NCBI GenBank assembly: GCA_010909165.1
Contig: VJWM01000044.1
Coordinates: 2,108,001-2,172,000 of the forward strand
Reading direction: 5' to 3'
From: Anthoceros angustus
Taxonomy: Eukaryota > Plantae > Anthocerotophyta
Length of the DNA: 64,000 nucleotides
Of this stretch, positions 1 to 64,000 are shown in pieces; the first letter of the stretch is position 1, and each line of letters begins with the position of its first letter. A program made the translations under genes and the position numbers. The notes under the pieces are model-generated. The model searched no databases. It worked only from the letters and a program-made list of their open reading frames with translations, and was not told the DNA's origin.

Positions 1-994
1 GGCCTCATAGTGGTATTGGTAAAATTTCCGGCCTAGCTGGCACGGTTGCTCGGTTAGGCAAAACACATTATAAGTCCTCTCGGGATGGTGCCATGGGTTC
101 TAGTAGCGAACATGGGGAACAAATCGTCAGTTTATTCATCGTTGGGGTTTGGTTCACTTTCAAAAGGAAACAAGGCATATTTTGAAGGGTAACTTTGATG
201 TATAGAATATTGCATGAACATGTTGTCCCATGCATTCTTGTAGAAACAAATTTAATAGGTGCTATGGTAAAATATTTTTCAAATTGTGAAAATATAAGTT
301 TCAAGGCTTGTTTTGAAGGCCTAACCCATATGAGCTTAACCCATGAAGGTCTTGAAGGGGCTGGTTCGGATAAACCCTTTGCATGCCACACGAGTTCATC
401 ATGAAACTCACTTTATCTAGAAATTGCCTTTCCATCCAGAAATAGCCATCAACTTATGGATCTAGGTCAAAGAGGTTTATAATACACTATAAGAACTCGA
501 GCAAGATAGTCTATAACAGGTCGTAAGAATCATGTAGATTAGGGATTAAATGCTTTAGCAATGTGCTCCATCTTTTTAAAAACTCATAACATAAGCTAGG
601 ATTTCTAAGATTGGAGGTTTTTTGCCATGCATGCACCTAGTGTATGAAACTATAAGGACCAAGTTGCAATACCGTTTGAATTGGGAGAAGGTAAATACTT
701 AAAAAACATAGTAATCTAAGATTCCTAAGATTGGAGGGTTTTTGCTATGTATACACCTCATGTATTTTTTGAATATATAGACCTTATTATTGCAAGAATA
801 CACCATAGTGAAAATATGCTGTAATTAAAAAAATATAGCATACCTTTTTTGCATGGCCATAACAAATGGTGAATATGTCTGAATGTATATTATTTTAATG
901 ACTTAAAATGTGAATGACCTAGGGAACAAATAAGGGCAGCATGTCACATGAGGCGGTTTACATATGGGTAGAGAGTTCAAAGCTCTCACAAATA

Positions 995-1210
995 GACCAC
1001 ATGGACACACATTTATAAGAACGTCGTTATTAAGCATCCTGCGCTTAGATCGGTACTTAGATGGGGTGCCTAAAGGAAGTGGATGTTTTTCTGTAAAAGT
1101 GATGTTATTAAGCATCCTGCGCTTAGATCGGTACTTAGATGGGGTGCCTAAAGGAAGTGGATGTTTTTCTGTAAAAGTGATGGGTGATAAAAGTAGCTTA
1201 GGCACACCAT
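995..1210 (+). mobile_element. 5S-rRNA-headed SINE-like element, copy 1 (3' tail missing, 78-bp internal tandem duplication)
   Basis: Shares ATGGACACACATTTATAAGAAC..TTAAGCATCCTG.GCTTAGATCGGTACTTAGATGGGGTGCCTAAAGG..AGTAGCTTAGGCACACCAT with copies at 9738, 28912 and 37545. Bases 1026-1103 are repeated at 1104-1181. Confidence 0.8.
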
Positions 1211-1668
1211 TATTATGACCAAATTATTTCGGGAAACCAGTTTGGTTCTTCGTGGCCGCCATTTTTTGCCTCCAAAAAGCTTCTTGTGTGGGCAAGATGC
1301 AATTACCGCAGACCGACAAACACTAAGTGTGTGTCAAACAATTTTATTTATAGAATCAAGTCGGAAGAAGTTTGAATTTCTGAACTCTTCCGGCCAGCAG
1401 CAGCTAATGACTTCGACTATAGTTTAGGTCGTCCAGTACTCGTGTTTTCACCAGTACAACCGACGGCTCACAACTCCTCTGCACCTCTCCGGTACACCAC
1501 CCACAAACCAGTTGCAACACACTTTACGTGGGCCTTTAGGCAAAAACCGACGTGCTCTCAGGGTCCATTTTGTTCCTACAAAATAAAAGACCTTGACAGT
1601 AGCCAAATTGACTGGAGATAAAGTTTCACGGTATGGTTCACCTGTTAAAATCCTTAGCAACTGTATAA

Positions 1669-1870
1669 TCAGTTGCCCGACTGTTGCAGGTTGATGAGCT
1701 TGCAATATGCTCCTTTCCTTGCAAGCAATTCCTTAGGACTGCCTTGTTCAATGATAGTTCCATCTTGCACAACTGCAATTGTATTGGCTCCCTGGATGGT
1801 GGACAGGCGGTGCGCAATGACAACAGTTGTTCTGCCTTGCATCAATCTATCCAAGGCCTCTTCTCTGATC
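1669..1870 (-). pseudogene. C-terminal fragment of an ABCB (MDR/P-glycoprotein) transporter NBD2
   Basis: [55 protein letters not shown] is the typical ABCB C-terminus (H-loop IAHRLST). No intact Walker A or signature motif is found upstream. Confidence 0.8.
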
Positions 1871-2939
1871 CGCAGACATGTAGAAGTGCAGTACATGGTA
1901 AGTTTGGCGTGGCCGCTGATGCTAGTGCTTGGAACATCGGGAATTCACATTGTGCTTCATCAAATTCCACTGGCGACAGGAGATAAAGCAAGCACGTAGG
2001 TAACAACAAATGCTGGTAGATGCAAACACAGCAATCTTGCGGCTATGCTCTGAATTCCGAACAGAACATTGATCAGTCGGACATGGATGTTGATCAGGAT
2101 GCTAAAATCTCACTTCTGAAATTCTCTCTTGTGGCTCCTGCACAGCCTATTACGTAATTGAAGACTTGGTGGATTTGCAATTACAGCCATGATGTCCTAC
2201 ATGCAGGCAAGTAAAGCGATGCATCACATCAGATATTCCAGATATCAGAGCTCAAACGCCAACTGCATGCAGTCACAGGCGCTAGCCTCTGCTTCTCCTC
2301 ATCCGCTGCTAGAGGCACGATGCTGTCAGTCGAATGTGCTGCAGCCACACACCAGCTAGTGGACCACAGAAATCACATCTACCGTTCGACGAATGAATTC
2401 GAAGGTAGGAGATGGATTGAAATGCCGGTACGGACCAACTTGAGCACACACAAGCAGCCATAGCCGGTCAGAAGCTACTGGGAACGGAGTCACGCGTGCT
2501 GTTGGAGCCCCTTGGCAGAAGCAGGATGGGCCTCCAAGTCGGAGCTTCATGGGGGAAGGAAGGGCGCCGGGTACGGTAGTACCAGCTTTTTATTATGCTG
2601 GTATATCGCTCTGTTCCTATGGCTGCACCCGATATAGGCGGTGGGTGGTCGTGACCGGCCGATCCCGTCGGCCACTTGCCACGATCCTCATTTTATTACT
2701 CATTTCCAACAATGATTGTGCAACACATTGTAGGTGAGTGACCGGGTACTCAATACAAAGGATTCTAGTACAGTTCTGAGTTGCCTGCACTAAGAGACGA
2801 TGGCCGGCTGGTTTGAGGCTCCAGACCCATGTTCCTACTTGGGAAGGAGGCGTGGGTCCAAATCCTATCCTAGCGATAAAGCAGTTTGATAAATACCGTT
2901 GCTGAGGGCTGCTTTTGAAAATAATTAGGAACAGTTGAG

Positions 2940-3570
2940 GCTCTCATCCCGCCTGTGTTGTATACAGAGGGATGTAGCAAGACAACTATGTCCAAGGAAA
3001 TCACACACCCGAGAATGTTCCACAAACCGATTTCTGTTCCCTGGGCGTGCGCCTCATCAGTGGCATAAGGGGACGTCAGTGGGTCCAAGTATGTATCGTC
3101 AGAAAGCACCCTCCGCAACTTGGCTGTCTGCAGATTACCACAAAGGGGAAGGTGCTTGCAACGAGGTTAAGCTTGTAAAGGGTGAACATATGCACTTGGG
3201 ACTGCGAAGCCCAGCAAAAGACAATCCGCAACCCAGCTGCTGACCATTTGTGGTGTAGGGCCCTAGCTTCCATGAAAATGCCCTGGGGCCGGAGTGGCAT
3301 GGGCAATGTGCCCGTGTTCCAGGACTACCAGCTCTGGAACTTCGAGCCTGAGGTGATGATCCATCGCGATCGATTGGAGTGCTGGTGCCTGTGGTTGCCC
3401 ATGGCTGGTGCTGGAGCTAGCGGGCTCGCACGGTTTCAGTCCATGAGCTTCCATGAGGCTAGGAGTATTAGTATGGGACACGAAGATTCCACAAGGAGCG
3501 ACAGCGCCAGCAGCAGGACTGCGCACGCGGACTCCGACCAGATCGACAGCGATCATAGCTGCTAACCTCT
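2940..3570 (+). repeat. Diverged direct duplicate of 4460-5310 (upstream region and 5' end of the DUF677 gene)
   Basis: Long shared blocks such as TCTCATCCCGCCT..TGTCCAAGGAAATC, GTGCCCGTGTTCCA.GACTACCAGCTCTGGAACTTCGAG, GAGCTAGCGGGCTCGCACGGTTTCAGTCCATGA and GATTCCACAAGGAGCGACAGCGCCAGCAGCAGGACT. Confidence 0.9.
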
Positions 3571-3910
3571 TGGTTTGCGATTAGGTAAGGTAGACTGGAA
3601 CCAGGTCCGGATCTCAACACCTCGCAATTCCATGGCCATGCAGGCAGCAGCAGTTCTCATGGCGAATAAACTCACACAGCCCAGCGAACGGACACGAGAC
3701 CCGAACCCCCAAAGCGGCAGCTGCACGGCGAAATCAGAGAGCTCTATGGATCTGCTGGGATGAAGTTTGAATTGAAAACGCCCACCTCCCCGTGCTCAAC
3801 CGTGCTCAGAACATGGTGTCGTGACAATTCTTCCAGTGCAATCACGCTATGGGCTTAGGGAATTTAAGACCGAGGTGGAATAATCCGGACAGCACGATGA
3901 TCGGGAACCC
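3401..3910 (+). pseudogene. Deleted/decayed DUF677 (UPF0496) paralog, copy A
   Basis: [28 protein letters not shown] matches the intact gene's exon 1, but the EEYRKACRT block is missing and a stop follows. A GTAAGG donor is retained, and a weak exon-3-like remnant lies near 3870. Confidence 0.7.
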
Positions 3911-4988
3911 TTTACAGCAGGCCTGCGCGCAAACCATTCAAAGTGAACCACCCAGTCTACAGGCGCTAAGGACTCACCCTTACCAGCATAGCTGCCCTTC
4001 TCTGGTAATCACAACTCGAAAGGTTGGAGCTATTTGATGACTGAGTTGATATCCACTGATCCACGAGTAGATGATGGATGGATGGATGTCCTTCACACGC
4101 ACACGTATTCGAAAACTGCATCCAACAACGGAGGCCACAACAGATGCTGCAAGGGACTAGCTTCGAGTAGCAAGCCTTGACAAACCACTGGTGGTCCACT
4201 CAGGCGAGGAGGAGCTGAATGATGCTTCCCGGTTGGCAATTGTGAGGAGTCCCCTTCCTCTTATACATCGCTCAGCTATCCTTGGCTATCCATCCAAGCT
4301 GGCGGAGGCATACCTCCGCCACACGCTTTCCTATCCTCATAGATTCCCCGCTTATCACGCTTCTTGCCGGAGTACAGCATGACTGCACTTGGCTGCCTAA
4401 GACGGAACAGAGACGTTTTCACACACCCGTCCTCCTCACGTCTTACTCGAACTCAGGTTATCGAGTCTCATCCCGCCTCTGCTAAACGATTGCATGGACA
4501 GCAATGTCCAAGGAAATCGCACACCCCGAGGATGTTTCACCAATCGATTTCTGTTCCATGGCCGTGCGGCCTGCGCCTCATCTCATTGGTGCTCAGGGGA
4601 CGCCAGTGGGCCCATGCACTGAGCATCTAGAGTCAGAAAGCATCCCTACGCAACTTGGCTGGCTGTAGTTAGGGCCATTGCTTACGAAAGGGAGCCGAGG
4701 GAGCTGCTTTCTTTCGGGCTCCACCCGCACGAAGGGGAATGTGCTTGGAAAGAGGCAAGCTTGGAAGGGTGAGAACGTTAACATGTACACTCGGGGGTGC
4801 CAAGCACAACAAAAGACAACCAACCCGCAACCCAACTGCCGACCATTTGTAGTGTAGGGTTCTAGCTTTCCATGAAAATGCTCTGGGGCGGAAGTGGCAT
4901 GGCTCTTGTGCCCGTGTTCCAAGACTACCAGCTCTGGAACTTCGAGGTCATGATCCCTCGTTTAGAGTGCTGGTGCCTCTGATTGCCC

Positions 4989-6615
4989 ATGGCTGCTGCT
5001 AGAGCTAGCGGGCTCGCACGGTTTCAGTCCATGAACTTGCATGAGGAGTACAGGAAGGCCTGCAGGACCAGCTCCTACGTCGAGCTGTGGATGAAGGCTC
5101 ACTGTCAGATGAAACAACAGCCTCTCGACTCTGGCAGCAAGTCTGTAGGTGACGCGTTGGAGGCCTTGAGCAAGATCTTCTCCGTGCCCAACAAAAAGCA
5201 CTTGGTCAAGTTTTTGTCGCTTAAAGACGATTCCACAAGGAGCGACAGCGCCAGCAGCAGGACTCCGGACTCTGACAAGATCGATATCATTGCTGCTAAC
5301 CTCTTGGACCCTGATCAGGTAAGGTAGAGTCGTATCTGGTCTAGATCTAGATCTGTGTCAGGAGTGAGTTTTTGTGACGGATCTCCTATTGGAATTCTCA
5401 CAGGCAGAAGTGGATGCGGTGCTGAGAGACATGGACAACCTGTGGGCCACCTCGGCCTCCTTCTTCAAGCTGGTTCTGGACTACTTTGACAACAGCCTGA
5501 AAGCATCAGATCTGTGTGGCGAGCTTCTCAAAAGTGTGGCGCAAGCCCGAGAAAACAACAGGATTGTGGAAAGTGCCATGAGCATCATACACTCGGAGAG
5601 CACCTTAGATCCCGTCGACACCTCGCAGGCAGCTGACACCAGCAATTCCGACGCCGACGACTCCATCCTGTTATCCGAGGACTCCAGCAGCAGCGGCGCT
5701 TCCCGCAGCAGTAGTTTATCCAAAGCTGCTGATGGTTGTCACCCGATTGATATAGATGACGAGCTTTCCTCCGCTGTCTACTCCCACAGCCATCACAAAC
5801 GCAGCTACATGCTCAGATCCGTCCACCAGGAGCTTCACAGCTACGTCGAAGCAGAGAACCCGTTCTTCGACATGGAACAGTTTCAACCAGTGTTAGGAGG
5901 GTTCGCTGACGTGCAATGCCGTCTGGACAGGAAGAAGAGAAAACTGGATACGCGGATGCGGATTTGCAAAGGAATGGTAAACATCTGTTCTGTTGTGCTG
6001 GTTACTACCTGTGAAGCAGTAGGGGTGTTAAGGGCAACCAAGGATGGAAAGGATCGGACTGACTCCGTTGGGTCTCCTATCAAGGGCTGTCTACAGAGAT
6101 GCTTCTATAACAGCAACATGAAAGCGTTCAAGGTTCAGGTATGGCTTGATCGGTGCTTGAAGCGTTCAAGCACTTCTTCGTGTGGACCTGTTTGCGTGTT
6201 TACTCACACTGAAAAAACGTCCACAACAGCTTGATGCAGCATCCAAGGGCACATACGTGGTGACTCAAGACCTCGACACCATCAAAAGGCTAGTTGCACG
6301 ACTCCGAAACGAGGTCGAACATACCAAAGGCAGGATAAGGTTTTGGAATCGCCAACGTGATGACCAGAATCCCGTTAATGTACAAGCCTCTTCCACCTTG
6401 AGACTCAGATATGTTATCTGTATCCGATACCTACCTGTTTGTTGACCTACGCTTGTGCTTGCTTGCAGGTCATGGTCGACCATCTAACAAAGAATCAGGC
6501 AGTCTGCTCCCAGCAGCTGGATGATCTTGAACAGCACATTTACCTGTGCTTCATGACTGTTAACAAAGCTCGGACCCTCATGGTTCAGAAAATTCTGTCG
6601 AAAGTAGCTCCATAG
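4989..6615 (+). CDS. UPF0496/DUF677 family protein, 4 exons (4989-5318, 5404-6138, 6230-6373, 6469-6615)
   Basis: Motifs [72 protein letters not shown] and [19 protein letters not shown]. Three phase-0 GT-AG introns join the frames. The third donor (GTTAAT) is weak. Confidence 0.88.
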
Positions 6616-6935
6616 CCTTGCGTGTAACCCTGCCGACAGTAGGACACCGTGTGTAGTTACAACTGTAGAACCTGTACTGTTAAAACTTACAAAATTGACG
6701 ACATGCTGACAAAAGCAAACATGGACCGATCCCTTCAGTACACTGGAAGCTTTGCTCACTCGAAACCAAAGACCTTTGCTCATACATCACGACATTTGAA
6801 CACTTGTTGTTAGCTTTTCCAACCAGCTTGGCCGCTTTGCTCCGTAGAAATAGTGAGCGGGAATCTGAGAGAGCTGGTCTGAAGCCATGAAACCTGAATA
6901 CGGCACACCAGACGAAAGGCAGTCATTAAGAGCTG

Positions 6936-8224
6936 TCAATCCCAAATGCTGTGCAAACTTTGTCGGTCGCTGGAAGCATGATGGAAAGCAACAACCAGCA
7001 AAAACTTGTATTGGGCAACAAGTTGCGGACCTTCGATGTGGTGAACTATCTTTCCAGACTTGATCAGTAAAACAACTGGGGTCTTTTCTATCTTCATTGC
7101 CCCAACCAGATCCACCTCAGTCCCAGCATCCAATTTGACAGCCTGCAATGCCCAAAACGGTTCATTATCCAGGTGAACCAGATCCGATGACCTGCACGGG
7201 AAAATGGAACCTTGTTCCCAACGTACCCGAACTGGTACTCGTGTCCAAATGGTATCCACCATCTTCTCCACCTCTTTCAACATTTGCCATCCCACACGAC
7301 CTCTGAAGAAGAGCAGGACAAGCCAGGACGTTAGGGCTCACACCAAAAGAGTTCGATACCTGGAAACAGCTTCAAAGACAGATGACAGGCGGACGGTACC
7401 CTGTCCCATATCGTTCATACACATAAACCACCACAGGACTCATGTTATCGAACACAGTGGGTCCCCATTCTGCAGCGGTTGTCTCTGACGAATCCTTTCT
7501 GATAGTCTTCATCCCAATTGAGGTCAAGCTCGTCATCACTGCCACTATCGTCTTCCTCTCCCGCTGTCCTATCCCTGGTCAACTTCACTTTTTTCTTCGT
7601 CAAAGAACTCCGACACTCTGAAGCCCCAGCCACTCTCCCCCTCAGGAGGCCATGTAGGGTCGTCTTCGTCCACAATAAGAGGATAGTCCTCGTCTTCGTC
7701 CTCGTCATAGTCGGGATCACTAGCACGTAACCTTTCCAACTCTTTCTCAATCCTTGCGTGCAGGGTCTGTCTGCCCTTCACCAGTAGAAGCGGTCCCCAC
7801 GTCCTCTTCATCATCCACTTCCGTTAAGGGCTCCTTCGATGTGGGCCGGCCTCCAGCACTACCCACTGCCACTCCAGTTCACGAGATACATCCTTCTCTT
7901 GCTCCTCAGGAACTTTAACCCTCCTGGGCCGTCCTCTCCCTCTTTTCTTCTCAACCTCCGGCGCAATCTCTTGACCTGCGGTGGAACATCTTATGCCTGT
8001 TGCCACCCTCGTAGCCTTCCAGTTACAGGTCAATGTGAATGGACGATCACCTGCCCCTGCAAAACAGAACCATGTTAGAATAGCATCCTCACAGGGAATA
8101 TGAAAAGGAGCTTCGAGAGGGAAACCATACAACGGATTCCCGAATGTCCATCCTCCACTGCATCCAATAACGATAACCTAGGAGCAGATGCCACTGTTCC
8201 AAGCCATCGGCCCGCCGCTGCCAT
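6936..8224 (-). pseudogene. MRL7: RCB/NCP (MRL7/SVR4)-like plastid thioredoxin-fold gene with several frameshifts
   Basis: IVDEDDPTWPPEGESGWGFRVSEFFD, TTAAEWGPTVFDNMSPVVVYVYERY, WQMLKEVEK and AVKLDAGTEVDLVGAMKIEKTPVVLLIKSGKIV match the MRL7 family. The blocks lie in different frames without introns between them (at least 3-4 shifts in 7480-7870). Confidence 0.82.
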
Positions 8225-8441
8225 GATCTCCTACAAACTGAGCTCAACCCTAAACCCTGGGCTGGATTTTGTGAGCTTTCACCTCCAAGCAACCCGCTAA
8301 ATTTGAAGTGATCGGCTGTCTTGCCACTCAGTGTACCGTAGCCATGTGCATCACCTGATTTCCTTAACGGTGAACATCCTGATGGCATCTCCACGCTCTC
8401 ATTTTCTAGTTCAGTGCTGCTTGATGTTCATCTTTTTTTTG

Positions 8442-9170
8442 TCTGAGGACTCCAGCAGCAGCGGTTCGTCCAAAGCTGATGATGCTTGTTTTCCGCCCGG
8501 TAGACGACGAGGCTTCCTCGCCTGACTATTGGCACAGCCGTCACAAGCGCAGTTTCATACTCTGATCCGTCCACCAAGACCTTCACAGCTACGTCGAAGC
8601 AGGAGTGTTGAGAACCATGATGGATGAGGAGGGTGGGCCTGACTCCGTTTCTCCCACCAAGTCCTGTCTAAAGAGATGCTTCCATAACCGCAAAATGAAA
8701 GCGTCCAAGGTCTAGGAAGGAGACACTTCTTCTTGTGGATTTGGTTGTCTGTTTACTCACTCTGACAAAATGTCCTCAACAGCTTGGAGCAGCATCCAAA
8801 GGCACATACGTGCTGGCTCAGGGCCTCGACACGATTAAAAGGGTGGTTGCACGACTCCGCAACGAGGTTGAATAAGACTTTGCATCGCCAACGATGACCA
8901 GAATCCAGGTCATGTACCTTGAGACCCAGGGTCTCCCTGATACCCAGATACATTATCATCTGCATCTGGTACCTACCTGTTTGTTGACCTGAGCTTGTGC
9001 TCACTTGCACGTCATGCATGGTCCACCATCTAACAAAGAATCAAGCTGCTCCCAACAGTTAAATGACCTTGAACAGCACATGACCTTGAACAGTGCCGGC
9101 AGCTATGCTTCATGACTGTTAAACAGAGCTCGAAAATTCTGTCGGAGGCAGCTCCTTAACCTTGCCTGTA
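8442..9170 (+). pseudogene. 5'-truncated DUF677 paralog, copy C (duplication extends to about 9520 and includes the MRL7 3' tail)
   Basis: Homologous to 5675-6615 (CTTCACAGCTACGTCGAAGCAG, GCAGCATCCAAAGGCACATACGTG, GGTTGCACGACTCCGCAACGAGGTTGAA) with an internal deletion and an in-frame TAA. 9400-9510 matches 6870-7050. Confidence 0.85.
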
Positions 9171-9651
9171 ACCATGCCGATAGTCGGACTCCTGTAATAC
9201 AATTGTAGATACATACTGTTAAAACTTACAAACTTTCACGACATGCTGACAAAAGCAACCGTAGTCTGATCCCGTCATTGTGCTGGTTGCTTTGCTGACT
9301 CAAAACCAAAGCACGTTGCTCATCCATCACACCCTTCCCACACTTGTTGTTCGCTTCCCGACCAGCTTGGCCGCTTTGGTTCTAAGAAATAGTGGGCGGC
9401 AATCTGACAGCTGATCCGAAGCCATGAAACCTGATATTCACACCCGACGAATGGCAGTCAACAAAAACTTGTCTTGGGCAACAAGTTGCTGACCTTCAAT
9501 GTGGTGGACCGTTCAGCTACATCAAGCAGATCTGAAGTGGAAAATGCCTGTGCTGCTTCTGCTACTCCAAGGACATAGGCCAGTTTTTTGGTGAATTTGA
9601 TCGGAGGACATTGGACAGTTGTGGAGCTCCCTGTGCTGCACATCAATTCAG

Positions 9652-9890
9652 CTTCCCTTTTCTCTTTTTGGGTTGTTTCTCCTCGGACTTCGGGGGTAGA
9701 TGAGATTTCCCATCTCTTCTATTACTAAGGCCTACTCGTTATAAAAACCTCGTGATTAAGCATCCTGAGCTTAGCTTAGGCACACATGGTACAATTTGTT
9801 AAGTTGTTAGGTACCAAGTCCCATGATGGAAATCCGTCCATAGTGGACTTCAATAAAATTCTTCTTCTTCTTCTACTCTATTCATTCAGT
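9652..9890 (+). mobile_element. 3'-UTR remnant of a CRE-clade non-LTR retrotransposon, interrupted by SINE copy 2
   Basis: CTTCCCTTTT..CTTTTTGGGTTGTT.CTCCTCGGACTTC..GGGTAGATG.GATTTCCCATCTC.TCTATTA.TAA..CTACTC|TATTC matches the minus-strand sequence at 63496-63600 that follows the QRVSIALQKAQ ORF end. Confidence 0.8.
9738..9872 (+). mobile_element. 5S-headed SINE-like element, copy 2 (5'-truncated, internal deletion, CTACTC target-site duplication)
   Basis: GTGATTAAGCATCCTGAGCTTAG..GTACCAAGTCCCATGATGGAAATCCGTCCATAGTGGACTTCAATAAAA(TTC)n. CTACTC flanks it at 9732-9737 and 9873-9878. Confidence 0.85.
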
Positions 9891-12810
9891 TTTAATAGAA
9901 TAATTATATTTAACAAGATATTTATTTTACTTATATGAAAGAAATAATTCACGAGAACGGTTTGGACGTAATCAACAAATAATGTCATGAGTAGTCATAT
10001 GAAAGAAGCCGAGTCTTAGCCCGTGTGCTTGCGCGCAGGAACTGGTACGAGCACAGACGGATGGGGCCGCTGCGCCAGGCTCCTGGTAGCCTTGAATACT
10101 CCCCGTAGCGGATGTGCTTCCCATGCATCTTCCGGGAATACACAGAATACACAGAAAATCACACGGCCCTAGAAAACGGATAACGGAGCTTACCACAGGT
10201 CTATCCCTCCTCAACGGTGGAGCTTACACATTTCATCCTTTCATCCTTTCATCCGTGGTCCGTGGGTCCAAGACGGACTTCCAGTTGATACAGTGCTTCC
10301 ACGTGCGATACGTACGAGGAGTGACGTTCAACAAGGTGAAGTGAAAAAGATTTGGGATGTGGTGGCCTGGATAGATGTGAAACAGTGGCTGGCTGGCATT
10401 GCTTTGCGGAATGGTCGGAGATGTCGATAAGGGTTGAAGGCGAAAGCAAGGTGGCAGCCGGTGGAGCTGCTGCACGTACACATAAATCCGTTAGTCATGT
10501 GCAGAGTGGAGGAGAGTGTATAGTATGTAGACCGTAAAAGGAGACTCCCGCTTTTATGCGATTCTCCCTGCCACGAAGAAAGTGGCTGAAATCTGAAAAA
10601 GCTAGGCTTTCAGCTGGCGCGGGGACGGACATGCAGCAGACTGTGACAAAGCGAAGCAAAGTGGGGCCTCTCCAATCCCTTCCTTGGCTTGCGGAGGTTT
10701 CCTGTGCACCCACCGCACTTGCATGTATGATGATGTTACAGTAAACATACCGGAGTGTACATATGGAGTGTATGGTATGCATACCCGACGCGGTTGCGTA
10801 CTCCTGTTGGGACTAGGGTCACACCAAATGAGCCTCTGAAGAGTGACAAAGACACAGAATGTGAGATGCAGCTGGCAGCTGTGTACAGACAGCGAATTCA
10901 ATTGGGCAGCAGCCTGCAGTTAATAAAACAGCAACCATCAGCCGTGCGCTTTCTGCGCACCACTCTACACGGCCTTCACTCTTCTGACAAGCCCAGGGCC
11001 TGTGCGCACGCACGACGCACTGCCTTGATGCTCCACTCCCCTCATTATAATAATACGTGAACATGATAGGAGTAGGACATTGTACATGCCTCCGCACTTG
11101 GCCGGAACCGGAAGTTGGAACAGGAAGCAGATGCAGCAGGCGTCACGGTTGGCTGCAGCTGGACACTCTTGTGCACAGTGACACATACATGCGCATACAT
11201 ATGCCCATTACAAGTCACAAGAATATCATGTTCACAACCATGATAAGCCGAGAGCCTGCTCATCACACACATGAAAGCCAGTTGAATCCCTCCACACAAA
11301 GCCCTCCAATGAGAACCGCTCACTTGGCAGATGCCCCCAACCCTGTCCGTGGCCGGTGATGAGCAGTTCAGGCTGTTGTATGTGCGACAGTGTGTCCCCC
11401 TCGGGCCTCGGCACAGTAACTTCAACCCTAAAACACGGCCATGAACCCACCTGTGATGCACTGGACAACAGTACGCTTCCCCGGCCCCCTGCAGCCTGCA
11501 GAGCACACAAACCTAATCCCCAGCTGCCCGCAGACGCAGCCCAGCCCATGTGTCTGCTGGGAACTTTGGGATGCGCCCATGGCGCAGCAGCGGAGGAAAG
11601 GCGCGCAACCTGGGATTTTTCTTCTCCTTTCCCGGCACGGCAAGGATCGAAGCCCGAGCAGCATGGGAAGTCGGGCTTGGTCCACAGCATCCCTCCAATC
11701 AGCGAGACATGGCTCCACATATTTATATGTACATCATCTCCCGCCCCTGCTGCCGCACTGCCTTTCAAATTCCGCTTCCCGACGCCTCCTGCCCTTGTTT
11801 GTTGCCTCCTGCTTCTTCCCGGCGGGCCCGCACCTCCGGCCAGCGTCGTCGCACCATCTCTTATCCCGTCCGAGCAACATGTGAGTGATGATGCAAGTGC
11901 CAAATTCCGTTGTATGTTTTTTGTGCCTCGTGACAAGAAGGGACAAGGTCCTCCAATCCGCGGGAGCCTTTTGATCCCCGCCTGACGCCATCGCGCTCCG
12001 CAAAACAATAAACAAAGAAATAAAAAGGCTGCTGCGGGCCGCGGGCGCGGACTCTCAGGCGCGCCAGTTGCAAGAGACTTGTCTGCGGGGGAAGGCGGGG
12101 GGAAGGGAAGGCTGGTGGGGCCCGCCGCGGAATGTCTCGCATACATAACATGCATGCGACATGGCATGCGCATGGATGCATGCATACATCTCATCCATAT
12201 CATTGCCGCATTTACGCACGGCTATATCGGGCTTCCCATTTCAGGGCCAAAGGGCCAAAGCATTGACTTCCGTCCCCAATGCCATCAAGTCGCACATGAG
12301 CTGGAGGCTGGCCCCGGGCAGCCCGCGCCGGGCTGGCTCCCCGGGCACCGTATCCGGGCCGGGCGATTGCACGCTTCACATTATGGCTCGTGTATGGCGT
12401 GAAAAATTGGTGGGGAACGTGAAAAGCCGGGGGTTAGGTATTAAGATATCCGGAAATTGACCGCCCACCGCCGACCGCCTCCCGCCTCGGGTTGCTGCTT
12501 GCTGGAGCAGCGACCGCGTTGGTCGTTGGGTCGCAGTCGAAGTCGGACCGGTTCGATTCGCGGATCCCGTCCCGTTCCGTTCCGTCCGTCTGCCATCGTA
12601 TCGCGATACGGGGGATTGGGAGGCGCGATCCGTATCCGGTACCGGCTCCGGGGTGGGCGAGGCGGTCAGCGTAACGAAACGGGCGTCCTTTCACCCGGTC
12701 ATCATTAACGGAGCCCGTGCCCGTTCCGTGGAGAGTGGTGAAAGTGGGCAGCGCAGTCCGCGGCTGTTGCGGTTTGCTGTTGCTGCTGTTGGGATGGCTG
12801 CTGCTGCGGC

Positions 12811-12846
12811 TGCTTCTGCTTCTGCTTCTGCTTCTGCTTCTGCTTC
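12811..12846 (+). repeat. (TGCTTC)6 microsatellite upstream of the large BPS1-like gene
   Basis: Read directly. A (GGA)8 run also occurs at 13221-13244. Confidence 0.95.
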
Positions 12847-13693
12847 GGCTGCTGCTGCCGCTCCTGCGCTCCGGCTGATGAGAGCCTTTGCTTTGTGGCT
12901 GGTGTGATGAGACGAATCAGATGATAAAAGCCGCTCAGAGACGCGGCCAAGTGGAGATTAGAGCAATGAGAGGCAGCCACGTAATTCCGACAGCCACCGG
13001 ATCGCGGCTCGCTTCCCTTGATCGCTGTTCAGATTTCCATTTTTAGTGCAGAGCTGAAATCCAGAGGGAGGAGACCGACGAGAGCTGGCAGGCCCATCCG
13101 GGGCCTCTCGATTGCTCTGCTCTGCGCTGTTCTGCTCGGCTCTGCTCTACTCCTTTCGTTCTCTCTCTTTCTTGGATCCTAAGCTTGGTGCTGTCTGCGA
13201 GGTCGGAAGGCTGTAGGAAAGGAGGAGGAGGAGGAGGAGGAGGAGGCGGAGGGGGAGGAGGAAGTAGCTGGCTTCAGTAGAAGCTTCTGGGTAGGAGCCT
13301 GTCTGGTCCGCTAGCAGGCTGTCCCTGTGAGCCCGCTGCCTGCCATGGTCGGGACGGCGGAGGCCAATTCCGGGGAGGGCTGCCTTCCGCAGCAGAGACG
13401 GGGGCCGCTGGTGTTGCTTGGGCGAGAGGTGTGCGGGGACTAGTTAGACGGCGTCTGTGCCAATTGCGGCGGCTATGCCTTGTTAATTCTGGCGCTGGCC
13501 TCGGGTTGAGGAATTTGGGGTGTGGGAGCTGGGATTTGCGCGGAAGCTTGTGGACGCCATGTTGTAGTGGGGGCCCGGGAGGAATGTGAGATCGAGCTCG
13601 GAATTCGGGCAGGGGTTGGCCTTGTTGTTGTAGGGGTTCCCGAGCGGAGCAGGATTCAGGGAGGGAGGGGGGTCGGCTTGCCTGGGCGGAGCG

Positions 13694-16600
13694 ATGGTGT
13701 CTTGGAATAACCTGTGTCGCTCTCCGGCGACGGCCAGGTTGAATCCGGCGCTGCAGCAGTATTACGCGGAGGAGACGGAGGAATTCTACATCAATCTCGC
13801 CAATGGGTTGGATAACCTGGTTGTGACGATGGGGGCGGATAACGTGCGGGTGGAGTGGCTGGAGCTTGCGGTTTCCTTTCTGCGATCCACGCATTCTGAG
13901 GTGCAGGTTCTGGTGGATAAGCTCATCCACTATGCGTCTCCGAGTATAAAGGTGAGCTCGAGGGCGTCGCCTCGCCCTGCTGGCCTTGTCTTGTTTGGGT
14001 TTGTGGGATTCCTGCTTCACAATGCTTGCTGATTCGTCCTCTCCCTGCTGGGTTGGGCTGTGGCAGCCTGAGTGGATGGAGGCCTACATGGAGGAAAGCG
14101 GGAGGCTTCTGGAAGTCTGCGAGAAGCTCAAGCCGGGGATTGAGCGAATCGAGAGATATGAGATGTGTGTGGAGCTGGCTTCCCGTGCGCTCTCGAATCT
14201 GGATCTGGATGCCATTCAGGCTGACCTCATGCGATGCCTCACTCGGGAAGCAGCCAAAAGTAGGAGCATGAAGATGACTCCTGAGGAGGACCCGCCTTTG
14301 AGGAGGAGGGCTCCTCCGAGCAGGGAGTCCTTCGAGTTTCCTGTCTCAGCCTCCTCACCGATGGACACCTCTCCGGTCATGCCCAGCTCTCCTCTCAGGG
14401 TGCTGGATGTTTGCAAGAAGGCAGACAAGCTGATTCAGTCCATTGAGTCCATGAATCTGGGCAGCAGTGCTCATTCCTCTGGTAGACACGGTGGAGTGTC
14501 TGAAGGTGCCCTTGCTCGTGATGCCGTGTCCTTGAGATCACAGTTCATTGCGCTTGATCAGCACATTGGGGGGGATGAGCAGCTGGAACACTGGCAGTAT
14601 GGCATGGAAGATCTGGAGTCGCTGGTGGCGGAGGCGGAGAAGCTTCTGTACATGAGGAGACCTGGCAGCTTGACTGAACCACCGTCTCCTCCTCCTGGCC
14701 TGTTTGACGGGCCTGTTCCTATGCTTCCACGAGCCTCAGATACTGGCAGCCCTTTGCGTCCCTTCAAGATGGATTCCAACTTCAAGATAGACATCTCTCC
14801 TTCCAAGTCTTCTGACAGCTCCAGCTCACCTCATAGCAGTAGGCGTCGATCAAGCGAGTTCAGGTCTGGATCTCGTAAGCCTCCTATCTATCCTCATTCT
14901 GACAGACTAACGGCCGATACCAACAGTGATGCGGAGGTGACAAGCAACAGGCACAGCAGCCGAAATCTTTTAAGTGAAGCAGATCCCACCAGCAGCAGGC
15001 ATAGCAGACAGGTATCAGGTGACTCTGTCTGTTCGGTGGCTACCACGTTTGAGCAGATTTCAGCTCCCATCATCTCTCAGTTTGAGGCCAGCTTGACGGC
15101 TCTTCGTGAATGCAAGGAGGAGATATCCAGGGAATGGACGTCTAGTAGAAGAATGGAGACCCAGAAGTTGATTGCGGATGCAGCCATCTCTTCCAGGAGT
15201 GGCATGTCTGCAAGCTTTAACAAGTACTTTAGAAGCCGCCCGAGTATGGAGTCAGGCAGGATGAGTGGTAGCCGAAGGAGGTCGTCGACAGAAGGGAGTA
15301 AGCTAGCACAGTTTCTTGAAACCCTGACCAGTGACAATGAAGAGGATGGGGTACCGGAAAGAGGGGTGAAAAGAATTTCTTCAGACCTGAGTGATGCCCA
15401 CTTGCGGTCCGAGAAACCAATGCAGGCCATGAGCCCCATCACGGAGAGGGAAGATGGTGCTGCTACCGACGTTTTTGCGATGCGGGGTAGTGTGGCGGGA
15501 GTAAGCAGTAGTGGGGATATGGTTGTGCATGATGAGCCATCAGTACAGGCAGAGGTGTCAGAGAAGAGAGACTTGCCGAAGGTCGGACCGGAGGACACCC
15601 ATCAATCATTGAAGGGACTGGCAGGACAAGATTCTCCAAGGTTCCCATCTCGAAGTGCTCCATATGTGGCGAGTGGTGGAGAGCAGGTTGCTCAGGGGTC
15701 CTCACAACAGTCAGAGGTGCCAGAAAAGAGAAACTCGAGGAGGGGCAGACCTTACAGAGGTCTTCAGGCAGGGAAAGGACCAATACCAGATTCTCCAAGC
15801 TTCCTAGTCCAAGGTGCTTCGGCAGTGCTGGACAGTGGGGAGCTGGTTGCTCACGAGACACCAGCTCAGACAAAGCTTCCAGAACACGGAGATTGGACGA
15901 GGGGCAACAGAGCTGACAGAACTCGTCAGGAAGTGAAAGGAACGGGACCTGATTCTTCAAGGTACAAAGTCCCGGCAGCGGTGAAAGTACCTATAGGTGG
16001 GGAGGTAGTTAGTCATGAGCCACCACAGGCACAGGCAGAGGAGGTACTAGCAGAAAAGAAAGACTCTCCGATGAATAGAACCCAGCAGGTAGGCAAAAGC
16101 TCAGATTCTCCGAGGCGGAGTGTGAAGGGTCTCTTCTACCTGGGCAACCCAGAAGGGAAGGACAGTGTGGAACCTCCATCCAATGTCGAACAGCAGCAAG
16201 CCGAGTCTTCTCAGAGTAAGAAGGGGCAGGATCCGAAGTCGAGCCCTCGAAGGCGAATAAGCCAGAGTCTGGATGAGATTGCAATCGAGAGGCTCCACGC
16301 CGAGATGGATCCTTTTCTTTTCAGGGCTGCTAGAGGGGACGATACAGAGTCTAGCACTAGTAGCCAGGCTCCTCTCATGCTGGAGGAAGATACTGCTCGC
16401 TTTGGACGGGAGGAACAGGGATATACCAGTACCACAAGCAGTAAAGGGAGTGGTGGACGTACGCACAGAAGAAGTGGAAGTCTAGATGCAGCAACGCGTG
16501 CGACAGGGAAGGGGACATGGCAGAATGACAGGACGGAAGCCATACTGACGGCTTATTTGACTAGAAGGAAAGCTGAGAGTCGGCTTCTTTCTCTCAACTC

Positions 16601-18749
16601 TGAGATTACAGAGGAGAGCCGTTCATCCTCTGAAAGAGCCAGTCCAAGTGGAAGGGACACTGGAATTACAGTGAAGGTGGAAAGGGTGGATGAGTCTGAG
16701 AGTGCCTCTCTGCCCGAGATGTTCCCTGAGGAAGTCACTGATTTTAGGAGAAGCTCACGGCGTCTGATGACTGGGGAATCGCGGGCTCTGGAGCAAGCCA
16801 GGGGGTCATTGAATGCCAGAGTAGGAGACGTGAACAGGGAGCCTTTGACGGACCTGAGGAGTAAGAGCTCAGATGCATTCAGTGTTTGGCGAGCGGGTCA
16901 ACTGTCTACTGATGACTCTACCAATGCTGCCATCGATGCTCGAGAAGAGCCAGCCAGGCACTTGAGACCAAGCGGGAGAGTGGAGCCTCAGAACGTGTCA
17001 AATGTAGTGGCGAAGTTTGAATCCTTCTTCGATGCAGAGTTTGATGCAAAGCATGACATCAAGGGTGCAGAGAAACAGGTGCCGAGGAACTGGTCAGCAG
17101 ATTTTGCACCCAAGGTGAAGGTGTACGAAAATCCTCTGCACAGACCTGGGCCTGAGGGAACCTTCCCGGCTCCGCTGATGGGGCGCAGGACGAGCAGGGA
17201 TATCCGCCGCAGCATGGCACCGGCATCTCCTTCTCGGTTTTGGAAAATCGAGTCTCCTGCTCGGTTCTGGAGGAGGAGTACCTCGCCTGGTCATTTTCGA
17301 GGTAGATCTATGCAGACAAGCCCTGCTGGTAGGCAGCGACAGTCTTGGGCATCCTCCACCTCTCCCCACAGACTGAGCCTGAATCTTTTCAGCCATGTGA
17401 AGCATTGGATCAGTCACCACGGAGATCATGATGACGAGGATGTCAGGGATGGTACAGGACCCGGGAACCTGAGAAGATCCAAGTCTGCTAGCAACCCCAA
17501 GGCAAGTCCCCATCATCGTTATGCTGTGGTGAAAAGTCCTGGTAGATTGAGTTTGAACCTTTTCACGCTCCAAAAGGGTGCAACATCCTTTGTGAGGAAT
17601 TTCGGGTCTGCGGCTATAAAGCAGTGTGCACATCCCACGGGTGGCAGTTCCAGGTGGACCGGCCTCGGAGGTGTGTTCCTGGCCACCAAGGCATCCACAG
17701 GGGTTGTTTCAAGCTTTCTTCTGTGGATTTTGGCAAGAAGTGATGCAGATGTGCATCCCAGCTTGCTGCACGCGGACGTGGAGTACACCATTCGCAAGAT
17801 AGAAAATCACTGGTCAAGCTCGCTCAGCAAGTTGCAGGAAAGGGTGTCCAGGTTCGACGTGGATCAGAGGCAGACTGTCCCTTCCAGGAGAGGGGCAGAT
17901 GCAGGTGCATTTGAACCTAGCAGACAAAGTCATTCTTCTGATGACAGGAAAGGGAAGAAACGGTTTAGCCTGGATATCAAGCCCCGTCCCTGGAAGTCTA
18001 CTGACCACGGTGACAGGAGGCCTACGGAGCAGGGCAATCCCAGTCGGTCCTTTAAGCTGGAGAGACCGGCGTCTTTGGATCACCACAGCACGGAGCCGGC
18101 AGAAGGGTCCGAGAAGCCTTACAAGTCTAGAATCAGCCCCTGCTTCCACATCCAAGAGCTTAAGGAAGTGCACAAATGCGTGGAAGAGCTTCACGTGGGG
18201 CTTGAATTCCTATTCTCAGCTTGCCTATCCGCCCTGGGAAAAAACTCAGCGGCGCTCGAGCAACTGCCGCAGGAGAAGATTATCAGAGAATGCATACCCT
18301 CAGAGAGCCCGTCAAACTTGAGCAGCAGGAGGAAGCTATTTGACACAGAACACAAGGACGGAGATGTTCACGGAGACGGAACTTCGAGCCCAACCCTGCC
18401 CCTGGAAGCGAAGGACAGGAAAATGAATGTGGACGGAGCGAAAGGTGCAACCTTGGACCCCACCTACTCGGAGTTGAAATCGCACAGAAGGAAAACCACC
18501 GAAGGCAGATCCCAGCCTATTTCGTACGCTGGGTCCAGTTTCTCCTTCGAGTTGGACAATGTGAACAAGGAACAGGTGAAAGCGGTGGAGGCCATTTTTG
18601 AAGACTGGAGATCAGGCAAGATGGCTGGGACGGTGCGCAGATTGCATCAGAACATGGAAGAGTTCCGTTCAAGCCTGAAGACCGTCTCCCGGGAGGTGGA
18701 TGATCTTTGTGCAGAGTTGGAGAGTGGTAGGAAAACGCTAGCAGAGTAG
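13694..18749 (+). CDS. Very large (about 1,646 aa) BPS1/DUF793-family protein; exons 13694-13951 and 14067-18749
   Basis: N-terminus VEWLELAVSFLRSTHSEV..EWMEAYMEESGRLLEVCEKLKPGIERIE and C-terminal blocks GLGGVFLATK, WSSSLSKLQERV, QELKEVHKCVEEL and SREVDDLCAELESGRKTL are collinear with the family. A phase-0 GT-AG intron is followed by an unbroken 4.7-kb frame. Confidence 0.8.
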
Positions 18750-19513
18750 GTTGTGCTCTGGCGTGAATTTCGACTCTCAGATGAATTTGCACATGGTAGC
18801 TGTCCTACAGTCTGCTAGGAACATGCCAGCCGCAGATGTTGTAACATAGCTTTACTTGTGTGCCGACAAATGCTCGTCACCCTTCAAGTCGGATCTCGAT
18901 CAATGCTTGACAGGACTTGACTCTGCTCCCGTAATGGGCTTGATCAACACAGCTGTCCAAGAGCATGGCTTCACGTGTTAAGTGGGTGGGTATGTCTGAT
19001 TCCTTGACACAAAATGAGGAAGATTTGTCGCCCACAATAGGGTTAGCAGACGTAGCACCTTTGTTTATAAATAGCTCCCATGGCCGTGCACTCCACTGCC
19101 CGCACTGCTGAACACCAGTGTTCGGCCTACCATTCTCCTACCGTGGCCCCCCCTTCCATTGTGGCAACAACGTGTGGCGTCCAAATCTGACCATGAATCA
19201 ACAGCATGCGTGCCTCCGTGTTGCAAGAGCGTATTGTATCCAGACACGAGTTGCACTAATGTTGTACAGGTTCTTGGGTTGCTATTTTGATGCGGTCTGC
19301 TTTTATAGGTTCCACAGCTAAGCATCAGGTAATCCACGCAGGAAAACCAAGGCTTGTGGGCTGGTAGACTAATAAAATGGTCTCGCTGGCCCTCCCCACA
19401 TGGCCAGATGTGGTTTCCTGCCACATTCTGCTTGCTGGTACGACATAGTATACAACAGGACGCAACGGCTTCCACCGTGTTCTGCTGTTGAGTCGGATGT
19501 GCACTGTGAGGTG

Positions 19514-19579
19514 TCCACTCGGAGGTCATCTACTGTCGTGCTGCTCCACTCGGAGGTCATCTACTGTCGTGCTGCTCCA
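19514..19579. repeat. Perfect 31-bp tandem duplication
   Basis: TCCACTCGGAGGTCATCTACTGTCGTGCTGC x2. Confidence 0.9.
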
Positions 19580-21587
19580 TGAAGCACATATTCTGGTGTT
19601 TTTTGATGGTATGAGTGGAGAGAGAGACTTTGTGGAGGCACCAACCACGCTAGGCTATGGGAGCGTGAGCATATTATATGCGTTAATGTTATATCTACCC
19701 TTGAGTGTGATAGTAGACTATTCAGGATCTCTCTCAATATTGTCTACTGTGGCTCTTGTTGGGTATAGATAGTCCACAAGGCTAATGAGGTCTTAGGGCG
19801 CGCCGTGGGTGAATGGCACTTGAAATCGATTTTATCCTCATAGCTTAAATGTGATGGATGCATGGCATCGGCCATGGTGGGGATTTTCTACTGCCATAAG
19901 AATTGACATCAGAAGTTTAGACCTAAAGTATGGATGACTTTTGTTGACATGAAAAGTCCAGGCTTAAAGTATGGAGGACTTTTGTAGTTCTGAAACGGAT
20001 TCGAGATGTGGCTTATAAATTATTACTGCCTAATTGGATTTCTCTCATAATGTGAAACCATTTTGTGATTTCAAAAGAGAATGAGGATATGAATAGGAGG
20101 GATTATGTAAATTCAACACATACCTCATAGAATGTAAGAGATTATTGAATTCTTGATGGAGAGAGGAACGTCTGTTGTTTATGTACCAAAGTATTTGGTA
20201 AGATTTCGTAGTCATGCACATCTGTCTAGGTTTCACTTGAGATTAAAAAATAAAAGAAATAAAAAAACTAATTAATAGCTGTCATTTGAGAAGATGTATG
20301 TACATATTAGTGTCGAGAAGATGTATGTATTAATGTTGCATGCTTCCGCAAATCTCCTACTAGTCAGGACTAGGATTTTCATCAGTGTTTTCTACATAAA
20401 GTCTTGTTCACGTGGCGGATGGAGGAATTAGCGCAGCCACTAATGAAGAGCTGAGCTGCCTAAAGAAACTCCGAGAGGTATGCAAGAATCCCCATGTTAG
20501 CAGCGCCTAGTTGAGGCGAGCCTGCGGATATATAAGGGCTAGAGTAAGGCCTTTGAAGAATGGTCACCCAATTCATTCTGCGCTGCAGCTGAGGGAGGGA
20601 GTTGTGGAGAGCCTAGCTAGTGAGCTTGTCGTTGAGTTGGGTGTAGATAGCCAGACTCAGGTGTTGTATCTTGCGAATAAAGAGCCAAGCGCGTGTGAAG
20701 CTGAAGCTGGACTGCGACTGCTGGACTCGCAGCCGCGCCGAGCGCTCTGCTAGGCTTTCCCACATTGCGTGCAGCGGGGGCAAGGAGCGGGAGCGGAGGG
20801 GCGGAGAAGGGGGACACAGAGAAGGAGAAGGGGCGGAGGAGACGGGAAGGGAGGGGAAGGGACCGGATCGTGGAGGCTGGCATTGCGACGAAGCTTGATC
20901 TGGGAGCAGCGGGCGAGCAGAGGGCGGGCAGGGCGGCTGTGTGTGTGGCTGCTCTGATGAAGAGCGCGGGGAAGATGTGAGTGCATCCACTGCAGGCGAG
21001 CGGGGCGTGGGTCAGCAGTGATTGCATCCACTGCAGGCGAGGTGGGCGCGCTGGTTTCGAGCTGCGGCCCGGGGAGATGTGATTGCATCCACTGCAAATG
21101 AGCAGTGCATGCAGGCGGGCTTGACGTGCAGGCGGCCACTGCAGGCAGGAAGGCAGGCGTGCGTGCAGCTTGGATGTGTGAGCTGGACGCCCTGTGTTTC
21201 TCGTGCTTCTGAGCTGCCGGTTGCTTGATTCTGCGCTCTCGTGGTTTGTTGAGGATTTTCTAGCCGCTGTCGTGCTTATCTTCTGCTCTTGGAACATCCT
21301 GCTTCTTTGTGATGTCGATTAGCTCTCCATGAAATCTGTAGCTGGGTTGATGCACCTCACTATCTTCTCTGGGCTTCACTTCTGAACAGTCTTGTCAGGC
21401 CAAGGCCTTGTTCCTTCCTTCATGCCTCATTTGGATGGATGTGTGTCAGTCCTAGCTGCTGGTGACTGATCTGGTTCCTGCATCGCTCGTATTCCGCGCT
21501 GAGAAGCGGTGTAGACTATTAGCTCGACAAGGAGGTAGCAGAGGTCAGAGCTTTAAGAACGTTGGAGACAAAGCCAGTGAGTGCATC

Positions 21588-22919
21588 ATGTCAGCCGCCC
21601 CGAGCTCTTCCTTCTTCTCCAGCCTCGGTGCTGCTTTGAAGTTGCCCCTGTCTCCTGCTAGCAACATCTTCGCTGGATCAAGCAAGCGTGGAATCAGCGG
21701 GATACAGAATTTCGATGTCAACCTCACCGACAAGCTGGAGGGCCTGAAGCCCTCCTCCGAGACAGATTTCCTGTCACTACCGTGGCTGTCTTCGGGAATG
21801 TCCATCGTCCTCGCTTCGCACTCGGCAGTGGAGAGCCTGATTCCCGACCTGGAGCAGTCTCCGCTCACGAAGCGAGACGAGAAGTGGGTGTCGGACTTCC
21901 TGGACGAGAGTGCCAAGCTGCTGGACGTGTGCAACGGGCTGCGGGAGGGTGTGTCTCAGCTGGAAGAATGCCAGATGCTGGTGCACCTGGTGCTGCACAA
22001 CCTGAACGTGAACTCTGCGGCCGCTTTCACGGAGTCCCAGCTGCAGAAGGCGAGGAAAGCGGTGCTGGATTTCCAGGCTCTCACAGAGAGGCCCCCGGGG
22101 GACGACGACCAGGACTTGTCCTGGCCAGAGAGGACAATCAGCTCTGGGAGCTCTGGAAGGCTTTTCTCGCTGGAGAGGAAGAGATCCAACAGCTGGGGGG
22201 TATCCAAGGACAAGGCCGCTCTGCAAAGGCTGCAAAGCAAGTCCAGCAATGGCAGCAGCCACGGAGGGAGCTCTAACGGGAGCAGCTTGCCGGAGCTCCC
22301 GGAAAACGGAAGCGTGGGCAAGTCGGTGAAGAAGTCAGGGGATCAGATCCCGGAGATCGAGCTGCTCAAGAGCATGACGGAGAAATTCCTTCCCCCCAAG
22401 GGCGTTGACACCAGCAAGGGAAGGAACGCCTTCATAGCCGGGATCTACGCAGCGAAGGTGACCACCGTGTGCGTGCTGGGCGTGGTGTATGTGACTCTCA
22501 CCAGCAAGGCTGGCGGGGACGGCCTGAGCCTGCTCATGAGCTGCTCATCCCAGATCAGCCGTCAATTCATGTGGGCTGCGCCTCTTCTGGACTTGCTGGA
22601 CAGGGTGGCCATGGAGATCGGATGGCAGAGGAAGCAGACGAAATTGACGTCCTTCCTCGCGGAGCTGGTGAGGATAGACACCAGCATGAGCCGGCTCCTG
22701 GACATGATCCAAGCTGCTCGAGCCGGGAGAGCGTTCCCCGTCCCTGCTAGACTGGAGGATGAAATGCGGGAGGAACTCACCGTTTTGAAGCAGCACTTGG
22801 AGGATTTCGAGCACGGGCTTAACAACCTGGAGGAGCAAGTGAATGAATTGTTCCGTATGTTGATTGCCAGCAGGACGCAGCTGCTGGATGTGCTGGGCAG
22901 CTCCAAAGGGCTCTTCTGA
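21588..22919 (+). CDS. BPS1/ROH1-like (DUF793) protein, intronless, about 443 aa
   Basis: FLSLPWLS, EKWVSDFLDESAKLLDVCNGLREGV, GIYAAKVTTVCVLG, FMWAAPLLDL and LEEQVNELFRMLIASRTQLLD. First ATG is at 21588. Confidence 0.9.
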   Translation: MSAAPSSSFFSSLGAALKLPLSPASNIFAGSSKRGISGIQNFDVNLTDKLEGLKPSSETDFLSLPWLSSGMSIVLASHSAVESLIPDLEQSPLTKRDEKWVSDFLDESAKLLDVCNGLREGVSQLEECQMLVHLVLHNLNVNSAAAFTESQLQKARKAVLDFQALTERPPGDDDQDLSWPERTISSGSSGRLFSLERKRSNSWGVSKDKAALQRLQSKSSNGSSHGGSSNGSSLPELPENGSVGKSVKKSGDQIPEIELLKSMTEKFLPPKGVDTSKGRNAFIAGIYAAKVTTVCVLGVVYVTLTSKAGGDGLSLLMSCSSQISRQFMWAAPLLDLLDRVAMEIGWQRKQTKLTSFLAELVRIDTSMSRLLDMIQAARAGRAFPVPARLEDEMREELTVLKQHLEDFEHGLNNLEEQVNELFRMLIASRTQLLDVLGSSKGLF

Positions 22920-23602
22920 AAGTGTGGCAAGCAGAAGCAGAGATAACTAGACACTAGCTCCGTCCTACAAACTAGTGGCTTCTCTGGAAATGTTTCCAGT
23001 CCTAAGGGCTGGATGAAGCACAAATTGCCTTGCTCTGTGTGATCAGGTCTGGCAGGGTGAAAGCAGAGGAGCCAAGGACGACGAGCTTTCCATAGACAAC
23101 AGCCGTTGCTGCAGGGAGAACCAACTCTACACAAGTAATCCCGTCTGTACAATACTTTAGAGGATTGGAGTTTTACCGGGAGGCATACCAAAGACAAAGA
23201 GAGCAACCTTGTAGATAAGTGTGTTTGCAAGTAGTAAGCTACTTATACGAGGCTTTACGGAGGCTTTCTCCAGCTTTCTCCTTGGAATGTACTGAAAACA
23301 CTTGAATGCTATGCAGTTCACTACCGGAATGCGTCATAGAGGGCAAGGCAAGGCAACTCGCAATTTCCTAGGGTACCCTACCCTGCTTGTAGTTGCCACA
23401 CACAGCTTCATTGCTGCACCTACCTGGACCAGTCTCACCTGGCGTAGGCACAACTGGTCACGTGGTATATGCTTAAGGCCACTTCTGACCGTGAAGAGAT
23501 GAGTGCTGGGACAACGGGGACCCACATAAAGCTGTTCACGCCTCGCCCTTTGCAACAGGATCTTGAAAAGATCCAGCCTGGGGTCATCAGCTAGATGTCA
23601 CC

Positions 23603-23650
23603 GGACTCGGACTCGGACTCGGACTCGGACTGGGACTGGGACTGGGACTG
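23603..23650. repeat. Compound hexamer microsatellite (GGACTC)4(GGACTG)4
   Basis: Read directly. Confidence 0.95.
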
Positions 23651-24412
23651 CGTTTGCGTCCTGACACAGTGAAAAACTTACAAAAATAGAAGCGAACAAC
23701 ATCTCGTGCTGTTTCTATAAGCTTGAAAGCCAACGTGCTTCCGTGTTGCCTAGAAGTTGGAAGCTGCTGCAGCAATTTTCAACTCCGCCCCTGGGTGGAG
23801 AGCCTGCAACAGCGAATCTCACAAGGGTATAATAATATAAGGAGGTACTAGCAGCATACCAACAATGTGTTGGGCCAGGAGAGGCCTCCTCCCCCTTGCC
23901 TTGCTTCTATGCAGATGTCGCCGTAAGACAGCATCAGACACACGTAAGTGTGTGACCTCAAATACACGGGAAAGTCTGCAAGAGATGAAAGGATATCAGG
24001 GTGATATCTCTTCCCCATCTCTCCCCCGTTCGCCTGACCTCCTATCACTGCCTCTGGAAGTTCGTTGTCGAGGTTGTGGACAAAACCTGGCTCCAAACCT
24101 TCTTCCTCCTCTCACCTGCAAACATCTTTCCCTCACCTGCAAACAGCTTCCCCGGAAGAGAAGGGAAGGGACGGGAAGGGACACAGGCACAGAATCTGTG
24201 TTGGCCATGGGAACCCTAACACTAAACCAGGTGCACGCTTGCAGGCGTTGAGCCAAGCTAAAGGCACTAAGAGCATACAGGACATGGCGTGCAACAAGCA
24301 GCAGCAAGCAGCTCCAGGCGAAGGAGGAGCTCCCTGGCTTGCATGATCCACCAGGGGCTGCAGCAGAATCAGCCAAACCCTAGCACAGGGCCGGCCAGGA
24401 CAGAAGGACAAG

Positions 24413-25536
24413 TCATGCAGGCGCGCCGTTGGAAGCCTTCCTGGTGAGCAAGTCGTGGTCCAGAAACACCACAACCACAGTGATATCGTCATGGAAATGG
24501 CGGCGGATGCCGCGCTCCAGCTTCTTGAGGTCGGAAAGACGCAGCTCGCGCTTGCGAGCCGCGGTCCGCATGGCGGCCTTGACGAGGCGGCGGGCAATCC
24601 CCGCCCTGGGATTGCTATGCACCATGGCCACCACCTGCTCGGTAGACAGCTGCTCCCAAAGCCCGTCGGACGCGAACACCAGAAACCGGTCCTGCGGCAG
24701 GAGCGTCCTCTGATGGATATGCGGCACGGCGGAGAGCACAGGCTGGCGCAGCGGGTCGGGAAGCCGAAACCTCGGCGGCAGATCCTCGGTATCGAAATCC
24801 GGCAGCTTGAGGTAGAAGTCCCCGATGGACCTGGACACCTGGATGATCCCCTTGACGCGCCACACCCCGTTCCGCATCACCACAACCTCGGGGTCATCCG
24901 GATGCAGCGCCCGGAGCTCCCTCCTCACCTCCTCCTTGGCGGCGTTGTGCTCCACGGAGAGCTCCAGCGCCTGCCCCGCGCTGGTCCCGAGCACGGCTCT
25001 CGAGTCCCCCAAGCTGGCCACCAGCAGCGTCCCCCCGGCCACCAAAACCCCGACCAGGGCGCAGCAGCCGGACGACGCCAGCTGCGGGGTGGGCCTGGCC
25101 GGCCCCTGCGTCACCTCCGCATGGAACCCCTGCTCCGTGTGCGCGAAGGCCCGGCGGAGCAGATCCGGCGACACCGCCTCCCCGGCCGCGGCCATGCGCT
25201 GCAGGTGCTCGAAGAGGTGGTGGTTGGCGAAGCGCGCGGCGTCGGGGCCGCCATGGCCGTCGAACACTCCACGAAGGTGCCGATCGCGGACGAGGACTCC
25301 ACCCGCGACTCGTCCTCCAGCACGGCGTTGGCCTGCACCACGGCGATGCTGAAGGCCCGGCCGCCGAGGCCCCCAGATCCCTGTACCGCAGCAAGGAGTC
25401 GCTGCGGTCCTGCACGATCTCCTCCGCGGCCACCGCGCCGCCGCCGCTGCCGCTGCCGCTGCCGCTGCCGCCCCGGCCCGGCCCCGCTCCCGCCAAGGCA
25501 GCAGGCTGCTAGCATTCTTGCGGTGCCCTGCAGCAT
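24413..25536 (-). CDS. Protein phosphatase 2C, clade D, intronless; 5' end broken by three apparent frameshifts at G runs
   Basis: DSLLRYRDLG, FSIAVVQANAVLED, FDGHGGPDAARF, GDSR, NGVWRVKGIIQVSRSIGD, FASDGLWE and RRHFHDDITVVVVFL. Shifts fall near 25480, 25357 and 25270. Confidence 0.9.
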
Positions 25537-26580
25537 GTGCACCGATCCTCCCAGTCCCCAGGCCCGGCCGGGACCTTCATCTCTCATCCAATTCCCGCGC
25601 TCCCGGCTGCCTTCCCCGCGCGCGCACCCGGGAAGCGCCAGCGCCAGCGCCAACCTCACGGCCGCCGCGGCCAGCTCCTTCGCCATCCCGCTTCCCCGCA
25701 TCGCCTGCATTCCTGGACTAGACTAGTCAGGGAGCCCAGGCGACAGGCGATCGAGCTTCCCTTCCCTTCCGTTCCCTTCCCTTCCGTGCCCTTCCCTTCC
25801 CGGCAGCCCCAGCCCGGTCCAGCCTCTTAGATACGTGTATACAAACGGAGGCAGCCCAGGCAGCCCCGGCAGCAGGCAGCAAAGCTCCAACCCAGTGCAG
25901 TGCCTGGGTTTTGGGCCAACGGCTGCACCTGGCCAAGCGCCTTCTCGCCCTTCATTGGCCCCATTTTATTCAAATTGATAATTTGGGCCTGGGATTCAGA
26001 ATCTGCGCACGGTTTTCGCCGCCAGGCAACACCTGGAAGTACGGTCGGTCAGCCGAGCTGCCACCGGCCGAGGACCGAGGACGGAGGACGGAGGACGGCG
26101 GACGGCGGACGGAGCTCTTTTCCGTCCGCCAATCTCAGCCCACCTGCAAATCCTCCATGTATCTAGATACCTATGTACGTACTGTATAGCAAATAAGGGC
26201 TTCGTAGGCATGGAGCAGGGCTTCCATAACGAGCGCCATTTTTGGTAGTCTAGGCCTTTTTTACTTTATTTTTTCGGCATTGTCAGCTTCGACATTGTTG
26301 GAACTGCTGGAGACTTTAGGGCAGATTTGCCACAAGCATAGTGCTCTAACTCCGAATTCGAAGTGTCTTGAAGGATGGTGGAGATGGGATCATCCATTTT
26401 GATTGATTACAGAAAGACTTATCCTTTTTAGGTGATAAGGTTAGTGTGGTTTTTAGTTTAATGTGAACGCATTGGCTTTTCACATGTGGACTTGCGAATG
26501 TAGAATTGGAGATGCCTATTGGATCTATTGCAGCTCCTATGCAACCTGATGGAGTGTTAGCACAAGGTCTACCTGCTTGC

Positions 26581-26650
26581 ACAAGAAGCAAGCTTCGATA
26601 GATGGAAGAGAGAACAAGAAGCAAGCTTCGATAGATGGAAGAGAGAACAA
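26581..26650. repeat. 33-bp tandem duplication
   Basis: ACAAGAAGCAAGCTTCGATAGATGGAAGAGAGA x2. Confidence 0.9.
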
Positions 26651-26820
26651 AACCACCATAAAAACCCTTAGATGTCTTTGAGAAACAAATGGAACCTTCT
26701 TTAGCTGAGAAGCCAAAACCTAACTTTCTTCTGTAGAGGAAAGTGAAAAAACAATTGGACCAAGATTGTAATTGCGTTGCTTATGATACCTATCCATTTT
26801 GCACTACGTAACCTATAGAT

Positions 26821-27014
26821 GATGGAATATGTCCTACCATCATTTGGACTTGCAGAGGAGGAGGAGTGTAAAGTGCAATTTCTATACTAATGGGGTCTCG
26901 GTGGAATAGACAGTGGTGATGGAATATGTCCTACCATCATTTGGACTTGCAGAGGAGGAGGAGAGTAAAGTGCAATTTCTATATTAATGGGGTCTCGGTG
27001 AAATAGGCAGTGGA
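26821..27014. repeat. 97-bp tandem duplication in an AT-rich, TE-like segment
   Basis: GATGGAATATGTCCTACCATCATTTGGACTTGCAGAGGAGGAGGAG..GGGGTCTCGGTG starts at 26821 and again at 26918. Confidence 0.9.
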
Positions 27015-27789
27015 CTGAAATTGAAAGTTGTGAAAAACGTTAGAGATAAAAGAGCAAGATTGTGTTCTGTAGGTTATTCCTTTACTCGCACTTATCATTG
27101 CTCTTCTACTTCTAAATGTTTTGTATTGTATTTTGACAAATTTGCAGGTCTGATTCTACTTGCTACTTGCTTTACCTAAACCAAGCCCTCAAGCAAGTAA
27201 TTCTAAAATACAAGATTGCATATGGTAGCTACAACAAGTAAGTCCTGGAGAAAAGGTTTAGATGATCCTTTTGAGCTAGATTTTGTCAATCATGCCATTG
27301 CTAAGGTGGTTATCGGGTTTAATTTTGATCGAAAGTGCATTACTGACCTCAACTTGGAACAGGCAGCATTCTATTATTGCACTGTAAGTGCTGAGTCCAC
27401 ATTTGGATGACGCAAAGTTGCATGGTGCCTTGCAACACAATCATGTGTAGGCTCGGAAGGTGCTTCGCATTCAACACCCAGATCCACTTTGTGCTTGAAA
27501 AGTAGGTGGCACTGCTAGCTGATTTGATGCATTCCTTGCACTGGAACGAGCATTTGTAATTCTATATTATGGTTGATGCTGCTAGCACGGTCGATTATCT
27601 TGCTAGCTTGGAAAATGCTACAAATATAATTCAACTTTTATGGAACATTGCTTTAATGTTTGAGTACCAACTTTCCTCAAAAGAGAAGACTCATGATCTC
27701 GTTTATTCTTCCAAACCTGACTTCAAGTGCGCATATGGATCCCAAAAATATAATAAAATTATATAAGCTCAAATATTTTTTAATAAAAT

Positions 27790-29400
27790 AAAAAGCCCTT
27801 ATATATGCCTACACTTATAAGCAAAACCCTGAATAAAGGCCAGAGGTCCCATGGGGACCCCCAAAATGCGAAGTCCTTGCGAAGAACAATGCCTCCCCTG
27901 TGAAATTGAAGAAAGAGAGCAATGCCAGATAAGGACCAAACCTTGCACTTCAAAATCTTGACCCTCAAACCCAGGCTGGAGAGCTCTGAGTATAAGAGTG
28001 CGAAAGCTTGCCTGACCTTGCCCCCGGATCCTGATATGCATGTCGTCCGCCACGGACGGAAAGAGACACTCCCTGACCGCGCTGGCAGTAACGGCGCAAT
28101 GGCAAAGAGGGCACCGCATCCCTTGCCTCGTGCCGGATACCGAGTTCAGTATAGTGACCCCTTCCTTGGATGGTCCGTGCTGAAACTAGACGGTAGACGG
28201 GGAACTATAGAAAGAGCGGACGAAAGGAATAAGACTTGCCCGATGCCTGCTTGCATCCTTGGGCTCTGTAAAAATTGCCCTCCTAAAGACCATATTGAAA
28301 GCGTTCTCGACGTCCACCTGTAGGGCGACCCCATCTTGATGTGACTCCAGAATTGTCGCGATACCAAACGTGGCTGACTCACAACCCTCTGGAGTGGCAA
28401 TCCCAAATTGCTGGGGGGCAAAGATGCACCTGGAATTGCTCCTGAAAATGGATAGCAATGCTGCGACCTATGAGGCGTAAGCATGCCTCCCCAACGGTGA
28501 TAGGGCGCACTCCACGTGTGGGCTTTTCCATAGCCTACTGGACCTGTGGCCCCCAACACCCGAGAGATCCAGTGAGGAATCTCACCCCTGGCCAGTATCA
28601 CCGCTAGAATGAAGAGCTCTGAGAAACCGCTAGAAGGATCCTCGGGAGCAAAGTAATCGCGAAGGTGATTGTAGACTGTCCCAGATAGACCACACGAAGA
28701 AAACCGCGGGGCAATGGCAAGAGCCCTATCGAAGACTGCCCTGTTGAGATAAAAAGGCTCCTTCGCCACGTAATCCACGATATCCTGTGGAATTAGGTCA
28801 TGTGGGGCCGGATGAAGGGCACGGAGCACAAAGATGGTGTCCTCGGAGGCTAGCGCCACTGGCTCTGGGCGAAGTCCCCGGGTAGCCCTGGCATATTCCC
28901 CGCACGGCCAAGCCAAATGGACACACATTTATAAGAATGCCGTGATTAAGCATCTTGAGCTTAGATCAGTACCTAGATGGGGTGTCTAAAGAGAGTGGAT
29001 GCCCTTGGTGCAAGTAGTTTAGGCACACCATGGTACAAGTTGTTGAGTACCAAGTCCCATGACGGAAATCCGTCCTTAGTGGACTTGAATAAATTCTTCT
29101 TCTTCTTCTTCTAGCAAGAGACACCTCTTGAGCCGTGCCATGGCGAGGTCCTGATAGACCCGATCCACCTTGGTAGCCTCCAGCCTGGATCTCGCTGCAC
29201 ACCCACCCTCCTCCTACAAAGCTTTCTAGTTCCCGGCCTGGAACTGATGGAGATGAGATGCCACCTCTTGATGGCCAAAAGAACCACCCTTAGAGCGACA
29301 AAGACACCGCCGGGGGAGAAAAAGGAGCAGAGTCCAAGTCTTCTCATCCCCAAGTCCAACGCAAGGTGATCCAAAGGAAGCCAATAGGCAAGGGGAATGT
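27790..29400 (-). mobile_element. Decayed CRE-clade non-LTR retrotransposon, reverse-transcriptase region, interrupted by SINE copy 3
   Basis: Collinear motifs across frameshifts: KRCLLL|GRCGEYARA, AMEKPTRGVRPITVGEACLRLI, QQFGIATPEGCE, LQVDVENAFNMVFRRAIF, VADDMHI (catalytic YxDD position) and GLRILGVPMG. Confidence 0.85.
28912..29110 (+). mobile_element. 5S-headed SINE-like element, copy 3 (simplest complete copy)
   Basis: GCCAAATGGACACACATTTATAAGAATGCCGTGATTAAGCATC..GATGGGGTG..GACGGAAATCCGTCCTTAGTGGACTTGAATAAA(TTC)n. Confidence 0.88.
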
Positions 29401-30197
29401 CGTCATATATATAAAGCTGCTACGTTGCTCTTTTATGAGGAGCGAAACTACTGAGGTACATGCATTTGTAAAAGTGTTTCGCGTGAGTTGTGAGTTTTAT
29501 GAGGGGAAATTCCAGCTATGCTCTTTATCGTACTTATCGTACGGCTTCCTTCCTCACCACCTTCCACGCCAGCAGCTGTGGATGCAGGGGACAAGGAGGG
29601 TAGAGGTTGTGGGGCCCTTGACTTATAACCGCAGGTACGTGCAAAGTAATAATACGGTGGATTGGCTGCTATTGCACAGCCATGATCCAAAGTGGGCTCA
29701 TCCACCCCTTCCAAATTTGCCCGGTTGCGACTGCTGCACCCGTCAATCATTCTCCTCAGCCTGTTCCTGCTCGGCTGCTGCTGCTCCTGGGTGACGCTAG
29801 ACTGGAAGCAGGACGGTGGCTGCGTTAGCCGGCGGCCAGCGGTCGGCGGCCAGGCTGCCGCACATAAGCGAGCTCTACTAGATTAGGTATGGCGGACGGC
29901 CGCCGCTGGGATCATCTGGGCGCTCTGCCGTCTGGATAAGCACGGTGTTGCTGTTCAGCTGCAGATATTTAAGGTTCCTTGCCCGGATCTGTTCAGAGAG
30001 TGGCTTCCAGATTCCAGAAAGCTGAGCTGGGGCAGCCAGGATGCGAGCCGTGGCGTGCCCTGCTCCCTCGAGCTGGCCCTTCAAATTGCCCTGCCTGCTC
30101 GGAGCTCGGCAGCCTCGCACCGCTCCTTCCTCATCCGACTCGAATCCCTCTTCGCCCTGCCTTAGCCTGCCCGTCGTTAGCTCTAAGCACTAGGAGA

Positions 30198-31307
30198 ATG
30201 GCTAATGAAACGATGATGTTTAGCAGGGGGGAGGAATTTGCTCCCTGGGCCGACGAGAGGCTTAATCCCGGCACGCAGATGTTCACTTCCCTCACAACCA
30301 GCCTGCACAATGGGGTTCAGGCCCCGGCTCTACCTGCAAGACTGCAGCTGCACCTGGCCACAGGGCAGCCCGGGGCGTCCACGCTCACTTTGTTCTTGCA
30401 CTCCTCGCCTGTGGCCGATCGTGAACCCAGGCCTAACGGTAGGAACGTTAGCATGCATGTGCGGATCGTGGTGTCGTTCTCCAACCACGAGGAGGATAGC
30501 TGGGGCAATCCGGCTCCTGCTGCGCTCCCCGTGCGCCAGGACCTGGCTGCTCTCTACGCTTCCCTGCTGCACGAGCAGCACTTGTTCGTGCTTGGTGTCC
30601 AGCAGCCCGTGCAAGCTGCCCGAGCTTGGTACCGCGACCTGCTTAATAGGCTCTTTGCCGTGAACCAAGATGTTCAGATCGCACAGGGCATGGCCCGAGC
30701 TTGGATCATTCTCGCAACACTCCTAGCTTGTTTCTGTGTTGGCAGTTTGCTGGGGGGCCACAGCAGCCAAGACTCTGCACATTATGTGGTACCGTTGCGC
30801 GTCCGTGCTTGCTTGACAATCTCTCTTTTTGGAGTCTCCTGCCCCCTTCCTTCCTTCCTTCCTTCCACTAAATCTCCATCCAGATTGTGGTTGTGGTGGT
30901 GACTATGGGCATTGCTCCTGACGTGTTTGTGAGTGGCTCCAACATTTGGACAATGTGGGTTTGTGAAGGTCTGTGAACGGTATCTGCAGTGGAAGCTCTT
31001 CCAGCTTGACAGTGCAGCAAATCCAAGGCTTGCAGTGTTGCGAGAAAGAGAGAGACGGGTGAGACTCATCCTCCACTCGCTCACGTCCATAGACCTGTCT
31101 GCGGAGGGGGTTCACTTGCACACTGAACACCTTCTGCGGAAGTTGAGGGTAATTATCCAGGGAGAGGTGCCCCCAGTTTCTTGGACTACCAGAATGGACA
31201 GAATGCTGATGGACTACGAGGAGAGGGGGCGGAATCTGGCAGCCCAGATTGCCCAGTTGGTGGAGATAGTGTTGGGGACCATGGTGGTGTGGGAGCCAGA
31301 CATGTGA
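30198..31307 (+). CDS. Orphan protein, possible 3-exon model (30198-30788, 30884-30928, 30990-31307)
   Basis: A long open frame plus two phase-0 GT-AG introns with good signals (GTACCG..CCAG; GTGAGT..GCAG) give one continuous protein. No family recognised. Confidence 0.45.
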
Positions 31308-31574
31308 GTGCTGCTCCTGTCCCATACAAGCGACTTCGAAATTGTAAATGTATCTCATTATGTGCGTTTTCAACCTGAGAGTGCCAGGCCATTCCAACTC
31401 AAACAATCATCACTAATTGTTCATCCACTGCTGGGACCATGGCAAGGATGAGGGAGCACTTATCGACGGCGCCACTACACCTCCTCACAAAACCCTTGCT
31501 GGTGCCAGGTTACCTGCATCAGGTAACGATGGTCGCAAAATTGCATAATGCGAAAATCTTCCTCATAGACTGTT

Positions 31575-34015
<2,441 letters not shown>

Positions 34016-34249
34016 GGTGACAAACCCGCAACAGCAACAGAAGAAAGTCTCCGGCAGGACTGCTCGTCTCTTCAACAACGGCCGGTTACCCTAACACAAC
34101 ACTCTTGTCACATTTGACCCTCTCTGACTGAGCAAAGCGTTTTCGGAGTCGGCCACCACGGTCGCTTCTGCCTTGGAAGAAAGGCACGCTGCAAATTCTC
34201 AGGCTGGAAGTTCCAGGATTCGGGCGCCTCAACCGATCAAATCCTCCTG

Positions 34250-37200
34250 GTGTCTAACAGCATGATGGGCCTTTCACAACGAAGAAGACATCGACCACGC
34301 AAGTCACCGTCGGTGCGGAAAGATGGGAGTGACTATTTATGAAAGGAGTGAAGCATTTTTCACAGTACCTAGTACCTTTCGCAGTTCGGATCACTGCGCC
34401 GTGAGGCGTAAAGATGGGGGTGATGCGTAAAGATGGGGCTGATGACATAGCAGTTCTTTGAGGAACTCCAGGCCAGATGCTGCTTTGATTCAAGTCACCC
34501 TTTAATGACGACAGAGGTGCCATCTTCCTTCTTTTAACCGGCTTGATACCTCACTTAAACAGGCTGGGTAGTCAGTGCTTGAAAGAGTCCCACATTCACA
34601 TCAGTGACAGCCAAATTTGGTCCATGCAACATTGTGCTTTCGTGTAGACTTGCCATTTGGCATGCAAAACAAATTCTCCTTAACAACATGTTCTGGGTGA
34701 TGCGCAGCGCCTTGGCTAGTCGGATCATCCCGATGACAGAAACGGCCAACAACTTCGCTGCAAAATTTGTTTCCATGGACAGCTTGCAAGGTAGCTGGCT
34801 GGGGTGTATTCATCTGCTAGTCTTCTCTATCTCTGTCACAGCAGATCTAGCTTGCCTCAGGATACTGACACTAGGGGTTAAGACAGTCGCCGCCTTGGAG
34901 CAGAGGATGATCTTGCACACAATCCACCATAGCCTCCACCAAAGAGTACTTTGTTTCCTGGGAAAGCACGTCAGTAATTCTGCTGCATGCCACCGCCCAA
35001 TAGGTCGACAGAGATACCCCATGTCCCGCGCTGTCTGCAAGAGCCCACACGATTGTTTCATGTTGTCACAGCAAATTTGTAGCCCTCTAATTCTAGCTGC
35101 AAAACTAAGCATCAGCTGCAATGTTTAGTGGACTGTATTCTTCTGTCACTGGCTGTGGCTTCGATCTAACCTGGAAGCCACTTGAAGTCTTCTTTCCTTG
35201 CACTTTTGAGACACACATTTCCCCTGCACTTCTGAGACACACATTTCCCCTTCCCTCACTGTCCGTTTCCCGTGATTCTACTTGCTTCATGGCATCAGCT
35301 TTCACCACGTTGATGTACAAGTTATTTTTCGTGAAGATGATAGCTTGCTCCTTGGCTAGCATCCTCTCCACAAACCTGTCACATTTGCGGCGACTTTCAA
35401 CATTCCGAAGTGCCACCTCGGTCGAAAACTTCAAGAAATGGACAGCCAATTGGCCAGATTTCGATCATCTGAAATGGCACATACAGGCATTGGGGTCCAG
35501 TCGACCTGCCACTTTACTCGGTTCTGGAGGACCTGTGTAGGGACAAAATTGGGAACATAGATTCCGACACAACATTTGAACCGTTAGTTGAATGAAGTGA
35601 GTATGGCCGAATTTCTTAGCTACCTGCAGACCTTCAGTGAACTTACCTGCTTGTCCGGGTCCTCAAAGCCATCAGCATTAAACGGAGACTGCAGAACTTC
35701 CCGCCCCTGGCTTCTCCTTCTTCAAACATCCGCTTGAACGTTTCAGTCGCCAGACCACTCTTGATTGAAGGATGCTCTGAGTCTACAAAGGGACCCATCC
35801 CTGAAAGGGAGGGAACGTCCATACCATTAGGACCTCAAACAGCAAGATACATACAATGTTGGAAATTGAAGCAAGTGTGAGTGCAGTACAAAGAAACAGT
35901 GGCAGGTTGGGCCGCTTCTTTTGAGCGTAGCCAAGGAGCTCCACGAGAGGTTCGAAAGCCAGATTGTCAGCCGTTGTGAAAGGCCCAGCAGCAGCCACCT
36001 TGGAATGTGCCACCCACAGCACTGTTAGATGGAATGGGCAGAATCAAGCATCCAGAATTGTTGAGCTGAAGACCACATACTGACAACGGTCAGTGCACTT
36101 GAGGTCCCGAGTGCTGCAGGTTGCTTCCATAGTGTGCTGGAGGCCTGTCGTTCAACAACAGGGGTACCGTCCTCTTCTGCCTCCAGCCTCAGGAGTGGGA
36201 GAGAATCGAAAATGCGGGAAGCAACGAGGCAATGTCCATTAGGATTCTACCCCTCCACGGCAATGACCTGCAGGGCAGGCACACATCACTCACGCATCAG
36301 AGACATTGTGCACATCTATATGGATAGGGTTGGCCAAGCCTACCACAAGAAGAAAGGGGCTGGCACACACCTGGCCAGGAAAGAGGGAAAACTGTGGGAT
36401 GTTTGTGAGATCAAGACGCACCCTCACAACACTCAGGTCAAATTTGACCCTCTCTGGGCAAAGCGTTTTCAGAGCCGCCAACGGACATTGGTCTAGAGCA
36501 ACATATAGAGATGTAAAAATCAAAAGCAGCCTGCTTGTCCAGCTTCCCAAACTCTCTGTAGAAGGCTGCAAGATGAGAGTATGCATGGGCTACGTCACCG
36601 ACCCCACACATCTCTCTTACGCTGTGCATCGACAGTTGTGGTATACCAATGTCCACACTTCTGACCCCCACGCCACTGGCTAAGATGTGACGATGCCCAA
36701 GAGTTAGCTGCAATCACAAAGATGGAGAACGGGACAAAGAATCCAGTGTGATGCCATATCCAATGCAGGACCAGAACACGTGACCAGGGCAGATACCTTC
36801 AGCACGAGAATGACATGCAGAGGTTGTCCAACCGACCAGAAGATGAACTCTTTCAACGCACCACCCAGTGCACTTTGTTGTGTGTCACAAACTTGCAGCT
36901 CAAATCCAGCTATCTCCTCTGCTTCAAGAAGCTGCAATTGGAAAATCGTGTACCATAAGTACAAAACGCAGTGAGAAAATCCATGGAAGCGATTCTGTAG
37001 TACATGCTCAAAAATCTTGCCTGTAACAGAATAGGATGGTGTCCGGTCTCCTCCTGTTCGTCACCTTTCACAGTCTTCGCCTTGCTTACTTTGGCATCAG
37101 AAATTTCATTGGGTTCAGCTGGCTTGGTTGCAGGCTTGTTGACTTCGGCCTGAGGACAAGTTTGAGTTTCGAGCATGCACTCAAAACAGGGAAGACAGGC

Positions 37201-37450
37201 CGGCCACAACAATGCAGCAAGTTGTGGTGTACCTTGATGGCTGTAGCCAACACAGGATCGAGATGGAGTTGTGTGTTGATCTTGAATCCATCATTCGCAT
37301 TTCTGTGCATCAAAAGAAAAAGCTTCAGAAATTCGTAGAGGAGATGAGTGAACTTGGTTAATGCTGACATGCTGGTCAGGTACAGTACCTGTCCAGATGT
37401 ATTGCCAACGTGGGAATGGGAAGAATTGGTTCCTTCAGGTGACGAGCTCA
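34250..37450 (-). pseudogene. POLA2: DNA polymerase alpha subunit B pseudogene (core 35700-36560; outer limits uncertain)
   Basis: RVRLDLTNIPQFSLFPGQ, VIAVEG*NPNGHCLVASRIFDSLP (TAG at 36247-36249), AAGPFTTADNLAFEPLVELLGYA and MGPFVDSEHPSIK. Only weak remnants remain further 3' (MIRLAKAL near 34720). Confidence 0.8.
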
Positions 37451-37544
37451 TGGGAGTACGTTGCCTCTTCCAAGGCAGGTGGGTCGCCAGCACCCTCCTT
37501 AACTCGTTTTACCACTACCCTTCCACTACCTCCAAATGGCCTAG

Positions 37545-37796
37545 GCCAAATGGACACACATTTATAAGAACGCCGTGATTAAGCATCCTGAGCTTGGGTC
37601 GGTACTTAGATGGGGTGCCTAAAGGGAATGGATGCCCTTGGTGCAAGTAGCTTAGGCAACCATGGGGTGCCTAAAGGGAATGGATGCCCTTGGTGCAAGT
37701 AGCTTAGGCAACCATGGTACAAGTTGTTAAGTACCAAGTCCCATGACGGAAATCCGTCCTTAGTGGACTTCAATAAAATTCTTCTTCTTCTTCTTC
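37545..37796 (+). mobile_element. 5S-headed SINE-like element, copy 4 (52-bp internal tandem duplication)
   Basis: Same head, stem-loop, AATAAAA and (TTC)n tail. The ATGGGGTGCCTAAAGGGAA.. unit starts at 37610 and again at 37662. Confidence 0.88.
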
Positions 37797-38129
37797 CTTC
37801 CTGCAATTGTTAGATCTCGGTCGAACCAGGTCTGCCACAGGCCCCCTCCATATGTTTGCACTCCCACCTCCAGGAAACCCCTTTCCTGCTCTACCACAGA
37901 ACTCAAGATATTCTTTATTTGAGAACTCCATTTAGATGAGATGAATATCAACGATATGAGAACTCTTCTATTCGCCAGCTCCCACTCCATTCAACTTGTG
38001 TTGAATATCTTGAGATGAATCAATATTAGAGAACTCCATTTCGTTTGCTCAAAGCTCTGAGATGCCATGGCCCTGGTGGTTACATGGAGACAAAAGAGCC
38101 CTGGAAGAACGGCACGGTCCAAAATGCTA

Positions 38130-39356
38130 TCACCCCTCTCCGTCCTCCTGACCGTGGAGCAGATTCTGCGGGCGTCTTATACCCTGAGATCTGCGCAACT
38201 TACGTTTTCTGTCCTCACGCATGGGCCGGAGTATCTTTCTATCTAGCTTCACAGCGCCCACGATGGCGACGAGCGCAACGATTAGCAACACGGCTCCCCC
38301 GAGCAAGAGCCATGCCAGGATGCGGTGCCCAGGGCCAGCCACGATGTACGCAGCCGAGGTGAAAGCGATGACGGTGAAGATGGTGGCCACCCACACCAGG
38401 ATTTTGCCCTGCTGGTACAGCACGAAGGCGCCACGGTGAGACCGCGGCACCACGGACGTCAGGACGAGGATGGACAGGAGGGCCACGAACAGCGACATCC
38501 CGTTGGCCATGAAGAAGACCTTGAAGTCCAGGTTTCCCGCCAGGTTGGCTTTCCCGACGCTGCCGTCCTGCCGGATGCCTCCGGGAGGCTGCAACAGGGC
38601 GGCGAAGGAGAGGGTGGCGATGAGGGCGGCCACCACCACCACCGTGTTGGTGGCGCTGGAGTAGCCTTGCATGTGGAACTCCGGGTCGTACTCGCTGCTC
38701 TTGTACTTGCCCTCCCGCATGCGCGTCCGGATCCTGTCATGCCAGGACAGCAGCCTCCGCTTCACCCACGACCGGACCCTGCTGCCGTGGGAGGTGAGGG
38801 TCCGGGTGTCGTTGCTGCACCATGCCGTCTGCCCGGCCTCGGGGTCGGGCTCCACTTCGTTGTGGCTGGAGTGAGCTGAAGCAGATGCTTCTGCTTCCTG
38901 CTGCCTCATCTGCGCTCGCAGCTGCCTCATCAGCCTCCTCACTGCCGGGGTTCGCAGCAGCTCCATGATCAGGGCATTGTCTTCCCTGGAGTTCTGATCT
39001 GCAGGCCCGGGCATTGGTGTCAGCGATGCTATGGAACGTAGGAGGGGTACTTGGTGGGCGAAACGAAACCTGACCTGTGTAGCGGCTGGAATGTGAGCCC
39101 CCTGATTCCCTTGCAGAATGCGGGTCCTGGGAAGGCTCTGTGTGCTTGAAGCTCGACTCCTCCTTCCTGGCCATGGATTGTCCAACTGCTCAGGCCACAA
39201 GTCGTTGGTCCCAGTGACGCTTGGCTTCAGAGTGGCTCCACTGAGGCTTTTTGCCTTGAGACCACTCTGCCCGGATCGCTTCAAAGGCACGTTGTTCGAT
39301 GACGACTTCGATGCCGTCCACCCTGCTGGATGTCTCATGCCACGTGCGATCTCCAT
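38130..39356 (-). CDS. PGG-domain membrane protein without ankyrin repeats (start uncertain)
   Basis: NTVVVVAALIATLSFAALLQPPGG, FKVFFMANGMSLFVAL and four hydrophobic helices. The frame is open from 39548. Confidence 0.85.
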   Translation of the reverse strand: MEIARGMRHPAGWTASKSSSNNVPLKRSGQSGLKAKSLSGATLKPSVTGTNDLWPEQLDNPWPGRRSRASSTQSLPRTRILQGNQGAHIPAATQVRFRFAHQVPLLRSIASLTPMPGPADQNSREDNALIMELLRTPAVRRLMRQLRAQMRQQEAEASASAHSSHNEVEPDPEAGQTAWCSNDTRTLTSHGSRVRSWVKRRLLSWHDRIRTRMREGKYKSSEYDPEFHMQGYSSATNTVVVVAALIATLSFAALLQPPGGIRQDGSVGKANLAGNLDFKVFFMANGMSLFVALLSILVLTSVVPRSHRGAFVLYQQGKILVWVATIFTVIAFTSAAYIVAGPGHRILAWLLLGGAVLLIVALVAIVGAVKLDRKILRPMREDRKRKLRRSQGIRRPQNLLHGQEDGEG

Positions 39357-39629
39357 GTACTGTGCATAGTCTATCTCGTTCCGAAGTGCCTTGCTTAGGG
39401 GATTAAACGAACTTACAGATGCCCAATTGTGCATCGCATCCAGGAGAGAGCAAACCAAATTTGAAAACCATCTAGGAGAGACGCAAACCATCCGTGTGAG
39501 AGGCACGACTTCTGAATACAGTCCCAGTCCACTGTGACGAAAACTCAACTTAAACCGCCAGCGTCAACCCTCATGCTGGGTTGGAGTGAGGATTTTGTAT
39601 GAACAGCTTGGACTAGAAGATTGAGGAAC

Positions 39630-42290
39630 ATGGCGGACTCCAAAACCGTCGTGCAGCTTGCGGCTGGAGAGGCCCACACGCTCGCTCTCACAGGTACGTG
39701 GTACAGTAGGAGGTTTTACCTGGGTGCGGCAGGCAGTACAGACTCTGGCTGGCTGTTGCTTGGTCGAGCATCCACTGGAAAGTGCATGGGATGTGTGTTC
39801 ACTGAGTCTCTACTGTGCACTAGTCCAAACCGGGCCTTGAGTAGGTTCCGAATCTCGTTGTTGGCTGAGGGAAAGGCAGTAGTTCTCTTCTCTGGTGCTA
39901 GGGAGTTTGCACAGTGCCTTGTGGCAGCTATTGAAAGATGAAAGCTGATGCGTTTTTGGGTGTTCCTGGAAGCTCTTGTTGTTGCTCATTATGCAGTAGT
40001 CATTGTGGGTTTGTTTTCAAGTTGGTCCTCTTGTGGTCGTGGTCATGTCTAACATGTCTTGATGGTGATTTCAGCTGCAGGCTCTGTATATGCTTGGGGT
40101 AGAGGAATGTTCGGTAGGCTGGGTACTGGGAATGAAACGGACGAGTGTACGCCTGTCCACATGCTCCCCTTGCCTGAGTCGGGAGTTGAAGAGAGTGGTG
40201 AACTGGATGGAAGTGAACTGCAAGAGCAAGCCGTGCTTCAGCGAAACGGTGGCAGGGAACGCATGGTTGGAGTTGCAGCTGGGGCATACCACAGCCTATC
40301 GCTGGCTGGTAAGGTGGCCTGGTATTCTGTTTCTGTTTTAAAATTGAAACTGGGTTCATGAGTTGCTTCTTGAAGCTCATGAGGCTGCTGTTTGATAGCA
40401 GACGATGGGACGATCTGGTCTTGGGGCTACAATGCTTGTATCCAGTGCCTGTTGAGATTTTTGGCTTTCTGTTCTACATGCTTGGTTCTGCTGGAGACCT
40501 GTTATTTGCAACTTAGGGCATGTACTGACAGTGTGGCGTGAGGGACTCCTCCACTTCCTTGACAGGTGCACAGATGGTCAGCTTGGCCGGGAGGGACCAA
40601 CCTCAAAGCCATGCCGTGTAGAGATTTTGAGAAGGGACATGGTCAGCACAAGTGACGATCCTGAGCAGAATCACGCCTGTGATGAGAGGAAATCTGACAC
40701 CAGTGCAGTGAAGGTGAGGTGGCCATTGCCGTTCTCCCATCGCTACGAGTATGTGTATGTCTGACAGAAAATTCTTACAGATAGCGTGCAATTACACAGG
40801 CTGTTGCCGTTGAAGCTGGTGGCATGATGTCATGTGCTATCGACGAGGATGGTTGCCTGTGGCTGTGGGGTTCATGTCCCCTGTCACCAGATCCGGATGC
40901 TGAAGGACAGTTCTCTTGCTCAATCTTTGAGCACCCTGAACTTGTGCGAGGGCTGGGATATGGCGCACAGGTGTCCAAAGTCGCTTGTGGCAACGAGCAC
41001 ATACTGGCTCTGGTACGGCCCACGGCAGGTGCAAGCGATGCATGCTATGCATGGGGAAATAACAAGCATGGTCAGCTTGGGCTGGGACATAAAATTAGCA
41101 CGTCCCGCCCGCAGGTTGTGGCAGGTCTGGGAACTACACAAGCTGGGGGTGCTCTTATTGCATGCGGTGCCTTCCATAGTGTGATTGTTCCACCACCAGC
41201 TGTTTCTTCTAATGAGGTTGACATTTCTGGTGTTTCCCTTTGCTATACATTCGGGCTTGGTGAGAATGGTCAGCTTGGTCATGGAGTGGCAGTCAGCTCG
41301 TGGCTTCCGCAGCCTGTTCAGGGTCTTCCAAAAGCTGAGCCTGTAGTCGCAGTCGCTTGCGGACTCTTCCACACCAGTGTGGAGCTTCAGAATGGTGATA
41401 TCTGGGCTTGGGGCATGGAGGGTGGATTGGGGCTGTGTCCTGGGATTGGCATCAGCGGAGGTGATGCTCTTGCTCCTGTTCAGGTCTTCCGCAAGAGGAC
41501 CCCTTCCTGTGCTGTTGCAGATGGCAGAAGTGATGTGCACAGAAGAAGCAGAAGCAGCAGGCAACTTGTTTGTGGTGCAGCCCACACCATGTCCTTGGAC
41601 TGCAAGGGGCTAGTCATGTGGGCTTGGGGTCGAGGCCAGCATGGAGCCCTGGGCAATGGGCAGTTTGCAGATAGCTGGGTTCCTTGTCAGGTGATTTGGC
41701 CGCCCTCTGCACCAGATGCAGCTGATGAGTTAGATGCTGAGCCTGCACTTGTCGAGCCCTTGCCAGGCAGTGATAATAGGCAAGTGACCAGCTCAGCACA
41801 GGTTACCGACTCTCGGTACGCTGAGGCCTTGCGGGAGATCCAGGCACTCAGATCATATGCCAAAATGCTGGAGCAAGCAATATTTGGTCGTGGAGTTCCT
41901 CCAGGCCACCAGGCCCTTGACACCAGTAGCAGCACTAAACCGTTCTTGGATGACGCCTCGTCTGCAGAGCCATCTGCGCAGCGGCTATTGAAGGACTGGG
42001 AGCAGACGATTGAGATGGTAGGCGATCAAGAGCTTGCCCAACTAGAGGCCTTCTATCGTTCTATGCGCTCAAAAGTGAAAGACGTTGCACTCCTTCGGAA
42101 GACGCAGACATGGTGCAGGCTATTTCTCGAAAATAGTAGGAAAAGCGATAACGTCCAGCAGCATCATGTCTCCCAGCCTGGTACGATGCCTTACAATTCT
42201 GCAGGAGGTTCGGAGCACAGTTACTCGCACTCTAAACCTTACACCTCGCAGGAGCTGAATGCTCTGTCGCAGAAGCTGAGAATGTTATGA
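39630..42290 (+). CDS. RCC1-repeat (UVR8-like family) protein with C-terminal helical region, 5 or more exons
   Basis: QLAAGEAHTLALTG, YAWGRGMFGRLG, AAGAYHSL, WGYN..GQLG, VACGNEHILAL, IACGAFHS and LVCGAAHT. The 3' end may splice further, to about 42380 or beyond. Confidence 0.92.
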
Positions 42291-44778
42291 GGAAGCTATG
42301 TCAGACGCCGCTCAGGATCAAGTATCGGCCAAACGTGGGGTCCTCCTTCCCCGGTCCCGATGTACCTAGTAGCAACCACATGAGGCCCGTTTAGTACGGC
42401 TGTGTTAGGACTCTCAGCTCATACTCCAGTGTCCCACCCTCTCTGGGCGAAGCGCTTTCAGAGCCGCTCATTGCGTCCTCTTCGGTCTTGGAAGAACGGC
42501 ACGCAGCATATCCAGGCTGTACAGTTCCACCGTCTCACCCGACCCCATTCTACCCGTGTCTGACAGCCTGACATCTTTGCAACCTTCGTGTCTTGGCTTC
42601 ACGCTGCGGCCTGAAGAACTTCCTATGCACCTCCACTCCGCCTACGATGAGGATGGACTGGAAGGCCACGAAGAGCGCCATCAGGGGGCGGGCAGGATAG
42701 GCCCCAGCAACAAGCAAGGGCGCTATGAGACTGCAGGTGACCTTCGGCAACTTCTATGTGAAGCTGGGCGGGTAGAAGTCTCCAACCATAGACCTGGGTC
42801 AGCCCAGAAGGGTAAGCTCCGGGTTACAAATGATCCCTGCCCTTTCAGGCGAAGTCTCACTGGCTGGCCTTAGGTGGACACAATTCACTAGGATGCCAAT
42901 TTTTGCATCGGGCGGAGCGGCAAGGGCTCCATCTTCCTAGCGGCAGGGAAAAATCAACAAACATTTCTGGAAACCCTCCATGACCATTTCAGATCGTTTA
43001 AATGTTCCTCTAGTTTCATGCGATCCCGAGTGTTCACCTTGCTAAGCTATGCATTGACACCCCCGATGTGGGGGAGCTTAGTTTGCAAGCTCTTGTTTCT
43101 TCGCTGTGTCGTCTACCCATGTCCGGATGCACAACAAAATTGTCGCCCTGGTGGTTGGCATGCTTTGACATGGAGACAAATAAGCTATGTATGCATGTAC
43201 GGACGCTCTGTCGGCCATCTCAAGCATTCAGAGAGTGTAAGCCATAAAAGTCCTCGGACAAACGTCGAGGAGCAGTTTCCGATGACATAGAACCCTTTGT
43301 GGGATTTTTAAACTGTAATTGTCATCACATATGACATATCTTGACTCGCCATCGTGCAACTTCACATTGCCACGATGGTAGGTAGTCTAGGTCCTTCCAA
43401 TCCACAGTTTAGACAAATGGGAGGGTAGGAGATTTTCCGTGCGGTGTTGATGGAGCATAGTCTCCGCCGTCCGGCATAGAGATCCTTTGAGGGTTTTCCT
43501 CCCCTCTGATTCTTAAGCTTTACACGATGTGCATATACATAATCATAAGGCATAGTCCCTTCTCCTGTGCTGCGCTAAGGAGACTAGTCTGACAACACGT
43601 TTGAAGCTTTCCCAAATGAGTCCGTTCAAGCAAGGCGTCAGCCATGCATGGCCTTCTTCCTCAGCAACAGCCTTGCTCGCAGTCATTGACAATTGATGCA
43701 AACGGCAAGGAATGTTCTGAGTTGAACATTCCTTGCTATTTACACTTGACTGCGAGGCTGAGCCATGAGGGCAGTCAATTTAAAACACCTCGAATCTCAC
43801 CTGCACTGTGCTGCCGGTAGCTGCTAAGCTCGCATGGAATCTCAGATGAAGATGACGCTGGTCTCTCTTGGAAGAGTGGCGTCCATTGCCCATTCCTGTG
43901 GCCACTGAAAGTCCCGGCCACACGCGGCTAAGCTTTACACCAGGCTCACTCAGTGCTCAGTGACGTAAAGAGGTCCAATCGGGAACGGTTAGCCCAAGAA
44001 TCTCCAGCTATCGATCATATCCGGTGACAAGAAATCTGTGTTCCAAGAGCGCTCTTTCTATTTTTACTCGTTCTTGGCTTCCTGCTTCCTACTTGCCAAT
44101 GTCCCGTTGCGTTGTCCCGCGGGGGGTGGAGAAGAGTCGACCGGATTCTCCCTGAGCTGCATCAATAGGCTAGGCTCAACATTCTCTCCTCGCACTCAGC
44201 GTGAGCAAATCACGATGTGAGAACATGCTGGAGAAGACTGGGGGAACCTCACGTTGCAAGCTTACGCCTTGTGTGTACACGTCACAAAGATTGCGATCGG
44301 GAATGTGACAAAATTGGGAGACACGAATGTTGGCGACGGAGATGCCGTTCCAACAGCACCGGAGGCAGCTTTGCAAACACGAGTTTGGGCTACAGTAAAT
44401 GGAAGTTGGGTTAGTGGATGAGCTGCGGCCCGACTGTCTGTCGATGTGGACGATGCTTGCATTGCTGGAATAGCAAACGTGCCTGTGGGAGGAGAAAAAA
44501 TGCTAGGCGATGTAGCTAGCGGAATCCTTGCCCCAGTACAAGCACAAGGCGCCAAAAACAGTGTAAAGCTTGGACAGCATACCGGTCATGCATGGCCGAT
44601 TCAACGAATGCATCCTACAAATTGGAGGCAGGTGACTTTCACAAGCTGACAGCTTAGATGCACACCGGCCTGGGCGTGGATAGCCTACAGTAGAGGTAGC
44701 CTGTAGGTAGAAACAGGGGAGTCAGGAATCGAAGGAGGGAGGGCCCGGGAGGCTGCAGACTCCGATCGTCCAGCGGGT

Positions 44779-45986
44779 ATGGATCGACCTCAAGAGTTCG
44801 GTTTGATGTCAGAATCCAACCCCGGGCGTGCGGATTCTGCACCTCATCGGGCCGCTCTGGAGCTGGCCGGGACGGAGGCCCACGGGAGATCACAGCAATT
44901 CAATGACTGGGAGCAAGAACTGGCCAGCAGGCCGGATCTTGAGGAAGTGGAAGGCTGGCAGCATTTCTTGGCAAACAAGATCAAAAGGGATACGGGAATG
45001 GAAGTGCAATGGAGGAAAGAACATGGAGATCACCTGCATATGGTACCTCCATCCAGAGTGTTGAACTCAATTGTGCACTAGTTTGTATGTCGATGCATTT
45101 GGTGACCCGAAATTGACCCAATTCTGGAAAATGGGTGGCAGGCAAAGGCTTTGCACCAGGCCAACTTGGTGAAACGAATCCAGTACTACATTGCATCCGA
45201 CAGTCGTTCTGTCTATGGAGTTTTTGATTTTGGAAGGTAAGAGTCTCATCTCAACAAGCGACAATTCTGCTCGTCGTTGCGTTCAATTACGCTAAAGTGC
45301 GGCGTGGCATTCTTGACAGTGAGCTCGTGTCAATCCCTGGCGTTCTCCATGGAGGCGCTCAGTTCATGGCTTTTGACGAAACCTGTGGCCAGCTGGGTGA
45401 GAGCTACTGTCTTTTTACTGTTGAAGATGACATGAATTTGCTCTGATGGTTTTGGGTCCGGTAGGAAGGAAGTCTGGCTTCAACCTAAGCTCTCCTTCCA
45501 ATGCAGCATTTCTGGTGCTGCCTGGTGGCTGCGTAACAGTACAAACTGACATCAAATTCTGCAAGGTATTGTTTGGCTTGGTGCCTGTTCCTAGTTTCTG
45601 ACGATCTTCCGATCACGGCAATGTTAAGTAAAGCAAAGCTTGTCGGCCGCTGCAGCCTTTCCCAGCAGGTAAAGCTAAGGCTGTCATCACAGCAGTGGTA
45701 GAAAAAGTGGAGGGCCGAAAGGTAAGAAACGCGCGCAGCCTGCACCCTGCACCCTGCACCCTGCACTTGCTTTGATTTTGCACGAAGATTGCATCGTGAC
45801 AGACACAGACGTGTCACAAGGCTACTGATGCAGTGAGGTGTGCTGCTTTCACAGGCAGTCTTGAAGGCTGCTCTCCGAGATGGTCCTGCGGGGAACGTTT
45901 ACTCTGAAGTGACCATGACCTATGTGAAGCTGTCTTCCAAATACCAAGGAACTCACGTTCATTTGCAGCTGAGGGCCAGATTGTAA
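44779..45986 (+). CDS. Hot-dog-fold acyl-CoA thioesterase (THEM4/PaaI-like), about 6 exons; one apparent 1-bp shift at 45890
   Basis: YGVFDFG, IPGVLHGGAQFMAFDETCG, VTVQTDIKFCK|PFPAG..VITAVVEKVEGRK|AVLKAALRD and NVYSEVTMTYVKL, with canonical splice sites. Confidence 0.8.
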
Positions 45987-47235
45987 TGCTGGCGTCCTAC
46001 TGGCAGAATTTGGATACTTCTTCCTCGATTGCGCATGCCATTGGAACCAAACAGGGCAGCTCGAACTTTGAAGGGGCAACTGACTGCAGATGTCTGTTCC
46101 ATGAACTGCACGTGCCTACTGCTCATAAACGAGACACTCTACTGTATGTATGTATGTGCATCCCCCAAGTTTCAAGGTTTCAAGCTTGTGGTCGGTGTGC
46201 ATAGTGGTGCCAGGTACATAATTCGCTACATCCGGAAGTCCAGCAGCTCGGCGAATGGAAGCGCACCCACATAACGACTGCCTCTCTTTTTTATTTCCAG
46301 AATACAAATAGAGAACTTCCGAAGTACAAAATCTACTCCAATATGCTTCCCAGTCGATGTGAACACGAATTTGGAAGAGCCTGTGCCCAAGGTGCTCTAG
46401 TACTGGAGTTTGCAATAAAGTGTGCAGAGTCTTCCACGACCTACTCGATCGTGGAACGCCGACCAACTGAATAAACAATGAAGTGAACCCTGTCAAGGGA
46501 TGGTGGTGAACATGTTTGACCACCAAAACACGTGAACCAATAACGACAGGCAGATATCTGCTTCCTGAGCCTCCCTTAGCATTCTTCCGGTTTGAACGTG
46601 TACAGTGAACACAATCCTTCAGCTGTGGACATCTGCTTTGCTGCACACTTCAGTGGCTCATGCCTTGTCAGTCACGTCAAGATGGTTGTCCATAAAAACT
46701 TACAGAGGGCACTGAGATCTCCGTGCCAGTTACTCCAGGAACAGTGGGGACGGGAAGGCTTGGGAGATCTTACATCATGAGAAGAGCTGAGTTAGTGGTT
46801 CTCAAATCATAGCCTGAGAGCCCACGTCAGTCAGCTGGACGATTCTAACTACGTGCCCGACATGCCAGGGTTTCACCCACAAAGCTGTACCGCGTTCTTG
46901 GTTTGTGCTTCAGAATCTGGGGACAGGAAACACGTAGCTTATCATGGCAGTGAACCAACGATACAAGACCTGTCAAGTATGTAGTGGACAGCAAGTAGAG
47001 TTGACCACCTCAATGTAAGGCGCCATGACAGCTTGGGTTCCACTCCTGGACACTCTGTTCCAAAGTAGCCTCCATACAAACTGCCTATGAAGTGATCATG
47101 GCCGCACCAAAACCTTAACTCCCTCACTTATCTGAAAAGAGAGAGGTCTTCAGAAAACACAATGCACACAGGAACGTCCCCCGAAGTTTCTTTTCACACT
47201 GCTTTCCATGAGCAGGTATGCCAGCACCCCTACTG

Positions 47236-49404
47236 CTAGTCATTGCTAACAGGAACATGGCACAGCTTCACCTCTGCCGACCTCTGAAGCGGTAGCGAAC
47301 TCCAGGTTGAAAGAACAGGAGAACTGGGGAACAGAACGGTTGGCAACCGCTCACTCTCCACAAGGTCTGGGAAGTCTACAGTATAGTGCAAACCCCGACT
47401 TTCTTGCCTGGCCAGGGCGCTACTAACTACAAGATGGGAAACAGAGATCAAGTTCCTCATCTCACAAACCTCCACGCACACCATACTTGCGTTCCAGCAC
47501 ATTTGACAAAGATAGGCCTCCCAATCAAGCTCCAGCTCAATCAACTTGGTTTGAGCAATTTTTAGCCGTTCAGTGGAACGGACAATGCCCACATAGCTCC
47601 ACATAATCTGCTGTAGCTCCTTTCTCTTTTCGACTGTGAACTGGAGGACTTCCTCAAAGGTAGGGTGATCTGAGGATGTTGCAACAACTGGACGAGGCCA
47701 CTCATTTGTTGCACTGTTGCCATCCGTGTCCCCGGGTGAATCCCGTCTTTGTTGCACGTAAGCTATCGATGGCTCCACTGCCCTCTGAGCAAACACAAGT
47801 GCTTCTAGCAAGGAGTTGCTGGCAAGCCGATTTGCACCGTGCAGACCAGTGCATGTGACCTCGCCTGCTGCATAGAGGCCCCCGATAGATGTCTCCCCAC
47901 TTAGATCTGTCTGAACACCACCACACATGTAGTGTGCGGCAGGCACCACAGGAATCGGGTGCTTCGTTATGTCAAGGCCACATTTCAGACACTCGGCAGC
48001 AATATTGGGAAAATGAGAGTAAATCTCCTCCTTCGGTTTATGACTGATGTCCAAGTAAACAAACTTTTCTCCTCGCTTCTTCAACTGGTCGTCAATGCTG
48101 CGGGCAACCACATCTCTAGGAGCAAGTTCGGCACGGGGATCATAGAGAGGCATGAATCTTTCCATTGCCTGGTTGTAGAGGATGCCTCCAGCACCCCTCA
48201 CAGCTTCAGTGATAAGAAAGGAATTTTCTCTAGATGACTTGATGGGCAACCCCTCATCAGCCAAGGCAGTGGGATGGAATTGTACAAACTCCATATTGGA
48301 GACAACAGCATGTGCACGATGAGCCAAAGCAACACCATCACCGGTAGCAACCAGAGGATTCGTCGTACTAGGATAGATGTGGCCAGCGCCTCCAGAAGCC
48401 AACATAGTCACTCCAGCCATGAACCTTACCACCTGCTGAGACCTAGTGTCCAAGGCATCCAAGCCACAGCAGGTCACATTTACCCCATCCTGACGTGTGA
48501 GCAGATCCAGGACAAAATGATGCTCAAACATCCTAATATTGGCATTCGATCGCACAGCTGTCAAGAGCGCCCTCTCAATCTCTCTCCCTGTCATGTCCGC
48601 CGAGTGCACTATCCGGTGATGAGAATGACCACCTTCTCTTGCAAGGTGCAGCTGCCCGTCTTCACTTTGGTCAAACAAAGCTCCCATTTCCATCAACTCT
48701 TTCACACGCTCCGGCCCCTCCCTGCAAACAACTTCCACAGTTTCCTCATCGCACAGGAATGCCCCTGCAACCATAGTATCCCTGATATGATTCTCCACCG
48801 AGTCTGCAGGATCTAGAACCGCACTAACTCCACCCTGTGCATAGTTGGTATTGCTCTCATGAGGCTCAGACTTTGTGACTATTGCGACAGTCCCATATTT
48901 TGCTACTTCAAGCGAGTACCTGAGACCCGCCACTCCACTCCCTACCACCACAAAATCGAAGTCCTCTGTCCTGTCACCGCTAGATTCGCCAACAGCTTCA
49001 TCCCTGTTCACAAAACCACCTTAAGTCACACACCCAAACGACAACAAGCCTTGTTCCGCAAGCAATCGAATCAACAATATTGACGATAACAACAGAGTGA
49101 ACTTGCCCAAGCGCTGAAGCCGTCGGACGTCTCACGGCACGAGTCTGAGCACGAGCAAAGGTCCTGGATACCGCCACCAGCGTCTGCTCCACCGTGAAGG
49201 AAAAAAAAAACCATGCCACCCAAACTTTCAATATCCGCCGCATCGGACGCGAAAACACAGATCTCAGAGCGCAAACTTGCAACTCACCCGAAGATCCTTC
49301 CACAACGCCTCGGGTCCGACTTCCAAGTACTTGACATCCTGCACCAAAACAGCGTCAGGCCAGGCCGCGGCAACCGTGCGGGACGGCGACGCAGATTCCT
49401 GCAT
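47236..49404 (-). CDS. AO: L-aspartate oxidase, plastid (NAD biosynthesis); catalytic exon 47236-49020, N-terminal exons uncertain
   Basis: FVVVGSGVAG, NTNYAQGGV, REGGHSHHRIVH, EFVQFHPT, ELAPRDVVARSI, AAHYMCGGV, GLHGANRLASNSLLE and ESRGLHY. Confidence 0.95.
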
Positions 49405-49930
49405 CCTCACCTTCAGCAGCAAGAAGTTGCGCACACGATCCCCGCGGCGGGGCTTCAAGGATTTGCCTGCTCACACCAATCACCAAACGAAGCAAGCGCG
49501 AATTGAGAATCGCACCTGAGACAGAAAAACGCAAGCAACAACAAACAAATCAACCGATCCTCGCCACCAATTCTGTACCGGACAAAGCTGAAGAGCAAAC
49601 AAAGGCCAGCTTCAAGCTCGCCATCACAGCACAGCACTGCGCGGCTCGCCCCGCGCCCGACCAGAGGTGCCGCTGGCGGATCCCGCCTTGCCACACACCA
49701 AGCGCTGAGAAAGGCAGCCGAGTTTCTCAGCACAGCACTTGACACCGTTGGAACGTTGGAACGTTCCCCACCAAGAATGTCAAGACCCGGTGGCGGACAC
49801 TTCACAGCCGTTTTTCTATATTGTCACGGTACCCGTGAAGGATAAAGTTGTTCCCATTAACCGAACATTCAGCACGCCGTTTTAATCAGGATGACAGAAG
49901 CCGGGTTGCGCCTGGATCGTTGCTGCCGCC

Positions 49931-52510
49931 ATGTCCGCCCCTTGTTCGTCGGAGCACCAGCAGCAGCTTCCTCCAGCCACCTCCTCCGACTCCCAGCCTG
50001 CTACTGCGGCGGCGGCTCCAGCTCCAGCTCCAACTCCGGTTCCGGCGCATCAAGCCAGTGACAGTGCCAGTGCCAGTGCCGGATGCTCGGTTTCGGAAGG
50101 ATGCCGCTTTTTCGACGCATCGTCTGACGTATGGAGCAGGTTTCCGCAATCGGCGCGCTTGAACCCTCCCCAGCCGACTCTACCTCTGCCATACCAGTTC
50201 TACGGCCAGCCTTTTTACAAGGGCTTCACCTGGGAGAAGAAAGTGTGACCGTGCTGCACTTGTTCCTTTCCCTTTGCGTGTCTGCTCCCTTCACTTGACA
50301 TGCAGCCGGCCGTAGGGGATGCACGATAGGTTTCTTCTACTTTAAGTCATCAGAGCGGGACCAGGGTCTCTGTCATGGCTGGGCTGTGCTGGCAACTTCC
50401 GCCGGTTACGGCCGGGGATCTCGGCTCTGTGCCGGCACCGGCTGCTTGCTTGTTCAAACGGCGGCACTCTCAGCAGGGGAGATCTTTGTTTTTGAAAGGC
50501 AGTGTAGGCAGCGTAGGTTTCGTAGGGGGAGCTGGAGCTGGGGATGTGTGCATTCGGTTAAGGTTCAGTCATCCAGCAGGGAGCAGGAATTCTGGCGTCT
50601 GCGTTATCTCAGCTCACATTGGCAGGAGGCGGCTTACCGCATCGAAGAATGAGGCCTATGATGTTGCCTCAGGTTTTTGTCCCCTCCCGTATAGGCAGCG
50701 ATCGACGTTTGGATGCTCCTGCAATGGCAAGGATCATGACGTTGAGGATGATGAGAGTGCGACGTCGTTGCAGGTCTGACGCTGGCTGGATATGATGGCA
50801 TTCGGTTTGGGAAGTTTCAGTGGTTGATGTTGGTCAGCTCATACGGTGAAGGAAATTTCTTGTTGGCAGGATGAAGCTGATGTCGGTAATCCTTTTACCC
50901 TGAAGGCGGAGCCTACTTTTTTGACTCGTTGGGATGTCCCATGGGATGGCAAAGCCACTGCCATTGGGATGGCATCGTGGTTTGGGAGGTAGTGATGTAT
51001 ATTCAATGATCCTTCCGCTTTCGTTACAGAATTCCACTTGGGGAGTGAGGATGCTCAGATAGTTGGCCTGTAAGGGCAGCTTTTTGTTCACAGGATTCGC
51101 AGTGTCGCTGCTGACCCTGAAATTGGGACTCGGTCGGCGTCAATCTATGGACATGGATGAGCAAGCACTCTTCATACTCGTCCACCAATTGTACGTGAGC
51201 CTTCCCTGACCTTGCTCTCCATGACGCAGCAGTCCAGGTGCTGCCTCTTGAGATGCTGGACACTCTCAACATCCAAGCCGTCTATCTCGCATCAAATGTT
51301 CTGATATGAAAAAACTGGACTGGTTGCATTCAGGTTGCAGACAGCTACAGGCTTAGGTGCCATTAACCTCGTCATTTCTCCGTACAAGCCACTCCCTCCA
51401 ACCTTGTTCGTCTTCGGTAAGTGTTGCACACTTCTGCTGAATCGATTTTTGCAGTTCCGCAAACATGCACGATGGTTCATGATGGTCTGACCTCCTGAAC
51501 TGTGGGTAATTCTTTCAATCCAAAGACTTCAAGTCTCCTCTGGATTTGGAACGAGGTTGGCTGCTGTGGGGTTCACTAGGCGTCCTATTGGCTGGAGCAT
51601 CCGTGGTAGCTGCGGGTGCAGCCACCAGTGTTGTAACTGGACAGCCTCCACCTCGCGATGTACGTTGCCAGCCTTCTTCTGGATGTATGCTATGGACCAG
51701 CAGCTCAGTCCTCGTCATAACCTTCCCTCATCGCATGCATGTGCAGGAAGCTGATGCTCTTATGCAGTTGCTTCCCCTAATCGGTTCCACTCCAGCAAGG
51801 TACACAGATTACCTGCTCCTGTTTGACAAGAACCTGCGACACTCACTAACGCCAGACACTCCTTGTCTGCAGCACCGCATCTCTGATCGCCGTGGCTGGA
51901 GTGTTGGCCCCTCTTCTAGAAGAATCCGTCTTCCGTGGCTTCCTACTGACTTCCCTTACCAAATGGTGGGCGTTTCTCCCCTCCCCCTGCCCTCCCCTTT
52001 TGTCACTCCAAACCAACCGGCTAATCAGCCGGTGCGTCTCCTGCAGGGTACCAACTCCCGTGGCCATCGCAGTCAGCGCGAGCGCTTTCGCCGGCGCCCA
52101 TCTCACGCCAAGCGAATTCCCGCAGCTGTTCGCCCTAGGTACCTGTGCCCGCAATTTTACCCCGGTCTTGTCACCTTGTGTGTGAAGAGCTCCATCCTGT
52201 CCGTCACTGCCTCACCCACACCCTTGCCCACGTCTGGCAGGTGTAGTTCTAGGGTTATCCTACGCTCAAACACGCAACCTGCTGACTCCGATCTTCATCC
52301 ACGCAGTCTGGAACTCAGGAGTTGTAATACTTCTGACACTGCTCCGCGTAAGTCTCCTGGCGCCAGGCCTTGTCTCTCCTCTTCCACACAATTTGCCCTT
52401 TCCAGTGCCGCTGCCACGGCCACTGCCACCCCGACCACGGGCTTCTGATTCCAGCATCTTCGTATCCTGCTCCACAGCTTCAAGGCTACGACATCCGCGA
52501 GATGCTGTAA
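49931..52510 (+). CDS. CPBP/Abi (CAAX-protease-like) plastid membrane protein, multi-exon
   Basis: RWDVPWDG, RGWLLWG, GVLAPLLEESVFRGFLLTSLTKW, AFAGAHLTPSEFPQLF, IFIHAVWNSG and GYDIREML*. The first exon may carry a C-run indel at 49938-49941. Confidence 0.88.
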
Positions 52511-53237
52511 ACCTGCGAGCGTTCCAATCACGGAGCCTACCATTCCTTCATGTACCCGTTTCCATCATTTGCCTCTACGGCCCCTCGTCATTGTGTTGTT
52601 GCCCGCCTGGAACTTGTTCGGAACCAACAGTCTGAGTGCCGCAGCAGGCATTCCCTGGCTCGAGCAGCCGGCAGGTCAAAGCTGGGAACCCCCGGGAGAA
52701 GGTTCGGTTCACGCAATCCGGCATGAGCTTCGCTGTCTCCTCCAAGTTTCTTCCGGTAAGGAAGGCCCACACGTACGTCCCGCCCGGTCGCACGTGGTGA
52801 GCCACTTGGCATGGGGCTCGAGCCAAGGTGTTGCGCGAGGCCGCCATCGCCATGCTCCGCAGCCCCCCTCCACGGAGTAGTTGTATGCGACGGGCTGGCA
52901 GGCGGTGGCGGCCTCCTTAAGCGCCCAACATCGCTACGCAACAAGCAGTGTCGTCTGCCCTACCACCCGCTGCGTCGTCATTCCTCATCAGCAGCGGGCC
53001 ATTGATTCCCTGGCCCTGGCGCCCATTCTTTCCTAGGCCCCGACTCCCAGCATTTTATATTTCCCTCTCTCGGATCCACGCCGCGCCTTTACTTCGCGTT
53101 TCGCTGCCTTCACTTTGTCTCCTTTCTTTTGAGCAGCAGCAGGATCAGCAGCAGCAGTAGAAGAGCGCGACTGGCCGGCTCGGCAAGGCTTGCCTCGGCT
53201 GCTGCTGCTGCTGCTGCTGCCTGACACAGGTCTGGCC

Positions 53238-56200
53238 ATGGCCGTGGCGGAGGTGTGGGCTGCGTCTGCCTCCTCCTCGCTGGCGTCCTGCTCCGGGAGG
53301 CAGCCTGAGCCAGTCGGGGCGGGGCCCTGGCTGGCCTGGCCGCTCTCCTCCGCCCGGCTCGGGGCGCCTCAGGCCTGCGGGCGGCGGCCAATGCGGCGGG
53401 CTGCCGGGGCGGGGCGTGGTTCGGCACGGCGGGCAGGCGGAAGCTCCGGATTGTGGCGGCCAGTCCCCCGCCGAGGAGGTGGCCGTCGGGGCCGAGCCCT
53501 CACCAAGCAGGACCTCGTCGCGTACATCGCCTCCGGCTGCAAGCCCAAGGATCGGTGGAGGTAGGGATCGGCGAAGCGTGCGTCCGGGAATTTTGTGGGC
53601 GGTAGGGGCGTTTTGTGGGCGGTATGGGGCATTTTGTCCGCTGATGATTGCGGCCGTGTTCGGGGAGGAGGATTGAAGGGAGGGGGGCGGGTTTAGGTTG
53701 AATTGTCCGACCGTTAGCTCGTGCGGAGTTGTGGGTTGTCTTCAGGTTTTGTGATTGTAGTGGAGGGCGGGGGAGGCAGTGGTGGTAGTGGAGAGGATTG
53801 CACAATGCGTCTGGGCGGAGTGCGTGTTTTCGCGTTTCGGTGTTTTGTAAAGCTGACCTGGATTGGTGTGTGCAGGATTGGGACAGAGCATGAGAAATTT
53901 GGCTTCAATCTGGAGACCCTCCGGCCGATGCAGTATGAGGAGATCAGTCAGATATTTGAGGGCTTGGTGGAGCGCTTTCAGTGGACGAGGGTCAAGGAGG
54001 GCGACAACATCATTGGCCTTAAGTTGGTGAGTTGTAGTGGGCGTCAGAAAGTATCTCGTGCACTTCTGCTGTGTGGTGGTCCTCCGTGTGCTCTCTGCTA
54101 ATTGTTCGGGGGGTGCCTGTGTAGGATGGACAAAGCATTTCGCTGGAACCTGGTGGACAGTTTGAGCTCAGTGGTGCTCCATTGGAGACTGTCCACCAAA
54201 CGTGCGCGGAAGTGAATTCTCACCTGTACCAGGTTGGATGACGTCTCGTACTCCTGGCATTTCACTTCGTGGTTAGGGGATTTCGGGCTTCCTTCTTTGC
54301 TGTGGCAGTTGCAGGCAGGGTTGCAGCTCAGATCTGCAGCTCCTGATTCACTGCTCTGATGTGGCCTGCATTATTTAACTCGGGCAGTTTCCTGTCGCAT
54401 TCTGCAGGTTAAAGCTGTGGCTGAGGAAATGGGGCTTGGGTTTATGGGCATCGGCTTTCATCCGAAGTGGAAAGTGGAAGAGATTCCCGTCATGCCGAAG
54501 GTGTGCAACTTTCTGGCTTTTCTCTCGAGGTTTGTTACTGGATGCAAAGTGAAGATCGTGTGAAGGTGAAAGAACGGTCTGGAGCTCTGCACCGTGTTAA
54601 TTTGATAATGTTTCCTGAAAGGCGGCCCTGGTTTGCAGGGTCGGTACAACATAATGCGTAAGTACATGCCGACTGTGGGATCTTATGGGCTGGATATGAT
54701 GTTCCGGACGTGCACAGTGCAGGTGCCCACCAGTTGCTGCTGTGACCGGAAGTCGTTTACTGCTCGAGGCAAACAACTGTGTTGGCTTAACCCTTGGTGT
54801 GATGTCAGGTCAATTTAGACTTTGATTCCGAGCAAGATATGATTAGAAAGTTCAGAGCCAGCTTGGCATTGCAGCCTGTAGGTTCACTTTGTAAACTATC
54901 TCTATGCTTTCCTGCTTTCTTTCCCAGTCCTCTCCTCTTGCAGTCTCAGGCATAAGAATGTTCAGAACGAGTAGTTGCTGACCGGCTTCCTCTCAATGTT
55001 TCCACAGATTGCAACCGCTATATTTGCAAACTCTCCTTTCACTGAAGGAAAACCAAACGGCTATATGAGCTACCGGAGGTGCACATTTGATCGCGCCTGA
55101 TGTCATTTCAGATGTTTGCAATTGCCTGGGAGGCTGTCTGAGCTGTACTCACGATCCCCTAATTTGTTTGATTTGTGGAGTTTACAGCCAAATTTGGACA
55201 GACGTAGATAAAAACAGGACTGGTGATCTGCCCTTTGTGTTCAGTGATGATTTTGGGTAAGTCCTTAAAAATCAAATCCCCCGTCAATCCGCGTGAAAGC
55301 TGGCCAGTGGCTTTCATTCAAGTCAATGGTTTGTCCATGCTGGCCAGTGGCTTTCATTCAAGTCAATGGTTTGTCCATGGTGCAGATTTGAGAAGTATGT
55401 TGACTATGCGCTGGATGTTCCAATGTATTTTGCGTATCGAGGCAAGCAGTATGTGGATTGTACTGGTCAATCATTCAGGGTATATTACTTGACCGTGGCT
55501 AACTTTCGAACTTATGCCCTTGGTTCCTCATTCGAATCGTGCACATCAATTACACCCCGTTCCAGCTCCCACTTATGGTTTTTCTTTTCACAGGACTTCT
55601 TGGATGGAAAACTCCCTAGCCTACCAGGTGAAAGGCCTACTCTCAATGACTGGGAGAATCATCTCACCACTATCTTTCCCGAGGTATGGAGTTCACCTGT
55701 GTGTTTTCCACTCGGTGGGTTTGACTCCCCTGGTTTTTACCCTTGCTGGTCCGGTTTTGCTCTCAGGTCAGATTGAAACGTTACCTAGAAATGAGGGGAG
55801 CAGACGGGGGCCCCTGGCGAAAACTGTGTGCCTTGCCGGCATTTTGGGTATGTCAATGTTGTAGTATATTACCTGCTGTTGGGTCTCCTTGTGATGGCAG
55901 TGGCTTATCAGTAGTGTGTTTCAACATGTTAGGTGGGACTTCTCTATGATGAGCAATCGCTAGCCGGGGCGCTCGATATTATAAACGACTGGACTCAGGA
56001 GGAGCGTGCAATGCTGAGAAGGAAGGTTGGTATTCGGCTTTAAGGGAGTCATTGGCCTTTCTTCAAATTGCCCTAGATTTGTGATATGGGTACGAAGGTT
56101 TTGAACCGTGGCTAGGCTGCTGACCAAGACCCCTTTTGATATCCAGGTCCCACAGCTGGGGTTGAAGACTCCGTTTCGGGATGGACTTTTAAGCCATGTC

Positions 56201-56594
56201 GCTCAAGATGTCTACAAACTGGCCAAGGTAATAAAGTTTTCCCCTGGACCGAGCCGGGCTGTTCTTTACGATATGTTTGATTTCGATGTCGTGCCCAAGG
56301 CACGGTCCTGATCACTACATGGTGCAAAACCTGCAGGACGGGCTGAAAAGGAGAGGCTACAAGGAGGTGTCGTTTTTGGCTGATCTGGAGGATGTTGTCA
56401 GAACTGGTACCTGTCCCTCAAAGCATTACAGCTTCCGAACGAATATTCACATTGCGCAGACGCAGAGTGATTCTTCTCACATGGTTATAAACCTTTTGTG
56501 CGCAGGAATAAGCCCCGCCCAGAGACTTTTGGACTTGTACCATACAAAGTGGGGGGAGAGCGTGGATCCTGTGTTCAAAGAGCTCCTGTATTAG
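53238..56594 (+). CDS. GSH1: Glutamate-cysteine ligase, plastid, multi-exon
   Basis: [21 protein letters not shown]|[62 protein letters not shown] and [11 protein letters not shown]. Confidence 0.95.
55299..55379. repeat. Perfect 40-bp tandem duplication at the 3' end of a GSH1 intron
   Basis: GCTGGCCAGTGGCTTTCATTCAAGTCAATGGTTTGTCCAT x2, immediately before TGCAG. Confidence 0.9.
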
Positions 56595-57215
56595 TCTCCA
56601 GTCGCATCGGCAAAACTTGAGGACAGGTCTACGTTTCACATCTGAAACAGGCTTGTTCAACAGAACTGGGTCGCCTGGCTCACGAGAGTAGAGAATGATT
56701 CGTCCGGTGCTTGCCACGGACAGTGTACCATGCGTACAAAGGATAAAAGCTAGATCGGGTGTCCATTTGAAACGAAAATTTTAATCTACAGGCCGAGATA
56801 TATTAAGAAAAGTCACATTCAAACATCGGAGGGCTTCTCCGTCGTGGGCAGCAATAGCAGTGCGTCTTGTTACATCCGTACGCTGATCTGGTTGCAAGGC
56901 AAGCAGGAGTGTTTTCCGGATTGAACTGCACGTTCCAGTGGAGATCAGCAGAGAATAAGAGGATGAGGACAAGTTGGAGTAATGTTGCACTATGTGTCTA
57001 CCTTGTTGTGTGCCAAGTGGAAGGCTTATCTGGCGAGCGAGTCTGGTGCTTAGTAGTCCCAGTGGTTCTTGCATGCACACCTCGTCTTGTGATGAATGCT
57101 CACGGCATTTGTAGTGGGAAATCCGCAAAATTCTCAGCAAGAAGCTGCAAAGGCAGGAATGCTGAGCCCGTTTGCTCCCAATCTCTCAACATCGGTGCTC
57201 TGATCTGGTGCTACG

Positions 57216-59159
57216 ATGACGGGCTACTATGCAGGTGCCCATGATGGAGGGCTGGTGCACCAGCTTTTCATGGATGCAAACAGAAATGCTGATGAGTTCG
57301 TGCAGCTGGGAGGCAGCAGGACTGTAGCAATAGGGACGCTTCTGGCACTCCTGGCTGCTGTGGCAAATGGCTCTTTCGCAGTGCTGGCCAAGAGCAGACC
57401 TGTACGATCAGCGAGAGTGGATCCTTACGTCTTCACCTTTTGGGCTTGGTTAGCCGATGGCCTGTGTACCCTGTCCTGTACTACTACCACCTCCATAGTC
57501 GCAGCAGATTGCAGCATACATCTCTCACCTTGCCCATGTCCGTGCACAGTGTGGGGATATTTATCTCAAGCCTTCTGCTGCTGGCGCGGGTGAAATTCGT
57601 GTGGACGTGGTGGGCTCTTCTCAGCGCCCTTTTCTTTGTCTTGTCCGTTGTAAATGCCTTCCGCGCAGTGAGATTGATCGGCGTGTCAGGTGCGTGCTGC
57701 CACTGTCCTCGAATGTGGATTGCGCACCTCTTTGCGAATCAATTTCAAGTTTCCTGCTGATCAATGGCTTCTGCCTGCTTGACAGTTGGCACTGGTGTCT
57801 GGGCTGGGACGGCTGTTGTGGGTAATCCCTCTGCTAAACCATGTGGTAGGGAGAGCGGTATCATTGAATACATCTGTCCACCGTAGCTTACAAGCACCTG
57901 TTTGATTGACTGCAGTGTCGTTCCTGGCGGGGTTGTTTTTCGATCCTCGAGCCGAAGTTCATCACGTTTTAGTAGCTATTGTGGCCATTCTTATCATCTT
58001 AGGTGGTATAGGTATGTCATCCTGGTGGATGAAGCTCTCCCGAAGTAGGATCTGGTTGTCGAAGTTTTTGTCATGAGGTCAGATGCTCACACCATCGGTT
58101 TGTTGCCATAACGCCTTGGCGGATGCTGGGAAATGCAGCTGGTTTGGGCTGGTCAGGGCATCTTGGGAGAGCTGCCACGGGTCAGGAGGAGCGTCTTGAG
58201 TCTCTGTTGAGCACTCAGGTGCTTGTCTTACCCCCGTCTTTGGTTATCTGCTGCTTACGTTCTCAAAAATTCTGATGTGAAAGCTTTGAGCCTCGTGGAC
58301 TGTTGTGGCCTTCCAGAGAGGGACACTGGACATTGAAGGAGCATTTTCATCTGGAGTGATTTCTGCCATTATTGCTGGTGTGTTTGGAGGTCTTGTAATG
58401 GTAAGCGCTGTACTCTAAACCTGTGGTCCTTACTGGCTGAAACTTCCAACGCTTAGACACCTATTAATTCTCTAAATGGCTTTTGCAGTTACCCCTGACT
58501 TGGTCACCATCCAAAGCACAGGTAGGCTCAGCTGTAGATGGCTTTAAAGGATTTTGTTGAAGAGTTTGTTACGCTGTTATCAAACTGCTTTCTGATGGCA
58601 GCCCTGCGCTACTGCAGGGCTTGCACTATGTTCCACCGTTCGGTATTTGTGTATTGATACTTGCGCCTTTTGTAACAACTCTGCCATATCTGGTAGTTTC
58701 TCGAGAGTGGCCAGATTTCCACTGGGATGTCGCTTCCATCCCAGGCATCGTGTCAGGAATAATCTGGAACGTCGGTACGTCATCCAAGCTGACCTGTTTT
58801 GGTGAAGGATCGTCTGGGTTCGTGGGATGTAGCAGATGACACTGACACTATGACTGGGAGCAGGAAACATACTGAGCGTGGGTGCGATCATGTATCTTGG
58901 CTATCCGGTTGCCTACCCAATGTAAGCTTTCTTACCATCTTCCCCCTACTATGCGAGTGATCCGACTTCATTGTGTTATTTGCCACTCGGTATGTGACTT
59001 GGATGTGTGAGCTGCAGATTCCAATGTGGAGTCTTCGTTGCAGGTCTTTGGGGCATGCTTCTCTTCGACGAGATTAGAGATGATTCTGCAGCTAAATTCT
59101 GGGGCGCTGGGCTAGTGATTGTGGTGGGCATTGCTCTCTTGTCGTACGCATCAGCTTGA
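57216..59159 (+). CDS. TMEM144-like (DMT superfamily) multi-pass transporter, many exons; start uncertain
   Basis: AAVANGSFAV..K, DPYVF, WALLSALFFVL, VGTGVWAG, GIVSGIIWN.GN, LGYPVAYP, VAGLWGMLLFDEI and about 10 hydrophobic segments. Confidence 0.72.
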
Positions 59160-59489
59160 GATTGTAGTGTGCTTGCGAATATGATTTGCAATTCCACATC
59201 GGTTGGAGGACTACTCTGAAATATAAAGCCTTGGGTATAAGCCTTGGTTGCGGTCATGGGTAAAGCAAAGAATGCCGTTGCACGCCGACCCTAACCTCCC
59301 AACCCCAAATGATCGGCATCCGCAGGAGCTCGGCCGTCCGTGCCATTTGTGGGTATGTTACGCTCAAGACGCTGCCCCTCAAAACCCATTTGTGGTATGT
59401 TACAAATGGGCATATTTTGAAGAACGTGGGTATGTTACAAATGGGTACGTTTTGATGAAGGATCATTTGCGTTCCTGGGTTGTGGGTCC

Positions 59490-59730
59490 TTCCCCTCTCC
59501 CCTTCTCTGCCCTTCCCCTGCCATTCCCTTTCTCCCCTCCTCTACCCTTCCCCTACCCTTTCCTATACCCTTCCCCTGCCATTCCCCCATTCTCCCCTCC
59601 TTTACCCTTCCCCTACCCCCTCCTATGCCCTTCCCCTGCCATTCCCCCTTCTCCCCTCCTCTACCCTTAACCTACCCCCTTCCCCTGCCATTCCCCCTTC
59701 TCCCCTCCTCTACCCTTAACCTACCCCCCG
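59490..59730. repeat. Polypyrimidine/polypurine degenerate tandem tract
   Basis: Repeated TCCCCTCCTCTACCCTT, CCCCTACCC and TTCCCCTGCCATTCCCC blocks. The plus strand is almost free of G. Confidence 0.9.
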
Positions 59731-59885
59731 GGTAGGAGAAGGGCCCCTCCACCGGACAAGGAACGAGGTGAAACTGTGAGCAGAAGGAAGTTGGCATAAG
59801 TGATCCACAACTACAACCTAAGTGATCATCAAAACATACCCCCGACTGGATTTTGAGGGACAGTGTCTTGAGCTAACATACCCAT

Positions 59886-60093
59886 AAGTGGCCGGGCTCC
59901 TCCCGATGGCTATGATTTGGCTTTGTGCGTCCGCACAAGTGGCCGGGCTCCTCCCGATGGCTATGATTTGGCTTTGTGCATCCGCACAAGTGGCCGGGCT
60001 CCTCCCGATGGCTATGATTTGGCTTTGTGCGTCCGCACAAGTGGCCGGGCTCCTCCCGATGGCTATGATTTGGCTTTGTGCGTCCGCAAGTGG
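59886..60093. repeat. 51-bp minisatellite, 4 near-perfect copies
   Basis: AAGTGGCCGGGCTCCTCCCGATGGCTATGATTTGGCTTTGTGCGTCCGCAC starts at 59886, 59937, 59988 and 60039. Confidence 0.95.
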
Positions 60094-60120
60094 GTTTTCG
60101 CATAAAGGCTATCATAGAGA

Positions 60121-60207
60121 CCGTGAAACCTAATATCCTTCGGTTCCGTAAAACCCAATATCCTTCGGTTCCGTAAAACCCAAAATACTTCGGTTCCGTG
60201 AAACCCC
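60121..60207. repeat. 25-bp minisatellite, about 3.5 copies
   Basis: CCGT(G/A)AAACC.AA.AT.CTTCGGTT units start at 60121, 60146, 60171 and 60196. Confidence 0.95.
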
Positions 60208-60722
60208 ACAATTGCCTGGATTTACATGAAAAATCACCCTAGCATTCCTTTTTTCTAGCAAATAGGGTTAGTCTTTACCATGGGGGATCGATTGTAACTA
60301 AAAATAGTTAAAACTTAAATGAGAATGATGAACTAGCTAAAAGAAGAACTTTACTAGAATAGATTGAGTGAAATATCTATTTAGAGTTAATAAGGTTTTA
60401 GTTTAGAATAACTTCCTCATTAAAAAACCTTTGTAGTATAGTATATATATGAGCGATTTTCCAGTACAAGTAACAAATACTACAAACAATAACAAGTATG
60501 ATTTAGGGCATAAATAACATTGATAAGGTACATGCCTATGACGGCGTGGTTTGATAGAGATAGGTAGATGATCTGTTCCATGTTTGATAAGAAGGAAAGT
60601 TGACTAAAAGGGCAAAGACTTAATATTGGATAATACTTGATATTACCTTCGGGTTAAATACGTTAGACACCCTCGAGCGAGAAGGTTATTTTTGTGTGAG
60701 ACCACTAAAATCAATCTTGAAT

Positions 60723-62123
60723 ATGAACCACATTATGGAAGAAATTAGACATCATGATACAAAATATTACGAAGTAATTAAGGTAAATGGAAAGGAAAAA
60801 TTCAGGTGTTTATGTGAAGAATGCCAAGGTTGGACTTATGCAAATAGGTCTATATTTTCCAAACATCTACGAGAAAAACATCATCTTCAAGGTTTGCCTC
60901 CCCGGCAAAGAGGACGGCCTATAAAAATGATATGTAACAATCGTCTCGGTGCATCTTATGCCTTGAAAAAAAAAGGGAAAAAGAGGTTATATCAATTGTC
61001 TCTGGAGGCAATTTCAAATGAATCAAACATTGGCATTCAACCAAAGAAGCAGAAGACATCTCCTACTCCAAATATAATAAACATTCTAACAAACGAGACA
61101 ATGATAACTTTTCCCACTGAAGATGCACCTACAATTCCAACTCAGGAGGAGACTACTTTGCCTAAAGCTGCTCCAATTGCAGAAAATTATGTGACTGGAA
61201 AAGACAATTTGCCAACAATGTTTAACAATGTATCCCCAATTCAGGCTAATATTTCTGAAACCTTAGCATGTCCTGGGAATATTGGCTCATTGGTCCAAGT
61301 TCAACTTGAGTCTTTGTGGCCTCCTAAGGAGGATGTCATTATGTTACCCGACAGAGAGCCAATGCCAGACAAGGATGGCACTTCCAGAAGCCCTTCTCCT
61401 GTAAGAAGAAGTAGGTCGCCAACGCCGGAGAGGATAGGGACTCCCAGGAGTCCCTCGCCAATGAGAAGAGTCAAGTCAGCCAGCCGAGAAAGGTCTTCGC
61501 TGCAAGTGAAAAGTGAAGGAATGTTGAGGGCGGTCCCGAAAGTGGTACGAGTGGAGAGGGCCACTTCCCCCCAAGAGCACGAACACTTTCTTCCTATGTC
61601 AAGAGAGATAGAGGTCATGATGGCACGGTTTGAGAGGTCAAAGACTCTGACTAGGGAACTTTCTCCAGAGTTGTTGGAGCAGTCGTTGAAGAGGGCATGG
61701 TCAGAAATGCCGGAAGAGGAGTCTTTTAGTTTTGCTACCCTGCCAATAGAGCAATTAGTTCAACGAGCAGTGGGAGGAATTGGTTGCCTTAGGGCCGTGC
61801 TTTATCACTTAGCTCGAAGGGGTCAGCAAGCTCGGTGTAGGGAAGTGAGGAACGAGCAAGAAGAGATGGTGTTAAAGCAGGAACTTAGGCACCAACTGCA
61901 ACAGCAGCAACAGATACTAGAGATAGAACGACACCTTAGGGAGCAGGAGCAAGCAAGGTGTGCAAGGGCTGAGGCAGCATTACAAGATGCCTCCAATAGG
62001 AATAGGACATTGCAAGGGCAGTTGGCTCAAGTCGAGCAGGATTTGGCCACTTCAAAACGCACTTGTAAGGAAGTTGCACAGCGACTAGCCGATCTTAGCC
62101 CTCGCACACAATGTAAACCCTAG
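60723..62123 (+). CDS. Intronless 466-aa ORF with C2H2-like finger, RGRP motif, RS-rich linker and coiled coil; probably TE-associated
   Basis: FRCLCEECQGWTYANRSIFSKHLREKH, RQRGRP, KKKGKKR, RSPSPVRRSRSPTP and a Q/E/R-rich C-terminus. It is flanked by tandem repeats. No family recognised. Confidence 0.55.
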   Translation: MNHIMEEIRHHDTKYYEVIKVNGKEKFRCLCEECQGWTYANRSIFSKHLREKHHLQGLPPRQRGRPIKMICNNRLGASYALKKKGKKRLYQLSLEAISNESNIGIQPKKQKTSPTPNIINILTNETMITFPTEDAPTIPTQEETTLPKAAPIAENYVTGKDNLPTMFNNVSPIQANISETLACPGNIGSLVQVQLESLWPPKEDVIMLPDREPMPDKDGTSRSPSPVRRSRSPTPERIGTPRSPSPMRRVKSASRERSSLQVKSEGMLRAVPKVVRVERATSPQEHEHFLPMSREIEVMMARFERSKTLTRELSPELLEQSLKRAWSEMPEEESFSFATLPIEQLVQRAVGGIGCLRAVLYHLARRGQQARCREVRNEQEEMVLKQELRHQLQQQQQILEIERHLREQEQARCARAEAALQDASNRNRTLQGQLAQVEQDLATSKRTCKEVAQRLADLSPRTQCKP

Positions 62124-62299
62124 CTTGGGCAGAGGACGGAAAGCGGGGCAGGCAATTTAATATCACGTTCACTTTCCTATGAAAAGAAAGTTAGGACTTT
62201 GTGCCACACATTTTAAATATTTTGTGATATTTGAATCTTAACTTCTAAAATTAGTTTGGCTTTATCATATGTACAAGTTTCAAAGTCTCCGGCATTCAT

Positions 62300-62530
62300 A
62301 GCACTTGCTTTTTCACTTGTTTTACAAGTACAACTTTTTCACTTGGCGCTTGCATTTTTGGCTTTTTCTCTTGGCACCTGCCAATAAGTACGGCTTTCTC
62401 ACTTGGCACCTGCTTTTACACTTGTTCTACAAGTATCGCTTTTCAGTCGTTCTACAAGTATCGCTTTTCACTCGTTCTACAAGTATCGCTTTTCACTTGT
62501 TCTACAAGTATTCCTTTTTAGTTGGCACGT
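62300..62530. repeat. Degenerate ~24-bp tandem repeats
   Basis: Recurring TTTTCACTTGTT(T/C)TACAAGTA(TCGC) and TCACTTGGCAC units. Confidence 0.85.
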
Positions 62531-63495
62531 GATTTTTCACTTACTCTACACGTACGGCTTTTTTTCCTTGTACCACCACCTCCACACCCCGAGTGCATGT
62601 CATGGGGGTGCTCAGTCATAGACAAGGAAAGAACTTCATAATTCAATAGACTGTGGGTGAATCAAAACCGAAATGGGGTGTCATCCTTGCTTTGTTGCTA
62701 TCGTCCCACTTCATGGGCATGCCGGTGTCCCCCGTGTGAGGTCTAATCCGCGAGATCACTCGTTAAAATACAAATACACCTACTGTCTGAAGAATAGAAT
62801 ACGTGTCAAGGTGCGAAATAAGGTGGCAATTTTGGAATGCTGGAATTGGCAAGACATTCCCTTTTGTGGCTAAGCTGGCTTCCTCTCTCTAGAGGAAAGG
62901 ATCCACAATGTTTCGTGGTCGGTGACATTTTGCGTAGGAGGCTGATTTTTTGTTTGACAAAATGAAGCGTACTAGTACCATGATCATAGAGGTGGGTATA
63001 TGCTTGGGTTGGAGGTGGAATGTCATCTCTACCTATATCTAGGCAGAGGACAGCTAGGTTCTTATCCTTCAGCTCCCTTTTCAACATCAAATGTGAAGTA
63101 CATGACTGGAATTTTTCTTGCCCAATGGTACGAATGGTCCAACAAGCACCTCAACACTAGAGATGCTTCCATAGAAGAGGCCTAGGTATTAGGGTTTTGG
63201 CTCGATAGCAGAATCTTGTGCTTTGTCCCCTGGGGGATCGTAGTTTTTTATCAACCAGGGACACTCCCACCTTGTACAGTTTCTATTGAAGAGCGTCAAC
63301 GCTAAAAAGATGATATGCAATAAATGACATATAGCCTTGTGTGTGTATTTCAATTTTTTCAAATTCTCATTATTGCTCTGAATGTGATGTAAAGTAATTG
63401 GCAACGAGTCTAAATTATGTATGTTTGTTGGTCATCGGTTAATAGTGCCTACAACCCGATAAATTTAATGATAGAAAAGATGTCCTCTATGCATG

Positions 63496-63830
63496 GAATA
63501 GAGTAGACATTATTAATAGACGAGATGGGAAATCCCATCTACCCTTGAAGTCCGAGGAGGAACAACCCAAAAAGGGCTAATGGTAAAAAGGGAAGTCTTA
63601 GTCCCTCCGAATGCCTTTCCCGTAACTACCTACTTCTGCGCTTTCTGCAGAGCTATGGAAACTCGCTGGCAAAAGAAAGCTACCACAGAGGAAAGGGGGA
63701 GGCCCCTCCAATTCCTGTGGTTGTGATAGGCTTTTGCACACTTTTTAATTAACCTAGAGAAGTCCTTGCCCATAGCCTCATGAGTCTCAAGGGTGAGGGG
63801 GATGAAAAAATGTCCTTTATGCCAACATGC
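63496..63830 (-). mobile_element. CRE-clade retrotransposon: restriction-like endonuclease C-terminus and 3' UTR
   Basis: GHFFIPLTLETHEAMG..FFCQRVSIALQKAQ matches the FxPxxxETxG..QRVSIALQRAQ end of CRE ORFs. It is followed by a T-rich UTR with an 8-bp inverted repeat at 63523-63540. Confidence 0.8.
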
Positions 63831-64000
63831 CTCTCTAGACTAAATAGTATGCAATGTTCTCTCCACCAATATGAACATATATATGAGATGAGGTCAACTG
63901 GTCCAAGTGCCCTGTTTAGTCTCCGTCGGGAGTTCACCCTACTTTGCGATTCCCTGTAGGGGAGATTGCTTCGGCCCCCGACCTGCGGGTTTTGGGGGTC

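Follow-up and report, generated by a model that had tools for sequence, protein, structure and literature searches.

An abundant repeat in land-plant DNA is probably a SINE whose internal promoter core is of the 5S type

A short element that recurs four times in the window analysed here (the whole stretch of DNA, 64 kb in length), and whose cleanest copy lies at 28912–29111 on the + strand, raises the question of whether plants possess SINEs whose head is of the 5S type. SINEs derived from 5S rRNA occur in fishes, mammals, reptiles, insects and one fungus. In a 2024 review, those with 5S promoters are listed from animals only, with none known in plants (PMC10946416), and 5S-related SINEs exist in fungi (PMC5063351). 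The searchable literature, outside the scope of which lie Repbase and most subscription journals, holds no later report of a 5S-derived SINE in plants, and in two hornwort genome papers SINEs go unmentioned. The suggestion in the preliminary description of this DNA, that the element might be an undescribed class for plants, agrees both with that review and with our literature search. It is our view that the element is probably an abundant SINE, dependent on a LINE and read by Pol III, with a 5S-type core as its internal promoter. Below, we describe what is known of the copies and of the family to which they belong, the evidence for and against a 5S-type head, the insertion of the element, and the way in which it might be propagated.

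Sequence comparison across the window located four copies of the element, as had been claimed for it, and self-comparison of the window revealed no copies beyond these. A 21-mer from the head has five matches in the window, two of which are accounted for by copy 1, and a 24-mer from the tail has three; neither probe found a match in any of 100 shuffles of the window. Copy 3 (28912–29111, +) is the cleanest and is free of duplications; it may reach ~28893 by way of a diverged remnant of a 5' hairpin. Copy 4 (37530–37796, +) starts within the loop of this hairpin, has its 5S-like core at 37564–37628 and ends in a (TTC)6 tail at 37779–37796. Within it is a perfect 52-nt duplication (2.1 units, 37610–37717), at the bounds of which is found the short repeat ATGG. 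Copy 2 (9738–9872, +) has a complete tail, is truncated on its 5' side at the 5S-equivalent position ~+33, and has suffered an internal deletion between two AGCTTAG repeats. Copy 1 (993–1216, +) is composed of head and body only and contains a perfect tandem duplication of 78 nt (two units, 1026–1182); the whole 3' module has been lost from it, so that stem-loops, AATAAA and (TTC)n are all missing. The description of every copy as ending in a stem-loop, AATAAA and (TTC)n was accordingly right for copies 2, 3 and 4 and wrong for copy 1. Copies 1 and 4 differ from one another by 6–10%, yet the internal duplications are 100% identical; for this reason, the duplications look much younger than the insertions that contain them. 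In the contig data described below, many family members have 'skips' and 'goes back' joints, comparable with what deletion has done to copy 2 and duplication to copies 1 and 4. An ORF of 45 aa passes through copy 3 and has no relatives in a protein search, and the assertion that the element lacks coding capacity holds in practice. All four copies are on the + strand within 37 kb, for which, with n = 4, chance may be the explanation.

The extent of the family was assessed using contigs (98 Mb) of a public run from the same or a near species, termed X1, and those of X2, a further run made on that sample, with contig pieces counted at a likeness of at least 80%. Pieces matching only 28896–29116 number 1669 in X1 and 82 in X2, and the flanks of copy 3 are at single-copy depth in the contig data. 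As the 1669 pieces of X1 match the element alone, the family must be highly repeated. In X2, which is guessed to be RNA, the element sits within long contigs, and none of the runs recorded as RNA contains it. Contig depth is several-fold greater over the 3' half of the element than over its head, which fits 5' truncation, a tail that is common to other families, or both. Variable 5' truncation had been proposed at the outset, and is upheld by the truncated copy 2 and by the lower family coverage over the head. Amongst contigs that extend upstream of 28912, the consensus sequences from X1 and X2 are near-identical for ~21 nt and unrelated beyond; the consensus of these upstream loose ends is ATGTGTG[T/C]CCAAATGGCTTAG. 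This agreement followed by divergence places the 5' end of the family ~21 nt upstream of 28912. The original estimate of ~200 bp was thus correct in that the element is short, and fell short in that the family begins further upstream and has a full length of ~220 nt. The first 10 nt of the family pair with GGACACACAT to give the 5' hairpin, within or near which copies 3 and 4 begin, and the family 5' end corresponds to about 5S position −4. The exact tail pattern gave 0 matches in collections of viral contigs and genome contigs, and looking up one protein of the window by exact sequence returned no record.

For comparison with genuine 5S genes, plant 5S arrays were taken from metagenome contigs by means of a 25-mer and confirmed with Rfam at 78–114 bits. 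The region of likeness in copy 3 is at 28931–28995 (+), which corresponds to 5S positions 37–101 and aligns without gaps to the plant 5S consensus with 37 identities in 65 positions; over the same 5S positions, copy 1 has 39/65 and copy 4 has 40/65, again gap-free, and all three lie on one diagonal. The majority sequence of the head, aligned ungapped to 480 real plant 5S copies, gives 39–43/65. A hand count of ~40 identities in 62 positions had been reported in the preliminary description, with the matches said to cluster in the A box, the intermediate element and the C box, and both statements are borne out by real plant 5S genes (37–43/65). The identities are concentrated at AGAAC.CCG, at TTAAGC (box A), at AGA (intermediate element), and at GTACT and GATGGG (box C). 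In copy 3, the equivalent of box A is at 28944–28958, the intermediate element at 28961–28966 and the equivalent of box C at 28974–28991 (all +), with limits that follow Xenopus numbering; the three are in the order of a 5S gene and, without any gap, at its spacing. The canonical core of the plant C box is given as AGGATGGGTG (PMC10853983).

Several statistics support this likeness. Scored without gaps, the majority head reaches 18; 20 000 dinucleotide shuffles of it average 7.5 (sd 1.17) and go no higher than 16, which is also the best score elsewhere in the real window. A profile HMM was built from 113 plant 5S sequences and used to search both strands of the window with filters off. Copies 1, 4 and 3 rank first in the window, with E values of 0.034, 0.074 and 0.3, respectively, and in the same register; the match is at 1015–1079 in copy 1 and at 28931–28981 in copy 3. 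The 105-nt majority head obtains 12.7 bits against this profile (E = 0.008 for a search space of 128 kb). Added to this is the position of the box A equivalent, which lies ~53 nt from the family 5' end, compared with +50 in 5S genes. If transcription is to start at the element's own end, about that distance to box A is required by a type-1 promoter. Runs of four or more T residues are absent from copies 2, 3 and 4, and copy 1 has acquired a T5. The position of box A and the lack of T4 in copies 2–4 would be consistent with transcription by Pol III.

There are also results that point the other way, and they limit the claim. Rfam cmscan of the whole window returned neither a 5S gene nor any other meaningful family. 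The Rfam 5S model RF00001, a scan with which had been recommended in the preliminary description, gave no match on copies 1, 3 and 4 either at the gathering score or at E ≤ 10. It is because of this failure that the 5S likeness has to be regarded as confined to the promoter core of ~65 nt. In a search with a covariance model made from 39 plant 5S genes, with filters off, copy 4 came top but with E = 0.24, level with unrelated places. By blastn, the element found nothing in 122 fetched loci, 120 of which are loci with real 5S genes that show no similarity to it. When scored individually at +1/−1 without gaps, single copies reach 13–15, and unrelated places in the window 15–16; the latter carry a high composition bias in the HMM search. 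The fold of the element head is unlike that of 5S rRNA (z = −0.1), and identity outside 5S positions 37–101 is near chance (13/36 and 5/18). Judged on the nucleotide sequence, then, the likeness to 5S is modest yet real, and limited to the promoter core. A closing helix proposed by the plant 5S covariance alignment, in which GCCUAGGC would pair with GCUUAGGC at a distance of 119 nt, is not relied on; it was set aside since the same sequence also forms the tip of the 5' hairpin.

It is possible to interpret these results differently. The element might be a genuine LINE-dependent SINE with a head that did not come from 5S rDNA, the likeness having arisen by chance or convergence, in which case the promoter would come from an unknown small RNA or would lie within the 5' hairpin and the TATA-like stretch TTTATAAG. 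In favour of this are the lack of significance with both covariance models, the empty blastn result and a fold unlike that of 5S, together with an identity of only ~60% over 65 nt and a remainder of the 5S gene that is unrecognisable. We nevertheless consider it unlikely. None of the 20 000 shuffles attains the score of the majority head, the 5S profile places the copies first in the window, and the match is gap-free, preserving both the box spacing and the distance to the 5' end that are seen in 5S genes; moreover, no tRNA and no other Rfam family matches the head. The retention of the core alone is likewise a property of recognised 5S-derived elements. In Ajax and in lepidopteran SINE3 conservation is limited to the promoter, with divergence everywhere else (PMC10886601), in HaSE3 the similarity to 5S is highest at boxes A, IE and C, and in Cassandra elements a 5S core of ~70 bp with fixed box spacing is common to all (PMC10853983). 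The TATA-like stretch itself, at 28918–28935, precedes the box A equivalent by ~10 nt and has counterparts in copies 1 and 4; at this place 5S genes read CCCATCAG.

Alternatively, and very improbably in our estimation, the 5S module might have been captured from, or be common with, a Cassandra-like module borne by an LTR of the same genome, which would still make it a type-1 promoter. That only a core of the Cassandra type has been retained would be in keeping with this, whereas the published idea runs in the opposite direction, from SINE3 into an LTR (PMC10886601); no LTR element with a 5S module lies in the window. The Cassandra TRIMs found in vascular plants, and Ajax, found in nemerteans, do resemble the element in that they have a core of ~70 bp, compared with ~65 nt here, with boxes at fixed spacing, and are non-autonomous retroelements that use this 5S core as a Pol III promoter (PMC10853983, PMC10886601). 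In Cassandra and Ajax, however, the module is inside LTRs and is accompanied by a PBS, a PPT and 5-bp TSDs; the element lacks LTRs, PBS and PPT, and instead has a microsatellite tail, 5' truncation and, in one clear case, a 6-bp TSD.

Returning to the reading that we prefer, a SINE with a 5S-type head, we turn to the 3' module, which is structured. In copy 3 it consists of a first stem-loop, GGTAC..GTACC, at 29032–29051 and a second, AAGTCC[GACGG-AAAT-CCGTC]GGACTT, at 29052–29086, followed by AATAAA at 29088–29093 and (TTC)6 at 29094–29111 (all +). Folded over its last 75 nt, copy 3 forms these two stem-loops with an energy of −19.5 kcal/mol (z = −2.35). The same fold of the last 75 nt has z = −2.78 in copy 4 and z = −1.89 in copy 2, and in copy 2 a change from C to T retains the inner stem as a G-U pair. 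The tails of copies 2, 3 and 4 comprise AATAAA and (TTC)4–6, and outside these three SINE tails the window has no (TTC)≥4 array. In eight or nine contigs of X1, only the last ~55 nt are in common with the element, and are preceded by a different, well-conserved sequence (agreement 0.92 and 0.67). Such a junction of a different sequence with the common tail would be expected of a partner LINE or a sister SINE. The preceding sequence is absent from the window, as is any partner LINE with the same end; the partner is inferred.

Evidence for insertion comes principally from copy 2, which is flanked by a 6-bp target duplication, CTACTC, at 9732–9737 and 9873–9878. An empty paralogous site is present at 63501–63574 (−), with 89% identity over 74 nt to the DNA upstream of copy 2 (9664–9737); in it CTACTC occurs once and is followed by TATTC, matching the sequence downstream of copy 2, so that the paralogue runs uninterrupted as ...GTCTACTCTATTCC.... 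The empty paralogue and the 6-bp duplication together establish copy 2 as a true insertion. The last C of its TTC tail is also the first C of the target duplication. For copies 3 and 4 there is no convincing target duplication, only weak candidates such as CCTTCC at copy 4, which is confounded with the tail. The DNA into which copy 2 inserted is a dispersed repeat that seemingly ends a few bases past the insertion point (...CTACTCTATTC), and just upstream of this target repeat is a repeat pair, 9200–9509 and 6660–7046, that is 80–90% identical.

The proposal that the element is a SINE is thus well supported: it is short, non-coding and repeated, and it has a defined 5' end, a target duplication with an empty site, and a folded tail. 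The further proposal of a 5S-type head gains support from targeted statistics on real plant 5S genes and from the position of the boxes. Derivation of the head from a tRNA, as in SINE2, found no support, as neither ARAGORN, which found no tRNA gene in the whole window, nor Rfam detected one. Classification of the element itself as a Cassandra/TRIM or a solo LTR was rejected in view of the absence of terminal repeats, PBS, PPT and TG..CA ends and the presence of the (TTC)n tail, the 6-bp TSD and single-copy flanks. It is scarcely credible that, in place of an independent element, we are dealing with solo LTRs or with 3' fragments from a longer LINE: the 3' half is covered several times as heavily as the head, and copies 3 and 4 have the same orientation 8.4 kb apart, as such fragments might, but in two contig sets the family consensus ends ~21 nt upstream of 28912, copy 3 is single-copy on both flanks, copy 2 is a lone insertion with its own TSD, the copies end in (TTC)n and lack the features of an LTR, and none of the large ORFs scanned in the window, one of which is situated between copies 3 and 4, matches reverse transcriptase or integrase. 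Nor did Pfam match any ORF scanned in the interval from copy 3 to copy 4.

The way in which a SINE of this kind might be propagated can be outlined from its parts. It would be a LINE-dependent retroposon of ~220 nt with three modules, namely a head of ~125 nt, a short body and the 3' module. The head would present first the hairpin and then a diverged 5S internal control region, at the spacing of 5S genes and at about their distance from the 5' end. We infer that TFIIIA binds to this head and that Pol III transcribes the element: TFIIIA, TFIIIC and TFIIIB would assemble on the internal type-1 promoter, and Pol III would initiate near the first base and read through, no run of four or more T standing in its way in the intact copies 2, 3 and 4. 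A partner LINE sharing this end would then supply the reverse transcriptase, which would recognise the 3' stem-loops and (UUC)n of the transcript and, through target-primed reverse transcription, insert a copy of the RNA at a nicked target. This process would often truncate the 5' end and leave a short target duplication.

Comparison with known SINEs places the element closest to two groups. The SINE3 group, as considered here, includes zebrafish SINE3, HaSE3 and other lepidopteran SINE3, MEG of the fruit bat, Ped-1 of the springhare, and AfuSINE of Aspergillus fumigatus. In common with these animal and fungal elements, the present one is short and non-coding, with a head comprising box A, IE and box C in which the promoter is best conserved and the sequence upstream has diverged, a 3' end of LINE type, and 5' truncation. 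It departs from them in its land-plant host, in being 5S-like over only ~65 nt, in being missed by the Rfam 5S model, and in its 5' hairpin and AATAAA-(TTC)n tail. The other group is that of the Au-like SINEs of plants, which are mobilised by LINEs of the RTE clade and have a non-poly(A), microsatellite-like end and a structured 3' region that is common with a LINE (PMC6007223); such an end and a structured 3' region are also found here. LINEs and SINEs with microsatellite-like ends show microhomology of the tail repeat with the first base or bases of the TSD (PMC6007223), and this is seen in copy 2. Au-like SINEs, in contrast, have tRNA-derived heads and LINE ends of the (GTT)n type, where the element has a 5S-like head and a (TTC)n tail.

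With a very abundant SINE whose core is of the 5S type, plants would no longer lack a SINE3, and a third solution to the promoter would be added to those of plant SINEs. The element would also be a clean system in which to ask how little of the 5S control region suffices for TFIIIA. It has been proposed that Cassandra originated when a SINE3 landed in an LTR (PMC10886601), a proposal that has had no plant SINE3 to cite because no 5S-derived SINEs are known in plants. It is conceivable, if doubtful, that what we have here is a living lineage of 5S-promoter SINEs in a bryophyte-grade plant, the first in plants, and the source or sibling of putative LTR-borne 5S modules of the same genome. If that were so, it would be a present-day example of the SINE3-into-LTR route by which Cassandra is thought to have been created. 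Being missed by Rfam, and with no tRNA gene detected in the window by ARAGORN, the family probably sits among 'unclassified repeats' in annotations.

The window as a whole consists of land-plant DNA that is rich in genes, of the ROH1-like/BPS1, DUF677, PGG-domain, RCC1 and L-aspartate oxidase kinds. The L-aspartate oxidase has at most 77% identity to anything in the protein collection; its nearest named relatives are those of liverworts (75–76%), followed by those of ferns and lycophytes, and the loci of its two nearest relatives (77%) contain no copy of the SINE. Such distances would fit a non-seed lineage that has been poorly sampled, hornworts for example. On the strand opposite to copy 3, the open reading frames 28146–28928 (−) and 29111–29374 (−) are interrupted by the element. 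The 260-aa piece opposite copy 3 has no Pfam match, and its nearest ESM Atlas clusters include ones bearing RVT_1 (score 0.94), which suggests that this region is a decayed retroelement; no (TTC)n end of this candidate is present in the window. Finally, an open frame of 1587 aa at 13986–18749 (+), without a Pfam match at E ≤ 0.001, has as its neighbours ROH1-like/BPS1/DUF677 genes at 5374–6234 and 21462–22919.
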